Assembly: GCA_963706445.1 (NCBI GenBank)
Contig: OY970160.1
Location: 1,696,001 to 1,760,000, forward strand
Length of the DNA stretch: 64,000 nucleotides
Direction: 5' to 3'
DNA from: an uncultured Nitrososphaerales archaeon
GTDB lineage: Archaea > Thermoproteota > Nitrososphaeria > Nitrososphaerales > Gagatemarchaeaceae
This document shows positions 1 through 64,000 of the stretch, piece by piece. The translations under genes were made by a program, and so were the position numbers. The notes below the pieces were generated by a model, which was given only the letters and a program-made list of their open reading frames with translations, was not told the DNA's origin and searched no databases. Numbering within the stretch: the stretch's first letter is position 1; every line of letters begins with the position of its first letter.

Positions 1-424
1 GCTTGCAGGCAGCCATAAGCTCGTCGAGCTGCCTGTTGGTCTCGACGTTGCTCTTGACGTGTGGATGGAGCCCTACCTTGAGCCCTCTCTTTCCGAACTC
101 TCTGAGGTGCATCTTGGTGACCTCGGCGGCGCCAGCCGCGTCCTTCTCGAAGAGGCAGAGCCATCCGGACTCGGCGCCCATCCGCTTGGCCGCCTCCGCC
201 TGATAGACGGTGTTTTCGTTGATCGCCATCGACGGCACCTCCAGCCCCGCCGCTTTGGAAATGTCCCAGACTATCTCTGGCTTGTCCATCAGCTCCTGAG
301 GGAGGAGGTTGTACTCGATGCCGATGCCTGTGTAGCCCGCGCCTGCTACTGATTCAGCAACCTTCCTGAAAGTCGGGGCGTCCTTGATCTTCCCCCAGGC
401 GATGGCACTGCAGGATAGTTTCAA
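1..424 (-). CDS. iolE: IolE-like sugar-phosphate isomerase/epimerase TIM barrel (myo-inosose-2 dehydratase-like), 3' end outside window
   Basis: Not in ORF track. Manual translation from TTG at 424: MKLSCSAIAWGK...AGYTGIGIE...GLHPHVKSNVETNRQLDELM, resembling the IolE 'IAW' and 'HHH..T.V.T..EID.LM' motifs; iol gene context. Confidence 0.65.
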   Translation of the reverse strand, partial: MKLSCSAIAWGKIKDAPTFRKVAESVAGAGYTGIGIEYNLLPQELMDKPEIVWDISKAAGLEVPSMAINENTVYQAEAAKRMGAESGWLCLFEKDAAGAAEVTKMHLREFGKRGLKVGLHPHVKSNVETNRQLDELMAACK

Positions 425-459
425 CTTGACCAGTCCTGCCCGGGCTGCCTAGTTCCCCT

Positions 460-2427
460 TTAACTGACGAATGTAACGGTGTTGAAGATCGCGGTCGAGG
501 ATTGGCCGCTGAAGACCGGGTCGACATAGAAGCTGCTGACTACGCTCTTCTGCCAGACGAGTGAGCCCGAACCGAAGAACGGCTTGATTGTCCCCAGCCA
601 TATGTAGGGTGCGTCGTTGTATACCTGGGTGTATGCTGCGGTGCAGAGGTTCAGCAGCTGGGTGGTGTTTGAAATCGAGGTGAATCCATCTACGCACTTC
701 TGGACGATGGGGTTCGAGTATATCGCCCAGTTGTTGGATGATGTGGCGTTGTTGACAAAAAGCAACCATGCGTCGGCCGGGGTGTCAGCCGCCGGGGCGA
801 AGGTCCCAGTTCCGAACCAGGCAATCTGAGCAGTCTGGTTTGCTTCCCCGAGGGCAGTTGAGTAAGAACAGGTCCCACCTGTCAGTGGGCAGGCATATTG
901 GGTCGATGGAGTGACTATGATGTTCACCTTGAGGCCTATCTGCTGCAGGTCGCTCAGCACTATCTGGGCAGCGGAGTTGCAGTAGTCGCACCCCTGGACT
1001 ACCCTCAGGTCCATGGACGGCAGGGTCGCCGGGTTGATTCCCGCATTCTTCAGAATGTTCTCGGCGGCTGTAATGTTGTACTGGTATGGGGTGGCTCCGC
1101 CGAGGCCGTAGAACTGGCTGAAGGCTGGATATTCAGGACCGATCATCGGACTGAGGCCCCCGAAGAACACCTTGTCTGATATGTCTGTGTAGTTGATCGC
1201 CCTGACAATGGCATTTCTGACTGCAGTTATGTTGGTGGGAGACCTCTGCGTGTTCAATGCGAACCCCACGAAGACGGCGGCCGAGCTGGGGAAGTTGAAC
1301 GTGCCATATGTCGATGGGTTGGCAAGGACGGTTGCGTAGTCCTGGGTGAGGATACCAGCTATCTGAGCGGAGCCAGTCGATAGGTCGGTGAATCTCGATG
1401 TGTCCGTCGGGACCGTCTGCACCACGACGTTCGCTGCGTGACCAGGGTCCAGGTACGGGTCGGCCGCTATCTGGGCGGGGGTCAGGCTGTCTCCCCAATA
1501 GTTAGGATTTTGAGCGAACTTCACAAACGCTCCTTCGGAGACCTGGGTCACGGTGTAGGGCCCAGTGCCGGGGATCGGGTGCTGGTTGAAGTAGGGGTTG
1601 TACCCCGAGGCCGTCCCGAATCCTCCGTGGTCGAGGAGCCACTGCGTGTCGAAGATCAGGCCGATGTAAACTACCAGGGTCCCCAGGAAGTAATTGAAGG
1701 GCGACTTCAGGTGGAATACGATGCTCGATGAGTTTGTAACGTAAATCGGCCAATTGGTGTTCTGCATCATTGTCAGGGCCTGCGCGCTGGGATTGATCAA
1801 CCCGCTCGAGTTCAGCATACTAATCTGAGTCGGGCCGAATGTGACTTGGGAGAAGTCGAAGACGTTGTATGACTCGAGGAAGGAAGAGCTGTTACCTGAG
1901 AGGTAATAGAAGCCGTACATCTCAGCCCACACCTGGTAGGCGTTCAGTGGGTTGCCGTCAGAGAAGTTAACCCCTGGCCTCAGGTGGAATGTGTAGGTCC
2001 TCCCGTCGGGAGACTGCGTCCATTTGTCCGCCAGAGCTGGGACGTAATTCAGCTTCCCTGAGCCATAGAGCGCGTTCGGGTCTACCGTGATGAGCGGCTG
2101 GTAAACAGTGTAAGTCAGCCAGTTGGGGTATGGGATCTCGCCGAGAGCGTTCAGCTGGTTCAAATCTCCGGACGGCCAGAAGACCTCGTCGATGGTCAGA
2201 GAGTTGTGGAAGGGTTCAGTGGAGGTGGAAGTTGTGGTCGGGGTGGTCGAAGTTGTGGTCGGGGTGGTCGAAGTTGTGGTCGGGGTGGTCGAAGTTGTGG
2301 TCGGGGACGTTGTCCCAGACGACGCCAGGAAGTAAGCGGCTACGCCAGCAAGAGCAATCAGAACTATGACGATGACGACTGTGACCGTCCTGGTGACAGC
2401 AACGTGGGAGCTTGACGAAACTTGCAA
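460..2427 (-). CDS. ABC transporter substrate-binding protein, family 5 (DppA/OppA type), N-terminal membrane anchor and Thr-rich linker
   Basis: PALADKWTQSPDGRTYTFHLRPGVNFSDG family-5 signature; PGTGPY motif; N-terminal TM helix; downstream of dppBCDF-type genes. Confidence 0.92.
   Translation of the reverse strand: MQVSSSSHVAVTRTVTVVIVIVLIALAGVAAYFLASSGTTSPTTTSTTPTTTSTTPTTTSTTPTTTSTSTEPFHNSLTIDEVFWPSGDLNQLNALGEIPYPNWLTYTVYQPLITVDPNALYGSGKLNYVPALADKWTQSPDGRTYTFHLRPGVNFSDGNPLNAYQVWAEMYGFYYLSGNSSSFLESYNVFDFSQVTFGPTQISMLNSSGLINPSAQALTMMQNTNWPIYVTNSSSIVFHLKSPFNYFLGTLVVYIGLIFDTQWLLDHGGFGTASGYNPYFNQHPIPGTGPYTVTQVSEGAFVKFAQNPNYWGDSLTPAQIAADPYLDPGHAANVVVQTVPTDTSRFTDLSTGSAQIAGILTQDYATVLANPSTYGTFNFPSSAAVFVGFALNTQRSPTNITAVRNAIVRAINYTDISDKVFFGGLSPMIGPEYPAFSQFYGLGGATPYQYNITAAENILKNAGINPATLPSMDLRVVQGCDYCNSAAQIVLSDLQQIGLKVNIIVTPSTQYACPLTGGTCSYSTALGEANQTAQIAWFGTGTFAPAADTPADAWLLFVNNATSSNNWAIYSNPIVQKCVDGFTSISNTTQLLNLCTAAYTQVYNDAPYIWLGTIKPFFGSGSLVWQKSVVSSFYVDPVFSGQSSTAIFNTVTFVS
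2228..2306. repeat. 21-bp tandem repeat (GAAGTTGTGGTCGGGGTGGTC, three full copies plus a 16-bp partial) encoding the TTPTTTS linker
   Basis: Identical copies seen directly at 2228, 2249, 2270 and partially at 2291. Confidence 0.95.
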
Positions 2428-2479
2428 AAAGCTACTTCCGAGACATGGCGGGATTCGTTATTTAAGGTTCGCGAATCGC

Positions 2480-3469
2480 CTAGGCAGTCTTATTCAGAAA
2501 ATGGCAGGCGGCCGTGTGCCCCTCGGTAATCTTCGTCAGCTCTGGGATCTCCGCCGAGCACTTTGATTCGGCAAACGGGCACCGTGGGTTGAACTTGCAC
2601 CCGCTGGGAGGGTCGATGGCGCTTGGGACCTCGCCGGAGATTTCTGTCTGGAGGAGCGTCCTGTTCCACGGGTCGGGGGTCGGCGCTGACTTCATCAGGG
2701 TGATAGTGTACGGGTGCCTCGGCTTCACCAATACGTCCGAGGTGGGGCCGTACTCGACGAGGTTCCCGGCGTACATCACGGCGATGTAATCAGAAAGATA
2801 TGCAGCCACTGCTATGTTGTGAGTGATCAGCATGTAGGAAAGCTGAAACTTCTTCTGGAGTTCGACGAGAAGGTTCAGTATCTGCGCCTGCACCGAGGCG
2901 TCGAGGGCGCTCGTCGGCTCGTCGAGTATCAAGAGCTTCGGGTGCGTCGAGATTGCCCTGGCGATGGCCACCCTCTGCTTCTGGCCTCCGCTCAGCTGCT
3001 TGGGAAATCTGGCGGCGAATTCGTCTGAGAGCCCTACAGCCCGGAGGCTCTGTAGTGAGGCCTGTCTAATCTCCTCCTCCCCCATCTTGGTGAGCCCGTG
3101 GAGGGGCTCGGCGATGATGTCCCCCACCCTCATGGTGGGGTCGAGAGATGAATCAGGGTCCTGGAAGACCATCTGTAGCTTGCGGTAGACCTCTTCGTCC
3201 CGGACGGCGTTCCCGTCTATCCTCTGGCCGTCGAAGTGTATCTCTCCGCTCGTTGGCGGGGTCAGAAGCGCCAGGGTCCTTGCGAGGGTGGTCTTGCCGC
3301 ACCCCGACTCCCCCACCACTGCGAGTGTCTTGCCGTAGGGGATTGAGAGGGAGACCCCGTCTACCGCCCTGATTATCTTCTCTTTCGCCCTCGAAAGAGG
3401 GCTGATCCCCCTGCTCGACTTGTAGTGCTTCCTGAGCTCGACCGTCGTCAGAAGCTGTTCATTCACCAT
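2480..3469 (-). CDS. Oligopeptide/dipeptide ABC transporter ATP-binding protein (DppF/OppF type)
   Basis: GESGCGKT, LSGGQKQR, ILDEPT, C-terminal HPYT...GCKFNPRC...ACH; start placed at ATG 3469. Confidence 0.95.
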   Translation of the reverse strand: MVNEQLLTTVELRKHYKSSRGISPLSRAKEKIIRAVDGVSLSIPYGKTLAVVGESGCGKTTLARTLALLTPPTSGEIHFDGQRIDGNAVRDEEVYRKLQMVFQDPDSSLDPTMRVGDIIAEPLHGLTKMGEEEIRQASLQSLRAVGLSDEFAARFPKQLSGGQKQRVAIARAISTHPKLLILDEPTSALDASVQAQILNLLVELQKKFQLSYMLITHNIAVAAYLSDYIAVMYAGNLVEYGPTSDVLVKPRHPYTITLMKSAPTPDPWNRTLLQTEISGEVPSAIDPPSGCKFNPRCPFAESKCSAEIPELTKITEGHTAACHFLNKTA

Positions 3470-4484
3470 AGAGAAAACAAGCCGTCCTGTGGTCTTTTCC
3501 GACCTCGATGAGTCGTGGGACCTTCTTTGAACATACATCCATGGCGTAGGGGCACCGGGGCTGGAACTGGCACCAGTCCTTCCGCAGGGTCAAGTCGGGG
3601 ATCGTCCCAGCGATGGGCGTGAGCTGCTTCCCGTCTCTGGTCCCGCTCGGTATGCAGGAGAGCAGGCCGCGAGTATAGGGGTGCTTGGGCTGGGAGAATA
3701 TCTCGTGGACCTCGGCGTCCTCGACCACCTGGCCCGCGTACATCACCACGACCCGGTCTGCCACCTGGCTCGCGACGGCGAGGTCGTGGGTGACGAGTAT
3801 TATCGTGGTGCCGAGCTTGTCCTTGATCTCCTTCATCAGCTTCAGGACCTGGGCCTGGGTGGTGACATCGAGGGCGGTGGTGGGTTCGTCCGCGATGAGG
3901 AGCTCTGGTTGCTGGGACAGCGACATGGCGATCAAGGCCCTCTGCCTCATCCCCCCAGAGAGCTCGAAGGGGTACCTGTCCACGATGTGGTCAGGGTCGG
4001 GGATTCTTACAAGTGTCAACATGAGCTCGACCTCCTTCTTGAGCTCGGGGGAGAGCTTCCATTTCCTCCCCGGAATCCTCGGGGCTCCTTTTACGGGGGT
4101 GGTCGGGTCAGTCTTCCGCCTTCGCAGGACGATGGATTCTGCTATCTGTTCCCCGATGCGCCTGAGGGGGTTGAGGCTGGTGAGCGGTTCTTGGAATATC
4201 ATGGCGATCTCCGAGCCCCTGTAGTTCTTCATCTCCTTCGGAGAAAGCTTCGCCAGGTCGACCCCCTTGTAGGAGATCGAGCCCCCGGTCACCGTGGCAG
4301 TCTTCGGTGGTAGGAGGCCGATGGCCGCCAGCCCCAGGGTGGTCTTGCCGCACCCCGACTCCCCGACGATGGCGATGAACTCCTTCTCCTTCACGTTCAG
4401 GCTGACTGAGTCAAGGGCCCTGACCTGTCCCCTTGAGGTCCGGTACTGGACGCTGAAGTCTGTCAGCTGGAGGACTGTGGACAA
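3459..4484 (-). CDS. Oligopeptide/dipeptide ABC transporter ATP-binding protein (DppD/OppD type)
   Basis: GESGCGKT, LSGGMRQR, IADEPTTALD, HPYT, C-terminal Cys motif. Confidence 0.95.
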   Translation of the reverse strand: MSTVLQLTDFSVQYRTSRGQVRALDSVSLNVKEKEFIAIVGESGCGKTTLGLAAIGLLPPKTATVTGGSISYKGVDLAKLSPKEMKNYRGSEIAMIFQEPLTSLNPLRRIGEQIAESIVLRRRKTDPTTPVKGAPRIPGRKWKLSPELKKEVELMLTLVRIPDPDHIVDRYPFELSGGMRQRALIAMSLSQQPELLIADEPTTALDVTTQAQVLKLMKEIKDKLGTTIILVTHDLAVASQVADRVVVMYAGQVVEDAEVHEIFSQPKHPYTRGLLSCIPSGTRDGKQLTPIAGTIPDLTLRKDWCQFQPRCPYAMDVCSKKVPRLIEVGKDHRTACFLYGE

Positions 4485-5381
4485 CTATCTGATCCCCAAT
4501 GTGTCTTTGACGCCGTCCCCGAGCAGGCTGAACCCTATAACTCCCATCGAGATGACCAGCCCCGGAATCAGCGCCAGCCAGGGGTCGGTGAGAAGGTACC
4601 CGTTGTAGGCGGCGACCATCTGTCCCCAGTCAGGGGCGGGAGGCCTGTTCCCAAGGCCCAGAAAAGTCAGGCCGGAGTAGACAAGGATCACCGTGCCGAT
4701 GTCGAGGGTCGCGTATACCAGCATCGTCCCGGAGATGTTGGGGAGGACATGGCGGACCAGTATGCGGTGGGACTTTTGGCCGGAGAGGCGGGCCGCCTCG
4801 ATGTAGTTCTGATGGGCGACTTTCAGGGACTCCCCTCTTGCAAGGCGGGCGTACGGGGGCCACCACGTTACCATAAGGGCGATGCTCATGTTGGTGATCC
4901 CTCCGCCGAGGATTGCGCCGATGACAATCGCGATAAGCAGGACGGGGAGCGCGAAGAAAATGTCCGTGAATCTCATCAGGAACTCGTCGAGGAGTCCTCC
5001 TCGCAGTCCCGCCATTCCTCCGAGCAGGCCCCCTATCACAACCGCTGTTCCCACCACGATGAACCCGATCATGAAGTCGTAGGGAGTGGCGGCCAGGATC
5101 CGGCTGAAGACGTCCCTGCCCAGGTTGTCGGTGCCAAAGGGGTGGACCAGCGAGGGCGGGAGCAGGATAGCGCTGGTCTGATTGGGGAGAGGGTTCGCCG
5201 GGTAGGGAGTGAGTTGGATGTTAAGGAGGGCTCCTATCTCCATCACGATGGCCGTGAGCAGGAAGGTTAGGATGATCGCGAGTCCGATGATGGCCTCCTT
5301 GCTCCTCGTCATTAGGTTCCACGCACCCCGAACCCTCGACTCGATTCCGCCGGTGGGCTCGCCCTGATTCTTGCTATCCAA
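4485..5381 (-). CDS. ABC transporter permease (DppC/OppC type)
   Basis: HPFGTDNLGRDVFSR, YIEAAR (EAA loop), PDWG motifs. Confidence 0.95.
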   Translation of the reverse strand: MDSKNQGEPTGGIESRVRGAWNLMTRSKEAIIGLAIILTFLLTAIVMEIGALLNIQLTPYPANPLPNQTSAILLPPSLVHPFGTDNLGRDVFSRILAATPYDFMIGFIVVGTAVVIGGLLGGMAGLRGGLLDEFLMRFTDIFFALPVLLIAIVIGAILGGGITNMSIALMVTWWPPYARLARGESLKVAHQNYIEAARLSGQKSHRILVRHVLPNISGTMLVYATLDIGTVILVYSGLTFLGLGNRPPAPDWGQMVAAYNGYLLTDPWLALIPGLVISMGVIGFSLLGDGVKDTLGIR

Positions 5382-6399
5382 GCCTGATCTCCGGGTCAGC
5401 CCATGCGTAGAGCACGTCCGCTACAAGGTTGGTTGTGATGATTATGGCGGCGAAGACGAACACAGTCGCCATAATCGCGGGGTAGTCTGATCCCTGGAGG
5501 GCGGTGAAGGCGTAATGCCCCATCCCCGGATAGCTGAACAGGTATTCGACGAACACTGAGCCGGTCAGCAGGAAAGTCATCACCAAGGAGGAGATTGTGA
5601 TCAGGGAGATGGCCGCATTCGGGAGTCCGTGCCTGTAGAACACGCTCCCTTCGTCAAGGCCCTTCGCTCTGGCGGTCCTGATGTAGTCCGCCTGCATGAC
5701 GTCGAGGAGGGAGCTCCTGGCGACCCGGGTGATCACGCCGAAGGTGACCAGGGCGAGAGTCAGGGCCGGAAGGATCAGATGCACGGATGCGTTCTCCGCG
5801 AAGGAAAAGTTCCCCTGGATGAGGGCATCGAAGATCGGGAAGCCTGTGATGGATGGGGAAGGCGAGACGAGCAGTGGACTGTACTCTCCGCCTGTGGGGA
5901 GGATTCGAAGGTACAGAGACGAGACCACGAGTATCACTATGCCGATGAAGTAGGGCGGAGAGGAATACCCCCCGAGATAGAAGATGCGAATCAGGGTGTC
6001 CACCCATGTGTTGTGATATCTCGCCGCTAGGATCCCCAGACCAAGGCCGAGCACCACACACATGACGAAAGCGAGGAAGACTATCTGCAGGGTCAGGGGG
6101 AGGGTCTGCGCTATGACGCTCGAGACTGGGACGAAACCCCTGGACGGGGAGATGCCCAGATTGCCCTGCAGCATTCCACTGAGGTAATAGACGTACTGGA
6201 CGTAGATCGGGTCGTTCAGATGGTATTTCGCTATGTAGAGCTTTGCCACCGCAGGGTATAGGCCGGCCTCTTTGCCGAGCCACGCCTGGATCACGTTCCC
6301 GGGGATAAGGTGGGAGAGCACGAAGGTCAGGGTGAGGACGCAGAAAAGTACGAAGACCGCAAAAGCGAGGCGCCTGAGAAGGAACCTCAGCAGGTTCAA
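5374..6399 (-). CDS. ABC transporter permease (DppB/OppB type)
   Basis: DPIYVQY..YL, HLILPA, DYIRTARAKGL, DP.IR C-terminus. Confidence 0.95.
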   Translation of the reverse strand: MNLLRFLLRRLAFAVFVLFCVLTLTFVLSHLIPGNVIQAWLGKEAGLYPAVAKLYIAKYHLNDPIYVQYVYYLSGMLQGNLGISPSRGFVPVSSVIAQTLPLTLQIVFLAFVMCVVLGLGLGILAARYHNTWVDTLIRIFYLGGYSSPPYFIGIVILVVSSLYLRILPTGGEYSPLLVSPSPSITGFPIFDALIQGNFSFAENASVHLILPALTLALVTFGVITRVARSSLLDVMQADYIRTARAKGLDEGSVFYRHGLPNAAISLITISSLVMTFLLTGSVFVEYLFSYPGMGHYAFTALQGSDYPAIMATVFVFAAIIITTNLVADVLYAWADPEIRLG

Positions 6400-6435
6400 G
6401 AGCGGGCCAATCCCTTCCGAGGCTAGAAAAGGGTT

Positions 6436-6454
6436 GTTTGCCTGAGAGGCAAAC
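6436..6454. promoter_or_regulatory. Perfect inverted repeat GTTTGCCT-GAG-AGGCAAAC in the divergent promoter region of the iol/dpp cluster; candidate operator
   Basis: 8-bp arms with a 3-bp spacer, between the divergent starts at 6399 and 6513. Confidence 0.45.
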
Positions 6455-6512
6455 CGAATGACTGGATGGAGTGCGGTAGGTTCTAAAATGCCGCCAGTCG
6501 GTCGAGCGCTTC

Positions 6513-7526
6513 GTGCAGAACTCTGCCTTCGACGCCTCCAGATTCTTCCCCATGGAGGTCTACTCGAAGATTACGGATGCCCGTGTCTCAAGGCCCGGGC
6601 TCCCGAAGCGGCTACTACTGTCCCGAAGAAAGAGGCGCACCCTTACCAAGGATGGAAGATTGACACTGCTCGCTGCAGACCATCCGGCGAGGATGGTGAC
6701 GGGAATAAGGGACGACCCTCTGAGGATGGGGCGCAGGCACGAGCTGCTCGCCAGGGTCCTACGCGTCATGGCGTGCACCCCCTTCGACGGGATCCTTGGG
6801 ACTGCCGACGTGCTCGAGGACCTCGCAGTTGTGTCGGGCCTCGTGAAGATGAGGTCGCTCTTGGACGGAAGGCTGCTCATCGGCAGCGTGAACCGGGGCG
6901 GGCTCGCAGGTAGCTCGTTCGAAATGGACGACAGGGTCACGGGGTACGATGTGGGCGGAGCGGTGCAGCTTGGGCTCGACGGAGTCAAGTTCCTGCTGAG
7001 GTTTGATGGCGACGACCCCGGATCGCTGAGGACGCTGAAGTACTGCGTCGAAGTCGCAAGGGAATGCGCCTCGGAGAAAATCCCGCTCTTTCTGGAGCCT
7101 CTGCCTGTGGTCAGGAGGGACGGCATGGTGAAGACGGACAACAACAAGGAGAAGCTGGTCAGGCTGGTCGGAGTAGCGAGCGCCATTGGGAGCACGTCGT
7201 CGAGGGTATGGCTGAAGCTCCCCTACTGTCAGGGGTTCGAGGAGGTGGCCGGGGCCACTTCGCTCCCCATCGTGCTTCTGGGAGGGGAGGCCACGGACGA
7301 TGTCTCCGGTCTGCTCGGAGAGATCGAGTCAGGTCTCAGGGCAGGGCCTAACGTCAGGGGCGTCATGATGGGGAGGAACCTCCTCTATCCGACTGGGGAC
7401 GACCCGTTGCCCCTTGCCATGGCAGTTCATTCGATGGCGCACGATGGAGTCGGCGCGAGCGAAGCCGTTTCCAAGATGAAGGGTTGGGAAGGGAAAGGGA
7501 TGGATGCTCTTCGTTCCAACGATTAA
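6513..7526 (+). CDS. Cgl0159-like class I aldolase (probable 2-deoxy-5-keto-D-gluconate-6-phosphate aldolase)
   Basis: LLAADHPAR, DGILGTADVLEDL, GSVNRGGLAG.FEMDDR, WLKLP, GRNLLYP motifs, as in the actinobacterial iol-cluster aldolase. Confidence 0.8.
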   Translation: MQNSAFDASRFFPMEVYSKITDARVSRPGLPKRLLLSRRKRRTLTKDGRLTLLAADHPARMVTGIRDDPLRMGRRHELLARVLRVMACTPFDGILGTADVLEDLAVVSGLVKMRSLLDGRLLIGSVNRGGLAGSSFEMDDRVTGYDVGGAVQLGLDGVKFLLRFDGDDPGSLRTLKYCVEVARECASEKIPLFLEPLPVVRRDGMVKTDNNKEKLVRLVGVASAIGSTSSRVWLKLPYCQGFEEVAGATSLPIVLLGGEATDDVSGLLGEIESGLRAGPNVRGVMMGRNLLYPTGDDPLPLAMAVHSMAHDGVGASEAVSKMKGWEGKGMDALRSND

Positions 7527-7553
7527 AATAACTCAATCCGAGTCGTCGCGACG

Positions 7554-9311
7554 ATGCGACCCGCGCCCCGGGACGGGGCACAGTTTGTTGCCGAGTTCCT
7601 GAGGAAGTCAGGGGTCAGGTATCTCTTCGGGATACCAGGCCACGGCAACGTCTCGATATTCGACGCTGCCAGGGACACGGCCCCCGAACTGCAGGTGGTG
7701 GCGATGAAGCACGAGCAGTGGGGAGGGCACATGGCAGACGGCTACTTCAGGGCCAACAGGAGGGTGCCGGCGGCGGTGACCACATCCGTGGGACCGGGAG
7801 CAACGAACCTGGCCACGGCATTCGCGACTGCGTATGTCGACTCGTCGACTTTCCTGGCGTTCACCGGGCAGATCCAGACCTACCTCTTCGGGATGGGCAT
7901 CTTTCAGGAGATAGAACGCAGGCACTGGGTAGACTACGCCAGCTCGATGGAGCACCTTGTCAAAGGGGCGTGGACGGTGACAAGTGGGAAACAGCTCCCC
8001 CGAGTCCTGACCGAGGCGATGCGCACGGCACTGGGCGGACGCCCGGGACCGGTCCTGGTCGATATCCCGATGGACGTACAGGTGGAGAAGATGGACGGCG
8101 AGGTGCCGGACGTTAAGCTGCACATGGCCCGCGGCAGATTCCGACCGGATGCGGAGGCAATCCACGCGTGTGCGAAGATGCTGCTGAGGGCCGAGCGGCC
8201 CGTCATACTGGTCGGCGGAGGAGTGGTGATGTCGGACGCCAGCGTGGAGGCGGTCAGGGTCTCGGAGTTCCTTGCGGCACCCACAGTAGCCTCATTCAGG
8301 GGAGACTCCAAGGGGGGATTCCCCGAGGACCACGAGCTCTACGCCTTCCACCCCGGGAACATCGGCAATGCGATTTCAAACGAGCTGACGAAGAAGGCCG
8401 ACGTCATTCTTGCCGTGGGGGTCACCTTCTCCGACGAGACGACCAGCTCCTACTCGAAGGAGACTTTCAGGATACCCCCGACGAAGCTCATTCACATCGA
8501 CATAGACCCGCACGAGATCGGGAAGGACTACCCGACCGCTTTGGGGATAATTGCCGACGCGAAAGCGGCGCTGGAAGATCTGCTCGAGGCACTCAGGACC
8601 GAGGGGAAGAGGCGCGACCCGAAGAAGTCCCCCTGGGTGAAGCGGCTCAAGGACCTGAGGTCCGCTTGGCAGGGGGAGATGGAAAGGCTGAGGACAGAGT
8701 CTCCTATGGGAATCCCCAACATCGTCGCAATGATGAGGCACAGGATGCCGAAGAGCATCATCGTCACGGTGAGCGCCGGGCTGCCACAGGAGATAATGTC
8801 GCAGCAGTGGATAGCCTACAGGCCGAGGACCTTCATCAGTTCGGGTGGGTTCTCCACCATGGGGTTCGCGCTCCCGGCGGCCATAGGAGCAAGGCTGGCG
8901 CAGCCCAAGGCGCCGGTGGCTGCAGTCGAGGGGGACGGTTCGTTCATGATGAACAACGTGGAGCTTTCGACGGCGGTACAGCTCCAGGTGCCTCTGGTGG
9001 TGGTGCTACTCAACAACCGTGGCTGGGTGTCCATACGGGATCTGCAGCTCCGCTCGTTCAAGAAGAGGACCATCGGGACAGAGTTCCACAAGAAGGATGG
9101 CTCGGATTACGCGGTTGACTTCGGGAAGATAGCAGGGGCTTACGGCGCGGGATACAGCCTGGCACAGAATCCTACGGAGTTCAGGAAGGCGTTGGGGGAC
9201 GCGCTCGATGCAGACAGGCCTGTTGTGGTGGAAGCGGAGGTGGAGCGGGAGTTCCCGAAGAGCGGGACGACGACCTACGGATTCTGGGACATCCCCTCGC
9301 CGTACAAGTGA
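7554..9311 (+). CDS. iolD: ThDP-dependent enzyme, IolD-like trihydroxycyclohexane-1,2-dione acylhydrolase
   Basis: FGIPGHGNV, HEQ, TTSVGPGATN, GDGSF..N ThDP motif; iol context. Confidence 0.75.
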   Translation: MRPAPRDGAQFVAEFLRKSGVRYLFGIPGHGNVSIFDAARDTAPELQVVAMKHEQWGGHMADGYFRANRRVPAAVTTSVGPGATNLATAFATAYVDSSTFLAFTGQIQTYLFGMGIFQEIERRHWVDYASSMEHLVKGAWTVTSGKQLPRVLTEAMRTALGGRPGPVLVDIPMDVQVEKMDGEVPDVKLHMARGRFRPDAEAIHACAKMLLRAERPVILVGGGVVMSDASVEAVRVSEFLAAPTVASFRGDSKGGFPEDHELYAFHPGNIGNAISNELTKKADVILAVGVTFSDETTSSYSKETFRIPPTKLIHIDIDPHEIGKDYPTALGIIADAKAALEDLLEALRTEGKRRDPKKSPWVKRLKDLRSAWQGEMERLRTESPMGIPNIVAMMRHRMPKSIIVTVSAGLPQEIMSQQWIAYRPRTFISSGGFSTMGFALPAAIGARLAQPKAPVAAVEGDGSFMMNNVELSTAVQLQVPLVVVLLNNRGWVSIRDLQLRSFKKRTIGTEFHKKDGSDYAVDFGKIAGAYGAGYSLAQNPTEFRKALGDALDADRPVVVEAEVEREFPKSGTTTYGFWDIPSPYK

Positions 9312-9321
9312 AGTGCCCCAG

Positions 9322-10299
9322 ATGCTCGACATCCTGGCCATAGGAAGGGCAGGGGTAGACCTCTACTCGTTGGACTACGGCGAGCCAATCGAGGAGGTGA
9401 GGAGGTTCGCAAAATACGTGGGAGGCACGGCGGCGAACACGGTCATTGGAGGGTCGAGGCTCGGGCTGAAGTGCGCCCTCGTGAGCAGGGTGAGCGACGA
9501 CGAACTCGGGTCCTTCGTGGTCGACTTCTTGGCGGGGGAGGGGGTGGATGTTTCCCACGTCAGGAAAGACAGGCGGAGGAAGACCGGGATAGTGTTCGCC
9601 GAGATCTCGCCCGGGCGGGACGGGAAGTTCGTGTTCTACAGAGAGAATGCTGGAGACCTCTTCGTGACCAAGGCCGACGTCCCCGAGTCTCTGATCAGGT
9701 CAACGCGGTTGCTGCTCGTGACCGGAACAGGTCTCAGCAAGAATCCCTCGCTGAGGACGAACTTGCACGCCGCCGCCCTCGCGAAGCGCCTGAGGAAGAC
9801 GGTGGTCTTCAACCTCGATTGGAGGCCGTCGCTCTGGAACGTGAAGGTGCCAGAGAGGGTCAGGCGGTATCGGGATATGATGGAGCTGTCAGACGTCGTA
9901 ATCGGTAACCGGGGGGAGTACGCGGCGGCCTTCGGCCTTGACGACGCCGATGAAGCTGTTTCCGCCGTACCGCATGGTGTCAAGAAGGTCGTGGTAGTCA
10001 CGAGCGGAGAGAAGGGATCTGAAGTGAGTTGGGGCGGGGCAAATAAGAAGGCCGAGGGGTTCAAGGTGCCACTGCTCAAGGGACTGGGAGGCGGAGACGG
10101 ATTCATCGCAGGGTTCCTCTACGGGCATCTGAAGGGCTGGAAACCAATCAGTGCCGCAGTCTTCGGGAACGCGGTGGGCGCCATAGTAGTCACCGGGCAC
10201 GCGTGCTCAGAGTCGATGCCCCGGCTCAACCGGGTCGCCGGTTTCCTCAGGAAGAATGGTTATGCGTTCGACCAAGTGTCGGGACCCTCCAAACGCTAA
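9322..10299 (+). CDS. iolC: 5-dehydro-2-deoxygluconokinase (PfkB family)
   Basis: DILAIGRAGVDLY, KYVGGTAAN, FYREN, LDWRP.LW, LKGLGGGDGF, CSESMP are IolC-typical; start at ATG 9322. Confidence 0.9.
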   Translation: MLDILAIGRAGVDLYSLDYGEPIEEVRRFAKYVGGTAANTVIGGSRLGLKCALVSRVSDDELGSFVVDFLAGEGVDVSHVRKDRRRKTGIVFAEISPGRDGKFVFYRENAGDLFVTKADVPESLIRSTRLLLVTGTGLSKNPSLRTNLHAAALAKRLRKTVVFNLDWRPSLWNVKVPERVRRYRDMMELSDVVIGNRGEYAAAFGLDDADEAVSAVPHGVKKVVVVTSGEKGSEVSWGGANKKAEGFKVPLLKGLGGGDGFIAGFLYGHLKGWKPISAAVFGNAVGAIVVTGHACSESMPRLNRVAGFLRKNGYAFDQVSGPSKR

Positions 10300-10329
10300 A
10301 TACGCAGGTCTGAGTTTCGGGACCCAGAA

Positions 10330-11073
10330 ATGATGCACAGGGACACAGGTGCGGTCGATGAATTCGAGGAGCTCTGCTCAATCCCTGCGCTGAAGGTTCA
10401 GAGGTTGAGGATGCGAAACAAGTCCAGGGCCGGGAAGCTGACAGCGCCCGGCGCCGAGTCGTTGGTGACTCCGCTGAGCGGTTCACTGACGTTGACGATT
10501 GAAGGCGGGGAAACGTTGCAGCTGGCTGAGAAGGATGTCTGCTATCTTCCAAAGGGAGCGGCCTTCTCAGTCGAGGCGCATGGTGCCGCCGACGTGCTGT
10601 GGGCGCAGGCTCCTGCGGACAAAGTCTACCCTGCTTATGTCAAGCGCTTTTCTGAGATCAAGCCCGTGGTGTCGGGTTCAGACACCTATCGGAGGCACAT
10701 CTACACCGCCATCGGCGAGAAGGACCCCGCGAACAGGTTCATCGTCGGTTTCGTGGAGGGGGACGAAGGCAACTGGACAAGCTTCCCGCCTCACAGACAC
10801 GACGGCAAGCCTGAGGTCTACGTCTACTATGGGATGGGGAAGAGGTTCGGGATCCAGGTGGTCGCGGGGCAGGAAGACAGGGCCTACGTAGTGAGGGAAG
10901 GTGACGCAGTCCTGTTCGAGCGAGGGTACCACCCCAACGTCGCGACTCCCGGTGTCGGGATGAAGTTCGCGTGGATCATAAGCGCCGACCCGAAGGAGCG
11001 CAACCTTGCAGTGGAGCTGCACCCCGAATACAAGGACATGCCCATGGGGCAGACCCACCTGACGACGAAGTAG
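10330..11073 (+). CDS. iolB: 5-deoxy-glucuronate isomerase (IolB/KduI cupin)
   Basis: GNWTSFPPHRHD...EVYVY, GYHP.VA.PG motifs. Confidence 0.9.
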   Translation: MMHRDTGAVDEFEELCSIPALKVQRLRMRNKSRAGKLTAPGAESLVTPLSGSLTLTIEGGETLQLAEKDVCYLPKGAAFSVEAHGAADVLWAQAPADKVYPAYVKRFSEIKPVVSGSDTYRRHIYTAIGEKDPANRFIVGFVEGDEGNWTSFPPHRHDGKPEVYVYYGMGKRFGIQVVAGQEDRAYVVREGDAVLFERGYHPNVATPGVGMKFAWIISADPKERNLAVELHPEYKDMPMGQTHLTTK

Positions 11074-11076
11074 GCC

Positions 11077-12543
11077 CTACCAGCGGGAAATCGTTACCTT
11101 GCGGTCGGTGAAGAAGTCAACCGAGTCCGCCTGCGGGTGCAGGACCCCGAAGAACGATTCGCGCATCCCCCCGAACGGGAAGTAGGCCGAAGGGGCCGCC
11201 ACCCCAATGTTAATCCCGATGTTCCCGGCGCGGACCCGCCTTCTGAACTCTCGCGCCTGTCCTCCGTCAGTGGTGAAGAGGCTTGCCATGTTTCCAAACT
11301 TCGTCCTGGTGTTTATGGTGTCGATGGCTGCGTCCAGACTGTCTACCTGCATTGTGCTGGCAACAGGGCCGAATATCTCCTCCTTCGCGATGGTCATTTC
11401 GGGGGAGACACCGTCGAAGACCGTGGCGCCCAGGTAGTAGCCGTCGGGATATTCCTGGACCATGGCGCCCCGCCCGTCGCTGACCACCTTGGCTCCCTCG
11501 TCGATGCCCTTCTGCAGGAGGGACTCGATCCTTTCCTTTGCCCTTTTCGAGACCACGGGCCCCATTTCGGTCTGCGGAGAGAGGCCGTTGCCGACCCTGA
11601 GTGCCCCAGCGATTCTTGAGAATTTTTCGATGAGCTCTTGCTTGACGGGACCGACGGCCAGCAGGTTCGCTCCCGCGAGGCGGCGCTGCCCCGTGTTGCC
11701 GAAGAATGAGGAGACAATAGCCGGGACTGCGGTGTCTAGCCTCGCCTCCTTCGTGACCACTATGCTGTTCTTCGCCCCTCCGTTCGCTATAGCTCGCTTC
11801 CCCGCCTCCCCTGCGAGCCGGTAGACCGTCTTTGCGACAGGGGTCGACCCGACGAAGGTCACACCTCTGACGCTATCGTTCTTGATGAGCGACTCCACTA
11901 CTTCAGCGCCGCCGTGGACCATGTTGAACACACCTGGAGGAAGCTTTACCTCATCGTGGATGAGTTCGGCCATTCTCTGCATGGGGACCGGAGTTAGATC
12001 GCTGGGCTTGACGACCACGGTGTCGCCGAGCACGATCGCATACGGAAGGAACCAGAACGGGATCATCAGTGGGAAGTTGAAGGGGCATACGATTGCGAAG
12101 ACCCCCAGTGGCTCCTTGGTGGTCTGGGTGTCCACCCCCTTTGAAATCTGGTCGATGTTGGAGCCCTTCGCATTGGTGTAGGCTAAGGAGATCGCAGCCT
12201 CCACGTTCTCGATTGTCCTCCTCACGTCCCCTCGGCTTTCTGTCAGCGTCTTGCCGTGGTTGAGGGTGTTCAGGGTAGCGAGCTCTTCGGCGTTGGCTTC
12301 CATCACCTCCTTGAGCCTGAAAAGGTACTGGACCCTTTCCCCGACCGTCGTCTCCTTCCAAGCCTCGAATGCGCCTGCCGCAGCAGAAGTTGCACGACCG
12401 ACCTCCTCCTTGGTGCTGAACGGGATTTGGGCAATCTGCCTCCCCTCGGCAGGATTGAAGATCGGACGTGACTCCCCAGACTCGGATACGACCCAGTCCC
12501 CCCCGATCAGGAGCTTCAGTTTGCCGAAATCTTGCGATGGCAC
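11077..12543 (-). CDS. mmsA: CoA-acylating (methyl)malonate-semialdehyde dehydrogenase (IolA/MmsA); the catalytic Cys position reads Arg
   Basis: PFNFPLMIPFW, KPS, FVGSTPVA, GGAKN, EEIFGPV, FPFGG motifs; GQRRLA instead of GQRCLA; start GTG 12543 inferred from an upstream TATA-like element. Confidence 0.85.
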   Translation of the reverse strand: MPSQDFGKLKLLIGGDWVVSESGESRPIFNPAEGRQIAQIPFSTKEEVGRATSAAAGAFEAWKETTVGERVQYLFRLKEVMEANAEELATLNTLNHGKTLTESRGDVRRTIENVEAAISLAYTNAKGSNIDQISKGVDTQTTKEPLGVFAIVCPFNFPLMIPFWFLPYAIVLGDTVVVKPSDLTPVPMQRMAELIHDEVKLPPGVFNMVHGGAEVVESLIKNDSVRGVTFVGSTPVAKTVYRLAGEAGKRAIANGGAKNSIVVTKEARLDTAVPAIVSSFFGNTGQRRLAGANLLAVGPVKQELIEKFSRIAGALRVGNGLSPQTEMGPVVSKRAKERIESLLQKGIDEGAKVVSDGRGAMVQEYPDGYYLGATVFDGVSPEMTIAKEEIFGPVASTMQVDSLDAAIDTINTRTKFGNMASLFTTDGGQAREFRRRVRAGNIGINIGVAAPSAYFPFGGMRESFFGVLHPQADSVDFFTDRKVTISRW

Positions 12544-12630
12544 CGGCGATTCAGGGGCATGAAAGTGGGTAATAAAGCTCGGAGCCTCCCTGCAAAACTT
12601 CATTACTCGTCGCGCCTTTCTGTCGGTGAC

Positions 12631-12906
12631 TTGACAGAGGTGCGTCAGGCCCACATGCCAGGGAACTACGAGCTCTACAACCAGGCTTCGAATAGATTGG
12701 GTCCGACGATCTGCAAACACTGCTGGGAGGAGGACGAGAAGGAGAACCCGGGACCTCTCAACACTGTGTGGGTGACATCTGGAGGACGGCAGATGGTATG
12801 GTGGCTCTGCGCAGGCTGCACCGAGTCGGTCAGAAGTGGGGACGACGAGTCAGTCAGATTCGTGAAGAGCACCCGGGGCCTGATTGCGTCTCCCAGATTC
12901 AACTGA
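12631..12906 (+). CDS. Small hypothetical protein with two CxxC pairs (putative zinc finger)
   Basis: CKHC...CAGC; fills the gap between flanking genes; start uncertain (TTG 12631 or ATG 12655). Confidence 0.55.
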   Translation: MTEVRQAHMPGNYELYNQASNRLGPTICKHCWEEDEKENPGPLNTVWVTSGGRQMVWWLCAGCTESVRSGDDESVRFVKSTRGLIASPRFN

Positions 12907-12915
12907 CCGCTTCCG

Positions 12916-14628
12916 CTATGCCGTACCGTACGCTTTCCTTTTGACGGGCGAACCTGAATGACCCTTGAACCGCTCTTCCTCCCAGATGTCGGCCCTTTCG
13001 TGGTAGCCGTACATCTCCCAGTACCCGTCCCGGTAGTCGGGGATCAGCTCCATCCTGTTGACCCACTTGGCGCTCTTCCATGCATAGAGCCCAGGGATGA
13101 ACGGTCTCGCAGGGAACCCCTGTTCGGCGCTGAGAGGCTTGCCGTTCAGTTTGAAGGCCAGGATTGAGTCGTCCTTCAGCGCGTCCTCCAGAGGGACGGG
13201 CGTGGTGTAGCCGTCGGCGCAGTGGAACATCAGCCATTTGGCATCCGGGCTGACCCCGGCAAGAGAAAGGAGCTTGTTGAGGAGAACCCCTTCCCAAGCA
13301 ACGTCCTTGATGCTCCAGCGGGTCACGCAGTCCTGCGTTACGAAAGGCGACAGCATCGTGTATCCGGGCGCTTGGAAATCGTATACCGTCCCGCTATAAT
13401 CCTCTTCCCATAACTTTCGTATCGGATAATAGAAGCCGTCTGGAGTTTCCCAATAATGGAATCTGTTAATCTTATTCAGACTTGGGAAGTCGGACAATAG
13501 CAATCTTACTTTGTCCCCTCGTGCCCGAATGCTGAAAGCGTCTTTGACAGAACCTGGGTGATTGACTACGGCAGCCGGAATCTCCAGCTTCGAGAAGGCC
13601 AAGATGAGTTGGTAAGCAAGAATTTGTGATGAAGTAGTGTCGTCAATGAAATCGCTCCGCCTGTCGTTCCTTCCGGTATAGACAGGTGAGTATCCGTCTC
13701 CCTTGAAGTAGCTGTCCAAGAACGCCCGAAGAATTGGTCTCTTTGAATTCAAAATGAAATCTGGTATCTTCCTGGATTCGGCCTCGTCTCCGCACCAAAG
13801 TTTCAGAGTCCGAGAAAGTTCTCTTGTCTTGCTTGAGGTTACGACAATCTTCCGTAGCGTTCCCCTTTGGTTCCCATAGATTGAGGTTCTCGCGCCGAAC
13901 AGTTCTGACAGGTCCGACCTCAGCTTCTTAATGTCCTCGTCGTCGTCTTCGTTGCTTAGGGAGAATGCCACCCCTCTCCTTTCGCTGTCGGCCCCCGACC
14001 CTTCGGCAACGTACCAACCCAGAACGGAAGCGAGCTTCTCGTCAATCTTCAACCGTTGATTCCCAATCCGGACAAATTCCTGATTGGAAATCTGTCGATA
14101 CTTGGGGAAGAACACATAGTCGCCTAAGTTGAGTTCGTCTGCCCTAGACCAGACCGGAGACGGATTGTCACTGAATGTCTTCTCTCTGCGCCTACTTCGA
14201 GATTTGCCTTCGCCGGGGTGCGCTCTGATGGTGAGAACAGGATGCTCTGGCGTCACCAGGACTGGCGGAAGATAGGATGCCTTTATGCCTACCACATGAC
14301 CATTGTGGGTCCGGTGCACTAGCTTCCGAACCTTATGTTTTAGCCCGTCTCTGCCCACTATGTAGTCTCCAAGCTTGACCTCTTCGATTCCCTTGGGCTC
14401 TGGGTTCGCATAGACCATACTGCCAGGAACTAGGCAATGGAACGACCGTACGTTGCCGTCCTGCGGACGGGTGGTGAGTTGGTCGTAGGAATACTCTTGG
14501 GGGGCGGTGACCAGACCGTCGACCTTGAGCTTCCATTGGCTGGGATCTATCCTCGGGATTCCAAGAGCGGCGTAGATGACGAACTTCTTCCCCCAGACCT
14601 GGTTTGGAGGGAGGGCTTCTTCGGACAA
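12916..14628 (-). CDS. Sulfite oxidase-like molybdopterin oxidoreductase (YuiH/MsrP-like, about 201 aa once spliced) interrupted by an intein
   Basis: Exteins join to ...RSFH|CVTRWS...GYTT.VPL...NGKPLSAEQGFPAR...YAWKSAKWV...GYWE..GYH, the Oxidored_molyb pattern. Confidence 0.92.
   Translation of the reverse strand: MSEEALPPNQVWGKKFVIYAALGIPRIDPSQWKLKVDGLVTAPQEYSYDQLTTRPQDGNVRSFHCLVPGSMVYANPEPKGIEEVKLGDYIVGRDGLKHKVRKLVHRTHNGHVVGIKASYLPPVLVTPEHPVLTIRAHPGEGKSRSRRREKTFSDNPSPVWSRADELNLGDYVFFPKYRQISNQEFVRIGNQRLKIDEKLASVLGWYVAEGSGADSERRGVAFSLSNEDDDEDIKKLRSDLSELFGARTSIYGNQRGTLRKIVVTSSKTRELSRTLKLWCGDEAESRKIPDFILNSKRPILRAFLDSYFKGDGYSPVYTGRNDRRSDFIDDTTSSQILAYQLILAFSKLEIPAAVVNHPGSVKDAFSIRARGDKVRLLLSDFPSLNKINRFHYWETPDGFYYPIRKLWEEDYSGTVYDFQAPGYTMLSPFVTQDCVTRWSIKDVAWEGVLLNKLLSLAGVSPDAKWLMFHCADGYTTPVPLEDALKDDSILAFKLNGKPLSAEQGFPARPFIPGLYAWKSAKWVNRMELIPDYRDGYWEMYGYHERADIWEEERFKGHSGSPVKRKAYGTA
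13330..14436 (-). mobile_element. Intein (369 aa) with LAGLIDADG homing endonuclease
   Basis: Block A CLVPGSMV, block B VTPEHP, EN motifs LGWYVAEGS and LDSYFKGDG, block F VYDF, ends TQD before Cys+1; visibly more AT-rich than the flanks. Confidence 0.93.
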
Positions 14629-14683
14629 CTGGCTGTTAGGGGCAGGGACTCTAAGTAAACGTTCCTTTGCGCGGAGCCTCTGC

Positions 14684-15103
14684 CTAGGGCTCGTCCTCGA
14701 GCCCTGACAACGTCTCGATCAGCGATAGCGTGCTCTGGAAGACGTCGGTCTGAGTGATACGACCGACAATCTTTCCGTCATCCATCACGAAGAGGCGCCT
14801 GATTTCTTTGGCCGACATGAGCTCCATCGCGTCTCTGATGGTCGCATCCTTTCCCACTGTAATCAGAGGCCTGGATTCGATGACCCCGACGTAGGTCTTG
14901 GAGGGAGATAGCCCCTTCCCGAGGCACCTCCGAATGATGTCCCTTTCCGTCACGACCCCTTCGGGACGACCCTGCCTCTCCACGACAAGGGACCAGACGT
15001 TGTTCTTGATCATCATCTTGATCGCTTCCTCCGCGGTCGCGCTTACGTCCAAGGAGAACACTTTCTTGTCCATGGCGTCTTTGACTTTCAGGGCTATTGG
15101 CAT
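14684..15103 (-). CDS. CBS-pair domain protein
   Basis: KVKDAM, GVVTERDI, IRRLFV.DDGKIVGRIT..D. Confidence 0.9.
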   Translation of the reverse strand: MPIALKVKDAMDKKVFSLDVSATAEEAIKMMIKNNVWSLVVERQGRPEGVVTERDIIRRCLGKGLSPSKTYVGVIESRPLITVGKDATIRDAMELMSAKEIRRLFVMDDGKIVGRITQTDVFQSTLSLIETLSGLEDEP

Positions 15104-15274
15104 CTTGCTTCGCCCTCATTCTCCGGCGGGTGCTCTTAACCTTGGCAGACGATTCCCAATTCAGGGAGCTGGCTGGGGTGCGCCCGGCTCCTCGGCCCAG
15201 TACGACATGGGCCCACGGCTCATGAGCCCTTTCTCACATTACAATGCCATGGGGCTACTGAGGGGCTTGGGGAT

Positions 15275-15733
15275 TCATTTGCCTTTATAGCAGAAGTAGG
15301 GGTAACCGCCGTTGACCATGCTCACCGCCATGTCCACAATCCTCTCGGACACCTCCTTCCACCGGGAGTCCCAGTCGATTCCTTCGACCACGAACTCCTT
15401 CTCGTCGCTGCCTGCCCTCGAGGCGACCTGCTTCAGAATAGCCTTGCCGTAGAACGGCTTAACGATCCGCACCTGCCACTTGTTGCACGACATCTTCCTC
15501 CCCTCGGACTTGTAGTACCGGCAGGCTGTGCAGTAGTTCGACAGCCAGATTATCTCCTTGGTGCGCTTGACTGACTTCCCTATTTCCTCGAGGAGCCGCT
15601 CGGACTCCTTGCGGATCATGTCCGCTAGCTCCTTCTGGCCCTGCTCGGTGTTGGTGTAGTAGTCCGGGTCCCTGGCTAGGGCCTTCCACCAGCTGGCGTA
15701 CTCTTCTGTCTCCTCGCTCAGGGCATCGGTCAA
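15275..15733 (-). CDS. Hypothetical protein with Cys cluster (CxxC...C...C)
   Basis: 152-aa ORF with genome-typical codon usage and an upstream TATA-like TTTTATTAA. Confidence 0.7.
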   Translation of the reverse strand: MTDALSEETEEYASWWKALARDPDYYTNTEQGQKELADMIRKESERLLEEIGKSVKRTKEIIWLSNYCTACRYYKSEGRKMSCNKWQVRIVKPFYGKAILKQVASRAGSDEKEFVVEGIDWDSRWKEVSERIVDMAVSMVNGGYPYFCYKGK

Positions 15734-15855
15734 GGCTCGAATATGAGGTGCCCGAAGTTAATAAAATCGAGTGGACAAATCACACATGTGGTCAGTGACA
15801 GATAGAACAATTCAACCCACCGAACGGATAAATAGAGAAATCAGCCGAAACGTTC

Positions 15856-15946
15856 GGTCTGGCACGCAGCGTGCTTCGACGGGCGATCAGGACTGGCGCA
15901 AGCCAGGATGATGACAGTATTGCTCGCGTGTCAGGCCATAATCACA
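15856..15946 (+). ncRNA. Candidate k-turn-containing structured RNA (H/ACA-guide-like)
   Basis: TATA-like ATAAATA at 15828-15834; 12-bp stem 15856-15867/15926-15937 with two GU pairs; CTGGC-GCAA-GCCAG apical hairpin flanked by GA and GAT-GA k-turn elements; AUA and ACA just 3' of the stem. Confidence 0.55.
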
Positions 15947-16061
15947 GACTTTACAGCTCTGGGATCTTCGAGTACGACTGTTTTGATTGATGCTCTGATT
16001 TGGCGGTTACTCTCGCTTGGCTGGTGAAGGCTGAAATAGGTCTAGGAGATTTGGAAGCCCT

Positions 16062-16352
16062 ATGCCTGCCTATATCTCCCTGGTGAAATGGACTGACCAA
16101 GGAATACGGAGTGTCAAGGAGTCGCCGAAGAGAGCCAAAGCGGCAAGGGAAGCAGCACAAAAGTTGGGCGGAAAGATGTGGCTGTGGTACACGATGGGAA
16201 AATATGACTTGGTTGCCGTCAGCGAGTTCCCCGACGACGCCGCAGCTCAGAAATTCCTCTATATGCTTGGCAGCCAAGGGAACGTACGAACTACGACCCT
16301 GAAGGCTTGGAGTGAAGAAGAAGCAGCAGGACTGATTGGGCAATTGCCCTAG
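16062..16352 (+). CDS. GYD domain protein
   Basis: MP.YI.L..WTDQG...R, TMGKYD, GNVRTTTL.A. Confidence 0.9.
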   Translation: MPAYISLVKWTDQGIRSVKESPKRAKAAREAAQKLGGKMWLWYTMGKYDLVAVSEFPDDAAAQKFLYMLGSQGNVRTTTLKAWSEEEAAGLIGQLP

Positions 16353-16375
16353 AGATCCAGGCAGTCCATATTCCT

Positions 16376-16984
16376 CTATTTCTCACACGAAGTGATGCCT
16401 CTGCTGCGTGCCGCCAATTCTTTGAGGACCGCCCCTGATGTCGTGAGTCTGACGCCTGCCTTCTCCAGTTCCTCGAGCGCTCTGTCGCCGTCCCCAGGTT
16501 GGACATCCGCCGGCCTGATGCAGTCCTTGAGGACTTCCACCTCGAAGGCGAGTTGACGGGCGTCGAGGGCGCTCTGCCGGACGCAGTAATCAGTCGTCAA
16601 ACCGCCGAGGAAGATCCGGCTCACCCCAAGGTTCCGCAACCTCAAAGACAGGTCGGTGCCTTGGAATCCAGAGTATGCTTCCGCGTCGCTTTGGTCCCCC
16701 TTACTGATGACAGATGCGTCTGCTGGAACCAACAGGTCGGCATGGAATTCGGCCCCAGGCGTGCCCTGGACGCAGTGCGAAGGCCACATACCCCCTTGAT
16801 CTTTGAAGGAGATGTGGTCCCTTGGGTGCCAGTCCCTGGTGAAGAAGATGGGGAGGCCCGACCTTTCGAAGGCCCCGATGACGGAGTTCAGCCCCGGCAC
16901 AACTTGGTCCCCTTCTTTCACAACCAAAGAACCACCTGGGCAGAAGTCCCTCTGGACATCAACGACCAACAGGGCCGACCGCAT
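16376..16984 (-). CDS. pncA: Nicotinamidase (isochorismatase family)
   Basis: ALLVVDVQRDFCPGGSL, DWHP..H, WP.HCVQGT.GA, K...EAYSGF, TDYCV; start ATG 16984. Confidence 0.93.
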   Translation of the reverse strand: MRSALLVVDVQRDFCPGGSLVVKEGDQVVPGLNSVIGAFERSGLPIFFTRDWHPRDHISFKDQGGMWPSHCVQGTPGAEFHADLLVPADASVISKGDQSDAEAYSGFQGTDLSLRLRNLGVSRIFLGGLTTDYCVRQSALDARQLAFEVEVLKDCIRPADVQPGDGDRALEELEKAGVRLTTSGAVLKELAARSRGITSCEK

Positions 16985-16989
16985 AGGGT

Positions 16990-18234
16990 TCACCTCCACA
17001 GGATAGACGGGGTTGCTGTCCTCAGTTCTTCGATGTCCCCGCGGACCTTCGCCCGCAGGTCCCCCACGCTTTCGAAGTTCGCCACCAACTTCCCGTTCTT
17101 GAGCAGAGGCTTCAGCAGAGAGCCGGCCCGCCCCGCCTTGGTGTCGAGGGAGACCGTGTCCTTGAACCCCGTTGACCTCGTCACCGTCTTTCGTCCGCCC
17201 AGGCCGCCCCGCTTCGCCCTGAACTCTGTCTTCGTTCCGTCCTTCACTTCGACGATCTTCGCGCTCAGGTCTATGACAGGAGGGTAGGCGACGGCGGTTC
17301 CGACCCCGTAGCCGTCTACGACCGGGTTGAGCTTGGCGATCTCTTCCTCGTCCAGCCGCCCTGACGCTATGATCTTGACCTTTTTGCCCCCACGGATGTC
17401 CAGCTCCCACCTGACCTCTTCGGCTATCTTTACGAAGTCTCCGCGCCTGGAGGCCGGGGTGTCGAGCCTCACCCCCCAAAGCTTCGGACCGAGCACCTCG
17501 AAGGCTTTAATCGATTCAGTTTTCTCGTCCCAGAACGTGTCAACAAGCGCCACCCTCGGTACCCCCTTGGGGAGCGCCTCGTCGAACATGCGCCAGGCCT
17601 TCTCCTGGCTCCCAAGGATCTGGACCAGCGCGTGAGGCATGGTCCCCGAGGGTTCGAGCCCGAGGAGCCTGGCCCCAAGGACATTCGATACACCGTCGAA
17701 GCCTGCGACATAGCACGCCCTCTCGACCATGGGCGCTAGTGCTGGGTGCACCCGCCTCGTCCCAAAGCTCAGCAGGAGCCTGTCCCCAGCCGCCAGCCTG
17801 AACTTCGCGGCCCTGGTAGAGACGCTGGTGGAAGACGACAGCAGGCCCAGCAGCGGGTTCTCGTACTCGACGAAGTCGGAGAACCTGCCTTCGATTGTCA
17901 TTAGCGGCTCGTACATGGCCGAGTTCCTGTCAGCCACGAACACGGACCCCTCGTCGAAGGACCAGACGTCGATGGGGAGACCTTCGAGGAGCTTCGCGGC
18001 CTCGTAGACTCCCGTCAGCACCCCCCAGTTGTCAGGGTACGGCACGTCGCGGGCGAAGACTTCCATCACGACCCGGGAGTCTATGTTGTTCCTCTGCAGG
18101 ATCTTCTTGGTGTGCAGGAAGTAAGAATCGGTGGTCTGAGCGTTCCTGATCTCCTTCTCGTTTGCGAGCCAGAACAGCCTATCCTCGAGGTCGGTGCGGG
18201 GCAACTTGGATTCGCCGCCAAGAGAGTCCCGCAA
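16990..18234 (-). CDS. pncB: Nicotinate phosphoribosyltransferase
   Basis: TD.YF, SFGTRR.HP, GTMPHA, LVDTF, GVRLDTP.SRRG, DGYGVGT; co-oriented with pncA; start may be TTG 18204. Confidence 0.92.
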   Translation of the reverse strand: MRDSLGGESKLPRTDLEDRLFWLANEKEIRNAQTTDSYFLHTKKILQRNNIDSRVVMEVFARDVPYPDNWGVLTGVYEAAKLLEGLPIDVWSFDEGSVFVADRNSAMYEPLMTIEGRFSDFVEYENPLLGLLSSSTSVSTRAAKFRLAAGDRLLLSFGTRRVHPALAPMVERACYVAGFDGVSNVLGARLLGLEPSGTMPHALVQILGSQEKAWRMFDEALPKGVPRVALVDTFWDEKTESIKAFEVLGPKLWGVRLDTPASRRGDFVKIAEEVRWELDIRGGKKVKIIASGRLDEEEIAKLNPVVDGYGVGTAVAYPPVIDLSAKIVEVKDGTKTEFRAKRGGLGGRKTVTRSTGFKDTVSLDTKAGRAGSLLKPLLKNGKLVANFESVGDLRAKVRGDIEELRTATPSILWR

Positions 18235-18310
18235 AAGGGTTTCTGGGGCTTGAAGGAGGATGGATGCCGCTAATCCTTAAACTAGTAAAGGGTCGAGGGC
18301 GCATTCTTGT

Positions 18311-18383
18311 GGGCCGGTAGTTCAGCGGTACGAACGTCCGCCTCGCACGCGGAAGGTCGGGGGTTCAATTCCCCCCCGGTCCA
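18311..18383 (+). tRNA. tRNA-Ala(CGC), no intron, CCA not fully encoded
   Basis: Cloverleaf: acceptor GGGCCGG/CCGGTCC with G3:U70, anticodon arm TCCGC-CTCGCAC-GCGGA, T-loop TTCAATT. Confidence 0.97.
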
Positions 18384-18385
18384 CC

Positions 18386-19267
18386 TTATTCTGGAAATTC
18401 TCCCTTCGCTATGAACTGGACCCGGCCGCCGACGTTGACCTCGATGCCTCCGGGTTTCTTCCTCGCTCTGAGCAGAAGCAGCGACCTGCGGTCGATTTCG
18501 TACCCCTGCTCGACCCTGATATCGATTTCATCCGTGCCGAAATAACGTTCCTTGACCAGATATGCGGCAAGGCATCCGTTCCCCGACCCTGTCGCTGGGT
18601 CTTCAGAAATGTTCTCCGGGACGCCGAGGACGCGGACGTTCAGCTGGTTATCCTTCGAGTACGTCTCGGGGCTGAATACCAGGATCACGCTCGATTTTGT
18701 CTCCTTGAACAGCTTCCTCAGAGCCTGGTGGTCGACGTTAATCTTCTTGATCGCCTTGAGCCCCTTCAGCGGGACGATGACGAAAGGGACCCCGGTGGAG
18801 ACGAGCCTGATAGGGAACTTCGGATCTATGTCGGAGGTCGCGAGGCCGAATATCTTCGCGATGCGGCCCCTATCGAAGGTCCTGCCGAAGGTCGGTGTCT
18901 TCTGAGTCATCCACAGGACGTCCGGCGTGTCGTGTTTGTAGGAGAATGCGACCGGGATCTGGCCCACCTTCATGTTCAGCGCCACTTTCCCGACGGGTCT
19001 GCCGATGACCTGCGTCTGGATGATGTATGCGGTCCCGAGGGTGGGGTGGCCGGCGAACGGCAGCTCGAAGGCAGGAGTGAACACCCTGACGTCGTATCCG
19101 CCGTCGCGGGGCTCTTCGGAAGTCATGAAAGTAGTCTCCGAATAGTGCATCTCCTGGGCTATCCTCTGCATCTCTGTGGTGGTCAGGTTCGCGCAGTCCC
19201 TGAAGACGGCGAGCTGGTTCCCTGAGTACTTCGATTCAGCGAAGACGTCGACGATGTAGAACCGCAA
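18386..19267 (-). CDS. PhzF family isomerase
   Basis: VDVF...GNQLAV, SETTF, ELPFAGHPT, EDPATGS. Confidence 0.93.
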   Translation of the reverse strand: MRFYIVDVFAESKYSGNQLAVFRDCANLTTTEMQRIAQEMHYSETTFMTSEEPRDGGYDVRVFTPAFELPFAGHPTLGTAYIIQTQVIGRPVGKVALNMKVGQIPVAFSYKHDTPDVLWMTQKTPTFGRTFDRGRIAKIFGLATSDIDPKFPIRLVSTGVPFVIVPLKGLKAIKKINVDHQALRKLFKETKSSVILVFSPETYSKDNQLNVRVLGVPENISEDPATGSGNGCLAAYLVKERYFGTDEIDIRVEQGYEIDRRSLLLLRARKKPGGIEVNVGGRVQFIAKGEFPE

Positions 19268-19279
19268 CTCGTTGGCCGC

Positions 19280-20242
19280 CTAATGGGCGACTATTTGGGG
19301 TTCCGTCTGGAGCCCGAGCTGCTGGCCGAGGTCGGCTCGCAGCCCCTTGTACCTGTTGCGGACCGTGACTTCGGTGACGCCTGCGGCCTCTGCGATCTCC
19401 TTCTGGGTCTTGACCTCGCCTTCGATGACGCCGGCCAGGTAGAGGGAAGCGGCGGCCAGCCCCATCGGGGACTTGCCGGCGGAGATTTCCATCTGCTCGG
19501 TCATCCTTACTATCTCGATGGCCTTCCTGGCCACCCTCTCCGAGAGGCCCACGCGCGAGGCTATCCTGTTGACGTTCCTGGCCGCGTCGGCGACTGGCAT
19601 CGTCATGTCCATCTCCCTGAGGAGGATGCGGTAGTCTCTGGCGACAGCCTTCTTGTCCAAGTTGTTGGCGGAGGCGATGTCCTTGAGGGTCCGGGGGGTT
19701 TCGGTGTCACGCATTGCTGCGTAGAGCGATGCGGCCGATATACCGATGATGGAGCGTCCTCTGAGAAGTCCTCTTTCGAGGGCCTTCCTGTAGATGTACG
19801 CTGCCCGCTCCTTTACTGCCTGCGAGACTCCGAGCTTGTCCGTCATCTTGTCCAGCTCGCGGAGGGCTATGCTCAGGTTCTTCTCCTGGTTGCCGAACGC
19901 CGGGGACCTGTTGTCCCACTTCCTCAGCCTGTCGATGGTGCTGCGCATCGGGGAATTGAGGGCGCGGCCGGAAGCGTCTCTGTTCGAGCGGCCTATCATC
20001 GTCGAGAGCCCCATGTCCCTGTAGGTGATCGAGGTCGGGGCACCGGTCCTAGCCCTGTCCTCTCCCTTTTCGTCGCTGAAGGAGCGCCACTCGGGGCCCT
20101 GGTCCACAGACTTCTCGGTGACCACGAAGCCACAGTTGCTGCAGGAGAGCTCACCGGAGTTGACGTCTTCTACCAGTGTCCTCTTCCCACACTGGGGGCA
20201 TCTGTCCGAAACTTGAAGTGCAGATGTTCTAGGGTAACTCAA
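19280..20242 (-). CDS. tfb: Transcription initiation factor IIB
   Basis: CPQC..CSNCG Zn ribbon, GPEWRSF B-reader, two cyclin repeats, VTEVTVRNRY. Confidence 0.97.
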   Translation of the reverse strand: MSYPRTSALQVSDRCPQCGKRTLVEDVNSGELSCSNCGFVVTEKSVDQGPEWRSFSDEKGEDRARTGAPTSITYRDMGLSTMIGRSNRDASGRALNSPMRSTIDRLRKWDNRSPAFGNQEKNLSIALRELDKMTDKLGVSQAVKERAAYIYRKALERGLLRGRSIIGISAASLYAAMRDTETPRTLKDIASANNLDKKAVARDYRILLREMDMTMPVADAARNVNRIASRVGLSERVARKAIEIVRMTEQMEISAGKSPMGLAAASLYLAGVIEGEVKTQKEIAEAAGVTEVTVRNRYKGLRADLGQQLGLQTEPQIVAH

Positions 20243-20383
20243 ATTCTATCCACTATACAACTAAATGTGTACATCCATATTTAAGCATAGTAGGCTTTTC
20301 TGACTTAGTTAGTATAGTGGAGTTAACCTCAGACTGTCCTTGGAGCCCTCGGCCGGATGAGAGGAGTCTTATAATTTGGAGGA

Positions 20384-20776
20384 ATGAAGGGGAGACAATC
20401 CGCCTTGATCAAGGTGACCTACGCTCCCTACAAAGAGATGGTCGTTCATGAGATCATCGAACAGCCGAGTCAGGTTCTCTTCGAAGACATGGTGAGGCAG
20501 GCCCTGGCCAGCCCAGTACACGCCGAGCCTAGCATCAACTGGGCAGACGGGATAGCCTTCGTCATAGCGGCGATGCCCCCGACCGAAGACATCGTCAAGG
20601 AGAGCCTCGAGGGGAGGCTCCACTACGCGTCGATCATGTTCACGAGGATTCCCTTTCAGAATCAGATTCCCGTAAACATAGGGAACCAGAACTACAGCGT
20701 CCGCCTGCGCAAGGCAGAGAACAATCCGCACCTGGCGGCGGTTGCGAACTACTTGAAGGATTTCAAGCCTGAATGA
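20384..20776 (+). CDS. Conserved archaeal hypothetical protein
   Basis: 130-aa ORF with TATA-like TTATAA upstream; P.KE.VVHE and L.W.DGI pattern. Confidence 0.75.
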   Translation: MKGRQSALIKVTYAPYKEMVVHEIIEQPSQVLFEDMVRQALASPVHAEPSINWADGIAFVIAAMPPTEDIVKESLEGRLHYASIMFTRIPFQNQIPVNIGNQNYSVRLRKAENNPHLAAVANYLKDFKPE

Positions 20777-20785
20777 TTGTCGCGG

Positions 20786-21280
20786 TCAGCTGGTCGATGC
20801 TTTTCTGACCAGCTGCGTCCCGCAGACAGGGCAGACTGTAAGCTTCGGATTGGTGTAGGTCTTCCCGCACCCCCTGCAGTAGATCTTCCAAGTGATGTTC
20901 TTCCACTCCCCTCCTTTCATCGAGGTCGGGGCCAGCGGGATCGATAGAACTTCGGCTACGTTCCGGACTGCAAAGTCGTCGGACACGATGTTGACCCCGC
21001 CGTCTCCGGCCATGAGATCGAGGCCGAGGGCAAGAAGTGAGATGTCCGTTTGTGAGAGGGCGCCGATATCCCCTGTCTTCGCAGCGGTGGTCTTCACCCT
21101 GCTCAGAGACTCTGGGGATGGCTCGGTGACCTGGACGCGGGTATGTATCAGTGATGAGCCGACGTTGTGGTGCTTGACCTCTTCCAGCACTAGGTAGGTG
21201 GTGTAGTATCGCCCGCTCCCCTGGTATGGTATGCCGGCATAGAATGCGGTGGAATCGAGGACGTATGCAGGCTCAGACAA
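20786..21280 (-). CDS. nob1: Nob1-like PIN endonuclease with Zn ribbon
   Basis: YVLDSTAF, TGD...LS.TD, SDDFAVRNVA, W...CRGC...CPVCG. Confidence 0.92.
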   Translation of the reverse strand: MSEPAYVLDSTAFYAGIPYQGSGRYYTTYLVLEEVKHHNVGSSLIHTRVQVTEPSPESLSRVKTTAAKTGDIGALSQTDISLLALGLDLMAGDGGVNIVSDDFAVRNVAEVLSIPLAPTSMKGGEWKNITWKIYCRGCGKTYTNPKLTVCPVCGTQLVRKASTS

Positions 21281-21416
21281 AGGTGGGCTCCTTCAACGAT
21301 TCAATCTTGCCTTAGGACGGGAGCTCCGGTCGTCTGTTGCGAAATCATTAATCGGTGCAGGTTGGTCTTCAGTGAGACGTTTATTTAGTTTGCATCGCGA
21401 GGCAGGCCGCTAATCT

Positions 21417-21830
21417 TTGAGCAGTAGACCTGCTGAATTGGGGAGCTTGAAAGAGGGGAGCTACATCATCATAGACGGCGAACCCTGCAAGATCGTGAGC
21501 CGGGAGCACTTCAAGCCCGGAAAGCACGGGAGCGCCAAGGTGAGGCTTGTCGCCATCTCCCTGTTCACCGGGAACAAGAAGAGCTACGTTTCGCCTGCGG
21601 AGTCCAGAATCGACGTCCCCATGATAGACAAAAGGTCCGGGCAGGTGACCTCGATAACGGACAACACTGTCCAGATCATGGATCTTGAGAACTTCGAGGT
21701 CCTCGAGACTCCCAAACCTACAGCCGTAGAGATGGCGGAGCTGAGCGGGAACCTATCCCCGGGGGCTGAGGTGGAGTACTGGTCGATGATGGGGCGCAAC
21801 AGGATAATGCGCGTAAAGGGCGGAAGCTAA
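21417..21830 (+). CDS. eif5a: Translation factor aIF-5A
   Basis: KPGKHGSAK hypusine motif. Confidence 0.98.
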   Translation: MSSRPAELGSLKEGSYIIIDGEPCKIVSREHFKPGKHGSAKVRLVAISLFTGNKKSYVSPAESRIDVPMIDKRSGQVTSITDNTVQIMDLENFEVLETPKPTAVEMAELSGNLSPGAEVEYWSMMGRNRIMRVKGGS

Positions 21831-21944
21831 GGACACAAAGCCCTTCTGATTCTCGAGACCGAAACCGTACAAATCTGAAGTTCTATGCGATGTACCCCGT
21901 TCAAAACCGTAGGTTTAATCTCGGAGGGCGGAGTTTTGGTTCTA

Positions 21945-22922
21945 ATGAAGACTGAATTCAAGAAAATATTCCCACTCGCAACCATCGCAATCGTTCTCAT
22001 CTCATTCAGCCCGCTGGCTTCGGCGTCCACCCTGACCGTGAACCTGAACCCGACGACAGGGCAAGCCACGCTGGACAGCGTGAGCACCACCACAATCGCC
22101 TTCACCTATCCATCCAATTCCACGATTTCGAACTCCCTCAAAAACGTCAGTTCGTCGCTGAGCTTGACGGGCAAGTTCGACGGCAACGACTTGGGCACCC
22201 AGCAGCTACAGGGCAGCTTCGACGACTGGGACCACCACATCTCAGTGTCCAACGTCTCAGTTTCGCTGCAGTATATGGCGAACGGCAACACCACGACCCT
22301 GGTCATTGTCAAGACAACGGATGTTAACGCGACTGTGACAGGAGCTTTCAGCGTCGCGAACGGCACAGTGACAGCGAACCTGGGCTGGCGCGCTTTCATC
22401 GTCAGGGGAGCCATGGACTTCCCCCTCGAAGGCCATAACATCGACGTGAACCTCGCCGGGTCGGCCATGGAGAACTCGCTGAGCGGCCACGCGTACGCGG
22501 CGGGTTGGCTCGTGAACGCCTTCGGCAACTACGGCATCTGGGACAGACCCACACTCAACTTCTCCGCTCTCGACGCCCCCCTGAGCACCTGGACCAAGAA
22601 CTACGACTCTGCCACCAACACAACGACATTCTCCAAGACCATATCAGGACAGGACAACTTCTCGGTATCCGCTGACATCAACGGCCAGAAGTACTCCCTC
22701 TCGGAGGTCTCTGATCCGTCGGGAGTCGTCACAACCCAGGGCTACGCCAACGCCTCTGGCGACACTCTGACACTGGCTCCGACACCTGCCTCGACTTCGG
22801 CTTCGACCAGCCTCTTGGCTGTCACCATTGTCGCTGGGCTGGCGATAGTCACAACGGGGTACTTCATCCTCAGATCCAGAACCAAAACGCGAATAGTCTC
22901 CGCAACTTCGCTTCCAGTCTGA
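21945..22922 (+). CDS. Secreted Ser/Thr/Asn-rich surface protein with signal peptide and C-terminal TM anchor
   Basis: MKTEFKKIFPLATIAIVLISFSPLASA signal; many NxS/T sequons; C-terminal TM followed by a basic tail. Confidence 0.8.
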   Translation: MKTEFKKIFPLATIAIVLISFSPLASASTLTVNLNPTTGQATLDSVSTTTIAFTYPSNSTISNSLKNVSSSLSLTGKFDGNDLGTQQLQGSFDDWDHHISVSNVSVSLQYMANGNTTTLVIVKTTDVNATVTGAFSVANGTVTANLGWRAFIVRGAMDFPLEGHNIDVNLAGSAMENSLSGHAYAAGWLVNAFGNYGIWDRPTLNFSALDAPLSTWTKNYDSATNTTTFSKTISGQDNFSVSADINGQKYSLSEVSDPSGVVTTQGYANASGDTLTLAPTPASTSASTSLLAVTIVAGLAIVTTGYFILRSRTKTRIVSATSLPV

Positions 22923-22923
22923 T

Positions 22924-22960
22924 GGAGAGCCCAGGGGCTCTCCCCCACCGATTTTTTATT
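22924..22960 (+). terminator. Hairpin GGAGAGCC-CAGG-GGCTCTCC followed by a T-tract
   Basis: Starts 2 nt after the stop of the 21945-22922 gene; TTTTTT at 22952-22957. Confidence 0.55.
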
Positions 22961-23037
22961 GCGAGCCCATACGAATGTCTGTTGAATATTGATTCCCATT
23001 CGGAGCGCTTGATTACCACGTAGATTCCCGCCCAGTA

Positions 23038-23211
23038 TTATGAAGTCATGTGGAGTGTGTGAATCGGGGGCCCACGAATTCTGCAGAAGCGCAGGGCCCG
23101 GGAGTCCTTGCTGTTGCAGGCGGGCCAGCGGGGTCGGTCTCTTCCAGTTGCAGGTCCCGATTCTCGGACGCTGAAAGGCTCGTATGCTCTATCGACGGTT
23201 TGGCTCTTCAT
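23038..23211 (-). pseudogene. Possible decayed zinc-ribbon micro-ORF
   Basis: Manual translation ...RWPACNSKDSRALRFCRIRGPPI resembles CPxC...N...RFCxxCG with two Cys lost (TGG, CGT). Confidence 0.3.
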
Positions 23212-23313
23212 CGGATACCTCAGACGGCTCTTCCCGAAAACCCCTTCATCTAGAGCGGTTGTGGTTTAGACGGCTTCGCGATATAGGTCTTTGCGGCGCC
23301 GCGCCTGCGGTCC

Positions 23314-24159
23314 TCAGAAGTCGCGCTGATAGCCAGGGCTGGCGACTTGGATGATCCCGGGCCTTGCCAGCAGAGACTGCAGTCCATCCAAGAAGCCTAT
23401 GCCGTCCTTCGTCAACGCATACAGGGCCCTCCCTTCTTCGGTCACTGGATGCAAATAGCCAGCCTCGGCTAGGAACTCGGCATACTCCTTGGTGCGCTTG
23501 TGGTTGAGTCTCGCGTAGAAAGCGACCTCGAAGGGCGTCATCGGTCCTCGTTTCATCAGCTCAAGAATCTCTACGTATATTTCGAATTTCGATCTCCTCT
23601 GGAAGAAGTCCCACCACACCTTGGGGACAGCTGCGGTGACAGATGAGGTCGCAGAAGTTGGCACCGGGACGAGCGCCATTTCGCCTATGGACCATGCCCT
23701 CGGCATGGCCCCGTTGGAGAGCCATTGTGCAGAAAGCCCGTAGCCTTGTCCCTGTTCCGTAGAAGGCCCGAGCGCAAAACCAAGTTTCTGCGCGTGGAAA
23801 TAGCCGTGGGCGACCCCATCGAGGGACCCGTTGACTATGGTTCCGGCAGACGACCCACCTGTTGAGGGCTGCGATTTGAGCACATCAAACTCGTCCACCT
23901 GATGTGAGCCTTCAGCCGAGGGTGGTGCCACCACAACCACCGATGCCACGCCATCCAACACGACCTTTCCGTGAAATAGATCGGCCTGTTGAACCACCAC
24001 GACTCTGACGCCAGATGCCGCACCAGTCACAGAAGAGGCGGAGACGGAAGCGACGCCGAGCGAGGACAGAGGGAGGGTCAGACCAGCTGTGACCAGCAAG
24101 AGCACCGCCAAACTGATTCTAAGGTTGCTCCGCCGTGGCTTGGCGTCTTTTTCCTGCAA
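23314..24159 (-). CDS. N-terminal TM/signal + low-complexity linker + C-terminal archaeal winged-helix (HTH_45-like) domain
   Basis: RRSKFEIYVEILE...YARLNHKRTKEYAEFL..AGYL...YALTKDG..FL; hydrophobic N-terminal segment; start TTG 24159 assumed. Confidence 0.75.
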   Translation of the reverse strand: MQEKDAKPRRSNLRISLAVLLLVTAGLTLPLSSLGVASVSASSVTGAASGVRVVVVQQADLFHGKVVLDGVASVVVVAPPSAEGSHQVDEFDVLKSQPSTGGSSAGTIVNGSLDGVAHGYFHAQKLGFALGPSTEQGQGYGLSAQWLSNGAMPRAWSIGEMALVPVPTSATSSVTAAVPKVWWDFFQRRSKFEIYVEILELMKRGPMTPFEVAFYARLNHKRTKEYAEFLAEAGYLHPVTEEGRALYALTKDGIGFLDGLQSLLARPGIIQVASPGYQRDF

Positions 24160-24313
24160 CTCTAGCAGAAAAACCCATTTTGCGTATTTTAGGATTGTGT
24201 ACCAACGCACCAAATTCAATGTGCGCAGTTACTTCAGATACGTACCGATGGTACACCAAGGATAAGAAGACCCGGGGAAACATACCCAAGAAGCATGGCA
24301 GGAGAGGAATGAA

Positions 24314-25552
24314 ATGGAGCTAGCACAACAAGCACCCCAGCAATCGCGTCGAGGTCCGCTGGTGGCAGTGGTAGTTGTCCTCCTCATAGTATCGGCGACG
24401 TTGGCCGTGCTCTACTATTCGGAATATACCCAGAATAGCCAGAGCATCTCAGCACTAACCAGCTCCATCTCTTCGCTCCAGCAAGAGAGGTCAACCCTCC
24501 TTCAACTCCTTTCAGCCAACAGCACCAGCACATCAGGAATCCCCTCAGGCAATTCCACCGGAATCAACACCACACTGATCTACGACTACGCCAACATGAG
24601 CGTCGTCACCATCCAGGGGCTGCAGCCAACTTCGTCCGTCTTCGGGACCGCCTATCAGCAGGTAGAGGGCTCGGGATTCGTCGTGCAAGAGGGAGGCTCA
24701 TACTATGTGGTCTCGAACTACCACGTCGTGCAGAACGACGTCAACATTTCCGTGACATTCCAAGGCGGGAACGCGTACAGAGGGACTGTCATAGGGTCAG
24801 ACCCCTACAGCGACCTGGCCGTGCTGACGGTGTCAGGAGCTCCCGCCAGCGTATTCTATCCGCTCACTTTCGCCGTCTCGTCCGGGCTCCGGGTGGGCCA
24901 GCCGGTGGTGGCCATCGGGAACCCCTACGGTCTTTCCGGGTCGTTGACAGAGGGGCTAGTGAGCCAGCTCGGGAGGACGCTTCAGGACGAAACATCTGGA
25001 AACTTCTCTATAGCCGACGTCATCCAAATCAGCACTCCCATCAATCCTGGGAACTCGGGGGGCCCGCTGCTGAACGCCCAAGGGAAGGTTGTCGGGATAA
25101 CAACTGCCATCGTAAGCGGGTCTCAGGGCATAGGGTTCGCGATACCCTCGGACACCATCGTCGAGGAGTTGCCTTCGCTCATCTCCACAGGGTCCTACAC
25201 GATGCACCCCTACATGGGCATAACTGAAGCCGACATGAACTACGACCTAGCGCAGGCAAGCGGGACCAACTACACCTATGGGGCCCTGATTGAGAGCGTG
25301 GTGCAGGGCGGGCCAGCGGCCCAGGCAGGGTTGAAGTCGGGGACCACCGTGAAGACGGTCGACGGGACGCAGTACTACATAGGCGGTGATATCATTGTCT
25401 CGGCCAATGGCACCAGGATAGCAAACGGGGATGCGTTGTCCAGCTGGCTTCAGGAGCACGCCGTTTCCGGTCAGGTCGTCGAGTTGGGCATTATCAGAGC
25501 CGGCTCCCATTTGACGATAACTCTGACGCTGGGGACGAGGCCGCCGCTCTAG
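24314..25552 (+). CDS. Membrane-anchored HtrA/DegP-like trypsin protease with PDZ domain
   Basis: GSGF, NYHVV, DLAV, INPGNSGGPL, GIGFAIP, GGPAAQAGL, GDIIV. Confidence 0.95.
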   Translation: MELAQQAPQQSRRGPLVAVVVVLLIVSATLAVLYYSEYTQNSQSISALTSSISSLQQERSTLLQLLSANSTSTSGIPSGNSTGINTTLIYDYANMSVVTIQGLQPTSSVFGTAYQQVEGSGFVVQEGGSYYVVSNYHVVQNDVNISVTFQGGNAYRGTVIGSDPYSDLAVLTVSGAPASVFYPLTFAVSSGLRVGQPVVAIGNPYGLSGSLTEGLVSQLGRTLQDETSGNFSIADVIQISTPINPGNSGGPLLNAQGKVVGITTAIVSGSQGIGFAIPSDTIVEELPSLISTGSYTMHPYMGITEADMNYDLAQASGTNYTYGALIESVVQGGPAAQAGLKSGTTVKTVDGTQYYIGGDIIVSANGTRIANGDALSSWLQEHAVSGQVVELGIIRAGSHLTITLTLGTRPPL

Positions 25553-26237
25553 CCCCGCCCTTAGGGGACAGCACGGCATTGATTATTTCCAGATAGCCGG
25601 AGTCGGCCTTGCAGTGCTTCTCGGTCGAACGAATTTCGATGTGCTTGGTGAAAAAAGGGGCGTCCAACACGAAGGTCTCCCCTTCGCCGCCTTCGAGACC
25701 GACGTGGAACTTGTACCTCCTTCCCAGGGCCACGAGTTCGTCTATGGCAGGATCGTCGAGCTTCCGTCCGAGCCAGCTCTGGTCCAGACCCAGGGCTGAG
25801 ACGCTGACCATGATCATGGAGAACCCTTCCTTGACGAGTCGGCGGAGGTGGGTCTCAGGGTCGATCCCCCACAACGGCGAGATGCACTTCAGTCCTAGGG
25901 AGCCGCATATCCTCTCGACTCTGGTCTTCTGGTAGACGCTGGCAAGAGCGCCGGTGTAGACCCCGCCCAGGTCGAATCGGGCCCTCGCCTTCGACAGGGC
26001 CCGCTCGAGGTCTTCGAGCTCTTCCTCCTTGACCCCCTCCGTCTCCTCGGTCAGCAGAGGGACTCTCATGGCCTCCGCCTGCAAGCCTGTCCAGCGGAGG
26101 TTCGGGAAATGGAACATGTACGACATGTCAGATTTCGGGAAGAGCGTCACCAGGCATGCGAGCTCGTCCTCCCTGGAAGCGACCCAGGCCGCGTACGTCG
26201 AGTCCTTTCCCCCCGAAAAGAGCGTGCCTACCCTCGT
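25494..26237 (-). CDS. dph6: Diphthine-ammonia ligase (Dph6, PP-loop ATPase); apparent ACG start
   Basis: Frame extends upstream of the track start to (T)RVGTLFSGGKDS; SYMFH, YQKTRVERIC..LGL...PLW, GEGGEGETFV.DAP.F. Confidence 0.9.
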   Translation of the reverse strand, partial: TRVGTLFSGGKDSTYAAWVASREDELACLVTLFPKSDMSYMFHFPNLRWTGLQAEAMRVPLLTEETEGVKEEELEDLERALSKARARFDLGGVYTGALASVYQKTRVERICGSLGLKCISPLWGIDPETHLRRLVKEGFSMIMVSVSALGLDQSWLGRKLDDPAIDELVALGRRYKFHVGLEGGEGETFVLDAPFFTKHIEIRSTEKHCKADSGYLEIINAVLSPKGGARAAASSPASELSSNGSRL

Positions 26238-26302
26238 CTCAACTCACTGGGCCTTGGCATCCTCTCAAGGTATTAAATAGACGGAGCAGGGTCGGAGTTT
26301 CG

Positions 26303-27625
26303 ATGCTCGATTCGCTGAGAGAAGGGCTCCAAGCCGCTGTGAAGAAGCTTGTAGGCTCTATCGTCGTCGATGAGAAGGTTACCAAGGAGTTCGTCCGCGA
26401 CCTGCAGAGGGCCCTCATCCAATCGGACGTCAACGTCAAGATCGCCCTGGAGGTCACTGAGCGAGTCCAGAAGCGGGCGTTAGAGGAAAAGACGCCTGGC
26501 GGCGTGACCAAGAAGGACCAGATAGTCTCGATACTCTACGAGGAGCTCGCCCGCCTGATGGGGGGCGAGGGGGGCCTCCAGCTGAACAAGGAGAAGACGA
26601 ACGTACTCGTCATGCTCGGCGTACAGGGGTCCGGCAAGACCACCACCACTGCCAAGCTCGCGCGCCTTTACTCCAGACGCGGGTTCAAGGTCGGAGTGGT
26701 CGCAGCGGACACCTTCAGGCCGGGTGCGGTCACCCAGCTGAAGACCCTAGTCGCGTCATCGGGGGTCGAGGTCTACAGCGACGAGAAGGAGAAGGATTCC
26801 GTGAAGATTGCGAAAGAGGGGAGGAAGAGTTTCGAGGGAACGATGAACCTGGTGGTCATTGACACGGCGGGGAGACACAAGGAGGAGAAGGGCCTACTGC
26901 AGGAGATGAGAGAGGTGGTCAACGGCGTCAAGCCAGACTACACTGTCCTGGTCATAGACGGGACCATCGGACAGCAGTGCTACAACCAGGCTCTCGCGTT
27001 CCATCAGGCTGCGCCGGTCGGGGGGATAATCGTCACCAAGCTGGACGGGGCGGCGAAGGGGGGCGGAGCCCTGGCAGCATCGGCGGCCACAGGCTCCAAG
27101 ATATTCTTCATCGGGACAGGAGAGAGGATTGACGATCTGGAGGAGTTCGCGCCGACAAGGTTCGTGGGACGCCTCCTCGGGATGGGGGACCTCAAGGCCC
27201 TGATGGAGATGGTGAAGGATGCCGAGGTTGTCGTGGACGAGAAAATGGCCCAGAGGATGATGTCCGGGAAACTGACGATGAACGACCTGCTGGTCCAGTT
27301 CGAGCAGATGAAGAAGTTCGGGTCCCTGAAGAAGGTCCTCGAACACATCCCAGGGTTCTCCGGCCAGTTGGACTCAAAGGAGCTTGACAAGGCGGAGGAC
27401 AAGGTCAAGGTCTACAAGTCGATCATCCAATCGATGAATGGGGAGGAGAAGACAGACCCGGAGCTGATCAACTCTTCCCGGCTCAAACGCATCGCCAAGG
27501 GCTCGGGGAGGAGCGAGAAGGACGTCCGTGAGCTCCTGTCGAGGTACAAGCAGATGAAGAGCCTGGTGAGGACGAGCAAGGGAAGGGAGCTGAGGCAGAT
27601 GATGCGCCGCATGGGCGACCAGTAG
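26303..27625 (+). CDS. srp54: Signal recognition particle protein Srp54
   Basis: GVQGSGKTTT, DTAGRH, TKLDG.AKGGGALA, LGMGD, RIAKGSG; start ATG 26303. Confidence 0.97.
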   Translation: MLDSLREGLQAAVKKLVGSIVVDEKVTKEFVRDLQRALIQSDVNVKIALEVTERVQKRALEEKTPGGVTKKDQIVSILYEELARLMGGEGGLQLNKEKTNVLVMLGVQGSGKTTTTAKLARLYSRRGFKVGVVAADTFRPGAVTQLKTLVASSGVEVYSDEKEKDSVKIAKEGRKSFEGTMNLVVIDTAGRHKEEKGLLQEMREVVNGVKPDYTVLVIDGTIGQQCYNQALAFHQAAPVGGIIVTKLDGAAKGGGALAASAATGSKIFFIGTGERIDDLEEFAPTRFVGRLLGMGDLKALMEMVKDAEVVVDEKMAQRMMSGKLTMNDLLVQFEQMKKFGSLKKVLEHIPGFSGQLDSKELDKAEDKVKVYKSIIQSMNGEEKTDPELINSSRLKRIAKGSGRSEKDVRELLSRYKQMKSLVRTSKGRELRQMMRRMGDQ

Positions 27626-27626
27626 G

Positions 27627-28757
27627 GTGCCGACGGCGCTGCAGACCTACAGGCTCTGCCAGAAGTGCTCAGAGCGCCAGGGGGCAGGGACCGCTGCCTT
27701 CGAGGTCGTCCGTGGGAGCGGCTGCTTCGTCTGTGGCGGTGTCATGGACATGGTCCCAAGGATGGTCAGGGTCTCCGCCCGGAACGTCAGGGCATTCGAG
27801 TTCACCACGTTCGGAGTGGGTGTTTCTGTCCCTGATGGGGTGCAGGAAAAGGAAGACGAGCTCAGGTCTGACCTCAAGCTGATGGGGAGGGAGACCATCA
27901 AGACGCAACTGGCCAGGCTTCTGGGGTCGGAGCTCGCGCCGGAACTGGGGAAGGCCTTGGACCGCCGGCGGCCCGACTTGACGCTCCTGGTGGATTTCGG
28001 GGCGGGAGACGTTCTGGTGACGTCAAGGCCGGTCTTCTTCTACGGCAGATACTCTAAGCCTCCGGGAGTGTCGCAGCGGCGCTCGTTCTGCGAGAGCTGC
28101 AGGGGGCGAGGGTGCAAGGAGTGCCGCAACACAGGGTACGAGCAGAAGCCAAGCGTGGAAGATGCTCTTCGGAGGAAGCTGGCCGGGTTCAGCGGGAGCG
28201 AGAAGATGATTTTCACCTGGCTCGGGAGCGAGGACAGGGAAAGCAGGGTCTTTCCGCCGGGGAGGCCTTTCGTTGTGGAAATCAAGAACCCCAGGAAGAG
28301 GAGCTTCCGGCGTAAGTTCGGGGCGAGACTGCGAAAGGGGCCGGTCTGGGTCAGCGCCGGGAGGGTTCTGCCTTCCAAGCCCGTCCGGCTGCCTGCTTTC
28401 AGGTTCCTCACGAGGATCAGGGCTAGAGCCGGTTCCAAGATCGACGCGGAGGGGCTTGCCGAGCTGAGGAAGCAGTTCAGGAAGACAGAGGTCAGGTTCG
28501 AGAGGCCGCACAACAGGCCGACGGTCAAGACGGTCTACAGGGTATCTGCCAAGGCCAAGGGGAGGGCTCTCCTCATAGATGCAGAGCTTGACGGGGGTCT
28601 GCCCGTCAAGAGATTCGTGAGCGGCGAACTCGTTTCACCCTCAGTGTCGGAAGTCTTAAAAACTGAAGTCGGTTGCCGCAGCTTTGACATCTGCGGAGTC
28701 AAGGAAATAGGGGAGTTCGTATTTGCCGAAGTCACACGGGTTGAGGAGAAGAACTAG
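27627..28757 (+). CDS. pus10: tRNA pseudouridine(54/55) synthase Pus10
   Basis: N-terminal Cys pairs, GRYSK..GVSQ, GSED...GRPF..E..NP, DGGL.VK.FVSG..PSVSE; conserved srp54-pus10-rpl21e order. Confidence 0.88.
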   Translation: MPTALQTYRLCQKCSERQGAGTAAFEVVRGSGCFVCGGVMDMVPRMVRVSARNVRAFEFTTFGVGVSVPDGVQEKEDELRSDLKLMGRETIKTQLARLLGSELAPELGKALDRRRPDLTLLVDFGAGDVLVTSRPVFFYGRYSKPPGVSQRRSFCESCRGRGCKECRNTGYEQKPSVEDALRRKLAGFSGSEKMIFTWLGSEDRESRVFPPGRPFVVEIKNPRKRSFRRKFGARLRKGPVWVSAGRVLPSKPVRLPAFRFLTRIRARAGSKIDAEGLAELRKQFRKTEVRFERPHNRPTVKTVYRVSAKAKGRALLIDAELDGGLPVKRFVSGELVSPSVSEVLKTEVGCRSFDICGVKEIGEFVFAEVTRVEEKN

Positions 28758-29007
28758 GTCTCTTCTGAGTTCTTCCACCAAGAAGGGACTGAGCAGCCTA
28801 CTCGTAGAGTACTCTCCGAACGACAAGGTAGTGATCAAGATAGACCCGGCGCAGGTGAAGGGGATGCCTCATCGGAGGTTCAACGGGCTCGTCGGCACCG
28901 TGACCGAGGTCGGGAGGCGGGCCGTCACGGTCGACGTCAACGTCGGCAACAAGGTGAAGAAGTTGATCGCGAGAAAGGAGCACGTGGTCCGGATGGAGGG
29001 GAGCTGA
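28723..29007 (+). CDS. rpl21e: 50S ribosomal protein L21e
   Basis: SHGLRRRTR.LL, KGMPHRRF.G. Confidence 0.96.
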   Translation: MPKSHGLRRRTRSLLSSSTKKGLSSLLVEYSPNDKVVIKIDPAQVKGMPHRRFNGLVGTVTEVGRRAVTVDVNVGNKVKKLIARKEHVVRMEGS

Positions 29008-29333
29008 TGTCAGAGAAGGCCGTAAAGAAGCTGCTGACCATCCCGGAAGCGAACCAGATCCTCCAGAAGATAGACGTTGAAAAGGCAGACCAGATCCAGA
29101 AGAGGACCCTCGACTACACGACAAAATTCTCGAAGGCCCAGGCGGATGGGGCCAAGAAGATCAGAAAGGAGCTGGAGTCTGAGGCCGGACTGAGCGAGGA
29201 GGAGGCTGTGGAGCTGGTCAACATAATGCCAAAGTCCGTCGAGGAGCTGAGGACCTTCACCTCTGGATGGAGGAAGCTGCTCTCCACTGAGACGCTCGAG
29301 AAGATACTGAAGATACTCCATCCAAAATCCTAG
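29007..29333 (+). CDS. rpo4: RNA polymerase subunit Rpo4 (RpoF)
   Basis: QKRTLDY..KFSK, LVNIMP...EELR; position after rpl21e. Confidence 0.92.
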   Translation: MSEKAVKKLLTIPEANQILQKIDVEKADQIQKRTLDYTTKFSKAQADGAKKIRKELESEAGLSEEEAVELVNIMPKSVEELRTFTSGWRKLLSTETLEKILKILHPKS

Positions 29334-29474
29334 AGCAGCACAGCGTTAAATAACAAGGGAGGCCCTGAAGCCACAGGGAAGAGGGGTACCAATGTCGATT
29401 GCGATTCTCTTGCGTGCCGCGAGGTCCCTCTCATACTAGGACATTCCCCAAAAAAAGGAGCCAGTTCAGGAAAC

Positions 29475-30032
29475 ATGATGCCAGCGGACAAGAAGTACGA
29501 GGAGTTCGCATACGTCTTGGATTTCATGCCTAGGGGGAAGTCGGTGGTCATCAAAGGGAGAGAGGGGCCCATGGTGCAGGCCATCGGAGAGGACAGGCTG
29601 ACCCTCCTCGAGCTGCTCGCCATGGAGAACCAGGATTTCGAGGTAGGGGAGAAGGTCAAGATAGGGAAGGAGGGGCGGGAGAAGATAGTCAGTGTGCTGG
29701 GGAAGCTCACCTTCGAAGAGCTTTCGCCCGAAGCGAGGGGGTCGCTCCCGATGGTGGTGGAGAACCTGGTGAAGGAGAACGAGACCAAGTACGTGGCGTA
29801 CTTCAACGACCTCCAGCCCCTAACCCCCAGGCTGCACGGCCTCGAGCTGATACCGGGGATTGGGAAGACGTTCATGAAGGAGATAGTGGAAATGAGGGAG
29901 AAGCAGCCGTTCGCATCGTTCGACGACGTCCAGAAGAGGGTCGGGCTGAGGGAGCCGGCCAAGATGATAGCCAAGAGGATCGTGGAGGAGCTGGCCGGGG
30001 ATTCTAGGGTCAGCGTCTTCGTCAAGAAGTAA
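29475..30032 (+). CDS. DUF655 family putative RNA-binding protein
   Basis: EEFAYVLD, QAIGE...LLE, FN...PLT.RLH.LELIPGIGK. Confidence 0.93.
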   Translation: MMPADKKYEEFAYVLDFMPRGKSVVIKGREGPMVQAIGEDRLTLLELLAMENQDFEVGEKVKIGKEGREKIVSVLGKLTFEELSPEARGSLPMVVENLVKENETKYVAYFNDLQPLTPRLHGLELIPGIGKTFMKEIVEMREKQPFASFDDVQKRVGLREPAKMIAKRIVEELAGDSRVSVFVKK

Positions 30033-30745
30033 TGAAGCGCCGAAGACTCGGGCAACACTACCTCGTCGACGAGGAGGCAGTGAAGGGGATTGTCTCTTTG
30101 GCAGCCATCAAGCCCTCTGAGAGGGTCTTGGAGATCGGGACCGGTCGGGGGGCGCTGACGAAGGTACTCGCTGATCTGGGGAAGAGCTTCGTCGGTTACG
30201 AGCTGGACCAGGATAACTTCGAGGCGACAGTCGAAGCTGTCCATGGGACCACCGCCCGGATCCTGCTCGGAGACGCGTTCGACGGGACCACCGAGTTCGA
30301 CGTGCTCGTGTCGAGCCTCCCATATTCGGAGTCGGCCAACTTCGTGCAGTGGCTGAGCGGGACTAGATTCGACAGGGCGGTGGTGGTGCTGCAGGAGGAT
30401 TTCGTCAGAAAGCTGTCAGCCCCGCCCGGACACAGGGACTACCGAGGGATATCCGCGCTCGCCCAGCTCTGCTTTGACGTCCGGGTGCTCGGCAAGATCC
30501 GCAGGGCTTCCTTCTCACCTCAACCAAGAGTGAACTCGGTCGTTGCCTCGTTTGTCCCCAGGGTCCGCGTCTCGGGTGCCGAGGTGGCCAACATCGTCCG
30601 CCTGTTCTCCCTCAGAAGGAGGCGGATCGATTCGGCTCTGGCAGAGCTCGGGATGGAAGGGGCGAAGAGCTTCGGCCAGAGGAGGGTGTATTCGCTCCAG
30701 TCGGAGGAGGTCCACGCCCTCTGCGTTCCCGTGCAGACGGAGTGA
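30032..30745 (+). CDS. rsmA: 16S rRNA adenine dimethyltransferase RsmA/KsgA
   Basis: LGQHYL, VLEIGTG.G.LT, SSLPY, F.PQP.VNS. Confidence 0.92.
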   Translation: MKRRRLGQHYLVDEEAVKGIVSLAAIKPSERVLEIGTGRGALTKVLADLGKSFVGYELDQDNFEATVEAVHGTTARILLGDAFDGTTEFDVLVSSLPYSESANFVQWLSGTRFDRAVVVLQEDFVRKLSAPPGHRDYRGISALAQLCFDVRVLGKIRRASFSPQPRVNSVVASFVPRVRVSGAEVANIVRLFSLRRRRIDSALAELGMEGAKSFGQRRVYSLQSEEVHALCVPVQTE

Positions 30746-30770
30746 GGGCTTTATCATCCGACGGAGGAGG

Positions 30771-31490
30771 ATGCCCATGCTTCCCCCGGGGGTATCCGTG
30801 ACGCTCGTCGAGCCCAAGGGCCCCGTGAACGTCGGACACGTCGCCAGGCTCGTCCGGAACTTCGGGGTCGAGAAGCTGTACCTAGTCAGACCGCAGGTCG
30901 ATATGTCCGTGGCGGCAGTCTATGCCTCTCATGCATCAGAAGTCCTTGACAGGGCGGTGATTATCAGTTTCGAGAAGGTGAGGAAGGAGAACGAGCTCCT
31001 CGTCGCCACCACGGCCGTCAGGGCATCGAAGAAATCCAATGTGATCCGAAGGACCATCGGACCAGACCGGCTCCACGAGGTCCTCTCGTCGGCCAGGACG
31101 TCGTCCATAGTCTTCGGCAGGGACACGACTGGGCTAACGAACGAGGAGATTGCCGCGTGTGACATGACTGTGACCATCGACACGTCTCCGGCGTACAGGG
31201 CCTTGAACATCGGACATGCCGCGGCGATAGCCCTCTACCTTGCGTCCAGGGGGAGCAAGACGAGGAAGCGGAGTCAGGCACGAAAGGTCAGGGAGGTCTT
31301 CGCGAGGAGTCTCTTCGACCTGGCGGTGGAGTCGAGGATGGCGACCCACAAAACGAGAAACCTCTTCGAGGTGGCGAAGAGGATAGCAGCCACGTCGGGG
31401 ATGACCGATGCACAGCTCAACCTGATGTCTGGGGTGTTCAGGAAGGCGGCCGCGACGATGCAGTCTCAGGAGCGGGGCTCGAAGACATAG
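30771..31490 (+). CDS. SPOUT RNA methyltransferase, TrmJ-like
   Basis: LVEP..P.NVG..AR...NFG, VFGRD..GL.NEE, Y..LN..HA; start ATG 30771 after GGAGG. Confidence 0.88.
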   Translation: MPMLPPGVSVTLVEPKGPVNVGHVARLVRNFGVEKLYLVRPQVDMSVAAVYASHASEVLDRAVIISFEKVRKENELLVATTAVRASKKSNVIRRTIGPDRLHEVLSSARTSSIVFGRDTTGLTNEEIAACDMTVTIDTSPAYRALNIGHAAAIALYLASRGSKTRKRSQARKVREVFARSLFDLAVESRMATHKTRNLFEVAKRIAATSGMTDAQLNLMSGVFRKAAATMQSQERGSKT

Positions 31491-32647
31491 ACGGCACGTC
31501 TAACCCAGCGCGTGCTTTCGAAGGAGAGCCTGATCGGATACTCGAACCCGACCGGTCCGGGCTGGGAGGGCCGAAGCCCCACCCTTCTCCCATCCAGGGT
31601 CAGGGCCACTTCGTCTCCGTCCATTGTCTGGATGACAGGTACGACAACTACTATCCTCCCTTCGGACTGTATCGTCTCTGCCATCGAGGCGAGGGCATCG
31701 TTGTAAATCCCAGCTGCTTGCTCGACCAATGCCTGGGCTGTGGCGGTCTTGGGCCGGGCGTTCAACCTGGGAAGGAGCAGCGGCTCGGTGACCACTGCGT
31801 CGACCTTCGTCCCCCTCAGCATCCGCGAGAGGTCCCTCGCGTCCCCCTTTCTGATGTCGTAACCTCGGTCGGCCACTCCTCCAGCTGACCACTTGAGATT
31901 CTCCCTGGCGTCTTGGACCCTGGCCGCGTGGGAATCCAACCCAAGGCAGCGCATGGACTTGGCGTGTGCCTCGATGAGAATGGTACCAGATCCACAGAAG
32001 GGGTCGAGGACGGTCTGACAGGGCTTCAAGTCCGCCAAGTTCACCAGGGTCCGAGCCAGGCGCGGAGACATCGCGATGTCCGAATGGGGGATCGGCTTCT
32101 GCGTCCCCCTCTTCTTCATGGTGACGGAGTCGGGGACCCATGCGGTGGGGCCGAGGCCAAACCCGTCGTGATATGGGAAGGCGACAACGTCGAAGGCCTC
32201 TCTGGCCAGCACCCTTTCGGCCTGGAGTTCGTTCGCAGTGGGCCTTAGGAGCCTCACTTTCTTGAGCCCAGACGCCCTCACTCCGTCGAGGATTGATCTC
32301 ACAAGGTCTTCGTAATCGTCTTCGTCCATGCCGTACCCGCTGAGAGAGATGTTCGACTTGTCTTCGAGGTTCGAAGTCATGACGTCGAGGAGGCCCGTTA
32401 GGTCCCCTGTGGTCGAATCAGGCTCGGCGAGCAGTGGGGCGCATTTGTGGACCCCGGAGAGTTCAGGGATTCGATCGGACGCGAAGTGGTCGACGTGAAG
32501 GACAGAAACCCTGTCGCTCGGAGCCTCGGCTTGCCGGACCGAGCCTCTGAGTACGGTGCACGCCTCTAGGATTGAAAGCCGCCCGAAGGCCTGGACGAGG
32601 ATGAGCCTGTCCGCCTTGAGGAAGGAAGACGGGAGGACGAAGGGCAT
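31466..32647 (-). CDS. Trm11/Trm-G10-like tRNA guanine methyltransferase
   Basis: MSPRLAR.LVNL, VLDPFCGSGT.LIE, VVTEP. Confidence 0.82.
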   Translation of the reverse strand: MPFVLPSSFLKADRLILVQAFGRLSILEACTVLRGSVRQAEAPSDRVSVLHVDHFASDRIPELSGVHKCAPLLAEPDSTTGDLTGLLDVMTSNLEDKSNISLSGYGMDEDDYEDLVRSILDGVRASGLKKVRLLRPTANELQAERVLAREAFDVVAFPYHDGFGLGPTAWVPDSVTMKKRGTQKPIPHSDIAMSPRLARTLVNLADLKPCQTVLDPFCGSGTILIEAHAKSMRCLGLDSHAARVQDARENLKWSAGGVADRGYDIRKGDARDLSRMLRGTKVDAVVTEPLLLPRLNARPKTATAQALVEQAAGIYNDALASMAETIQSEGRIVVVVPVIQTMDGDEVALTLDGRRVGLRPSQPGPVGFEYPIRLSFESTRWVRRAVYVFEPRS

Positions 32648-32686
32648 TGTTCAGCGAGCCAATGGGGGCGGGCTAAAACCTATGGG

Positions 32687-33997
32687 TCAGATGACCCATT
32701 CTTCTCTTTCGACGCTGCGCTTCTCGAAGCCGATCCTCGCAGTGCCGTACGGGACCTCGCCATAGAGCATCGCCTCGTCCTGACCCCGATACAGGGCGTC
32801 GACTATCCTCCCCAGAGAGTCCCCTTTCATAATCCCACTCCCGCTGTCCCCTCCCACGACGATGAGGTTCCCCTCCCTGAAGGCGAATGGGGTGCTGTCG
32901 AGTGTGTTGTAGGAGTAGAGGCCCGCCCACATCGCCCGGAGCTGGACACCTTTGAAATCGGGGAAGTAAGAAGTCAGTATCGGGTAGACGCTCCGCTCGT
33001 AGTATTCCCTCTCTGCCTGGTATTTCTCGAGGTCGTGCTCGGGGAGGTCGATGAAGGGCCTGTTGACCTGGTCCTCGCAGGCCGCCCAGAAGTTGCCTTC
33101 TTCGCTGACGGGTTTGAAATGCACCCCGGACTTCGGCAGGATGACGAGCGGCAGGAGGCCCAGGGGGTTGAACCCCCTGGCGTGGAAAAGGGCGTCGAGC
33201 TTGTCCCCCTTGGACTGGATGCTGAAGAGCTGCCTCTTCTTCGCCTTTACGTGGCTCTCGATTCCTATCGGCTCGAGCAGCTCGTTCTCCCAGGCCCCTC
33301 CGGCGAGGACCACCGTCTCGGCTTTGACCACCCCGGAACTGCTCGTCGCCACACCGTCCACCTTTGATTCCTGCCAGACGAACGGCTCCCCCTCGATGCC
33401 AAGGGGCTTCGAAGGCCCAACCATCAGCGCGGTCACTTCTGTGTTGAGCAAAAGCTGTCCCCCCATCCTCTGGAACTCGCCGGCGTAGAACCTGACGAGT
33501 TTGTCCGGGTCGAGTCTGCCGCACTTGGGCCCGAAGACCCCTCCGTCCACGGGGGGGAGGTCCATCAGCGCGGCTTCCTCGTCAGAGTCGAATTCTGTCA
33601 CCATGTTTGGGAGGAGCCGCTTCAGCGCTGGCCTGTCGTGCGTAACGGTCTCGATGCCGCTTCGCTCCATCAGCCGCAGGTAAGGCTCGCTCTTGCTGAG
33701 CTGGGCTTCGTTCATCAGCCAGAGATATCCGATCTTCTGCAGCCCGACGTCCGTCTTCAATTCGTCCTGGACATGCGTGTAGAAATCGATGGATGAGTTC
33801 GAGAGTATCTGGTTGTCCCGGGAGGAGAATGTGTTCCTGAACATGGCGTTGCTCCGTCCTGTGTTCCCCTGGCCGGCTCCACCATACCTGTCGATTACTA
33901 GGACCCTCTTCTGCGGGTTGTTCTTCTTCAGGTGATAAGCGGACGCCATCCCCATTATACCTGCCCCGATGACCGTTACATCTGCCTCTGTCGCCAA
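32687..33997 (-). CDS. FAD-dependent oxidoreductase, DAO family (sarcosine oxidase / proline dehydrogenase beta-like)
   Basis: IGAGIMG, G.TGRS, WAGLY, SG.GIM. Confidence 0.88.
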   Translation of the reverse strand: MATEADVTVIGAGIMGMASAYHLKKNNPQKRVLVIDRYGGAGQGNTGRSNAMFRNTFSSRDNQILSNSSIDFYTHVQDELKTDVGLQKIGYLWLMNEAQLSKSEPYLRLMERSGIETVTHDRPALKRLLPNMVTEFDSDEEAALMDLPPVDGGVFGPKCGRLDPDKLVRFYAGEFQRMGGQLLLNTEVTALMVGPSKPLGIEGEPFVWQESKVDGVATSSSGVVKAETVVLAGGAWENELLEPIGIESHVKAKKRQLFSIQSKGDKLDALFHARGFNPLGLLPLVILPKSGVHFKPVSEEGNFWAACEDQVNRPFIDLPEHDLEKYQAEREYYERSVYPILTSYFPDFKGVQLRAMWAGLYSYNTLDSTPFAFREGNLIVVGGDSGSGIMKGDSLGRIVDALYRGQDEAMLYGEVPYGTARIGFEKRSVEREEWVI

Positions 33998-34045
33998 ATC
34001 GGAACGCTCGGCCAGCCGAGTTCCTTTATCCTTTGTGCGGGCGAG

Positions 34046-34576
34046 CTACTTGATGATGTAGAGCGAAAGGTTCTGGCCGGCGTCCCTCGAGACGGGTGTC
34101 CACCCGTCAAAAGTCCAGACGTGTGATACTACCCTGGTACCCGGCTTGAGCTCGGCAAGGAGCTTCGACTCCAGTTTCCGGTTCGCCCCCTGCGAAAGGA
34201 AGACGGTCACTATGGTGGCCTCCCTGAGGTCGACGTTGAAGAAGTTCCCCCACACGACGCGCACCCTGTCCTTCAGATGGAGTAGTGAGATGGCCAGCCT
34301 GGAGATGAGGACCCTGAGTGGGTCTGCCTCAACCCCCACCGCCCTCGCGTGATAGGTTCTCGCCGCTTCCACGACTATCCGCCCGTCTCCAGAACCGAGG
34401 TCGTACACGACGTCGGAGGGGCCCGCTCCCGTCATCTCGAGCATTCTCCTGACCCGCTTTCGCGAGGTGGGCTCCCAGCCGGCTCCGAGGGGCGCAGACC
34501 AGATGACGAAGATCCCGAAGGCCAGGGCCGAGATGATTATCGCCCAAATCCACAAAGGCGCCAAGCATAACCACAT
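34046..34576 (-). CDS. Membrane-anchored class I SAM methyltransferase (FAM173/aKMT-like)
   Basis: N-terminal TM, PT, YDLGSGDGRI, ELKPGTRVVSH. Confidence 0.85.
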   Translation of the reverse strand: MWLCLAPLWIWAIIISALAFGIFVIWSAPLGAGWEPTSRKRVRRMLEMTGAGPSDVVYDLGSGDGRIVVEAARTYHARAVGVEADPLRVLISRLAISLLHLKDRVRVVWGNFFNVDLREATIVTVFLSQGANRKLESKLLAELKPGTRVVSHVWTFDGWTPVSRDAGQNLSLYIIK

Positions 34577-34647
34577 ATTCCACGGAGAATGAAAGCGTTT
34601 TCCATTTTCTAGAAAAGCCGATTAGCCCCCAGGCCAAGGCCCGAGTC

Positions 34648-35379
34648 GTGGCGAAGGGCGTCCGCCAGTATGAGGAGCTGGCGAAGTATTACGACCTGCT
34701 TTACGAGTGGAAGGACTACAAGAAGGAAGGGAAGATACTCGCGTCACTGATCCAGAGGTACAAGACATCCGCGGGAAGCGACCTCCTGGACGTGGGGTGC
34801 GGCACGGGGAAACACATCGCGCAACTCCGGGGCCGCTTCGACTGTGTCGGGATGGACGCGAGCGAGGCCATGCTGCACGTGGCGAAAAGGAATGTGCGAG
34901 GGGTCGAATTCATTCTGGGGGACATGACAGATTTCGACCTAGGGAGGAAGTTCGACGTAATACTCTGCCTTTTCAGTGCCATCGGATTCGTGAGGACCTA
35001 CTCGAAGCTAGCTAGGACCCTCCGCAACTTCGCCGGGCATCTCGATGAAGGAGGGGTGGTCATAATCGAGCCTTGGTTCACAAGGACGACGGTCGAAGAC
35101 GAGCACGTTAGCGTGCTGACTCAGGGTTCAGACGACCTCAAGATCGCAAGGGTGGACCACAGCTATGTGAAGGACGGTCTCTCAATCATAGATGAGAGAA
35201 TCGTCGTGGCAGAGAAAGGAATCGGGATAAGGTCATACAGAGACCGCATGGTACTGGCCCTTTTCGAAAGGGATGAGTTCCTGAAACTGATGAGGCAGGC
35301 GGGCCTACAGGCGAGGTACCTCAAGAAATCGCTAGCCCCTGGAAGAGGGCTCTACGTCGGGACTCCGCCGAAAAAGTAG
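34648..35379 (+). CDS. Class I SAM-dependent methyltransferase
   Basis: YYD.LY..KDY, LLDVGCGTG.H, GDM.DF, CLFS.IG, IIEPW. Confidence 0.9.
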   Translation: MAKGVRQYEELAKYYDLLYEWKDYKKEGKILASLIQRYKTSAGSDLLDVGCGTGKHIAQLRGRFDCVGMDASEAMLHVAKRNVRGVEFILGDMTDFDLGRKFDVILCLFSAIGFVRTYSKLARTLRNFAGHLDEGGVVIIEPWFTRTTVEDEHVSVLTQGSDDLKIARVDHSYVKDGLSIIDERIVVAEKGIGIRSYRDRMVLALFERDEFLKLMRQAGLQARYLKKSLAPGRGLYVGTPPKK

Positions 35380-35455
35380 GGGCCCCAAATCTCCTATTCG
35401 TGGTCTCTTAACGTGAGCCCCCTTATAATCGGAAGAACCCGGACTTTTTCCAAGG

Positions 35456-36703
35456 TTGAACAGAAACATCAGGTTTCTCGGGTTCGGCGCCGCCATCAGA
35501 GCCCTCGGGGTCGCCATGCTCACCCCTTTCATCGGGATCTACATGCGCAGGGTGGTTGGGCTCGACTTCCTGACCATAGGCCTCCTCATCATTGTCATCG
35601 GAATAATCCCGCTGATTATCTCGCCCTTCGGCGGCCTAGTGACCGACAGGATTGGCAGACGCAGGCTGTTCCTGACGATGCTCGGGGTCGAGGCGTTGAG
35701 CATTGGGCTGGTGGGCGTCTCTATGCTCTATGCATCTGTGGCTGGGATCATCATCTCCGCCGCTTTGGCCAACCTTGCCGGAGGCGCGCTGGCCGGCCCT
35801 GCGCTGTCGGCGTACACAGCCGACCTGACTACGACCCCTGAGCGGAGTCAGGCGTTCAGCTGGCAGAGGATAGGATTCAACGGTGGCTATGTCGCTGGAG
35901 TTATCGCCGGCGGATACCTTACCGTCGCCATAGGGTATTCTGCCGCGGGGTTCCTAGCTTCCGCCATCATGGGAGTAGCGGTGGTGTTGCTTACCCTGGT
36001 GCTTTCTCCTTCCCCTTACGATCTGGCCATGGCAAAGGGCGGCTCGCTCGATGGCGGCCCCCCACCTCAGGGCCCGTCGTCTATGAGACAGAGCGCAAGG
36101 ATACTGGCTAACGACAGGGGATTCCTCCTGTTCTGCCTGGCCTTCTTCCTCGCGACCTTGGCAGAAGCACAGTGGGCTACCATCCTGCCACTTTATGTCG
36201 GGACTGTCCTTGGTGTCCCCAACAATTTGCTTGGGGTGGCTCTAGCCCTCAACGGATTGGTAGTCGTCCTGGGACAGAAACAAATCACGAAGTGGGCGAC
36301 GGGACACCTTCACACCTCGTCGGCCAACGCTTCCATCCTGCTCTATGTCGCGGCATACCTTACCTTGGGGGCATTAGGGCTGGGTTGGTCAGGGTGGGGG
36401 GTCTTCGCCGTGGTGTTAATCGCCATAGTGATCCTGACGATTGGTGAGAACTTCGCTGCCATACCCCAGATGACGCTGCCGTCGAACCTTGCCCCGCCGA
36501 CAGAGATAGGGTCATACAACGGGGTGTTCGGGTTGTTTGCAGGGGCAGGGTATGTGTTCGCACCAGCACTTGGCGGGGCGGCCTTGCAGGCAACGAGCAA
36601 CACCCTGCTCGCCTGGGCGCTGATGATGATCCCTGCCATCCCGGCGTTCGTGTTGTTCACGAAGCTCGGCAAGCGCCTGCCGAGGGCCTCCAATACCGTC
36701 TAA
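35456..36703 (+). CDS. MFS transporter
   Basis: GG.VTDRIGRR motif A; about 12 TM segments. Confidence 0.92.
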   Translation: MNRNIRFLGFGAAIRALGVAMLTPFIGIYMRRVVGLDFLTIGLLIIVIGIIPLIISPFGGLVTDRIGRRRLFLTMLGVEALSIGLVGVSMLYASVAGIIISAALANLAGGALAGPALSAYTADLTTTPERSQAFSWQRIGFNGGYVAGVIAGGYLTVAIGYSAAGFLASAIMGVAVVLLTLVLSPSPYDLAMAKGGSLDGGPPPQGPSSMRQSARILANDRGFLLFCLAFFLATLAEAQWATILPLYVGTVLGVPNNLLGVALALNGLVVVLGQKQITKWATGHLHTSSANASILLYVAAYLTLGALGLGWSGWGVFAVVLIAIVILTIGENFAAIPQMTLPSNLAPPTEIGSYNGVFGLFAGAGYVFAPALGGAALQATSNTLLAWALMMIPAIPAFVLFTKLGKRLPRASNTV

Positions 36704-36706
36704 CCC

Positions 36707-37420
36707 TCATTTCTTGCCATGAAGCTTCTCTTCCAGTCGCTTGGCCAGGAGCGCGTTCTCCCCACTTTCGTCGTGCCTTAGATAGACGTAGCACTCGTCG
36801 ACTCCTTCGGCGGTTTTGAGAATCTTGGTGGACCATTCATCGATGGCGGCCTTGTCGTAGGAGTCCTTCCTCAGCCTGAAGTAAGCCATGCTCCCCGTGA
36901 CCTTGAGGGTGGGTTTCATGTCCTCGGTGTCCGCGATACAGAACCCTGCGCCATGCTCCTCGAGGAGGTCGTAGGTGGCTTCGTCGAGCCAGGACTCGTG
37001 CCTGAACTCGAACACCTTCGGCTCCACCTCTGAGGTGTGGGAAAGGAACCCGTCGAGGACCTCGCGGTTGAACTTCGAGAACGGCGGGAGCTGGAAAAGT
37101 ATGGGGCCCCTTCGGGGTCCAAGCGACTCGAGGGTCCCTGAGAGCCTGTTGGCGGCTTCGTACGATCCTCCGCCAAGCCTCGACATGTGGGTGATGAGCC
37201 GGGGAGATTTGAGGGAGAACCGAAATTGCTCCGTCGTCTTCGCCGCCCACCCATTTACCATCGCCGCGCTCGGGGCGGCATAGAACGAGCTGTTGATCTC
37301 GACGCTTCCCAGGCGCTCGGCATAGAGCCGCAGGTAGTCCTCGCTCTTCGCCTCCTTTGGATAGAACGTCCCTTTCCAGCTGGCATAGCTGAAGCCTGAG
37401 ACCCCGACAAAGGATTCCAT
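36707..37420 (-). CDS. DUF72 family TIM-barrel protein
   Basis: VG.SGFSY..W.G.FYP, VEINSSFY, ILFQLPP, EFRH.SW, YFRL; start ATG 37420. Confidence 0.93.
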   Translation of the reverse strand: MESFVGVSGFSYASWKGTFYPKEAKSEDYLRLYAERLGSVEINSSFYAAPSAAMVNGWAAKTTEQFRFSLKSPRLITHMSRLGGGSYEAANRLSGTLESLGPRRGPILFQLPPFSKFNREVLDGFLSHTSEVEPKVFEFRHESWLDEATYDLLEEHGAGFCIADTEDMKPTLKVTGSMAYFRLRKDSYDKAAIDEWSTKILKTAEGVDECYVYLRHDESGENALLAKRLEEKLHGKK

Positions 37421-37511
37421 GAGACTACCATCCCGGGCCTGCGGAAAAATCTTCTCGGAGCTTCCAAGTTTAGTAATCTTAATTATCTCGCGAAGGCCCT
37501 GAAGGGGTAGA

Positions 37512-38357
37512 ATGCCGAAGAAAGACATCTTCTCCGAGGTAGAGAAGCAGGCAGACAGCGCCGCCGTCTCGCGTGCTTCATGGCGCGGAGTCCTGAGCCT
37601 GAACATCCCCACACTAGGGCTGGGCGCCGTCGAGTACCACCTCAGGGCTGCGAAGGCTCATGGGGACCTCCAGCCGGTCAAAGTCGTCAAGCTGGAGAAG
37701 AAGAGCGGCAAGGAGGTCGTGAGCAGGGAGGTCCCGAGAATCTACCGCTACAAAGAGGGACCCAACGGGGAGAGGCTCGACGTCCAAGAGGTCACCCCTG
37801 AAGAGGCGAAGAAGTTCGTCCGCTACAAAGGGGACTTCCCCATAACCGTCAGGACGGAAAAGCGATACTTTCTGAAATACGAATTGGAGTTCACTGGAAA
37901 ATGGATGGAGGTGCCGCTGGACCAGATCGTCGACAAGCAGGAGGGGGAGGAGGTCGAGCCTTTCGAACGGACGACCAAGATCGAAGTGGACCCCGACGGA
38001 TTCGTCCCCATCGAGAGAGTCTCGGAGTACAAATTCAAGGAGGTGTATCAGCTCGCCCCGGACACCGACAAGAAAGTCGGGGAGACCAACTCGAGGGTCA
38101 CTCAGCTCGCCAGGTACCTCACAGAGAAGGACATGGCGCTGGTGGCTTTCTTTTCGTGGGGGAGGGGTTACAACTTTTACACCAGCGTCGTCTATCCCTA
38201 CGAAAGGAAGGACGGAAGGCTCTGGCTCTTGATGGGTCTGAGCGAGGGGATACTGAAGCTGGACGACGCCTGGGCGCTGGCGGAGGAGAAGGGATCGTCA
38301 AGGCTCCCTGCCGTCCCCGTCGCTCGGAAGAAGCCGAAGATAGTGCTCTCGAAGTAG
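37512..38357 (+). CDS. ku: Divergent Ku (NHEJ DNA end-binding) protein
   Basis: RASWRGVLSL matches Ku RAIWKG.ISF; EVP.DQIV; KIEV..FVP.E.V....F...YQLAPD matches Ku IEI..FVP...IDP.YF..SYYL.PD; L...L......VA.F; directly upstream of a ligase. Confidence 0.8.
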   Translation: MPKKDIFSEVEKQADSAAVSRASWRGVLSLNIPTLGLGAVEYHLRAAKAHGDLQPVKVVKLEKKSGKEVVSREVPRIYRYKEGPNGERLDVQEVTPEEAKKFVRYKGDFPITVRTEKRYFLKYELEFTGKWMEVPLDQIVDKQEGEEVEPFERTTKIEVDPDGFVPIERVSEYKFKEVYQLAPDTDKKVGETNSRVTQLARYLTEKDMALVAFFSWGRGYNFYTSVVYPYERKDGRLWLLMGLSEGILKLDDAWALAEEKGSSRLPAVPVARKKPKIVLSK

Positions 38358-38364
38358 CATCAGA

Positions 38365-39198
38365 TTGAGCGAAGAACTCCCGATATACGTCCAGGAGAAC
38401 TACTCCAAGGCGGTCAAGCTCGAGCTCGGCACTTGGCTGAGCAAGAACCCCCTCCCTAGTCTCGTCGAGCCGAAGTATGACGGCATCAGGGTTTTCCTCT
38501 TCAAGAGTGGGGACAAGCTGGTCCTCTCCAGCAAGCATGGGGGGATTTATACCCCGAAGAGCACTCCCCAGGTCTTCTCCAGGGTGCCTGAGTTCCTCCA
38601 CTCCCCGAACCGGATGATTCTAGATGGAGAGTATGTGGCCAAGGAGGCGAAGGGACTCCGCCTCTTCGACGTGCTTCAGGTGGACAACAGGGACATCAGA
38701 CCAAAGCCCCTCACCGAGAGGAAGAAGATACTCAAAGAGATACTCAGGGGGACAGGGCTCGCGGTCCCTTGCACCCTCGCCCGCTCGGTGGACAGAATCA
38801 ACGAGCTGAGGGACGAAGAGGTCAAGGGGGGACGGGAGGGGGTCGTCGTGAAGAACCCCCAGTCAAGCTACGGGCAGCCGAGCTCGTGGCTGAAGCTCAA
38901 GAAGTTCGACACCATCGACGTCTTCGTCACAGGCTTCGTAGAAACGACAGAGATGAGGAAGACAGGGATTGCCCGGTCGTGGTCGGTGGCAGTCTACGAT
39001 GACAGTGGAGATGTGGTGGAGCTAGGGAACGTTGGATCCACTGTGGAGAAGGTCGACCCGCGGAGGATCAAGAAAGGGTTGGTGATCGAAGTCAGGTTCC
39101 AGGAGGTCACTAGGGACAGGAAGCTCAGGGCCCCCTTCGTAATCAGGATTAGGCACGACAAGACCCCCGATGAATGCAAGCTGGACCAGATAGTTTAG
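38365..39198 (+). CDS. Minimal ATP-dependent DNA ligase (adenylation + OB domains only)
   Basis: Motifs I EPKYDGIR, III LDGE, IIIa FDVL, IV EGVVVK, V WLKLK, VI LRAP...IR.DK. Confidence 0.93.
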   Translation: MSEELPIYVQENYSKAVKLELGTWLSKNPLPSLVEPKYDGIRVFLFKSGDKLVLSSKHGGIYTPKSTPQVFSRVPEFLHSPNRMILDGEYVAKEAKGLRLFDVLQVDNRDIRPKPLTERKKILKEILRGTGLAVPCTLARSVDRINELRDEEVKGGREGVVVKNPQSSYGQPSSWLKLKKFDTIDVFVTGFVETTEMRKTGIARSWSVAVYDDSGDVVELGNVGSTVEKVDPRRIKKGLVIEVRFQEVTRDRKLRAPFVIRIRHDKTPDECKLDQIV

Positions 39199-39207
39199 GG
39201 CTCGGGC

Positions 39208-39750
39208 TTGTCGTACAAGAAGGACATCAGACTCGAGGACGCCAGGAAGATAGCCCTGGACTTCCAGTCCAAGACGGAGGACCTGTACAGGAAGTGCCTC
39301 CTCGCCGGGAGCGTCAGGAGGAAGGAGCCAATCGTCCATGACGTCGACTTCGCCGTCATCCCCAAGGGAAAGAACTTCGGATTGTGGAAAGACGAGGTGA
39401 CCCAGAGGGTAGTGGGGATGAGAGGGAGGGTGACGTCGTTCGGGGAGACGATTTCGAATTTCATCTACAAAGGGGTGCAGGTCAACCTGTTCCTCTGCCA
39501 GAATGTGGACGCCTGGGGGGTGACCCAGATGTGGGCGACCGGGCCGAAGGGGCACACGATAGGGATGACGATCAAGGCCAGGGACAAGGGCCTGGTGATC
39601 AACTCGAAGGGGTTGTGGACCAGGGACGACCCGCCCAAGCTGGTCAGGACGAAGACGGAAGAAGACGTGGGAAGGATTCTGGACTGGAAGTACAAGCCTC
39701 CAGAGGCGAGGGGGAAGGCCGACAAGAAAGCCCCGAAGTTCGATTGGTAG
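39208..39750 (+). CDS. Minimal X-family DNA polymerase (palm + thumb only, ASFV PolX-like size)
   Basis: AGSVRR..P..HDVDF, TGPK.H, ARDKGL.IN..GL, TEEDV...L...YKPPE.R. Confidence 0.85.
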   Translation: MSYKKDIRLEDARKIALDFQSKTEDLYRKCLLAGSVRRKEPIVHDVDFAVIPKGKNFGLWKDEVTQRVVGMRGRVTSFGETISNFIYKGVQVNLFLCQNVDAWGVTQMWATGPKGHTIGMTIKARDKGLVINSKGLWTRDDPPKLVRTKTEEDVGRILDWKYKPPEARGKADKKAPKFDW

Positions 39751-39810
39751 ACGGGTCGGACGCTTGAAGCTTAATTAGGGGTCTCGGGCGCGCGGTCGTT
39801 CTGACCTGAA

Positions 39811-40335
39811 ATGCACGGCTCCAACTATCGCCAGCAGAAGGGGCAGTTCTATTCGAAGAAGTTCGCACCTGGCGCGCCCAACCCCAAGGTGGCGCGTTTC
39901 ACGACAGGCAAGAGCAGGCTGGACTACGACTTCATGTTCAAGCTAATTTCCGATGGTAAGGTCCAGGTTAGGCACAACGCCCTCGAAGCAGCCAGGGTGG
40001 CAGCAAGCAAGAAGGTGGTTCTTGTCGGTGAAGAGAACTTCCTGCTGAAGGTCATATGCTACCCCCACCTTGTCCTCAGAGAGAACAAGATGATTGCGAC
40101 GGCAGGGGCGGACCGTCTGCAGGAAGGGATGCGCAAAGCCTTCGGGAAGCCCATCGGCCTCGCGGCCAGGGTGGGCATAGGCGATGAGGTGCTCGAGCTC
40201 AGCCTCAAGGCGGAGAACTTCGAGAAGGGGAAGGAGGCCATGTGGGCCGCCGCGACGAAGCTCCCCATGAAGACCCACACTGAGATTGTAAAGCTGGAGC
40301 ACGCCGTAGTTGCACCTGCCGAGCCAGCGGCGTAA
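39811..40335 (+). CDS. rpl10e: 50S ribosomal protein uL16 (L10e)
   Basis: QVRHNALEAAR, YPH.VLRENK....GADRLQEGMR.AFGKP. Confidence 0.97.
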   Translation: MHGSNYRQQKGQFYSKKFAPGAPNPKVARFTTGKSRLDYDFMFKLISDGKVQVRHNALEAARVAASKKVVLVGEENFLLKVICYPHLVLRENKMIATAGADRLQEGMRKAFGKPIGLAARVGIGDEVLELSLKAENFEKGKEAMWAAATKLPMKTHTEIVKLEHAVVAPAEPAA

Positions 40336-40432
40336 TGGCGCCCTCGTAGAGACCGTTTCAATTCCTGCAGGAAGTATATAATGGGCCCACGCAGGCCGAA
40401 TTTGGAAACCGGAGTATCTGGATGTCAGTTCT

Positions 40433-41464
40433 ATGGCAATCATAATAGATGAGAAGCGAGTCTTCGAGATAATCGAGGCCAAGAGGCCCAAGGTGGTCCT
40501 GGTGAACGCACCCGGAGGGCTCCTCATGCAGACGAAGGGGCTGATGGAGCTGGTGAAGGAGAAGTACGGTGTTACGAGCATCCTCTCGGGGGACAGCTGC
40601 TACGGGATATGCGATACTGTCGACGAAAACGTCGAGACCCTCCAGGCAGACCTCGCCTTCCACATCGGACACAACGCGGCCGTGACCGAAGTCGGGGATT
40701 ACACTTACCTTGTGGACGCAGTCGACGACGTGGAATTCGGAGAGGTTGTGGAGAAAGCGGCGAAGGTCATGGCCCCCTACAAGCGGGTGGGGCTTGCGAC
40801 CTTCAGCCAACACCTTCATCAGCTCAAGCCAGTCAAGGAGAGGCTCGAATCCAAGGGGTTCCAAGTGGTCGTAGGGAAAGGGAACAACCTGATGTTGGAA
40901 GGGCAGGTCTTCGGTTGCGACTTCTCGACCTCCTTCCCCATCCGGGACCAAGTCGACGCCTTCGTGGTCCTCGGGGAAAGCGAGTTCCACGCCGTGGGCC
41001 TCGCCCTAGCCACCGGCAAGCCGACCTACATGCTGGACCCCTACATGGACGAAGTTACAGACATGCAAAAGGCCGCAGATGAGCGGAGGAAGCGGGCGAT
41101 CCTTTCTGTGTACAAGGCCCGGGATGCCAGGGTCTTCGGGGTGGTCACCGGACTCAAGGAGGGCCAGAAGATGCTCGGGAGGAGCAGGTGGATTTCGAAG
41201 CGCTTGGAGATGAACGGGAGGAAGGTCATACAGCTGGCCATGCGGGATGTGACGGCGGAGCGTCTGGCGCCCCACAGGGAGATCGAAGCGTTCATCCAGA
41301 CGGCTTGCCCGCGGATTTCCATCGACGGGTTCACCTTCGATAGGCCGGTGCTGTCGATACCCCAGGCGGACGCATTAGTCGCGCTTATTGAGGGGAGGGA
41401 ACCGGGGGAGTTCCTCGAAAGGTCGAAGTGGATAGAATTGACAGTGGGGTTGATCAAGAAATGA
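40433..41464 (+). CDS. dph2: Diphthamide biosynthesis enzyme Dph2
   Basis: CYG.CD, GH, GQVFGC, FH, ACPRI..D (three Fe-S Cys). Confidence 0.95.
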   Translation: MAIIIDEKRVFEIIEAKRPKVVLVNAPGGLLMQTKGLMELVKEKYGVTSILSGDSCYGICDTVDENVETLQADLAFHIGHNAAVTEVGDYTYLVDAVDDVEFGEVVEKAAKVMAPYKRVGLATFSQHLHQLKPVKERLESKGFQVVVGKGNNLMLEGQVFGCDFSTSFPIRDQVDAFVVLGESEFHAVGLALATGKPTYMLDPYMDEVTDMQKAADERRKRAILSVYKARDARVFGVVTGLKEGQKMLGRSRWISKRLEMNGRKVIQLAMRDVTAERLAPHREIEAFIQTACPRISIDGFTFDRPVLSIPQADALVALIEGREPGEFLERSKWIELTVGLIKK

Positions 41465-42039
41465 AGGAGAAAGCGAAGGCGTCTGCGGTCCTTCCAGGGG
41501 ACAAGTTAGCCGTCTCGGAGGAGTTCCTCCCAGGGCAGCACACCTATGACGACTCGGGGCTAATCAGGGCCCTTGCGGTGGGTTCCATCGTGAAGGACTC
41601 CAAGAGCATGGAGATATCGGTCAAGCCCGCGGTTGAGCCGGATCTGATAAAGATTGACGACTGGATTACGGGACAGGTGGAAGCGACGCAGGCAAATTCA
41701 GCCAACGTCCACATCTACTTCCTGAACGGGAAGCCGACCTACAAGGACTTCTCAGGGATGCTCTCTCTCAGGGGGCTTTCGGGCGGAGGGAGAGGAATGC
41801 GCAGGACGACCCCTGTGAAATCTGGGGATGTGGTGAGGTGCAGGGTCTTCAGTCTCGTCAACGGACTCATCCACCTTAGCATTGACGAGCCGGACATGGG
41901 GGTGGTTGCTGCCCTGTGCGGCAACTGCGGGAGGCCCCTACTCAAGGGGAACGCTACTCGGGTCAAGTGCGACGAATGCGGGAACGTGGAGGAAAGGAAG
42001 CTGGCCAGAGACTTCGGGACCAGCCCCATACTGCCCTAG
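41461..42039 (+). CDS. csl4: Exosome RNA-binding subunit Csl4
   Basis: LPGD.L...EEF.PG, GD.VR..V, GVV.A.C..CG...C..CG..E.RKLA; precedes rpo11. Confidence 0.93.
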   Translation: MKEKAKASAVLPGDKLAVSEEFLPGQHTYDDSGLIRALAVGSIVKDSKSMEISVKPAVEPDLIKIDDWITGQVEATQANSANVHIYFLNGKPTYKDFSGMLSLRGLSGGGRGMRRTTPVKSGDVVRCRVFSLVNGLIHLSIDEPDMGVVAALCGNCGRPLLKGNATRVKCDECGNVEERKLARDFGTSPILP

Positions 42040-42118
42040 GCGGGACGATGAAACCTCTGAAATGAAAGGAATCTTCCTATCAGCTTAATAACGAGAAACC
42101 GAGGGGCGCTCAGTCTAA

Positions 42119-42406
42119 TTGCAAGTCCAGACTACCAGTGAAGATGAGAAGGGGCTCACGGTCGAGATAACTGGAGAGGATTACTCCCTGGCCGAGATCG
42201 TCCACCATGAGCTGCTAGAGGAGAAGAGCGTGACCTTCGCAGGCGTCCTACCCCCTCACCCGCTCATCAAGAAGCTGGTGCTAAAGGTCAGGGCTCAGCG
42301 CATAAAGCCCGAGAAGGCGTTTTCAAACAGCGTAGAGAGAGCGATGGAGACCACCCAGGAGCTGTTCACCGGAGTCAAAAAGGCCCTAGGCGGTGGCTCT
42401 TCCTGA
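42119..42406 (+). CDS. rpo11: RNA polymerase subunit Rpo11 (RpoL)
   Basis: GEDYSL, V.FAG...PHPL; csl4-rpoL-tfs synteny. Confidence 0.88.
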   Translation: MQVQTTSEDEKGLTVEITGEDYSLAEIVHHELLEEKSVTFAGVLPPHPLIKKLVLKVRAQRIKPEKAFSNSVERAMETTQELFTGVKKALGGGSS

Positions 42407-42408
42407 CC

Positions 42409-42759
42409 CTGAAGTTCTGCCCCAAGTGTGGAACCAGGCTCAAGCTGAAAGAAGACAAAAGCGCCCGCGGAGTAAGGACGCTGATATTCCTCTGTGAGAA
42501 CTGCGGCTGGAAGGACCCCAAAGCGGGTAACACTGTGACCCAACCCACTGAGGAGGAGGTGTCGACCACCCCACAAATCAAGGTGGTGGGGGACAAGGAA
42601 GCGAAGCTGAATTCGCTCCCGACTACGAAGATTGACTGCCCGAAGTGCGGCCACAACGAGGCCTCCTGGTGGTTCCTCCAGACGAGGAGTGGAGATGAGC
42701 CGCCGACCCAGTTCTACAGGTGTATGAAGTGCAACCACACATGGCGCAGCTATAGCTAG
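42409..42759 (+). CDS. tfs: Transcription factor S (TFS/RpoM); apparent CTG start
   Basis: (L)KFCPKCG...C.NCG N-terminal ribbon upstream of the track start; CPKCGH, QTRSGDEP.T.FY.C..C...WR. Confidence 0.93.
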   Translation: MKFCPKCGTRLKLKEDKSARGVRTLIFLCENCGWKDPKAGNTVTQPTEEEVSTTPQIKVVGDKEAKLNSLPTTKIDCPKCGHNEASWWFLQTRSGDEPPTQFYRCMKCNHTWRSYS

Positions 42760-43313
42760 ACATCGTCCCTAGTATAGACTTCGGCCGCGTCCCCGCCGGC
42801 TATCAGTATGTCCGCGCTCGCAGCAGGGATTGATGCCACGTCATCGGCTTCGTACGGCCCATAGCGCCTCATGTCCACACCGACCAGCTCGTTGATGTGT
42901 TTGAGGAACTTTACAGTGACATTCCTCTGAGACTCGGTGCGATGGGCGAATTCGACGAACGATGGCTGCCCGGAGGACACCGCTTCGACCATTGTATGGA
43001 AACGCTTCTCGAACTTCTGTTCGGCCGAGCAGACGTATCGCTCCTCGGGAAGCAGCTGAAGGAGGGCATTCTGCTGCATCGCCTTCTTCGCCCGCAGCTT
43101 GAGCAGCTGGGCCACCATCGATTCGATCATCTTTGACTGGACGGCGATGAGGCGAACTGATACCTCAGAGGTGCCGGAGGTCGCTGACCTCTTCAGCTTC
43201 TGGCTGTAGGTCGAGATGCTCGAGTAGAAGTCGTTGGGGAGCGGGAGCAGCGAGGCAGCCTGGGACTCGGAATCGAGCCTCCTTCGCAGGTATTCAAGGG
43301 TGGTTTCAGCCAT
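42756..43313 (-). CDS. GINS complex subunit (Gins51 type)
   Basis: L.PLP.DFY, LLPEE, VKFL..I.ELVGVD...YGP....DVASIP...A..LI; downstream of priS. Confidence 0.88.
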   Translation of the reverse strand: MAETTLEYLRRRLDSESQAASLLPLPNDFYSSISTYSQKLKRSATSGTSEVSVRLIAVQSKMIESMVAQLLKLRAKKAMQQNALLQLLPEERYVCSAEQKFEKRFHTMVEAVSSGQPSFVEFAHRTESQRNVTVKFLKHINELVGVDMRRYGPYEADDVASIPAASADILIAGGDAAEVYTRDDV

Positions 43314-44402
43314 TTACACAACCTCCCCGAGGCCCCGCGTCAAGATCGGCACCGCCGCATAGGTAGGGAGTTCAGTCGTTGTGGGCTTTTGGAACGGCCC
43401 GAAGTCCTTGTGCTTCATCCTGAACTTGGGATAGAACTCCACCTTGACCTTCACAGGTTTCACGCTGAGCACGACGGGGCCCTCCTGCGGATCGAACTCA
43501 TCCATCGACCGGATTCTTGTCTTTGCCATTCCTGAGTCCCCATGAAGCGTCCCGGCGAGCCTGAACACCCGGTGGATATCGGTGGTCACGGATGAGTCCA
43601 CCATGGCCCTCTGCGATGAAATCGCCTCCGAGACGAGTTTCTGCAGGGTCCCTCCGTAGTCCTGCCTCCTCTCGTCGACGTAGCCTGTGATCCTCTTCGT
43701 CCATCCCGCACCTTGGGGGCCACTGGGGGGCCTCCTTCTGAGGGACGAGGCCAACGTCTGGTTCAGTGGTAGTGATGAGCCTCGCATGTACTCGGCGATT
43801 TCCCCGCGGGCCTGCTGGTCCAGTGGGTCGAATCTTCTGTCGAAGACGTGGATGTGGTAACCGCGGTTGCCTGAGAAGTAGAGCCTTATCGTCTCGCGTT
43901 CGACCCCGAAGTCGTTCACCAGGAACCCCACCACCCTTGTGGCGTGCTCCTTCGCCGCGTCGAGACATATGTCGCATGTCCCATGATATTCCACCGTCGG
44001 ACCTCCGCACTTCGTGCACTGATGGGGCCGGGGGAGCTTCGCGGACGCGTGGCACTTCTCGCAGTACCATAGGTCGTGTCCCTTCTTGCATGTGGTGGGG
44101 ATGTCTGTCGCGTCGATGTCGAAGATGAGCTCGGCGCCGAGCCAGCCTTTCTCCTCGATTGGTCGGGCTGGGGATTCGTACCTTGCGTTCGAGCAGTAGA
44201 CAGACGAAGGGGATTGCTTGAGGATCTCCGCCTGCGCTTCGCCTTTGGTCTTGAAGGAGAGGTGCCTGACCATCCCTCCGCCGAAGGGGATGTAGCCGAA
44301 CTCCCTCGACGCGATGTCGTCGGGGAACTCGATTTTTTCAGAGCCTCGAAAATAATATTCCTTGTAGGCTGATTTCAGCCAGGCTTTCGTCCCGTCGTTC
44401 AA
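43314..44402 (-). CDS. priS: DNA primase small subunit
   Basis: REFG, RH, ELIFDID, FSGNRGYH, D..VT.D..R.FRL.GTLH. Confidence 0.96.
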   Translation of the reverse strand: MNDGTKAWLKSAYKEYYFRGSEKIEFPDDIASREFGYIPFGGGMVRHLSFKTKGEAQAEILKQSPSSVYCSNARYESPARPIEEKGWLGAELIFDIDATDIPTTCKKGHDLWYCEKCHASAKLPRPHQCTKCGGPTVEYHGTCDICLDAAKEHATRVVGFLVNDFGVERETIRLYFSGNRGYHIHVFDRRFDPLDQQARGEIAEYMRGSSLPLNQTLASSLRRRPPSGPQGAGWTKRITGYVDERRQDYGGTLQKLVSEAISSQRAMVDSSVTTDIHRVFRLAGTLHGDSGMAKTRIRSMDEFDPQEGPVVLSVKPVKVKVEFYPKFRMKHKDFGPFQKPTTTELPTYAAVPILTRGLGEVV

Positions 44403-44450
44403 CTTCGGCCGGTTCCCAGGCAGCGTGCAGATAAGTCATCCGCAGGGACC

Positions 44451-45059
44451 TTGGTCGTTGAGAGAGACAGACCAGTAGTAGCTGGCTTGAGGGTCCCTCT
44501 GGAAGCCTACCTGAGGATGGACGGAGCCAAGGTCTATTCGCTGGTGGCGGCAGTCCCGTTCTCCCCCATCGACATCGACCTCGACCGTCTGGCCCGAGGC
44601 GAATGGAACGCCCTGACGGATAGGTTCCGCCTCTGGTACCTTCCTAGCGAGGGTGAAGACGACGGCCACCCTGCCTGCTATGTGATGATACGGAAGTTCG
44701 ACGCCCAGGATGGGGTCCTCCTGTATGGGCATGTGGTGGTGAATCTCGAGCAGAAGATGGGGGCAGAGAATCCTATGAGTTTCACAGTCGGAATCATGAG
44801 CAACGATGAGATTCGGGCAAGGTCGATGCTCAACTCGATGCTAGAGATCCCGCCCTCCTTCCACAAGCGGAGTGAGGTCGGGCTCCTCGAGCACAGGTGG
44901 AGGAGCGACCCGGATGCGGTGATGCGGTTCTTGGCGAACATCCATTCGACCATGTCCCAGCAGCCCCCTGGCCCCGGCGGGAAAGTTTACACCCTGAAGT
45001 TCGAGCCGCCGCCGGGCATGATGGGAGAGCTCAAGCGGAACCTTGGTGCGTGGTGGTGA
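44451..45059 (+). CDS. Hypothetical protein
   Basis: 202-aa ORF filling the gap between pcna and priS on the opposite strand; no motif recognised; start uncertain. Confidence 0.65.
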   Translation: MVVERDRPVVAGLRVPLEAYLRMDGAKVYSLVAAVPFSPIDIDLDRLARGEWNALTDRFRLWYLPSEGEDDGHPACYVMIRKFDAQDGVLLYGHVVVNLEQKMGAENPMSFTVGIMSNDEIRARSMLNSMLEIPPSFHKRSEVGLLEHRWRSDPDAVMRFLANIHSTMSQQPPGPGGKVYTLKFEPPPGMMGELKRNLGAWW

Positions 45060-45074
45060 AGAAGCGGGATGATT

Positions 45075-45827
45075 TCAGTCAGACACGCGAGGAGCGAGGA
45101 AGTACCACATCTTCGCGCCCTGGTCGTTTAGCTTCAGTTGAAGTCTGAGAGGCTTCTTCGTCGAATACTCGATTTCGACAGTGTCGGCAACTCCCCCGAG
45201 GGCCTTCAGGATCCCAGAAACGTAGTCGATGGAGTAAGTTGCCTTGCTTTCGGCTGCTGACGTGAGCTCCAGCACGTCGGCGTCGTTCTTGGCCAATGAA
45301 ATCTCGGCTTTCCCTACATCGGATTTGCCCGAAAATGTGAGCTTGTCCTTGGTCGCCAGGATGGTGACCTGGTCTGAGACGACCGAAACATCACCGAGGA
45401 CCTTCTCCAGTATCGTCTTCGTCAAGGTCGCCTTCGTGTCAAATTCGAGCTTCGGCAGAGGAGCAGAAGCAGCCGTGCTCTCGATGAGGTGAATGTTGAA
45501 TTCGCGCTTATACCCATTGCTGAACTTCACCGCTATGCTGTCATCCTCTCCCGAGCTAATCTCCACAGAGTCCTTCGTGTCGGCGCGGTTGATGAGCTTC
45601 GTCAGATCCTCCACACGGACACTGAACTTGAACGGCTTGTCGCATTCGTAGGCCACCCAAGCCGAGACCGGCCAGGACAAATCAACGAGGGCGACGTGGG
45701 ACGGATCCATTGCTCGGAATGTGATGCCTTCAGAGTTGGCGTCGAAGGTGGCTTCTTCTACGAGCGTCTTGACCGCGGCGGCGACTGCCCGCCACTCGGT
45801 GGCTGTCGAGGTCTTGGCTATGAACAT
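45075..45827 (-). CDS. pcna: DNA polymerase sliding clamp PCNA
   Basis: RAMDPSHVALVDL, YFLAPRV. Confidence 0.97.
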   Translation of the reverse strand: MFIAKTSTATEWRAVAAAVKTLVEEATFDANSEGITFRAMDPSHVALVDLSWPVSAWVAYECDKPFKFSVRVEDLTKLINRADTKDSVEISSGEDDSIAVKFSNGYKREFNIHLIESTAASAPLPKLEFDTKATLTKTILEKVLGDVSVVSDQVTILATKDKLTFSGKSDVGKAEISLAKNDADVLELTSAAESKATYSIDYVSGILKALGGVADTVEIEYSTKKPLRLQLKLNDQGAKMWYFLAPRVSD

Positions 45828-45995
45828 GGAGATGCAGCTTCGTCGAGGCTCGTTGATTTCGGATAATAAGTATTGACTGGGAATTTGCCGAGCCCCCGAG
45901 GGCGGGATGGAACTGTTACTCCTTTCATGTATGAATTGGGCAGGCCAAGCTTAAATGCCTGAGCGAAACCGGGGCAAATCCCGTTCGGTGAGAAG

Positions 45996-46274
45996 ATGAA
46001 ATTCCCAAAGGAGATCCGCACTAACTGCCCCTGGTGCAATAAGCACACCATCCACTCTGTCGCCCTCTACAAGAAGGGCAAGGAGCGCGCTGGTTCCTGG
46101 GGTGCTAGGAGGCAGGCAGGAAGGAAGCGCGGATACGGCGGTCAGAAGTTCCCTGAACTAATCAGGACTGCAAAAACTACCAAAAAAGCAACTTTGAAAT
46201 TGAAATGCAAGGAGTGCAACCGGGAGATCATGAGGGATGGCATAAGGCTGAGGAAAGCGGAGATAGCGGCATGA
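45996..46274 (+). CDS. rpl44e: 50S ribosomal protein L44e
   Basis: MK.PK...T.CP.C..HT.H, GYGGQKFP, AKTTKK..L...C..C. Confidence 0.97.
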   Translation: MKFPKEIRTNCPWCNKHTIHSVALYKKGKERAGSWGARRQAGRKRGYGGQKFPELIRTAKTTKKATLKLKCKECNREIMRDGIRLRKAEIAA

Positions 46275-46468
46275 AGCGCGAGCGCGAGCCGATTCCGAAG
46301 ACAAGGAGCTCGTTCATCCTTGTCAAGTGCCCCGACTGCGGGGAGGAGAGAATCATATTCTCCAACTCTTCGAAGGACATAGGGTGTAGGGGGTGCGGCC
46401 GTACCCTCGCCGAAAGCAGGGGCGGCAAGTCCGTCGTCTTGGCGACGCTGGTCAAGAAGCTGGGCTAA
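46271..46468 (+). CDS. rps27e: 30S ribosomal protein S27e
   Basis: S.F..VKCPDCG....FS......C..CG..LA...GGK; start ATG 46271. Confidence 0.95.
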   Translation: MKREREPIPKTRSSFILVKCPDCGEERIIFSNSSKDIGCRGCGRTLAESRGGKSVVLATLVKKLG

Positions 46469-46499
46469 ACGCCAAATACCACGCTCGGGTGACGCAATC

Positions 46500-47303
46500 G
46501 TGATGAGTTCTGAGAACCCGCTCCCGGAATCCGGGGAGGTAGTCGTATGCACGGTCAGGGAGATAACCTCCCACGGCATCTACGTGAACCTCGATCAGTA
46601 CGACGGGACCAACGGCTTCCTGCACGTGTCAGAGATATCCACCGGCTGGGTCAGGAACATCGACAGGGTGGCGAAGGTGTCCCAGAAGCTGATCCTGAAG
46701 GTAATCAGGGTGAACAAGGCGAGGAGGGAGATCGACCTCTCTCTTAGGCAGGTCACCAATGAAGAGCGCAGGGCCAAGGTCATCGAATGGAAGAGGGAGG
46801 AGAGAGCGGTGGCCATCATGGACGCCGTGAAGAAGAAGCTGGGAGCCGACGACGCCCACGTGCGCGAGATAAGGCAAAAGCTGGAGGAGGAGTTCGGGAC
46901 CCTCTACGTGGCGCTTGAAATGGCGGCGAGGAAGGGAGAGAAGGGACTGGCGCCCCTCGGCCTCCCTGAGAAAGAAGCCAAGACCATAGCGGAGATCGCG
47001 GCAGAGAAGATCGTCCCCCCAAGATACGAGGTCGGAGCGCTGGTGGAAGTCTCCTCGAGGTCCCCCGAAGGGATAGAGCAGGTCAAGAAGACCCTGCTAG
47101 CCGCCGCAAACGCTCCATCTGCCGAGGTGCACATCACCTATGCGGGAGCTCCGAGATACAGGGTCCGGATAACAGCGGACGATTACAAGCAGGCCGAGAA
47201 GGCCCTGGATGGGGTCATAGAGAAAATCAAGGATGGGGTCGGCAAGCACGACGCGTTCAGCTTCAAGCGTGAGATATCGAGGAAGTACGGCGGGTCGTCG
47301 TGA
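46500..47303 (+). CDS. eif2a: Translation initiation factor 2 subunit alpha
   Basis: LPE.GE.V, LH.SE..TGWVRNI, IDLSL, GAPRY. Confidence 0.96.
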   Translation: MMSSENPLPESGEVVVCTVREITSHGIYVNLDQYDGTNGFLHVSEISTGWVRNIDRVAKVSQKLILKVIRVNKARREIDLSLRQVTNEERRAKVIEWKREERAVAIMDAVKKKLGADDAHVREIRQKLEEEFGTLYVALEMAARKGEKGLAPLGLPEKEAKTIAEIAAEKIVPPRYEVGALVEVSSRSPEGIEQVKKTLLAAANAPSAEVHITYAGAPRYRVRITADDYKQAEKALDGVIEKIKDGVGKHDAFSFKREISRKYGGSS

Positions 47304-47467
47304 AGGCCCTGATGCTGAAGTGTACCCAGTGCGGGAGGTACACCCTGTCTGAAAAGTGCCCCAGCTGCGGAGGGAGAGCCGTCACAGTCCATCCTGCCAG
47401 GTATTCGCCTGATGACAGGTATGCGAGGTATCGCAGCCCGATGGCTTATGAACCCGAAGTTGGGTAA
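47300..47467 (+). CDS. nop10: H/ACA RNP protein Nop10
   Basis: Not in track. Manual translation MKALMLKCTQCGRYTLSEKCPSCGG...HPARYSPDDRYARYR; canonical position after aIF2-alpha. Confidence 0.95.
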   Translation: MKALMLKCTQCGRYTLSEKCPSCGGRAVTVHPARYSPDDRYARYRSPMAYEPEVG

Positions 47468-49878
47468 ACCAGCTGGTACAGCAGTATCGTATTGAAGCAC
47501 TGAAGCTGCGAGTTGCCTGGGCAGGGCGAGTTCCCGTTCTCCGCCGCCGCCAGGCTGGGGGACACATAGGCGAGCCTGAAGGGCCCGGTGCTATTCGTCG
47601 GGAAGTTGTAGCTGCTTGGGTATGTGAACGCCTCAATGGGCGGAGCGCCGTTGCTCCCGAAAGTGTACTGGCTCGCGAATTGTATCGATGCCTGGGAAGT
47701 CGAGGTGGCCTGGTATGAGTACAGGTACCCGGCAAGCTGGAACGGAAGCAACTGGCCGAAGAGGCTGTTCGTCATGGCGTAGGGCGTCAGGTTGAAGTCG
47801 TCGGCACTCTGGCACGCCTGGCCTGCTGAAGTCAGCTCGTTGGGGGTCGTGCCTGGGCACTCCAGGTACTTCGATTCGGTAAGGTTCCCGATGCGAATGA
47901 ACCACTGCTTCTTGCTTTCATCCCCTCCGCCAGCTGTGAAGCCGTTCCCACTCGGCACCTGGAGTATGTAGTATGGTGTGGTGCTTCCGGTGGTCTGGTC
48001 TGTGAGTGGGAACACGCTCCCTGTGATGAATATCGCGACGTATACGGGCCTCCCGTTGCCGATGCTGGCCGCCATGGCGGCCGACTGTGTGACGTTGGAC
48101 ATCAGGAGCTGCCCGACCTGGGCTATTCTCGTGCTGTTCAGGGTCGCGTTGTCGACTATCGTCGTCCTGTTGCCGAGCACGGTGAACCAGTACCCGTAGT
48201 CCCACCATGAGATAATGATCGAATTAGTCGGGGTGTTCGTGCGCACCCATGACAGCGTCTGAATCCAGTCGTTGAAGGCAGAGCGTGAATACACTGTGGC
48301 ACCGTTCACGATGCTGACCCCGGTGTCGGCAGGGCTGTTATTGCAGAACAACTGTCCCGCGTATGTGCACTGAATCGGGTTGGGGATCCAATAGGATCCA
48401 GCTGGCAGAACGACCAGGGCGATGACGGCGATGGAGATGACGACCTTCATTTCGTTGCGTGAGGTAGGAGCCTGCTTCTTCTTTACCAGGGAGGTGCTGC
48501 TGGGCTTCACTATGGCATAGGCGAGCTCAGCAAACCCGATGCCCCCCAGGATCCCCAATGCAATGGAGGAGTAGACGAGCAGACGGGAGAACGCCGCGGA
48601 GAAGTATAGACCAGTTATCCCGAAGACGAGGGCATAGATCATGGGGATCCCCCGCCGCCTGAAGGCGACTAGGGCACCGGCCATGCCGAAGAAGAGCAAT
48701 ATCGCGTAGGACGTGAAGTAGTCGGCCCCGGTGGGGACGGCCTGCTCGGCCACGGACTGGACGAGGGCGTTGCTCACACGGGCCCATGGAGCTATGACGG
48801 TCAGGTACCTGAGTGTCAGGCCGCCGACGAAGCCGAAGCTGAGGAGGGCGAGCCCGGCGAGGGCGAAGCCGAACAGGAACTTGTAGAGCGTGGACCTATA
48901 CTCGGTGGGTTTCGTCCACGTCTTCGCCCACTGCGCCACCAGCAAGAAGATGGTACCGCCGAGGAGGACGAGGCCTACTGGGTTCGTTACTATGGCTACC
49001 CCGGGCCTTGGGAAGACGGCACTCACGAATAGCGTAGATGCGGTGAACAAGATTATCGCCGGAGAGAGGCTGGCGAGATCCAAGTTCAGGAACGGAATCA
49101 ACACGAAAATGAGGCCGAAGGCTGCGCTGAAGTAATCTCCCCCTCCCCATGCGGTGTTGGCGTAGCCAATCAGGACCCCTCCGAGCAAGCCGCGGATCGC
49201 TCGGCTGCGGAACGTCCTCTCCTTGTCGAAGACGGTGAGCACAAGATAGCTTGCGGTGACGAACAGGAGGATCGCGAGAGGCTCGGACTTGAACCACCCC
49301 AGGTTGCCTCTCTCAATCAGCGGCGGAGAGACGGCGAACATCAAAGCGGCGAAGAGCCCCGCCGCGTCCCCTGCTATCTTCCTGACCAGGAAGTAGAAAA
49401 CGACCGCGGTTACTGCGCCTAGGAAGACCGGGAGGATTACGAGCCAGTCATACAAGGTGATCTGCACCCCGAACACGTCGTGGACGAGCAGGTACGTGAA
49501 GGCCCCCGCGATTTGGAGCCCTCCCTGGGATGTGGCGGCCACGTCGCGGCCCACAGGGAACCAGGTGTTGATGTCGTGCCAGTAGAAGTACCCTTGCAGG
49601 TTGTGACAGGCGGTGTACACCGCGGGCCCGCAGTTGGGCGGGTTAGCGAAGAGCGCGGCGTAGAGCCCCTGGGACTGGGCCAGGTTCACTATGTGCTGGG
49701 CGGCGTAGTAGTCGTAGTAGGGGTCGAACTCGTTGAGGTAGAACCCGTACTTGGCCGCGTAGGCCCTCATGAGGACGGCTATAGTGAACACTATGGAGAG
49801 CATCATGGTGGCCATGAGTGCCCTGCGCGATACGGCCGGCCTCCGTATGGAGGACCTTATGGAGTCCAGTAGCCCCAA
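47446..49878 (-). CDS. aglB: Oligosaccharyltransferase AglB (STT3 family)
   Basis: EFDPYY, SVAEQ, SWWDYGYW, DNAT, DESK; many TM helices. Confidence 0.95.
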   Translation of the reverse strand: MGLLDSIRSSIRRPAVSRRALMATMMLSIVFTIAVLMRAYAAKYGFYLNEFDPYYDYYAAQHIVNLAQSQGLYAALFANPPNCGPAVYTACHNLQGYFYWHDINTWFPVGRDVAATSQGGLQIAGAFTYLLVHDVFGVQITLYDWLVILPVFLGAVTAVVFYFLVRKIAGDAAGLFAALMFAVSPPLIERGNLGWFKSEPLAILLFVTASYLVLTVFDKERTFRSRAIRGLLGGVLIGYANTAWGGGDYFSAAFGLIFVLIPFLNLDLASLSPAIILFTASTLFVSAVFPRPGVAIVTNPVGLVLLGGTIFLLVAQWAKTWTKPTEYRSTLYKFLFGFALAGLALLSFGFVGGLTLRYLTVIAPWARVSNALVQSVAEQAVPTGADYFTSYAILLFFGMAGALVAFRRRGIPMIYALVFGITGLYFSAAFSRLLVYSSIALGILGGIGFAELAYAIVKPSSTSLVKKKQAPTSRNEMKVVISIAVIALVVLPAGSYWIPNPIQCTYAGQLFCNNSPADTGVSIVNGATVYSRSAFNDWIQTLSWVRTNTPTNSIIISWWDYGYWFTVLGNRTTIVDNATLNSTRIAQVGQLLMSNVTQSAAMAASIGNGRPVYVAIFITGSVFPLTDQTTGSTTPYYILQVPSGNGFTAGGGDESKKQWFIRIGNLTESKYLECPGTTPNELTSAGQACQSADDFNLTPYAMTNSLFGQLLPFQLAGYLYSYQATSTSQASIQFASQYTFGSNGAPPIEAFTYPSSYNFPTNSTGPFRLAYVSPSLAAAENGNSPCPGNSQLQCFNTILLYQLVYPTSGS

Positions 49879-49924
49879 ATCTAGATGGCGAGTCTCGTCG
49901 GCCTATTTTAAGCGTGCTTTTTCG

Positions 49925-50335
49925 CTACTGTTTCAAGACAGATTCGATGTGGGCCGCGTACGCTTTGGCATCTAGCAGTGATTTCTTCTCTGAGGCGTAA
50001 TCGGTCGGCTTGACCTCCACGAGCCACCCTTCGCCGTAAGGGGACTTGTTGACGAGTTCGGGGTGTGAGTCCAACTGGGCGTTGACCTTGGTTACCGTCC
50101 CCGAAACTGGCGAGTAGATCTCGGATACGGCTTTTATCGATTCGACTGTCCCCATGGATTTCATCTGCTGGACGCTCGCGTTAGTCTTGGGAGACGTGAC
50201 GTAGACGACGTCGTTCAGGGTCTTGGCCGCGTAGTCGGTTATCCCTACCCTGACGGTGCCGCCCTCCTCCTTGGCCCATTCGTGCTCCTTGGTATACAAC
50301 AGGTCCTCTGGAATGTGGTACCCCTGGATTTCCAT
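49925..50335 (-). CDS. gcvH: Glycine cleavage system H protein
   Basis: YTKEHEW, VGITDYA, VESIKA (lipoyl Lys), PYGEGW. Confidence 0.96.
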   Translation of the reverse strand: MEIQGYHIPEDLLYTKEHEWAKEEGGTVRVGITDYAAKTLNDVVYVTSPKTNASVQQMKSMGTVESIKAVSEIYSPVSGTVTKVNAQLDSHPELVNKSPYGEGWLVEVKPTDYASEKKSLLDAKAYAAHIESVLKQ

Positions 50336-50361
50336 TGGCGCGTCGCCCCCCTACGGACTAA

Positions 50362-51471
50362 TTACCTCTTCTGCCTCTTCCATCCGAATAGCTGCTCGTC
50401 GTAGAACGGGGGCTTCGATATGGTGCCCCCCTGCTGGGCCTCTCTGACCTTCACGCTAACCCGGGTGCCGAACTCCGAGCTTTCGGCGCTGATGCGGCAC
50501 AGTGCGATTCCTTTCCTGGTTATCGGGGAGAAGGTGCCGCTGGTTACCTCCCCGACGGACCCTGCTGGGCCATCGACTCCAAATCCATGCCTGGGTATCC
50601 CGGAGTCGAGGACGAGTCCTTTTCTGATTGTCCGCGGGCGCTGGACCTCGGGGTTCGCCAGGGCTTCGGAGCCGACGAAGCCTGTCTTGCCTGCGGAGAT
50701 GACCCAGGCGAGGTCGGCCTCGTAGGGGTCGGTGCTCTGGTCGATGTCTGACCCGTGCAAGGGGAAACCCGCTTCTAGCCTCAGGGAATCCCTCGCCCCT
50801 AGGCCGCAGGGAGCCGATGTTTCCGCCAGTTTCTCCCAGACCTTCACGGCCCCCTCGGGGCGGTCGTTGGTAGCCTGGTACACTATGACTTCGAAGCCGT
50901 CCTCCCCAGTGTACCCCGTCCGCGAAATCAGAGCGTGCTCCCCCGCGACCGTGGTCTCGGCGCACCTGAATCGCTTGAGCTGGCTCAGGTCAAGCTGGGT
51001 GAGAGTCTGTAGGGAGTCCTGAGCCCTGGGGCCCTGGACTGCTATCATGGCAGAACTGGGGGTGTGGTCTTCGATGTCGAGCCCATTCGGGGCGCGGGAG
51101 GCCATGTGGTTCATATCTGTCTGGGCGTTGGCTGCGTTCACGACCACCATGTACCTGTCCTCGGCCAACTTCTCAATGATCAGGTCGTCTATTATTCCTC
51201 CGCGGTCGTTGAGCAGGAGCGTGTAGAACGCCTTGGATAGCGGCTGGGACTGGACGTTGGTCGGGACGAGAGACTCGAGGAAACCAGATGCCTTGCCCCC
51301 CTTGACGGCGAACCTCCCCATGTGCGACACGTCGAATATCCCAGAAGCGTTCCTGACCGCGAGATGCTCTTCGACCGTGCTGGTGTACCAGAGAGGCATC
51401 TCGAATCCTGCGAACTCCGTGAGCTTGGAGTGCTTCGCGTGATAGTCGTGCAGCTGTGTCGTCCTCAACAT
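50362..51471 (-). CDS. gcvT: Glycine cleavage system aminomethyltransferase
   Basis: FAG.EMP..Y, EH.AVR...G.FDVSHMG, RTGYTGEDGFE, GLGARDSLRLEAG. Confidence 0.96.
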   Translation of the reverse strand: MLRTTQLHDYHAKHSKLTEFAGFEMPLWYTSTVEEHLAVRNASGIFDVSHMGRFAVKGGKASGFLESLVPTNVQSQPLSKAFYTLLLNDRGGIIDDLIIEKLAEDRYMVVVNAANAQTDMNHMASRAPNGLDIEDHTPSSAMIAVQGPRAQDSLQTLTQLDLSQLKRFRCAETTVAGEHALISRTGYTGEDGFEVIVYQATNDRPEGAVKVWEKLAETSAPCGLGARDSLRLEAGFPLHGSDIDQSTDPYEADLAWVISAGKTGFVGSEALANPEVQRPRTIRKGLVLDSGIPRHGFGVDGPAGSVGEVTSGTFSPITRKGIALCRISAESSEFGTRVSVKVREAQQGGTISKPPFYDEQLFGWKRQKR

Positions 51472-51512
51472 ATTATCGAGCGACGGCTGACTCTATTTAA
51501 GAGAGCAACGAC

Positions 51513-52295
51513 TTGGCTGAAGAATTGCTCATCCTCAGACCTATCCGGGTCCGCCCCAAGGATTCGGAGTTCGATGTGGTTGTGTTCATCGACGACCGGG
51601 TCGGAGGAGACCTGAAGGACGGGGACGTTCTTGTGATTTCGAGCAAGTTCCTCGCTGTCTCGGAGGGACGGGTGGTGAAGCTGAGCACCGTCCATGCTGG
51701 GGCGATGGCCATGGAGCTGGGACAAAGATATCGGATGGACCCAAGGTTATGCGAGCTCGTCCTTCGCGAGTCGGACGAACTCGTCGGAGGGATCCCGGGT
51801 TTCATACTGGGGACCAAGGACGGCCTGCTCACCCCCAACGCAGGCATCGACAAGTCGAACGTCAGGCATGGCAACGTAGTGCTCTACCCCCGGAGGCCGG
51901 AGGTCTCGGCGTGGAGGATCAGGGAAGCGCTCAGGTTCTCGAGGGGGGTGTCCGTGGGGGTGGTGGTCTGCGACAGCAGGCTCTCCCCCACGCGGCGGGG
52001 GACGACTGGCGTGGCCGTCGCGGCGTCAGGCATCGAGGCGGTCCTCGATATGCGGGGGCGCGCAGACCTCTTTGGAAATGTGCTCAAGGTGACGTCACAG
52101 GCTGTTGCAGACGACCTCAGCTCGGCTGCCGAGATTCTGATGGGGGAATCGGATGAAGCCACCCCCGTGGTCTTGGCAAGGGGACTTGACAGAGCTCTGA
52201 TGAAGGACGTGGAATATCCAGGCAAGAGGTTTGCGATTCCGTTGGGCGAGGACGTCTACCATCGGAGCCTTGGCGGCTCCGGGCGGATTGCGTAA
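51513..52295 (+). CDS. cofE: Coenzyme F420-0:L-glutamate ligase
   Basis: DGDVLVISSK...EGR, NAGIDKSN, DS...P.R.G..GVA, D.RG..DLFG..L.VT..AVAD, GE.DE..P. Confidence 0.92.
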   Translation: MAEELLILRPIRVRPKDSEFDVVVFIDDRVGGDLKDGDVLVISSKFLAVSEGRVVKLSTVHAGAMAMELGQRYRMDPRLCELVLRESDELVGGIPGFILGTKDGLLTPNAGIDKSNVRHGNVVLYPRRPEVSAWRIREALRFSRGVSVGVVVCDSRLSPTRRGTTGVAVAASGIEAVLDMRGRADLFGNVLKVTSQAVADDLSSAAEILMGESDEATPVVLARGLDRALMKDVEYPGKRFAIPLGEDVYHRSLGGSGRIA

Positions 52296-52337
52296 CCCTG
52301 CATATGCCTAAATCCAAGCTCCCGGGCAGGGACGAGG

Positions 52338-52514
52338 TTGACCTACGAAATCGTTTGCTCATCGTGCGGAACTCCGCTCTACTCCGGGTTCGACCTGAGG
52401 TCCCCCGGAGACGTGCTCAAGGCCGCAGATTACAAATGCAGGAAATGCGGTGAGAAGCTGTCCCCCAACAAGTTTCAGGTGGAGGTCAGAAAGATAGACG
52501 GCTCATTTTCCTGA
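52338..52514 (+). CDS. Small double-CxxC zinc-ribbon protein (58 aa)
   Basis: Not in track. Manual translation from TTG after GAGG: MTYEIVCSSCGTPLY...YKCRKCGEKL. Confidence 0.8.
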   Translation: MTYEIVCSSCGTPLYSGFDLRSPGDVLKAADYKCRKCGEKLSPNKFQVEVRKIDGSFS

Positions 52515-52562
52515 GATAGGCTAAAGTCCCCGTAGGTTTCCGGATTCGAGGTCGTGGTTAGA

Positions 52563-54623
52563 ATGAGCCGTGGGTACACACTGGTCATCTGCGAGAAGCC
52601 TGACGCTGCCAGGAGGGTTTCTGACGCCCTTTCCGGCGGTTCCTCCCGGAACGAGCAGTTGGACGGGACGACTGTCTTCAGGTTCAGCAGGAAGGGGGAG
52701 GAGTACGTAGTCTGCTCGGCCCAGGGGCATGTGTATGGAGTGTCAGACCCAACGGACGAGAGGTCGGTCTATCCAGTGTTCGACGTCGAATGGTACTCGT
52801 CTGACCTGTTGGACGAAGACAGCGCCAACGCTGCGCGGAGGATTTCAGCCATCAAGAAACTCTCCTCTGAGGCTTCCAAATTCGTCAACGCCTGCGACTT
52901 CGACGTCGAAGGGGAGACCATCGGGTTCAATCTCCTCAGGTATGCCTGCGGGGGAAAGGAGAAGGATGCGCTCAGGGCGAGGTTCTCCACTTTGACCGAA
53001 GAAGATCTGGTCAAGGCGTTCGACGAACTCAGGCCCCTTCAGGGCCAAGGGTTCGCACGGGCGGGACGTGCGAGGCATGCCATCGACTTCGTCTGGGGGG
53101 TGAACCTTACGCGGGCGCTTTCGCAATCGGCGCTAGGTTCGGGGCATAGATACCAGACGGTCAGCGTGGGCCGGGTGCAGGGGCCGACCCTAGGTTTCCT
53201 TGTCCAGAGGGAACGGGAGAGCCGGGAGTTCGTCCCTGTCCCCCACTGGAAGGTCTCCGGGGTCTTCGAGAGGGATGGAAAGAAATTCACCGCTGCCTAC
53301 GTGGATGACAGAGTCGAGACCAAGGCCGTAGCAGATGCCATCCGCACAGAATGTGTGGGCCGGGAGGCGGTGGCCGACGCGGTGCGGAAGAGTTCCGTCC
53401 AGGTCGGATCCCCGGTACCTTTCAACATCGGCGACCTCCAGAAGGAGGCCTACAGGCAGTTTGGGTACACGCCGAGCAGGACCCTGCAGATCGCTGAAAG
53501 GCTCTATCTTTCCGCGCTCATATCGTACCCCCGCACGGGGAGCCAGAGGCTGCCGCCGTCAATAGGGTACTCGAAGATCCTGCAGAACCTAGGAGGGATC
53601 CCAGAGTACTCGGCCCTGGTCCCGGAGCTCCTGAGGGGTCAGCCCAAGCCGGTCCAAGGACCAAAGGAAGACGCCGCGCACCCCGCCATCCATCCCACGG
53701 GGGAGAGACCGAAGCGCGCCCTCGACGCTTCCGAGGCCTCGGTGTTCGACCTCGTGGCGAGGAGGTTCCTGGCCGCCTTCGGGCCTTCGGCGCGCAGGGA
53801 ATTGGCCGAAGTCTCGTTATCAGTGGGAGGGCGCGGGTTCAGGCTCTCGGGGGGACGGACGGTCTTCCCAGGATGGATGAAGTTCTATGGGAAGTACGCG
53901 GGGTACAGGGACGTCGAACTACTGCCCATCGCTCGGGGGGACCGGTTCCGGGTGGTTGATGTGCCGGTGGAAGAGAGGTTCGAACAGAGGCCACCGAAGT
54001 ACAACCAGAGCAGCCTCCTTGAGAAGATGGAAAAAGAAGGCATCGGGACCAAGGCGACCCGGGCCGAGATAATCTCCACCCTGGTGGGACGAGGTTACGT
54101 CGCGGGGGAGAGCATGGAGGTGACGGATCTGGGGCTTTCGGTGGTCGAAACCATGGGGAAATACGCACCTTCGATCATTAGCACCGGGCTGACGAAGAAC
54201 ATCGAAGAGAAACTGGAGGCCGTCGAAGGAGGGGCCGAGGGAGAGGCTGCTCTCCTAAGGGAGACCGTCAGGTCGATAGCGGACCAGGTAGGAGAGCTGA
54301 GCGCCAACGAGGAGGCGGTGGGGAAGGAGATTGACTCCGCCCTGATGAGCACCGCGGCCAGGTCGTTCGTCCTCGGCCGGTGCCCCGTCTGCAAGACAGG
54401 CGAGCTCAGGATCATCAGGTCGAAGACGACCAAGAAGCGGTTCGTGGGCTGTTCGAACTATCCGACGGGGTGCCGGGCCTCGGCACCTCTCCCCCAGAAA
54501 GGCACCGTCAAACCGACGAATAGGGCCTGCGAGCACTGTTCGTGGCCTGTCGTCTATGTCGTGGGGGGAAGGCGTCCATGGAAGCTGTGTGTGAATCCAG
54601 AGTGCCCGGGGAAGAAGAAATGA
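52563..54623 (+). CDS. topA: DNA topoisomerase type IA with C-terminal Zn ribbons
   Basis: CEKP, GH, CDFD.EGE.IG, GRVQ.P, LISYPRT (catalytic Tyr), AHPAI.PT, GIGT.ATR, CPVC, FVGCSNYP. Confidence 0.96.
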   Translation: MSRGYTLVICEKPDAARRVSDALSGGSSRNEQLDGTTVFRFSRKGEEYVVCSAQGHVYGVSDPTDERSVYPVFDVEWYSSDLLDEDSANAARRISAIKKLSSEASKFVNACDFDVEGETIGFNLLRYACGGKEKDALRARFSTLTEEDLVKAFDELRPLQGQGFARAGRARHAIDFVWGVNLTRALSQSALGSGHRYQTVSVGRVQGPTLGFLVQRERESREFVPVPHWKVSGVFERDGKKFTAAYVDDRVETKAVADAIRTECVGREAVADAVRKSSVQVGSPVPFNIGDLQKEAYRQFGYTPSRTLQIAERLYLSALISYPRTGSQRLPPSIGYSKILQNLGGIPEYSALVPELLRGQPKPVQGPKEDAAHPAIHPTGERPKRALDASEASVFDLVARRFLAAFGPSARRELAEVSLSVGGRGFRLSGGRTVFPGWMKFYGKYAGYRDVELLPIARGDRFRVVDVPVEERFEQRPPKYNQSSLLEKMEKEGIGTKATRAEIISTLVGRGYVAGESMEVTDLGLSVVETMGKYAPSIISTGLTKNIEEKLEAVEGGAEGEAALLRETVRSIADQVGELSANEEAVGKEIDSALMSTAARSFVLGRCPVCKTGELRIIRSKTTKKRFVGCSNYPTGCRASAPLPQKGTVKPTNRACEHCSWPVVYVVGGRRPWKLCVNPECPGKKK

Positions 54624-54823
54624 AGTGCACCATATGCCGGAGGGAGGCGGTCGCTGACCTCTGTGCCTATCATACCGAAGCCCGGGAGAAGGTGAAGGGG
54701 GCCTATCCGGCGTGGGTGAAGGCCTATGGTAGGATCGAATGGGAAGACTATTTGGATAAGGTTAAGCGTAACGTTCAAACGGGCCAATGGGCAAAGGAGA
54801 TAGCCGAGCTTCTCAAAGGGTGA
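54620..54823 (+). CDS. Small Cys/His zinc-binding hypothetical protein
   Basis: ATG overlaps the topA stop; MKCTIC...LCAYH...W.KAYG...W..YL......TG.W. Confidence 0.8.
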   Translation: MKCTICRREAVADLCAYHTEAREKVKGAYPAWVKAYGRIEWEDYLDKVKRNVQTGQWAKEIAELLKG

Positions 54824-54827
54824 TTAG

Positions 54828-55235
54828 ATGCTAAGAACAGTGTTGGAATCAGCGTACAAACGGACGGTGGGAGCCGTGAAGGACTCCTTCATGAGGTTCG
54901 TCTCATCGATAACCAGGGGAGGCGGCCTCGTCGAGGCCCTGTACGTGATACTCCTCGTGGCGCTGATGGCAGGCTTCATCAACGCTGTGGTCTTCCCTGT
55001 GCCTAACCAGAGCTACATCCCGTATCCCCAGGCAGGCGCCATGACGATACCCGAGGCCATACTCGATGCCTTTGTCATAGTCATAGGAGGGGCGGGAATC
55101 TATCTCGTCTATCTGAGTGGAAGGCAGACTGCCAGGAGCAGGACGGTCAATATGTATCTGGGGATGGCCCTGCTTCTTCTGGTGGCGTCCATCTTCATAG
55201 GCATAGACATGGCGCAGCTCAAGGGATTCGGGTAG
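54828..55235 (+). CDS. Small membrane protein (3 TM)
   Basis: Three hydrophobic segments; co-oriented with the upstream genes. Confidence 0.75.
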   Translation: MLRTVLESAYKRTVGAVKDSFMRFVSSITRGGGLVEALYVILLVALMAGFINAVVFPVPNQSYIPYPQAGAMTIPEAILDAFVIVIGGAGIYLVYLSGRQTARSRTVNMYLGMALLLLVASIFIGIDMAQLKGFG

Positions 55236-55821
55236 AGAAAACTCCCCCCGGCCAAGCGGAGCCTTTTTCGCATCTGACGACTAGCTCGCTTCCCCTTACG
55301 GCGACGGAAGCGGTCACGTCAGAGAGCCCCGATATCGACCTGCCAGTACCTCTCCGAAAGAAGCCTTCCCGTCTGTACATGGTCATGATTACTGTCTTGC
55401 CGTTGGTCTTCGCCAGGTACGACAGGCTCGCCACTGCGAACGCCAGCTTCCTGCTGCGCGAGCTCCCCTCGTCCTTGGAGATCAGGTGGTAGAGGCTGTT
55501 CAGACTGTCCACGATGATGATCTTCTGCTGAAGCTCGAAAAGCGCCGAGAACTCGTTCTCCAAGTCTGACCCGGGTTCGGGGACCCTCAGAACAGATGAT
55601 TTGGCAGCCGCACCACCGAGGGCGGAGAATATCAGATCCGAATCTGATGAATAGAAGGCGTCCAAGTCGAGGACGGCACAGCCGCTGCTGGCCGCAGATA
55701 ACAGGCCCATGACGGTGCGGGCGAACTGGATGTTGGCCTCTCTCCCGTCCACGAGAAAGGTCGTCGTCTTGCCTTTCAGGGGGCCGAAGAACGAACTGGT
55801 CTGCTCCCCGCTAAAACTCAT
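55219..55821 (-). CDS. RecA/RadB-like fold protein with degenerate Walker A
   Basis: AVLDLD, IIIVDSLNSLY (Walker B-like), L..LAK....V; no GxxxxGK at the P-loop position. Confidence 0.6.
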   Translation of the reverse strand: MSFSGEQTSSFFGPLKGKTTTFLVDGREANIQFARTVMGLLSAASSGCAVLDLDAFYSSDSDLIFSALGGAAAKSSVLRVPEPGSDLENEFSALFELQQKIIIVDSLNSLYHLISKDEGSSRSRKLAFAVASLSYLAKTNGKTVIMTMYRREGFFRRGTGRSISGLSDVTASVAVRGSELVVRCEKGSAWPGGVFSTRIP

Positions 55822-55833
55822 TAGGCGAGCCAG

Positions 55834-56478
55834 GTGTCAGGTCTTCGATATTTCAAAGTGAGCCGTATATGCGTGGCCACAACCAAGGCCAGGGCCTACT
55901 ACGCCCTCGTGTCGAGGCTGAGGAGGGCAGAGCTCCCTTTCTCTAGCGCGCTTCCTGACTCGGGAATCCGCGACTGCGACATCGTGTTGACCACCGCCGA
56001 GGAGGCGGGCAGGTTCGGGGACCGTGCGGTCGCCCTCGAGGACTTGGACGAGAACCCTGGTATTTTCAAGGGACAGGTGGTGTCACGGCTGACCGGTGCA
56101 GGGGACGTAATCCTAGTCGGGGTCGACCCCGGGAAGAGGACCGGCCTGGCGGTCTTCTACGGCCAAACGAAGCTTGCTTTCAACACGTTCGATTCTGTCG
56201 GGGCGGTCTGCTCCAGGGTCGGCGCCTTCGCCAGGGGGGTCCCTTCGAGCAGGCTCCTAGTGAGGGTGGGGAACGGGAACAGGTCCATGGCTACGAGGCT
56301 GGTGGAGGGGCTGAAGCGGGAGGTCCCAAGCTCGACCATAGAGGTGGTGGACGAGTCAGGGACATCGACGGGGAGCTCGAAGATGAAGGGGGTCCAGCGA
56401 GACCAAGTGGCCGCCGCAAAGATCGCCTTCCGAAAGGGAGAGGTGGTCAGCCATGGGACGACCAGAAATCGCGGCTGA
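55834..56478 (+). CDS. Hypothetical protein with RNase H-like (YqgF/RuvC-type) domain
   Basis: VGVDPGKRTGLAV, VRVGNG, VVDE..TS, D..AA..IA. Confidence 0.75.
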   Translation: MSGLRYFKVSRICVATTKARAYYALVSRLRRAELPFSSALPDSGIRDCDIVLTTAEEAGRFGDRAVALEDLDENPGIFKGQVVSRLTGAGDVILVGVDPGKRTGLAVFYGQTKLAFNTFDSVGAVCSRVGAFARGVPSSRLLVRVGNGNRSMATRLVEGLKREVPSSTIEVVDESGTSTGSSKMKGVQRDQVAAAKIAFRKGEVVSHGTTRNRG

Positions 56479-58303
56479 GCGACTCGATGCTATTTGGGGT
56501 CATGTCCCCGACCACGAGGTCTTTCTTCAGCCAGGACGGCATCAGATCCCGGGCAGCCTGCGAGCCGAACCTCTCGTCGAAGAAGAAGACCAGCCCCCGT
56601 TTTCCCGGACTCCGCACGTGCCTTCCGGCGGCCTGGAAGGCCTTACGAAGGGCTGGAAGGCGCGAGAGCATGAGGTAAGAGTCTCCCTCTCCAGCCCTCT
56701 TCAGACACGCATACTCTGCGTGCATCATGGGGGATGGAGGCGGGAGCGCCAGCCCCACCACTGCTATCGAACCCATCATCCCGCCCTCGAAGTCCTCCCC
56801 CTCGGAGAACCGTCCGCCCTGGACGCCGAATAGTACCGATTCATCGGATGACCTGAACGAGTCGAACAGCTCCTCGACCTTGTCGTTCGTGAGCCCCGGT
56901 GCCTCGGAGACCATCAGTCGGCCTGATACCCTCTTCGACACCATCACAGAGATGGGGGCCAAGACCGAATATGAGGGCGCGAATATCCCCACCCCCGCAT
57001 CCGTCGATTTGATCATAGCTGCCAGCCTGTCGGAAATCTTGGAGTACATTTCCGGGGTCCTCTGCTTATAGCGGGTGGACGTGCCGGTGTCCACCGCCGT
57101 CTTCACTTCCACCAGTGACTCTGCGGAAGCGTCGTATGTCTTCACCATCTCGGGGGTCAACCCCAGAGACCTGGCAAAAACCGAGGATGGGTTGACGGTG
57201 GCGGACAGGAGCACGCAGCTCTTGAACCGGGCCAGGTAATCGGCCAAGTTCCTTACCGGGTCGTGGTCGACCAGGCCGAGGGTGTTCTCCCACTTCACCA
57301 AGACGGACCGGCTCGATGTGGATAGCTTCACCAAGAACTCCCCGACGCGTAGTATGAGCGATAGTAGCCTCCTCTCGAAAGTTATCGACCCCCAGGCGGC
57401 TCCGGAACTCGCGCTCAGTTCGAAGGCCAGATTCTGGAGCCACACGGTCCCATGGTCGTCGCGGAACCGCTCCATGACATGGGCCCTGTCGAGGAGCCAC
57501 CCCTGGTGCTCCGCCATCAACTGCTCCAGGGTGGTAAGGAGCGATGTGAGGGAGAGCGCCGCGTCCATCAGCAGGGCCTTGGCCTCTCTGACGGCACCGC
57601 GCACCTAGTCGAGAGTCAGAGTGGCCGAGTTCATGCTTCTGAAGAAGTCGCGTATGTTGTGCGCCTCGTCGGCAATGAGAATCGTCCTCGGTATCTCGAC
57701 GGAGTTCCTGTCGAAAAGGACGGCCATGGCCCTGGGGTCGAAGGCATACTGGTAGGGGACGACGGCGACGGCGGCCTGGGCCATGGCCACCCTGGCGACT
57801 TCGTAAGGGCACACGTAGGCTTCCTCCGACTTCCTGATTAGCTCGGAGTGGCGGGGGGTCCTAAGGAGCGACTCCCCGACGAGTCGGCCGAAGTCTTCTG
57901 ATAGGGTGACGTTGAGGAAGTATGAGCAGAGGTTGTTGCTGACATTGAATGAACAGTACCACCCGAAGGATTCCTGTGGGACGATCCTCTGACGGCGCAA
58001 GAGGCAGTAGTCGTACTTCGACAGCATCGGAGCGGCGCGGAAAGGGTGCCTCCCCTGGAGCCTGGAAATCTCGTCGACCACCCGGAAGATCTGCCGTTTC
58101 GTCCTGCAAGTGTAGACAATCCTGCAGCCCGTCTCTTCGGCAGCTGACAGAGCTCCTGCGAGCACGGCGGCAGTCTTGCCGAACCCGCTCATCGCCTCGG
58201 CGATGAGAATCTCCCCTTCGGCGCATGCGCGATACACGTGGTGGGCCAGCTCCTCCTGACCCGGGCGAAAGGACTCGTAGGCGAACCTGCTCTGTATGTC
58301 CAC
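56447..58303 (-). pseudogene. xpd: XPD/Rad3 Fe-S DNA helicase interrupted by an in-frame TAG at 57605-57607 (nonsense lesion, read-through or split gene)
   Basis: N-half RPGQ, SGFGKT, four Cys, CPYE, DEAHN; C-half LSAT, SY, GGRFSEGEDF, GL.LP, QAAGR..R, DERF; the two track ORFs are in frame and separated only by TAG. Confidence 0.85.
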
Positions 58304-58339
58304 AGGCTAGGAGTCGGGCCCGCTATTTTACTCCCCGTA

Positions 58340-59629
58340 TCAGATGCCGATGTGGGAGGCGAAGGCTTCGTCCTTGAAGAGCAGGGATGTGGCCTTCTCG
58401 ACGGCTGCCCTGTTCTCCGGTGTGGTGTACACGCGGAGGACGTCCATGAAGCCAGCGATGGAACCTACCAGGGGGAGCTTCTCCAAGGGCACCGCCTTGA
58501 CGACCCGCCTGTTCCCCTCGGCCCTGAACAGCGCCACCGATGTGAGGACCTCTTTGGTGTAGGTGTAGGGGACGGAGGGTGTCGTGGGGACGTCAAGGTA
58601 TACGTGGTGGGAGTCGACCTTTGCTGTTTTCGCTATTTCAGAGACAGCTCGGGTCCGCGCCCCCTCGTCGGCGAATATCCGTTCTACCATCCGGCCCTTC
58701 CTCTGGAGGACCTTCTCAAAGGCGCACTTGACCAGCCTTCTTTCTTGGAAGTCTATGGCTAGCTTCTTGGCCTCCTTTAGCTCAGATGTGGAGGCCTTCA
58801 GGTTGATGAGCCGGTGGATAACGACCTCGTCTGTGAGCTCCAAGTATCTCTCGATGTCGGACAGGTCGGTCAGCCCCAGAGAACTGTCTGCTAGCTTCAT
58901 CGAGTGTGCCAGCATCAGCTCCGCTGCTCTGACCGTCCTGTGAAAGTAGACGGCCTTGAACATCTCGTAGCGGGCGAGGAGTAGAGCCTCGTAGGCGTAG
59001 AGGGCCGCGTCGTCTATCACCAGATGCCCACCGGCGACGTGGAGCGAGTTGATCACCCTCTGTGTGTCTACCTTGCCGTACTCCACCCCCGTGAAGTAAG
59101 AGTCCCGGGGGAGGTAGTCCATCATGTCAGCGCTCAGGCTTCCCGCTATGATCTCGTTCATGAACGGAGGCTTCGACTTCTGTCTGCCGACTGCGAAGTC
59201 GGACATCTTCTTGGAGGAGAATCCGTTCTTTTCGAGTATGTCGCTGATGGACGTCTCGAGGATGACCCGTTTAGAAATGTCTTCGTGCGACACCTCGCCG
59301 TTGTCAGAAAGGACCTCCTCGTACATGTGGGAGAAGGGCCCGTGACCCACGTCGTGCAGTAGGGCGGCGATCCTTGTCTCCTGGACGGCGTCCTTGTCCA
59401 TTTCAGAGGCCAGAGACTCGGCTATCTGCCCGGCCACGTGCATCGCCCCGACGACGTGGTCGAATCGCGTGTGCGTCGCTCCCGGATAGACGAGGTATGA
59501 GCCTGCGAGTTGGTGTATGCGCCTGAGCCTCTGCAGGAACGGAGAGTCGATGAGCTGTCGTTCGACTTCGGTCATCCGGACGTATCCGTGGACTGGGTCC
59601 CTGATCTCTGCGACAGGAGAGAGCGCCAA
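58340..59629 (-). CDS. HD-domain phosphohydrolase (SAMHD1/dNTPase-like)
   Basis: IRDPVHG, QRLRRI.QL, HTRFDH, LLHDVGHGPFSH, D.MDY..RD, VYFH. Confidence 0.93.
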   Translation of the reverse strand: MALSPVAEIRDPVHGYVRMTEVERQLIDSPFLQRLRRIHQLAGSYLVYPGATHTRFDHVVGAMHVAGQIAESLASEMDKDAVQETRIAALLHDVGHGPFSHMYEEVLSDNGEVSHEDISKRVILETSISDILEKNGFSSKKMSDFAVGRQKSKPPFMNEIIAGSLSADMMDYLPRDSYFTGVEYGKVDTQRVINSLHVAGGHLVIDDAALYAYEALLLARYEMFKAVYFHRTVRAAELMLAHSMKLADSSLGLTDLSDIERYLELTDEVVIHRLINLKASTSELKEAKKLAIDFQERRLVKCAFEKVLQRKGRMVERIFADEGARTRAVSEIAKTAKVDSHHVYLDVPTTPSVPYTYTKEVLTSVALFRAEGNRRVVKAVPLEKLPLVGSIAGFMDVLRVYTTPENRAAVEKATSLLFKDEAFASHIGI

Positions 59630-59678
59630 CCCTGCTTTACGGGCCCCTCAGGCGTCTTAAACGGTTCTGTGTGTCAGG

Positions 59679-60284
59679 CTAGACCTTCGTTTCAAGGGCC
59701 TTCGAGACCGCCAGGGAGACCGACCTGCTGGTCTCTTCGATTCTCCCTCCGGCATCGACCACCGTCCAGCCGAACTTCTCCGCCAGTTCAAGGTACGCTC
59801 CTCTCGCCTTCTCCTGGAGGCAGAGGTTCCTTTCATACGAATCCTTCCTGTCCCCCCTTCTTGGGATGAGTTTGGCGGGTTGGGCGTTTAGGAGGATGAC
59901 TAGATCCGGCTCAGGGAGGCCTTCCTCAAGGTGCAGGAGCCACTCAAGCTGCAGTCCGCTGCTGACCCCGTAGGCGAGGTTGGATCCTGAGTACCTGTCC
60001 ACTATGGTGGCGTCCGTGTCAGACAGGATTGCCTCCAGTTCCCCCTTCTTCTCCCACCTGTTGGCAGCATAGAGCATCGCCCTCACTTCCGGGGGGTAGA
60101 TGACTGTGCCCGCCAGGAATTTCCTAATCTCCTTCCCGATGGTGGTCTCGTACGCAGGGAAAGAAATCGTCCTCGTGGTCAGGTCCTTCGAGCCGAGCCA
60201 GGCCTTCAGGATGGAGGTCTGGGTCCTCTTGCCCACGGCGTCTATCCCCTCGATGGCGATGAAGAGTCCCCTCCTCCGGCTCAT
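59679..60284 (-). CDS. tmk: Thymidylate kinase
   Basis: IEGID..GK.TQ, FP.Y, LYAANR, DRY..S..AYG, PD. Confidence 0.95.
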   Translation of the reverse strand: MSRRRGLFIAIEGIDAVGKRTQTSILKAWLGSKDLTTRTISFPAYETTIGKEIRKFLAGTVIYPPEVRAMLYAANRWEKKGELEAILSDTDATIVDRYSGSNLAYGVSSGLQLEWLLHLEEGLPEPDLVILLNAQPAKLIPRRGDRKDSYERNLCLQEKARGAYLELAEKFGWTVVDAGGRIEETSRSVSLAVSKALETKV

Positions 60285-60320
60285 GGCCGCCGTCCTTGGT
60301 ACAGCGTCTAAATCCGTTTC

Positions 60321-62105
60321 CTAGAAGAAGATGGATACCAGAAAGAGGCCTGCTACAGCGGCTGTTGCGAACCTGAAATAGCTCCTTGAGAACTTGGAGC
60401 TCTCTTGGGTTATTGAGGCGAATTCCTCGAGGGCCTTGGCACCGAAGACTCTGACCTTGCTATTCATCTTGGCAGAGCCGTATTCTGCCGGGGCGAGCCT
60501 CGTTTCCGCAAGTCTGGCGAGCTTCACGGTGGCCTCTGCTATGGCCGCGACAGGTGTCGACTCTCCCAGTGTCTTGTACCCGCGTTCTGCCGTCAACCCG
60601 CGGGCAGCGAGGTTGTGGCTGTCCGAAGTGCAGAACTCCACCAGGCTGTAGCCGGCCGAATTCAACGCCTTCTCTACCTCGGCGTGCAGGCTCGGAACGG
60701 AGTTGTTGGCATCTGCGAGGACTAGGACGGACTTCGGGCCCTCCGACTGCAGCATTATCAGCCCGACGCCGTTCTCAGTGATGTCCCCGCTCCCTGAGAA
60801 ACCGATTTCGTTTGAGTGGGAATAGGCGAAGGCGAAGCGATGGGGCTCGGCCTTGCTCATGGTTTCGAAGAGCTTCCTCCACCCGGGGTCGTCGGTCATA
60901 GGAGACTGCAGGCGGGGGTCGATCGAGTTGTGCGCGTCGACAATCGTCAGGTCCAACCCCGCGTCGACCGCAGATCTAGAGAGCTGGTCCTCCACTGTTG
61001 CGTCTATGTCGTCAGACCCGAGCGGAGCGAACGACATTGTCATCATCAGGTCTTCGGAGAAAGCCAGAGCTGAGGCGACCGCGTTCCCGACCTGGGTGCG
61101 CGTCGGCCCGCGCATCAATGCGCCGCCCCCGGTGGGTTCAATGGAGAGCGCCAATTCTTTCACAGCTAGGGCATACTTCGAAGTGTCTGCCTTCGTGGCC
61201 AAATTCCGCTCGTGCCCTCCTGGCCTGTGGAGTGTCATCGCCGGGCCCAGTTCCCTGAACGCCACTGATACCACACCTGGGAGGTCGTAGCTGCCTATGG
61301 GATAGAACGGACCCGGATGGACACCAGGTAAAATCAAGAACGCGTCCCCTACCTTCGTCCTGAAGAGGAGGACCTTCGTGCTGACCTCCATCTCCTCGGA
61401 GTGGCCTGCTATCATCCCCTCCAGCTGGTCGGAGTCCTCGGTGGTCCAGGTCTTCATGAACGCGTGGAAGAGGCTCAATGCGTCGTAGCCAAGACTCGTC
61501 TTCTTTCCTTTGAGGAGCAAGGGGAAGGCGACCAGGATAGCGAGGGCGAGAAATCCGCTCGAAAAGGCGACGACGTCGAGTCGGCCTGCAAGCTCAGGGA
61601 GCCTGACAATCAGTAGGGTGGAGATTGGGTGGATGGCGGCGAGCGACAGAGAGATTGACGCACTGTTCTCGAAGGCACCGTGGATGACAAGGAACTCGAA
61701 CCCGGCGCAGATGAAGGCCCCGAACAGGATTGCGTTGGTGAGGGCGCTGGTGGACCCCGAAGTCCAGGCGTAGACCGCACCTACGGCGGCGAAGACCAGC
61801 CATAGAATCTCTCCTGCAAGGATAGTGGCCTGCACCCGTCGGAACGTCGCGATGGTCTTCCTGTCCTTGATCCTGAGGGCGCTCGAGACGGCGGTCGCAG
61901 ACAGTATCAGGACGACGAATGCCAGCACAAAGGTCGGTAGGCCCGAGGTTCCCCTCGACAGGATGGAAAGGAGGAAAGCTGCGAGCCCCCCATAGACGAC
62001 AAGGGAAAGGGTGGAAGGGAGGACGAAAAGATGCCTGTAGCGGCTTGCGAGGGATTCTGTGGCAGAACGGGTCTTGGGATTCTGCTCAGATGACGTTGAT
62101 GACAA
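60321..62105 (-). CDS. DUF2070 family membrane protein
   Basis: N-terminal TMs, HPGPF..GS, DAHN, D.NN, TSDSH. Confidence 0.88.
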   Translation of the reverse strand: MSSTSSEQNPKTRSATESLASRYRHLFVLPSTLSLVVYGGLAAFLLSILSRGTSGLPTFVLAFVVLILSATAVSSALRIKDRKTIATFRRVQATILAGEILWLVFAAVGAVYAWTSGSTSALTNAILFGAFICAGFEFLVIHGAFENSASISLSLAAIHPISTLLIVRLPELAGRLDVVAFSSGFLALAILVAFPLLLKGKKTSLGYDALSLFHAFMKTWTTEDSDQLEGMIAGHSEEMEVSTKVLLFRTKVGDAFLILPGVHPGPFYPIGSYDLPGVVSVAFRELGPAMTLHRPGGHERNLATKADTSKYALAVKELALSIEPTGGGALMRGPTRTQVGNAVASALAFSEDLMMTMSFAPLGSDDIDATVEDQLSRSAVDAGLDLTIVDAHNSIDPRLQSPMTDDPGWRKLFETMSKAEPHRFAFAYSHSNEIGFSGSGDITENGVGLIMLQSEGPKSVLVLADANNSVPSLHAEVEKALNSAGYSLVEFCTSDSHNLAARGLTAERGYKTLGESTPVAAIAEATVKLARLAETRLAPAEYGSAKMNSKVRVFGAKALEEFASITQESSKFSRSYFRFATAAVAGLFLVSIFF

Positions 62106-62241
62106 TTGAGACGATGATCAGGGTGATGGACCCGATGAGGACGATCTCCGGCCTGATCTTCACTCCCTGAGTCTCTTCGTTGAAGAACGTGAGCAGGCCT
62201 GCGCTCGACGCGGGCATAGGCGCGTTGTCTTTCTTGCTCAT
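62086..62241 (-). CDS. secG: Preprotein translocase subunit Sec61beta/SecG
   Basis: Not in track. Manual translation MSKKDNAPMPASSAGLLTFFNEETQGVKIRPEIVLIGSITLIIVSIVINVI. Confidence 0.92.
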   Translation of the reverse strand: MSKKDNAPMPASSAGLLTFFNEETQGVKIRPEIVLIGSITLIIVSIVINVI

Positions 62242-62301
62242 GCTGTTTCACGAGGCCCTTCGACAGTTCTTAAGGATAACGCCGCCACTGGTCGGTGTAG
62301 G

Positions 62302-63711
62302 CTACACGAATCCGTTTTCCGTGAGCTTGGTCAAGACCCTGCTCCAGAACCCACTGCTCAGGGTTAGGAAGGCCGAGATGGCGCAGATCAGCAGCCCTCC
62401 CACGATGGCGACCAGGGGGACGATCGACGCTATCGACACGAGGATTATCACCCCGCCGAGAGGCAGCGCAGTAGCCAACTGTCTAAGGCTGAATTGGGCG
62501 GCCATCATCATGTCGTCCCCCTTTATCTGAATGGGGGCGATGTAGGCAGCCCAGCAGATCTCAAGGACGTATGCGCCGGGTATTACCGCCAGTATCACTC
62601 CAAGAGCCCCCAAAGAGGAACCGTATCCCAGGGCCAGGAGGATCGAGTTGGCGACCGCGAAGGGAGCAAGAATTAGCATGAGCGAGATGACTTTGGATGC
62701 GATAAGGTGCCTGAAGTAGGTGGAGGGAGGGAGAGACGTCAGAGACAACCAGATCCTTTCGTTCGTTATCGCCGATTGGGAAAGGAAGAAACTGACGAAA
62801 GTGAGGAGGACGGCAACGATGATCGCACCAGGAAAAGTGTCCGTTCCGCTCACCGCTTGTGCAGGCGAGCCTTGCAGGAGGGCGTAGGCGAAGTAGGCCG
62901 CCGCGGCCACTGTTGCGGTCACGAATACCCATCGGGTCTTCACGCGTCTGGAGACGTATCGGGAAGTCCCCGCCATGTTCATCCTCCCGGCGAGGGACAT
63001 GTTGCTGAGGTTCATCGAGTAGATGGCGCCGATGGGGCTTCGGCCGACGTAGCTGTTCTGTGATTTAATATCCGACGAGGTCGTCCTCACAAGGCTCCTC
63101 ATCATATCTAGCTCAATCCGCGACAGTCCTCTGAAGGCCAGCGCGGTGGTGACAGCCGCCAGTGCGACTGTTGTAGCGGTCCCGCCCAATGGGTTCCCGT
63201 TGAACGCTGCGCCCGGCGACAGGGGAAATTTCGCAAGGCCGGCGACCGTCCAAAGCGCCAGACCTACTGACAGCGCGGCTCTGAGCTTGGTAGTCATCGA
63301 AGTCGCAATGATTCCGAGTGACGTGAACGTGAGGGCGAGAGCGACGAGATCAGCCACTAGGAGAGGAGAGGCGAGGGTCTGGTCCAGATATCCGAATATG
63401 AACAGTATCGAGATTCCGAATGCGATGAATTGCGAGAAGAAGATGGCTATGGAAAGATCTCTGGTGCTTAGCGGTAGGGCGAAGAGGTAGTCCCGGTCCG
63501 ACTTGAATATCATGATTCCGCCTGTGGCCAGGGCCATGGCAAGAAAGAGCGCAACTATTGCAGTCCCGTAGTAACCCAGGATGAGGTTCGCCTGTTGAGT
63601 GGGGATCAATGATGAAATGGCAGTGTAGTACACGAGCATGACCACGATGAGTATGAGGAGGGGCCTGGAGAAGCGGGTCCGGACGACGAACTTCAGAAGC
63701 TTACCTAGCAT
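62302..63711 (-). CDS. Putative ABC exporter permease
   Basis: About 12 TM; SD.DYLF.LPL motif; overlaps the ABC ATPase stop. Confidence 0.8.
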
Positions 63712-64000
63712 CTGTCATCATCCTCGCCACGACGCTTTCGATGGGCTCCTCCGGTGATCCTTTCTTCCTGAGGTCGTCGATGGTGCCTTCCCATAGAAAC
63801 ATCCCCTTGGATATCATCACCACGCTGTCTGTCAGCCTGTGCGCAATCGCCATGATGTGCGTCGAGACCAGGTGCGTCCCTTCCATTCTATCCAGCATCG
63901 CGATGACCTTTTCCTGTGTTGGGATGTCAAGATAGTTCAGGGGCTCGTCCAATAGCATGACCTTGGGAGAATGGACGATGGCCAGCGCGATGGCCAGCTT
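63701..64000 (-). CDS. ABC transporter ATP-binding protein, 5' end outside window
   Basis: [22 protein letters not shown] switch. Confidence 0.88.

Follow-up and report, generated by a model that had tools for sequence, protein, structure and literature searches.

A LAGLIDADG intein directly before the predicted molybdenum-ligand cysteine of a sulfite-oxidase-fold enzyme in an uncultured Nitrososphaerales archaeon

Introduction

Replication, repair and ATPase proteins make up most of the known hosts of inteins (PMC4760082). On the reverse strand of the DNA analysed here (the window, a stretch of 64,000 nucleotides from an uncultured Nitrososphaerales archaeon), an intein-like insert is found in a gene of another kind: it interrupts a predicted molybdoenzyme, immediately before the cysteine that is expected to bind the metal. 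The locus raises the question of what this insert is, i.e. a functional and mobile intein, an old and immobile resident, a regulatory element of the host enzyme, or the mark of a gene that is no longer in use. The evidence argues with good confidence for the first of these, namely that the gene encodes the precursor of a 201-aa molybdoenzyme with a LAGLIDADG intein that is spliced by the class 1 route and is mobile through homing.

Structure of the precursor gene

The features of the gene are listed in Table 1. The Pfam domain Oxidored_molyb (PF00174) is matched in two separated stretches of the translated frame (135.8 bits against a cut-off of 24), and the Pfam matches located between these stretches are those for intein splicing, Hint and LAGLIDADG_3. 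Among the NCBIfam models, the outer parts match sulfite dehydrogenase and MsrP, and the inner part matches intein-containing archaeal proteins. The splice junctions read ...RSFH|CLVPGS... and ...SPFVTQD|CVTRWS, and excision of the insert joins 64 and 137 residues to a protein of 201 aa. The initial annotation had placed a 369-aa intein at 13330-14436 with a remainder of 201 aa; its coordinates and counts are exact when compared with the reading frame, the Pfam matches, the junctions and the 201-aa homologs, and it was also right in that both acidic residues of the LAGLIDADG motifs are kept (E209 and D311, as aligned to the motifs of PI-PkoII).

Table 1. Features of the intein-containing gene; positions are those of the window
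Feature	Position	Strand	Basis or remark
ORF, 570 aa, TTG start	12916-14628	(-)	single open frame, 570 codons
N-extein, residues 1-64, TTG start, ends ...RSFH	14437..14628	(-)	Pfam; intein-free homologs have the same TTG and the same 64 residues
Class-1-type intein, 369 aa, with embedded LAGLIDADG homing endonuclease	13330..14436	(-)	Pfam, NCBIfam, PDB sequence, AF2
Intein codons 65-433	Cys1 14434-14436; C-terminal Asp 13330-13332	(-)	
Block B T-P-E-H (T126 and H129, precursor numbering)	14242..14253	(-)	both invariant in 52 homologs
Conserved basic loop HPGEGKSRSRRREKTF, N-terminal splicing domain	14173..14220	(-)	consensus HPGxGKSKSKRRxxTF in alignments
LAGLIDADG endonuclease domain, limits approximate	13477..14064	(-)	PI-PkoII alignment, Pfam LAGLIDADG_3
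LAGLIDADG motif 1, LGWYVAEGS, E209	14002-14004	(-)	aligned to PI-PkoII motif
LAGLIDADG motif 2, FLDSYFKGDGY, D311	13696-13698	(-)	aligned to PI-PkoII motif
Blocks F and G, VYDFQAPGYTMLSPFVTQD	13330..13380	(-)	Asp F:4 is D417; Q432 penultimate (no His); D433 terminal, replacing Asn
C-extein, residues 434-570 and stop codon	12916..13329	(-)	Oxidored_molyb match 431-537; first residue Cys434
Cys434, predicted +1 splicing nucleophile and Mo-ligand Cys of CVTRWS	13327-13329	(-)	

An assembly artefact was considered as a source of the insert and is excluded by about 58 independent clusters (90% identity), from other assemblies, that have the same architecture.

Like PI-PkoII (2cw7), TliVMA/PhoVMA (7qsu, 7qss, 7qst), PI-SceI (1vde) and PI-PfuI (1dq3), the window intein combines a Hint domain with a two-motif LAGLIDADG endonuclease, and Cys1, the block B TxxH, Asp F:4 and Cys+1 are common to it and the solved archaeal-type inteins. 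The sequence match to PI-PkoII has an E-value of 4e-11. A model of the precursor was obtained with AF2 from 52 sequences (mean pLDDT 78.6; the junction residues, with pLDDT <50, are its least confident part), and its intein part matches TliVMA 7qsu (TM 0.78 over the target), PI-SceI, PI-PkoII and PI-PfuI (Foldseek E 1.9e-21). The solved inteins have polymerase or ATPase hosts and a His-Asn end, whereas the window intein has a molybdoenzyme host and a Gln-Asp end, and the identity at the level of this fold comparison is below 20%. The conserved basic loop HPGEGKSRSRRREKTF would be a likely DNA-contact element, in a region where the confidence of the AF2 model is low.

The molybdoenzyme host

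The spliced 201-aa product is, as judged from its sequence, a SUOX-fold, YuiH/YedY-like protein and a predicted molybdoenzyme. It shares the complete Oxidored_molyb domain and the motif C-V-x-x-W-S with YedY/MsrP (1xdq) and with the YuiH-like protein of B. subtilis, and the extein part of the AF2 model fits the structures of SorA and YedY with an rmsd of 1.4-1.8 A (1.4-2.2 A for SorA, YedY, SoxC and chicken sulfite oxidase).

The Mo ligand was located by a PDB search with the first 110 residues of an intein-free allele of the same genus (L006); in a phmmer search of the PDB with the whole intein-free protein, the top matches did not span the Cys region. In the alignment of the N-terminal part, vrsfhCVtrWS lies on yrmrCVeaWS of E. 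coli YedY (1xdq), the Cys of FHCVTRWS corresponds to YedY Cys102 by chain counting, and the alignment with chicken sulfite oxidase ends at Cys185. Cys102 and Cys185 are the established protein ligands to Mo in their enzymes, and structures of the chicken C185S and C185A mutants are present in the PDB. These alignments bear out the initial proposal that the +1 Cys occupies the Mo-ligand position of the sulfite oxidase family and, together with the junctions, that the intein is located directly N-terminal to this ligand. Since the same Cys would act both as splicing nucleophile and as Mo ligand, the mature active site should need splicing, and the dependence of activity on splicing that had been proposed is in agreement with the alignment and the junctions.

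The window's genome also encodes MoaC and MoeA, and it contains three further Oxidored_molyb paralogs, all of them uninterrupted; a second, intein-free copy of the short form was not found in this genome. Neither a Tat signal nor a YedZ-like partner was seen among the neighbouring ORFs. No experimental study of the archaeal 201-aa subfamily was found in the literature.

The family of occupied alleles and its C-terminal end

A protein family search that covered 5.8 billion clusters yielded about 58 clusters (90% identity) of 550-604 aa with the same insertion site and the same architecture, 45-85% identical. Their sources are mostly JGI, ENA and Logan metagenomes and a few NCBI MAGs, without informative names; the named intein-bearing records are those of the soil 'Thaumarchaeota archaeon' MAGs TA_8 and TA_14 and of one uncultured archaeon. 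Pattern-based scans of contigs, which do not constitute a census, gave three true loci in genomes and ten in metagenomes. The length of the intein is 359-373 aa throughout the family, and no mini-intein form was detected among the matches of 313-998 aa, the shorter matches being partial fragments. Cys1, T126, H129, D417, D433 and C434 are invariant across the 52-58 family members compared.

The canonical C-terminal His-Asn of class 1 inteins is absent, with Gln-Asp in its place in the window. All 58 family members end in Asp, preceded by Gln, Leu, Arg or Lys and never by His. The nearest inteins in other hosts, such as methyltransferases, dCMP deaminase, topoisomerase and many more, are at most 38% identical. 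About 130 of the related inteins elsewhere have an alignable C-terminal end, which is Asn in all and HN in nearly all of them; many read PF(I/V)VHN|C, as against SPFVTQD|C here. As about 130 relatives end in Asn while all 58 members of this family end in Asp, the Asp end is, by sequence comparison, derived, specific to this insertion site and fixed. Its fixation over about 50% sequence divergence suggests that it is maintained by selection for this chemistry.

In most of the inteins studied, catalysis is weak when Asp at G:7 is combined with Gln at G:6. Inteins that end in Asp or Gln are reported to splice via cyclisation of that residue (PMC4031507, Mills, Johnson and Perler, citing Amitai et al. 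2004), and the Gln-Asp end therefore represents a variant that does not exclude the intein from class 1. In the Asp- or Gln-ended inteins (Amitai, Dassa and Pietrokovski 2004, J Biol Chem 279:3121), the terminal Asn is likewise replaced by a cyclisable residue; the present case differs in the fixation of Asp throughout a family of about 58 clusters, together with the loss of the penultimate His. The other characters of class 1 are found in the window intein, i.e. an in-frame insert with colinear intein-free homologs, Cys1, TxxH, Cys+1 and the Hint fold. To our knowledge, the Asp- or Gln-ended cases described so far are single inteins.

Empty alleles and the target site

Intein-free alleles, for which a search in relatives had been suggested in the initial annotation, are common and occur within the same genus. 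More than 1000 short proteins match the C-extein, and the best 120 of these are almost all of about 201 aa without an insert; more than 100 intein-free homologs have exactly 201 aa and read ...RSFHCVTRWS... uninterrupted. Some of the empty alleles are named 'sulfite oxidase-like oxidoreductase [Nitrososphaerales archaeon]' at NCBI. Identity to the window's extein reaches 95% in the closest intein-free alleles, and 96% when only the C-extein is compared. In the sequence set used here, the closest intein-free alleles are P0086 and P0087, and the closest intein-bearing ones are P0003 and P0004.

Among 201 sampled genomes of the order, the intein was found only in the window's genome and in G180, a member of another genus of the same family, while an uninterrupted allele is present in at least 19 of the 201, including four of the same genus (G082, G147, G168 and G065); one of the 19 uninterrupted alleles (L021, G108) is from an unpublished genome and also forms one row of the site consensus. 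In a tree of 162 extein sequences, in which all intein-free sequences come from the neighbourhood of the window's clade, the presence or absence of the intein needs at least 13 changes, at least seven of which are forced by strongly supported branches. The window's extein is located in a six-row clade together with five intein-free sequences.

The site common to empty and occupied alleles is TTYCAY|TGYGTNACN...TGG, which encodes the catalytic motif F-H-C-V-T-x-W. Inteins favour the most conserved part of the host gene, and a site that encodes the catalytic motif agrees with this rule. At this site, the endonuclease would cut empty alleles, and repair would copy the element in (homing), which would lead to the patchy distribution among close relatives. 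The window copy presumably encodes an active endonuclease.

Mobility and age

Recent movement within the family is represented by the pair L005 (of G180) and L045. Their differences per 100 nt amount to 4.9 in the upstream flank, 4.6 in the N-extein and 3.4 in the C-extein, compared with 0.45 in the intein (5 differences in 1104 nt; Fisher p 1.5e-8 against the exteins and upstream flank). Beyond the intein, the clean tract continues for about 20 nt in the N-extein and for about 100 nt in the C-extein. This is the expected outcome of co-conversion, and the pattern of differences indicates a recent transfer of the intein among relatives. Downstream, the two loci are also identical over 1 kb. General recombination is thus at work in these populations, and could itself account for the movement of this intein.

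The intein and extein trees are incongruent. In the AU test the extein data reject a well-supported clade of the intein tree (p 0.0024), and in the reverse test the intein data do not reject a clade of the extein tree (p 0.18), both groups having been picked after the trees were seen. The intein is better conserved than the extein in the most divergent extein clade (similarity about 50% vs about 38-40%). With the patchy distribution, the transfer between L005 and L045 and the incongruent trees, the proposed mobility of the element family is well supported. Both LAGLIDADG acids are intact in most alleles, but were lost in P0018, P0019, P0053 and L035, and one of the two was lost in L043 and L044; alleles without these acids are as expected for the decay stage of the homing cycle.

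The low GC content of the insert had been regarded as a sign of its recent mobility. The insert of the window is indeed AT-richer than the host gene (GC 0.51 vs 0.59; GC3 0.58 vs 0.77), however, a GC3 offset is present in all 13 alleles for which DNA is available, in different hosts (0.07-0.22; 0.14-0.22 in 11 of the 13), and it holds in a host of lower GC content (L036; 0.39 vs 0.61). The offset is thus a family-wide trait, and low GC is no sign of a recent arrival at this locus. Further, no sampled intein is more than 86% identical to that of the window, so that homing into the window's genome need not have been recent.

A reading in which the window copy is an old, vertically inherited and immobile resident, with an endonuclease that is inactive or lacks a target, and in which the patchiness results mainly from precise losses in relatives, is conceivable but rather doubtful. 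It would fit the identity of 86% for the nearest sampled intein as compared with 95% for the nearest intein-free extein, and also the correlation of intein and extein divergence (Spearman 0.70); in addition, long residence is indicated by a GC3 offset that does not change between hosts and by an intein GC content that follows that of the host. Such a reading is at variance with the two intact catalytic acids of the window copy and with the mechanistic rarity of precise intein loss, and equally with the recent family movement seen in L005 and L045, the incongruence of the trees, and the intein being more conserved than the extein in the deepest extein clade.

Selection and state of the gene

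Values of dN/dS were taken from non-saturated pairs only; dS is saturated in all pairs that involve the window, and the values given here were hence measured for other alleles. Among intein-bearing alleles the exteins have a dN/dS of about 0.08. The splicing domain is at 0.08-0.15 and the endonuclease domain at 0.15-0.33, the upper values of the latter (omega about 0.3) coming from alleles without the catalytic acids. The end branches of the extein are no longer in intein-bearing alleles than in intein-free ones.

A dead gene, i.e. an insert that no longer splices and a molybdoenzyme that was lost in the window's organism, might be suspected from the atypical C-terminal junction (Gln-Asp instead of His-Asn) and from the three other Oxidored_molyb paralogs of the genome. 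The low dN/dS and the unremarkable branch lengths of intein-bearing exteins, the presence of MoaC and MoeA, and the lack of a second short copy that could serve as back-up in the genome make this reading very unlikely, and we give it hardly any credence; moreover, the frame of 570 codons is open, and all splice residues are invariant in 52-58 alleles.

Proposed splicing pathway and the possibility of a switch

For the 369-aa intein between His64 and the putative Mo-ligand Cys of a cytoplasmic sulfite-oxidase-fold enzyme, ordinary four-step class 1 splicing is most likely. The pathway would start with an N-S acyl shift at Cys1, aided by the Thr and His of block B, and in the second step the N-extein would be moved onto Cys+1. 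In the third step the terminal residue, here Asp instead of Asn and without a penultimate His, would cyclise and free the intein, and an S-N shift would finish the peptide bond in the fourth. Splicing would restore SFH-CVTRWS, and only then would the Cys thiol be free for molybdenum.

The same arrangement could serve regulation, in that the intein may have been domesticated and its splicing be conditional on redox state, pH or metal, thereby gating the maturation of the Mo enzyme, either through a disulfide between Cys1 and Cys+1 or through a protonation of the terminal Asp that is required before cyclisation. Control of splicing by disulfides of catalytic Cys residues has been described for the Pab PolII (Cys1/Cys+1) and P. 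abyssi MoaA (Cys-3/Cys1) inteins (PMC3922620) and for the mycobacterial DnaBi1 intein of M. smegmatis (PMC6195587), and by analogy with the redox-sensitive inteins (MoaA, PolII, M. tuberculosis SufB and DnaBi1) the two catalytic Cys residues, which are the only candidate partners for such a bond, might pair here as well. MoaA, which makes the molybdenum cofactor, and SufB, which builds Fe-S clusters, are hosts in metal-cofactor metabolism, as is the host in the window; the redox-sensitive inteins differ from the present one in that here the +1 Cys would itself be the metal ligand of the mature enzyme.

Conditional splicing would be in line with the invariance of both Cys1 and Cys+1, with the fixation of the Asp end over about 50% divergence where the sampled relatives elsewhere keep Asn, with the lack of any mini-intein or shortened form (all inteins having 359-373 aa), and with the purifying selection on the endonuclease domain even in alleles without catalytic acids (omega about 0.3). 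However, most close relatives are intein-free, and any benefit is thus not indispensable; the patchy distribution and the transfer signature are the pattern of a selfish element, and no conserved extra Cys was identified near the junctions. We therefore regard a domesticated, regulatory intein as unlikely, and the redox- or metal-conditional splicing put forward in the initial annotation as a guess from precedents in other inteins. The more specific proposal that the fixed Gln/Leu-Asp end could be a natural conditional switch, which times the exposure of the Mo ligand and the insertion of the cofactor, is quite unlikely.

Novelty and extension of the host range

The mechanism of the predicted class 1 splicing and the parts of the element are those of an ordinary archaeal LAGLIDADG intein, and no new kind of mechanism is involved. 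What is new is a SUOX-fold molybdoenzyme as host with an insertion site at the Mo ligand, a uniformly Asp-terminal and His-less C-terminus across a large family, and the coincidence of the splice nucleophile with a metal ligand. The initial annotation had stated that no intein was reported in this enzyme family: in the literature searched, no paper was found on an intein in sulfite oxidase or other molybdopterin enzymes or at this site, and the text of the survey by Novikova (2016) makes no mention of the site, but about 58 unnamed clusters with this insertion are already contained in public metagenome and MAG data.

With this locus, a metabolic metalloenzyme joins the host range of inteins. 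The about 58 natural Asp-ended, His-less variants allow the Asp-cyclisation step, which is poorly understood, to be studied by comparison, and may be useful for the engineering of inteins with slow or pH-dependent C-terminal cleavage. In addition, the occurrence of occupied, empty and decayed-endonuclease alleles among close relatives offers a model of the homing cycle in uncultured soil Thaumarchaeota. If the switch reading were true, this would be the first intein to gate the metal-cofactor loading of an enzyme via its own nucleophile.

A further intein was observed in the same genome, in a NuoI-like 2x[4Fe-4S] protein; it is HN-ended and is located directly before the first Cys of the second CxxCxxCxxxCP motif. 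With this second case, a metal-ligand Cys in the +1 position is not exceptional in this lineage.

Inteins and other LAGLIDADG genes of the genome

The genome encodes, outside the window, a NuoI-like 2x[4Fe-4S] ferredoxin-type protein that is interrupted by a LAGLIDADG intein (junctions ...DYGR/CVPPDT...ISVHN/CVFCGLCVDACP). The intein terminates in the canonical His-Asn, and its +1 Cys is the first cysteine of the second CxxCxxCxxxCP cluster motif; hence, beside the molybdoenzyme intein, this is the second predicted intein of the genome with a metal-ligand cysteine as nucleophile. A LAGLIDADG_3 match inside a DEAD/DEAH-box helicase ORF probably represents a further intein, and another ORF, which matches LAGLIDADG alone, may be a free-standing homing endonuclease.

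In the molybdoenzyme intein, a basic loop (HPGxGKSKSKRRxxTF) is found in every member of the intein family, and is modeled with low confidence in the structure prediction; the endonuclease may use this loop to recognize DNA.

Features of the intein gene, its neighbors, and related genes elsewhere on the contig (G000:C1)
Feature	Location	Strand	Remarks
Basic loop	window 14173-14220	-	N-terminal splicing domain; strongly conserved
Tandem-CBS-domain protein	window 14684-15103	-	55 nt upstream of intein gene
Aldehyde dehydrogenase	window 11077-12720	-	downstream of intein gene
Intein-split NuoI-like protein	L002:1093-2712 (G000:C1 within 1385265-1388468)	-	539 aa
Oxidored_molyb paralogs (n=3)	G000:C1:227568-228083, 1395175-1395621, 1545497-1545940		uninterrupted; ORFs of 438, 580, 550 aa
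Helicase ORF with LAGLIDADG_3 match	L001:1-2526 (G000:C1 ~283.8 kb)	-	DEAD/DEAH-box
LAGLIDADG-only ORF	L003:901-2016 (G000:C1 ~302.9 kb)	+	371 aa

Paralogs and gene neighborhood

The three further Oxidored_molyb paralogs, together with MoaC and MoeA, which are also encoded in the genome, point to an investment of the organism in several predicted SUOX-fold enzymes. The CBS-protein/aldehyde dehydrogenase neighborhood of the intein gene is not conserved at two intein-free loci of the same genus (L006, L007).

Variation among intein-bearing alleles

The C-extein of one intein-bearing allele (L042, Ga0209237_1004166) reads as 187 aa, compared with the usual ~137 aa, and the allele has ~5 times the extein dN of its relatives, with an omega of 0.33-0.56. 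Either a frameshift or an error in sequencing may account for the long C-extein and raised dN, or the host gene may be decaying with the intein intact.

Downstream of the intein gene, L005:3700-4695 and L045 (two further intein-bearing loci) have no differences over a 1-kb tract, in genomes that differ by 3-5% outside of it, which shows that mosaic recombination occurs among these populations of soil archaea.
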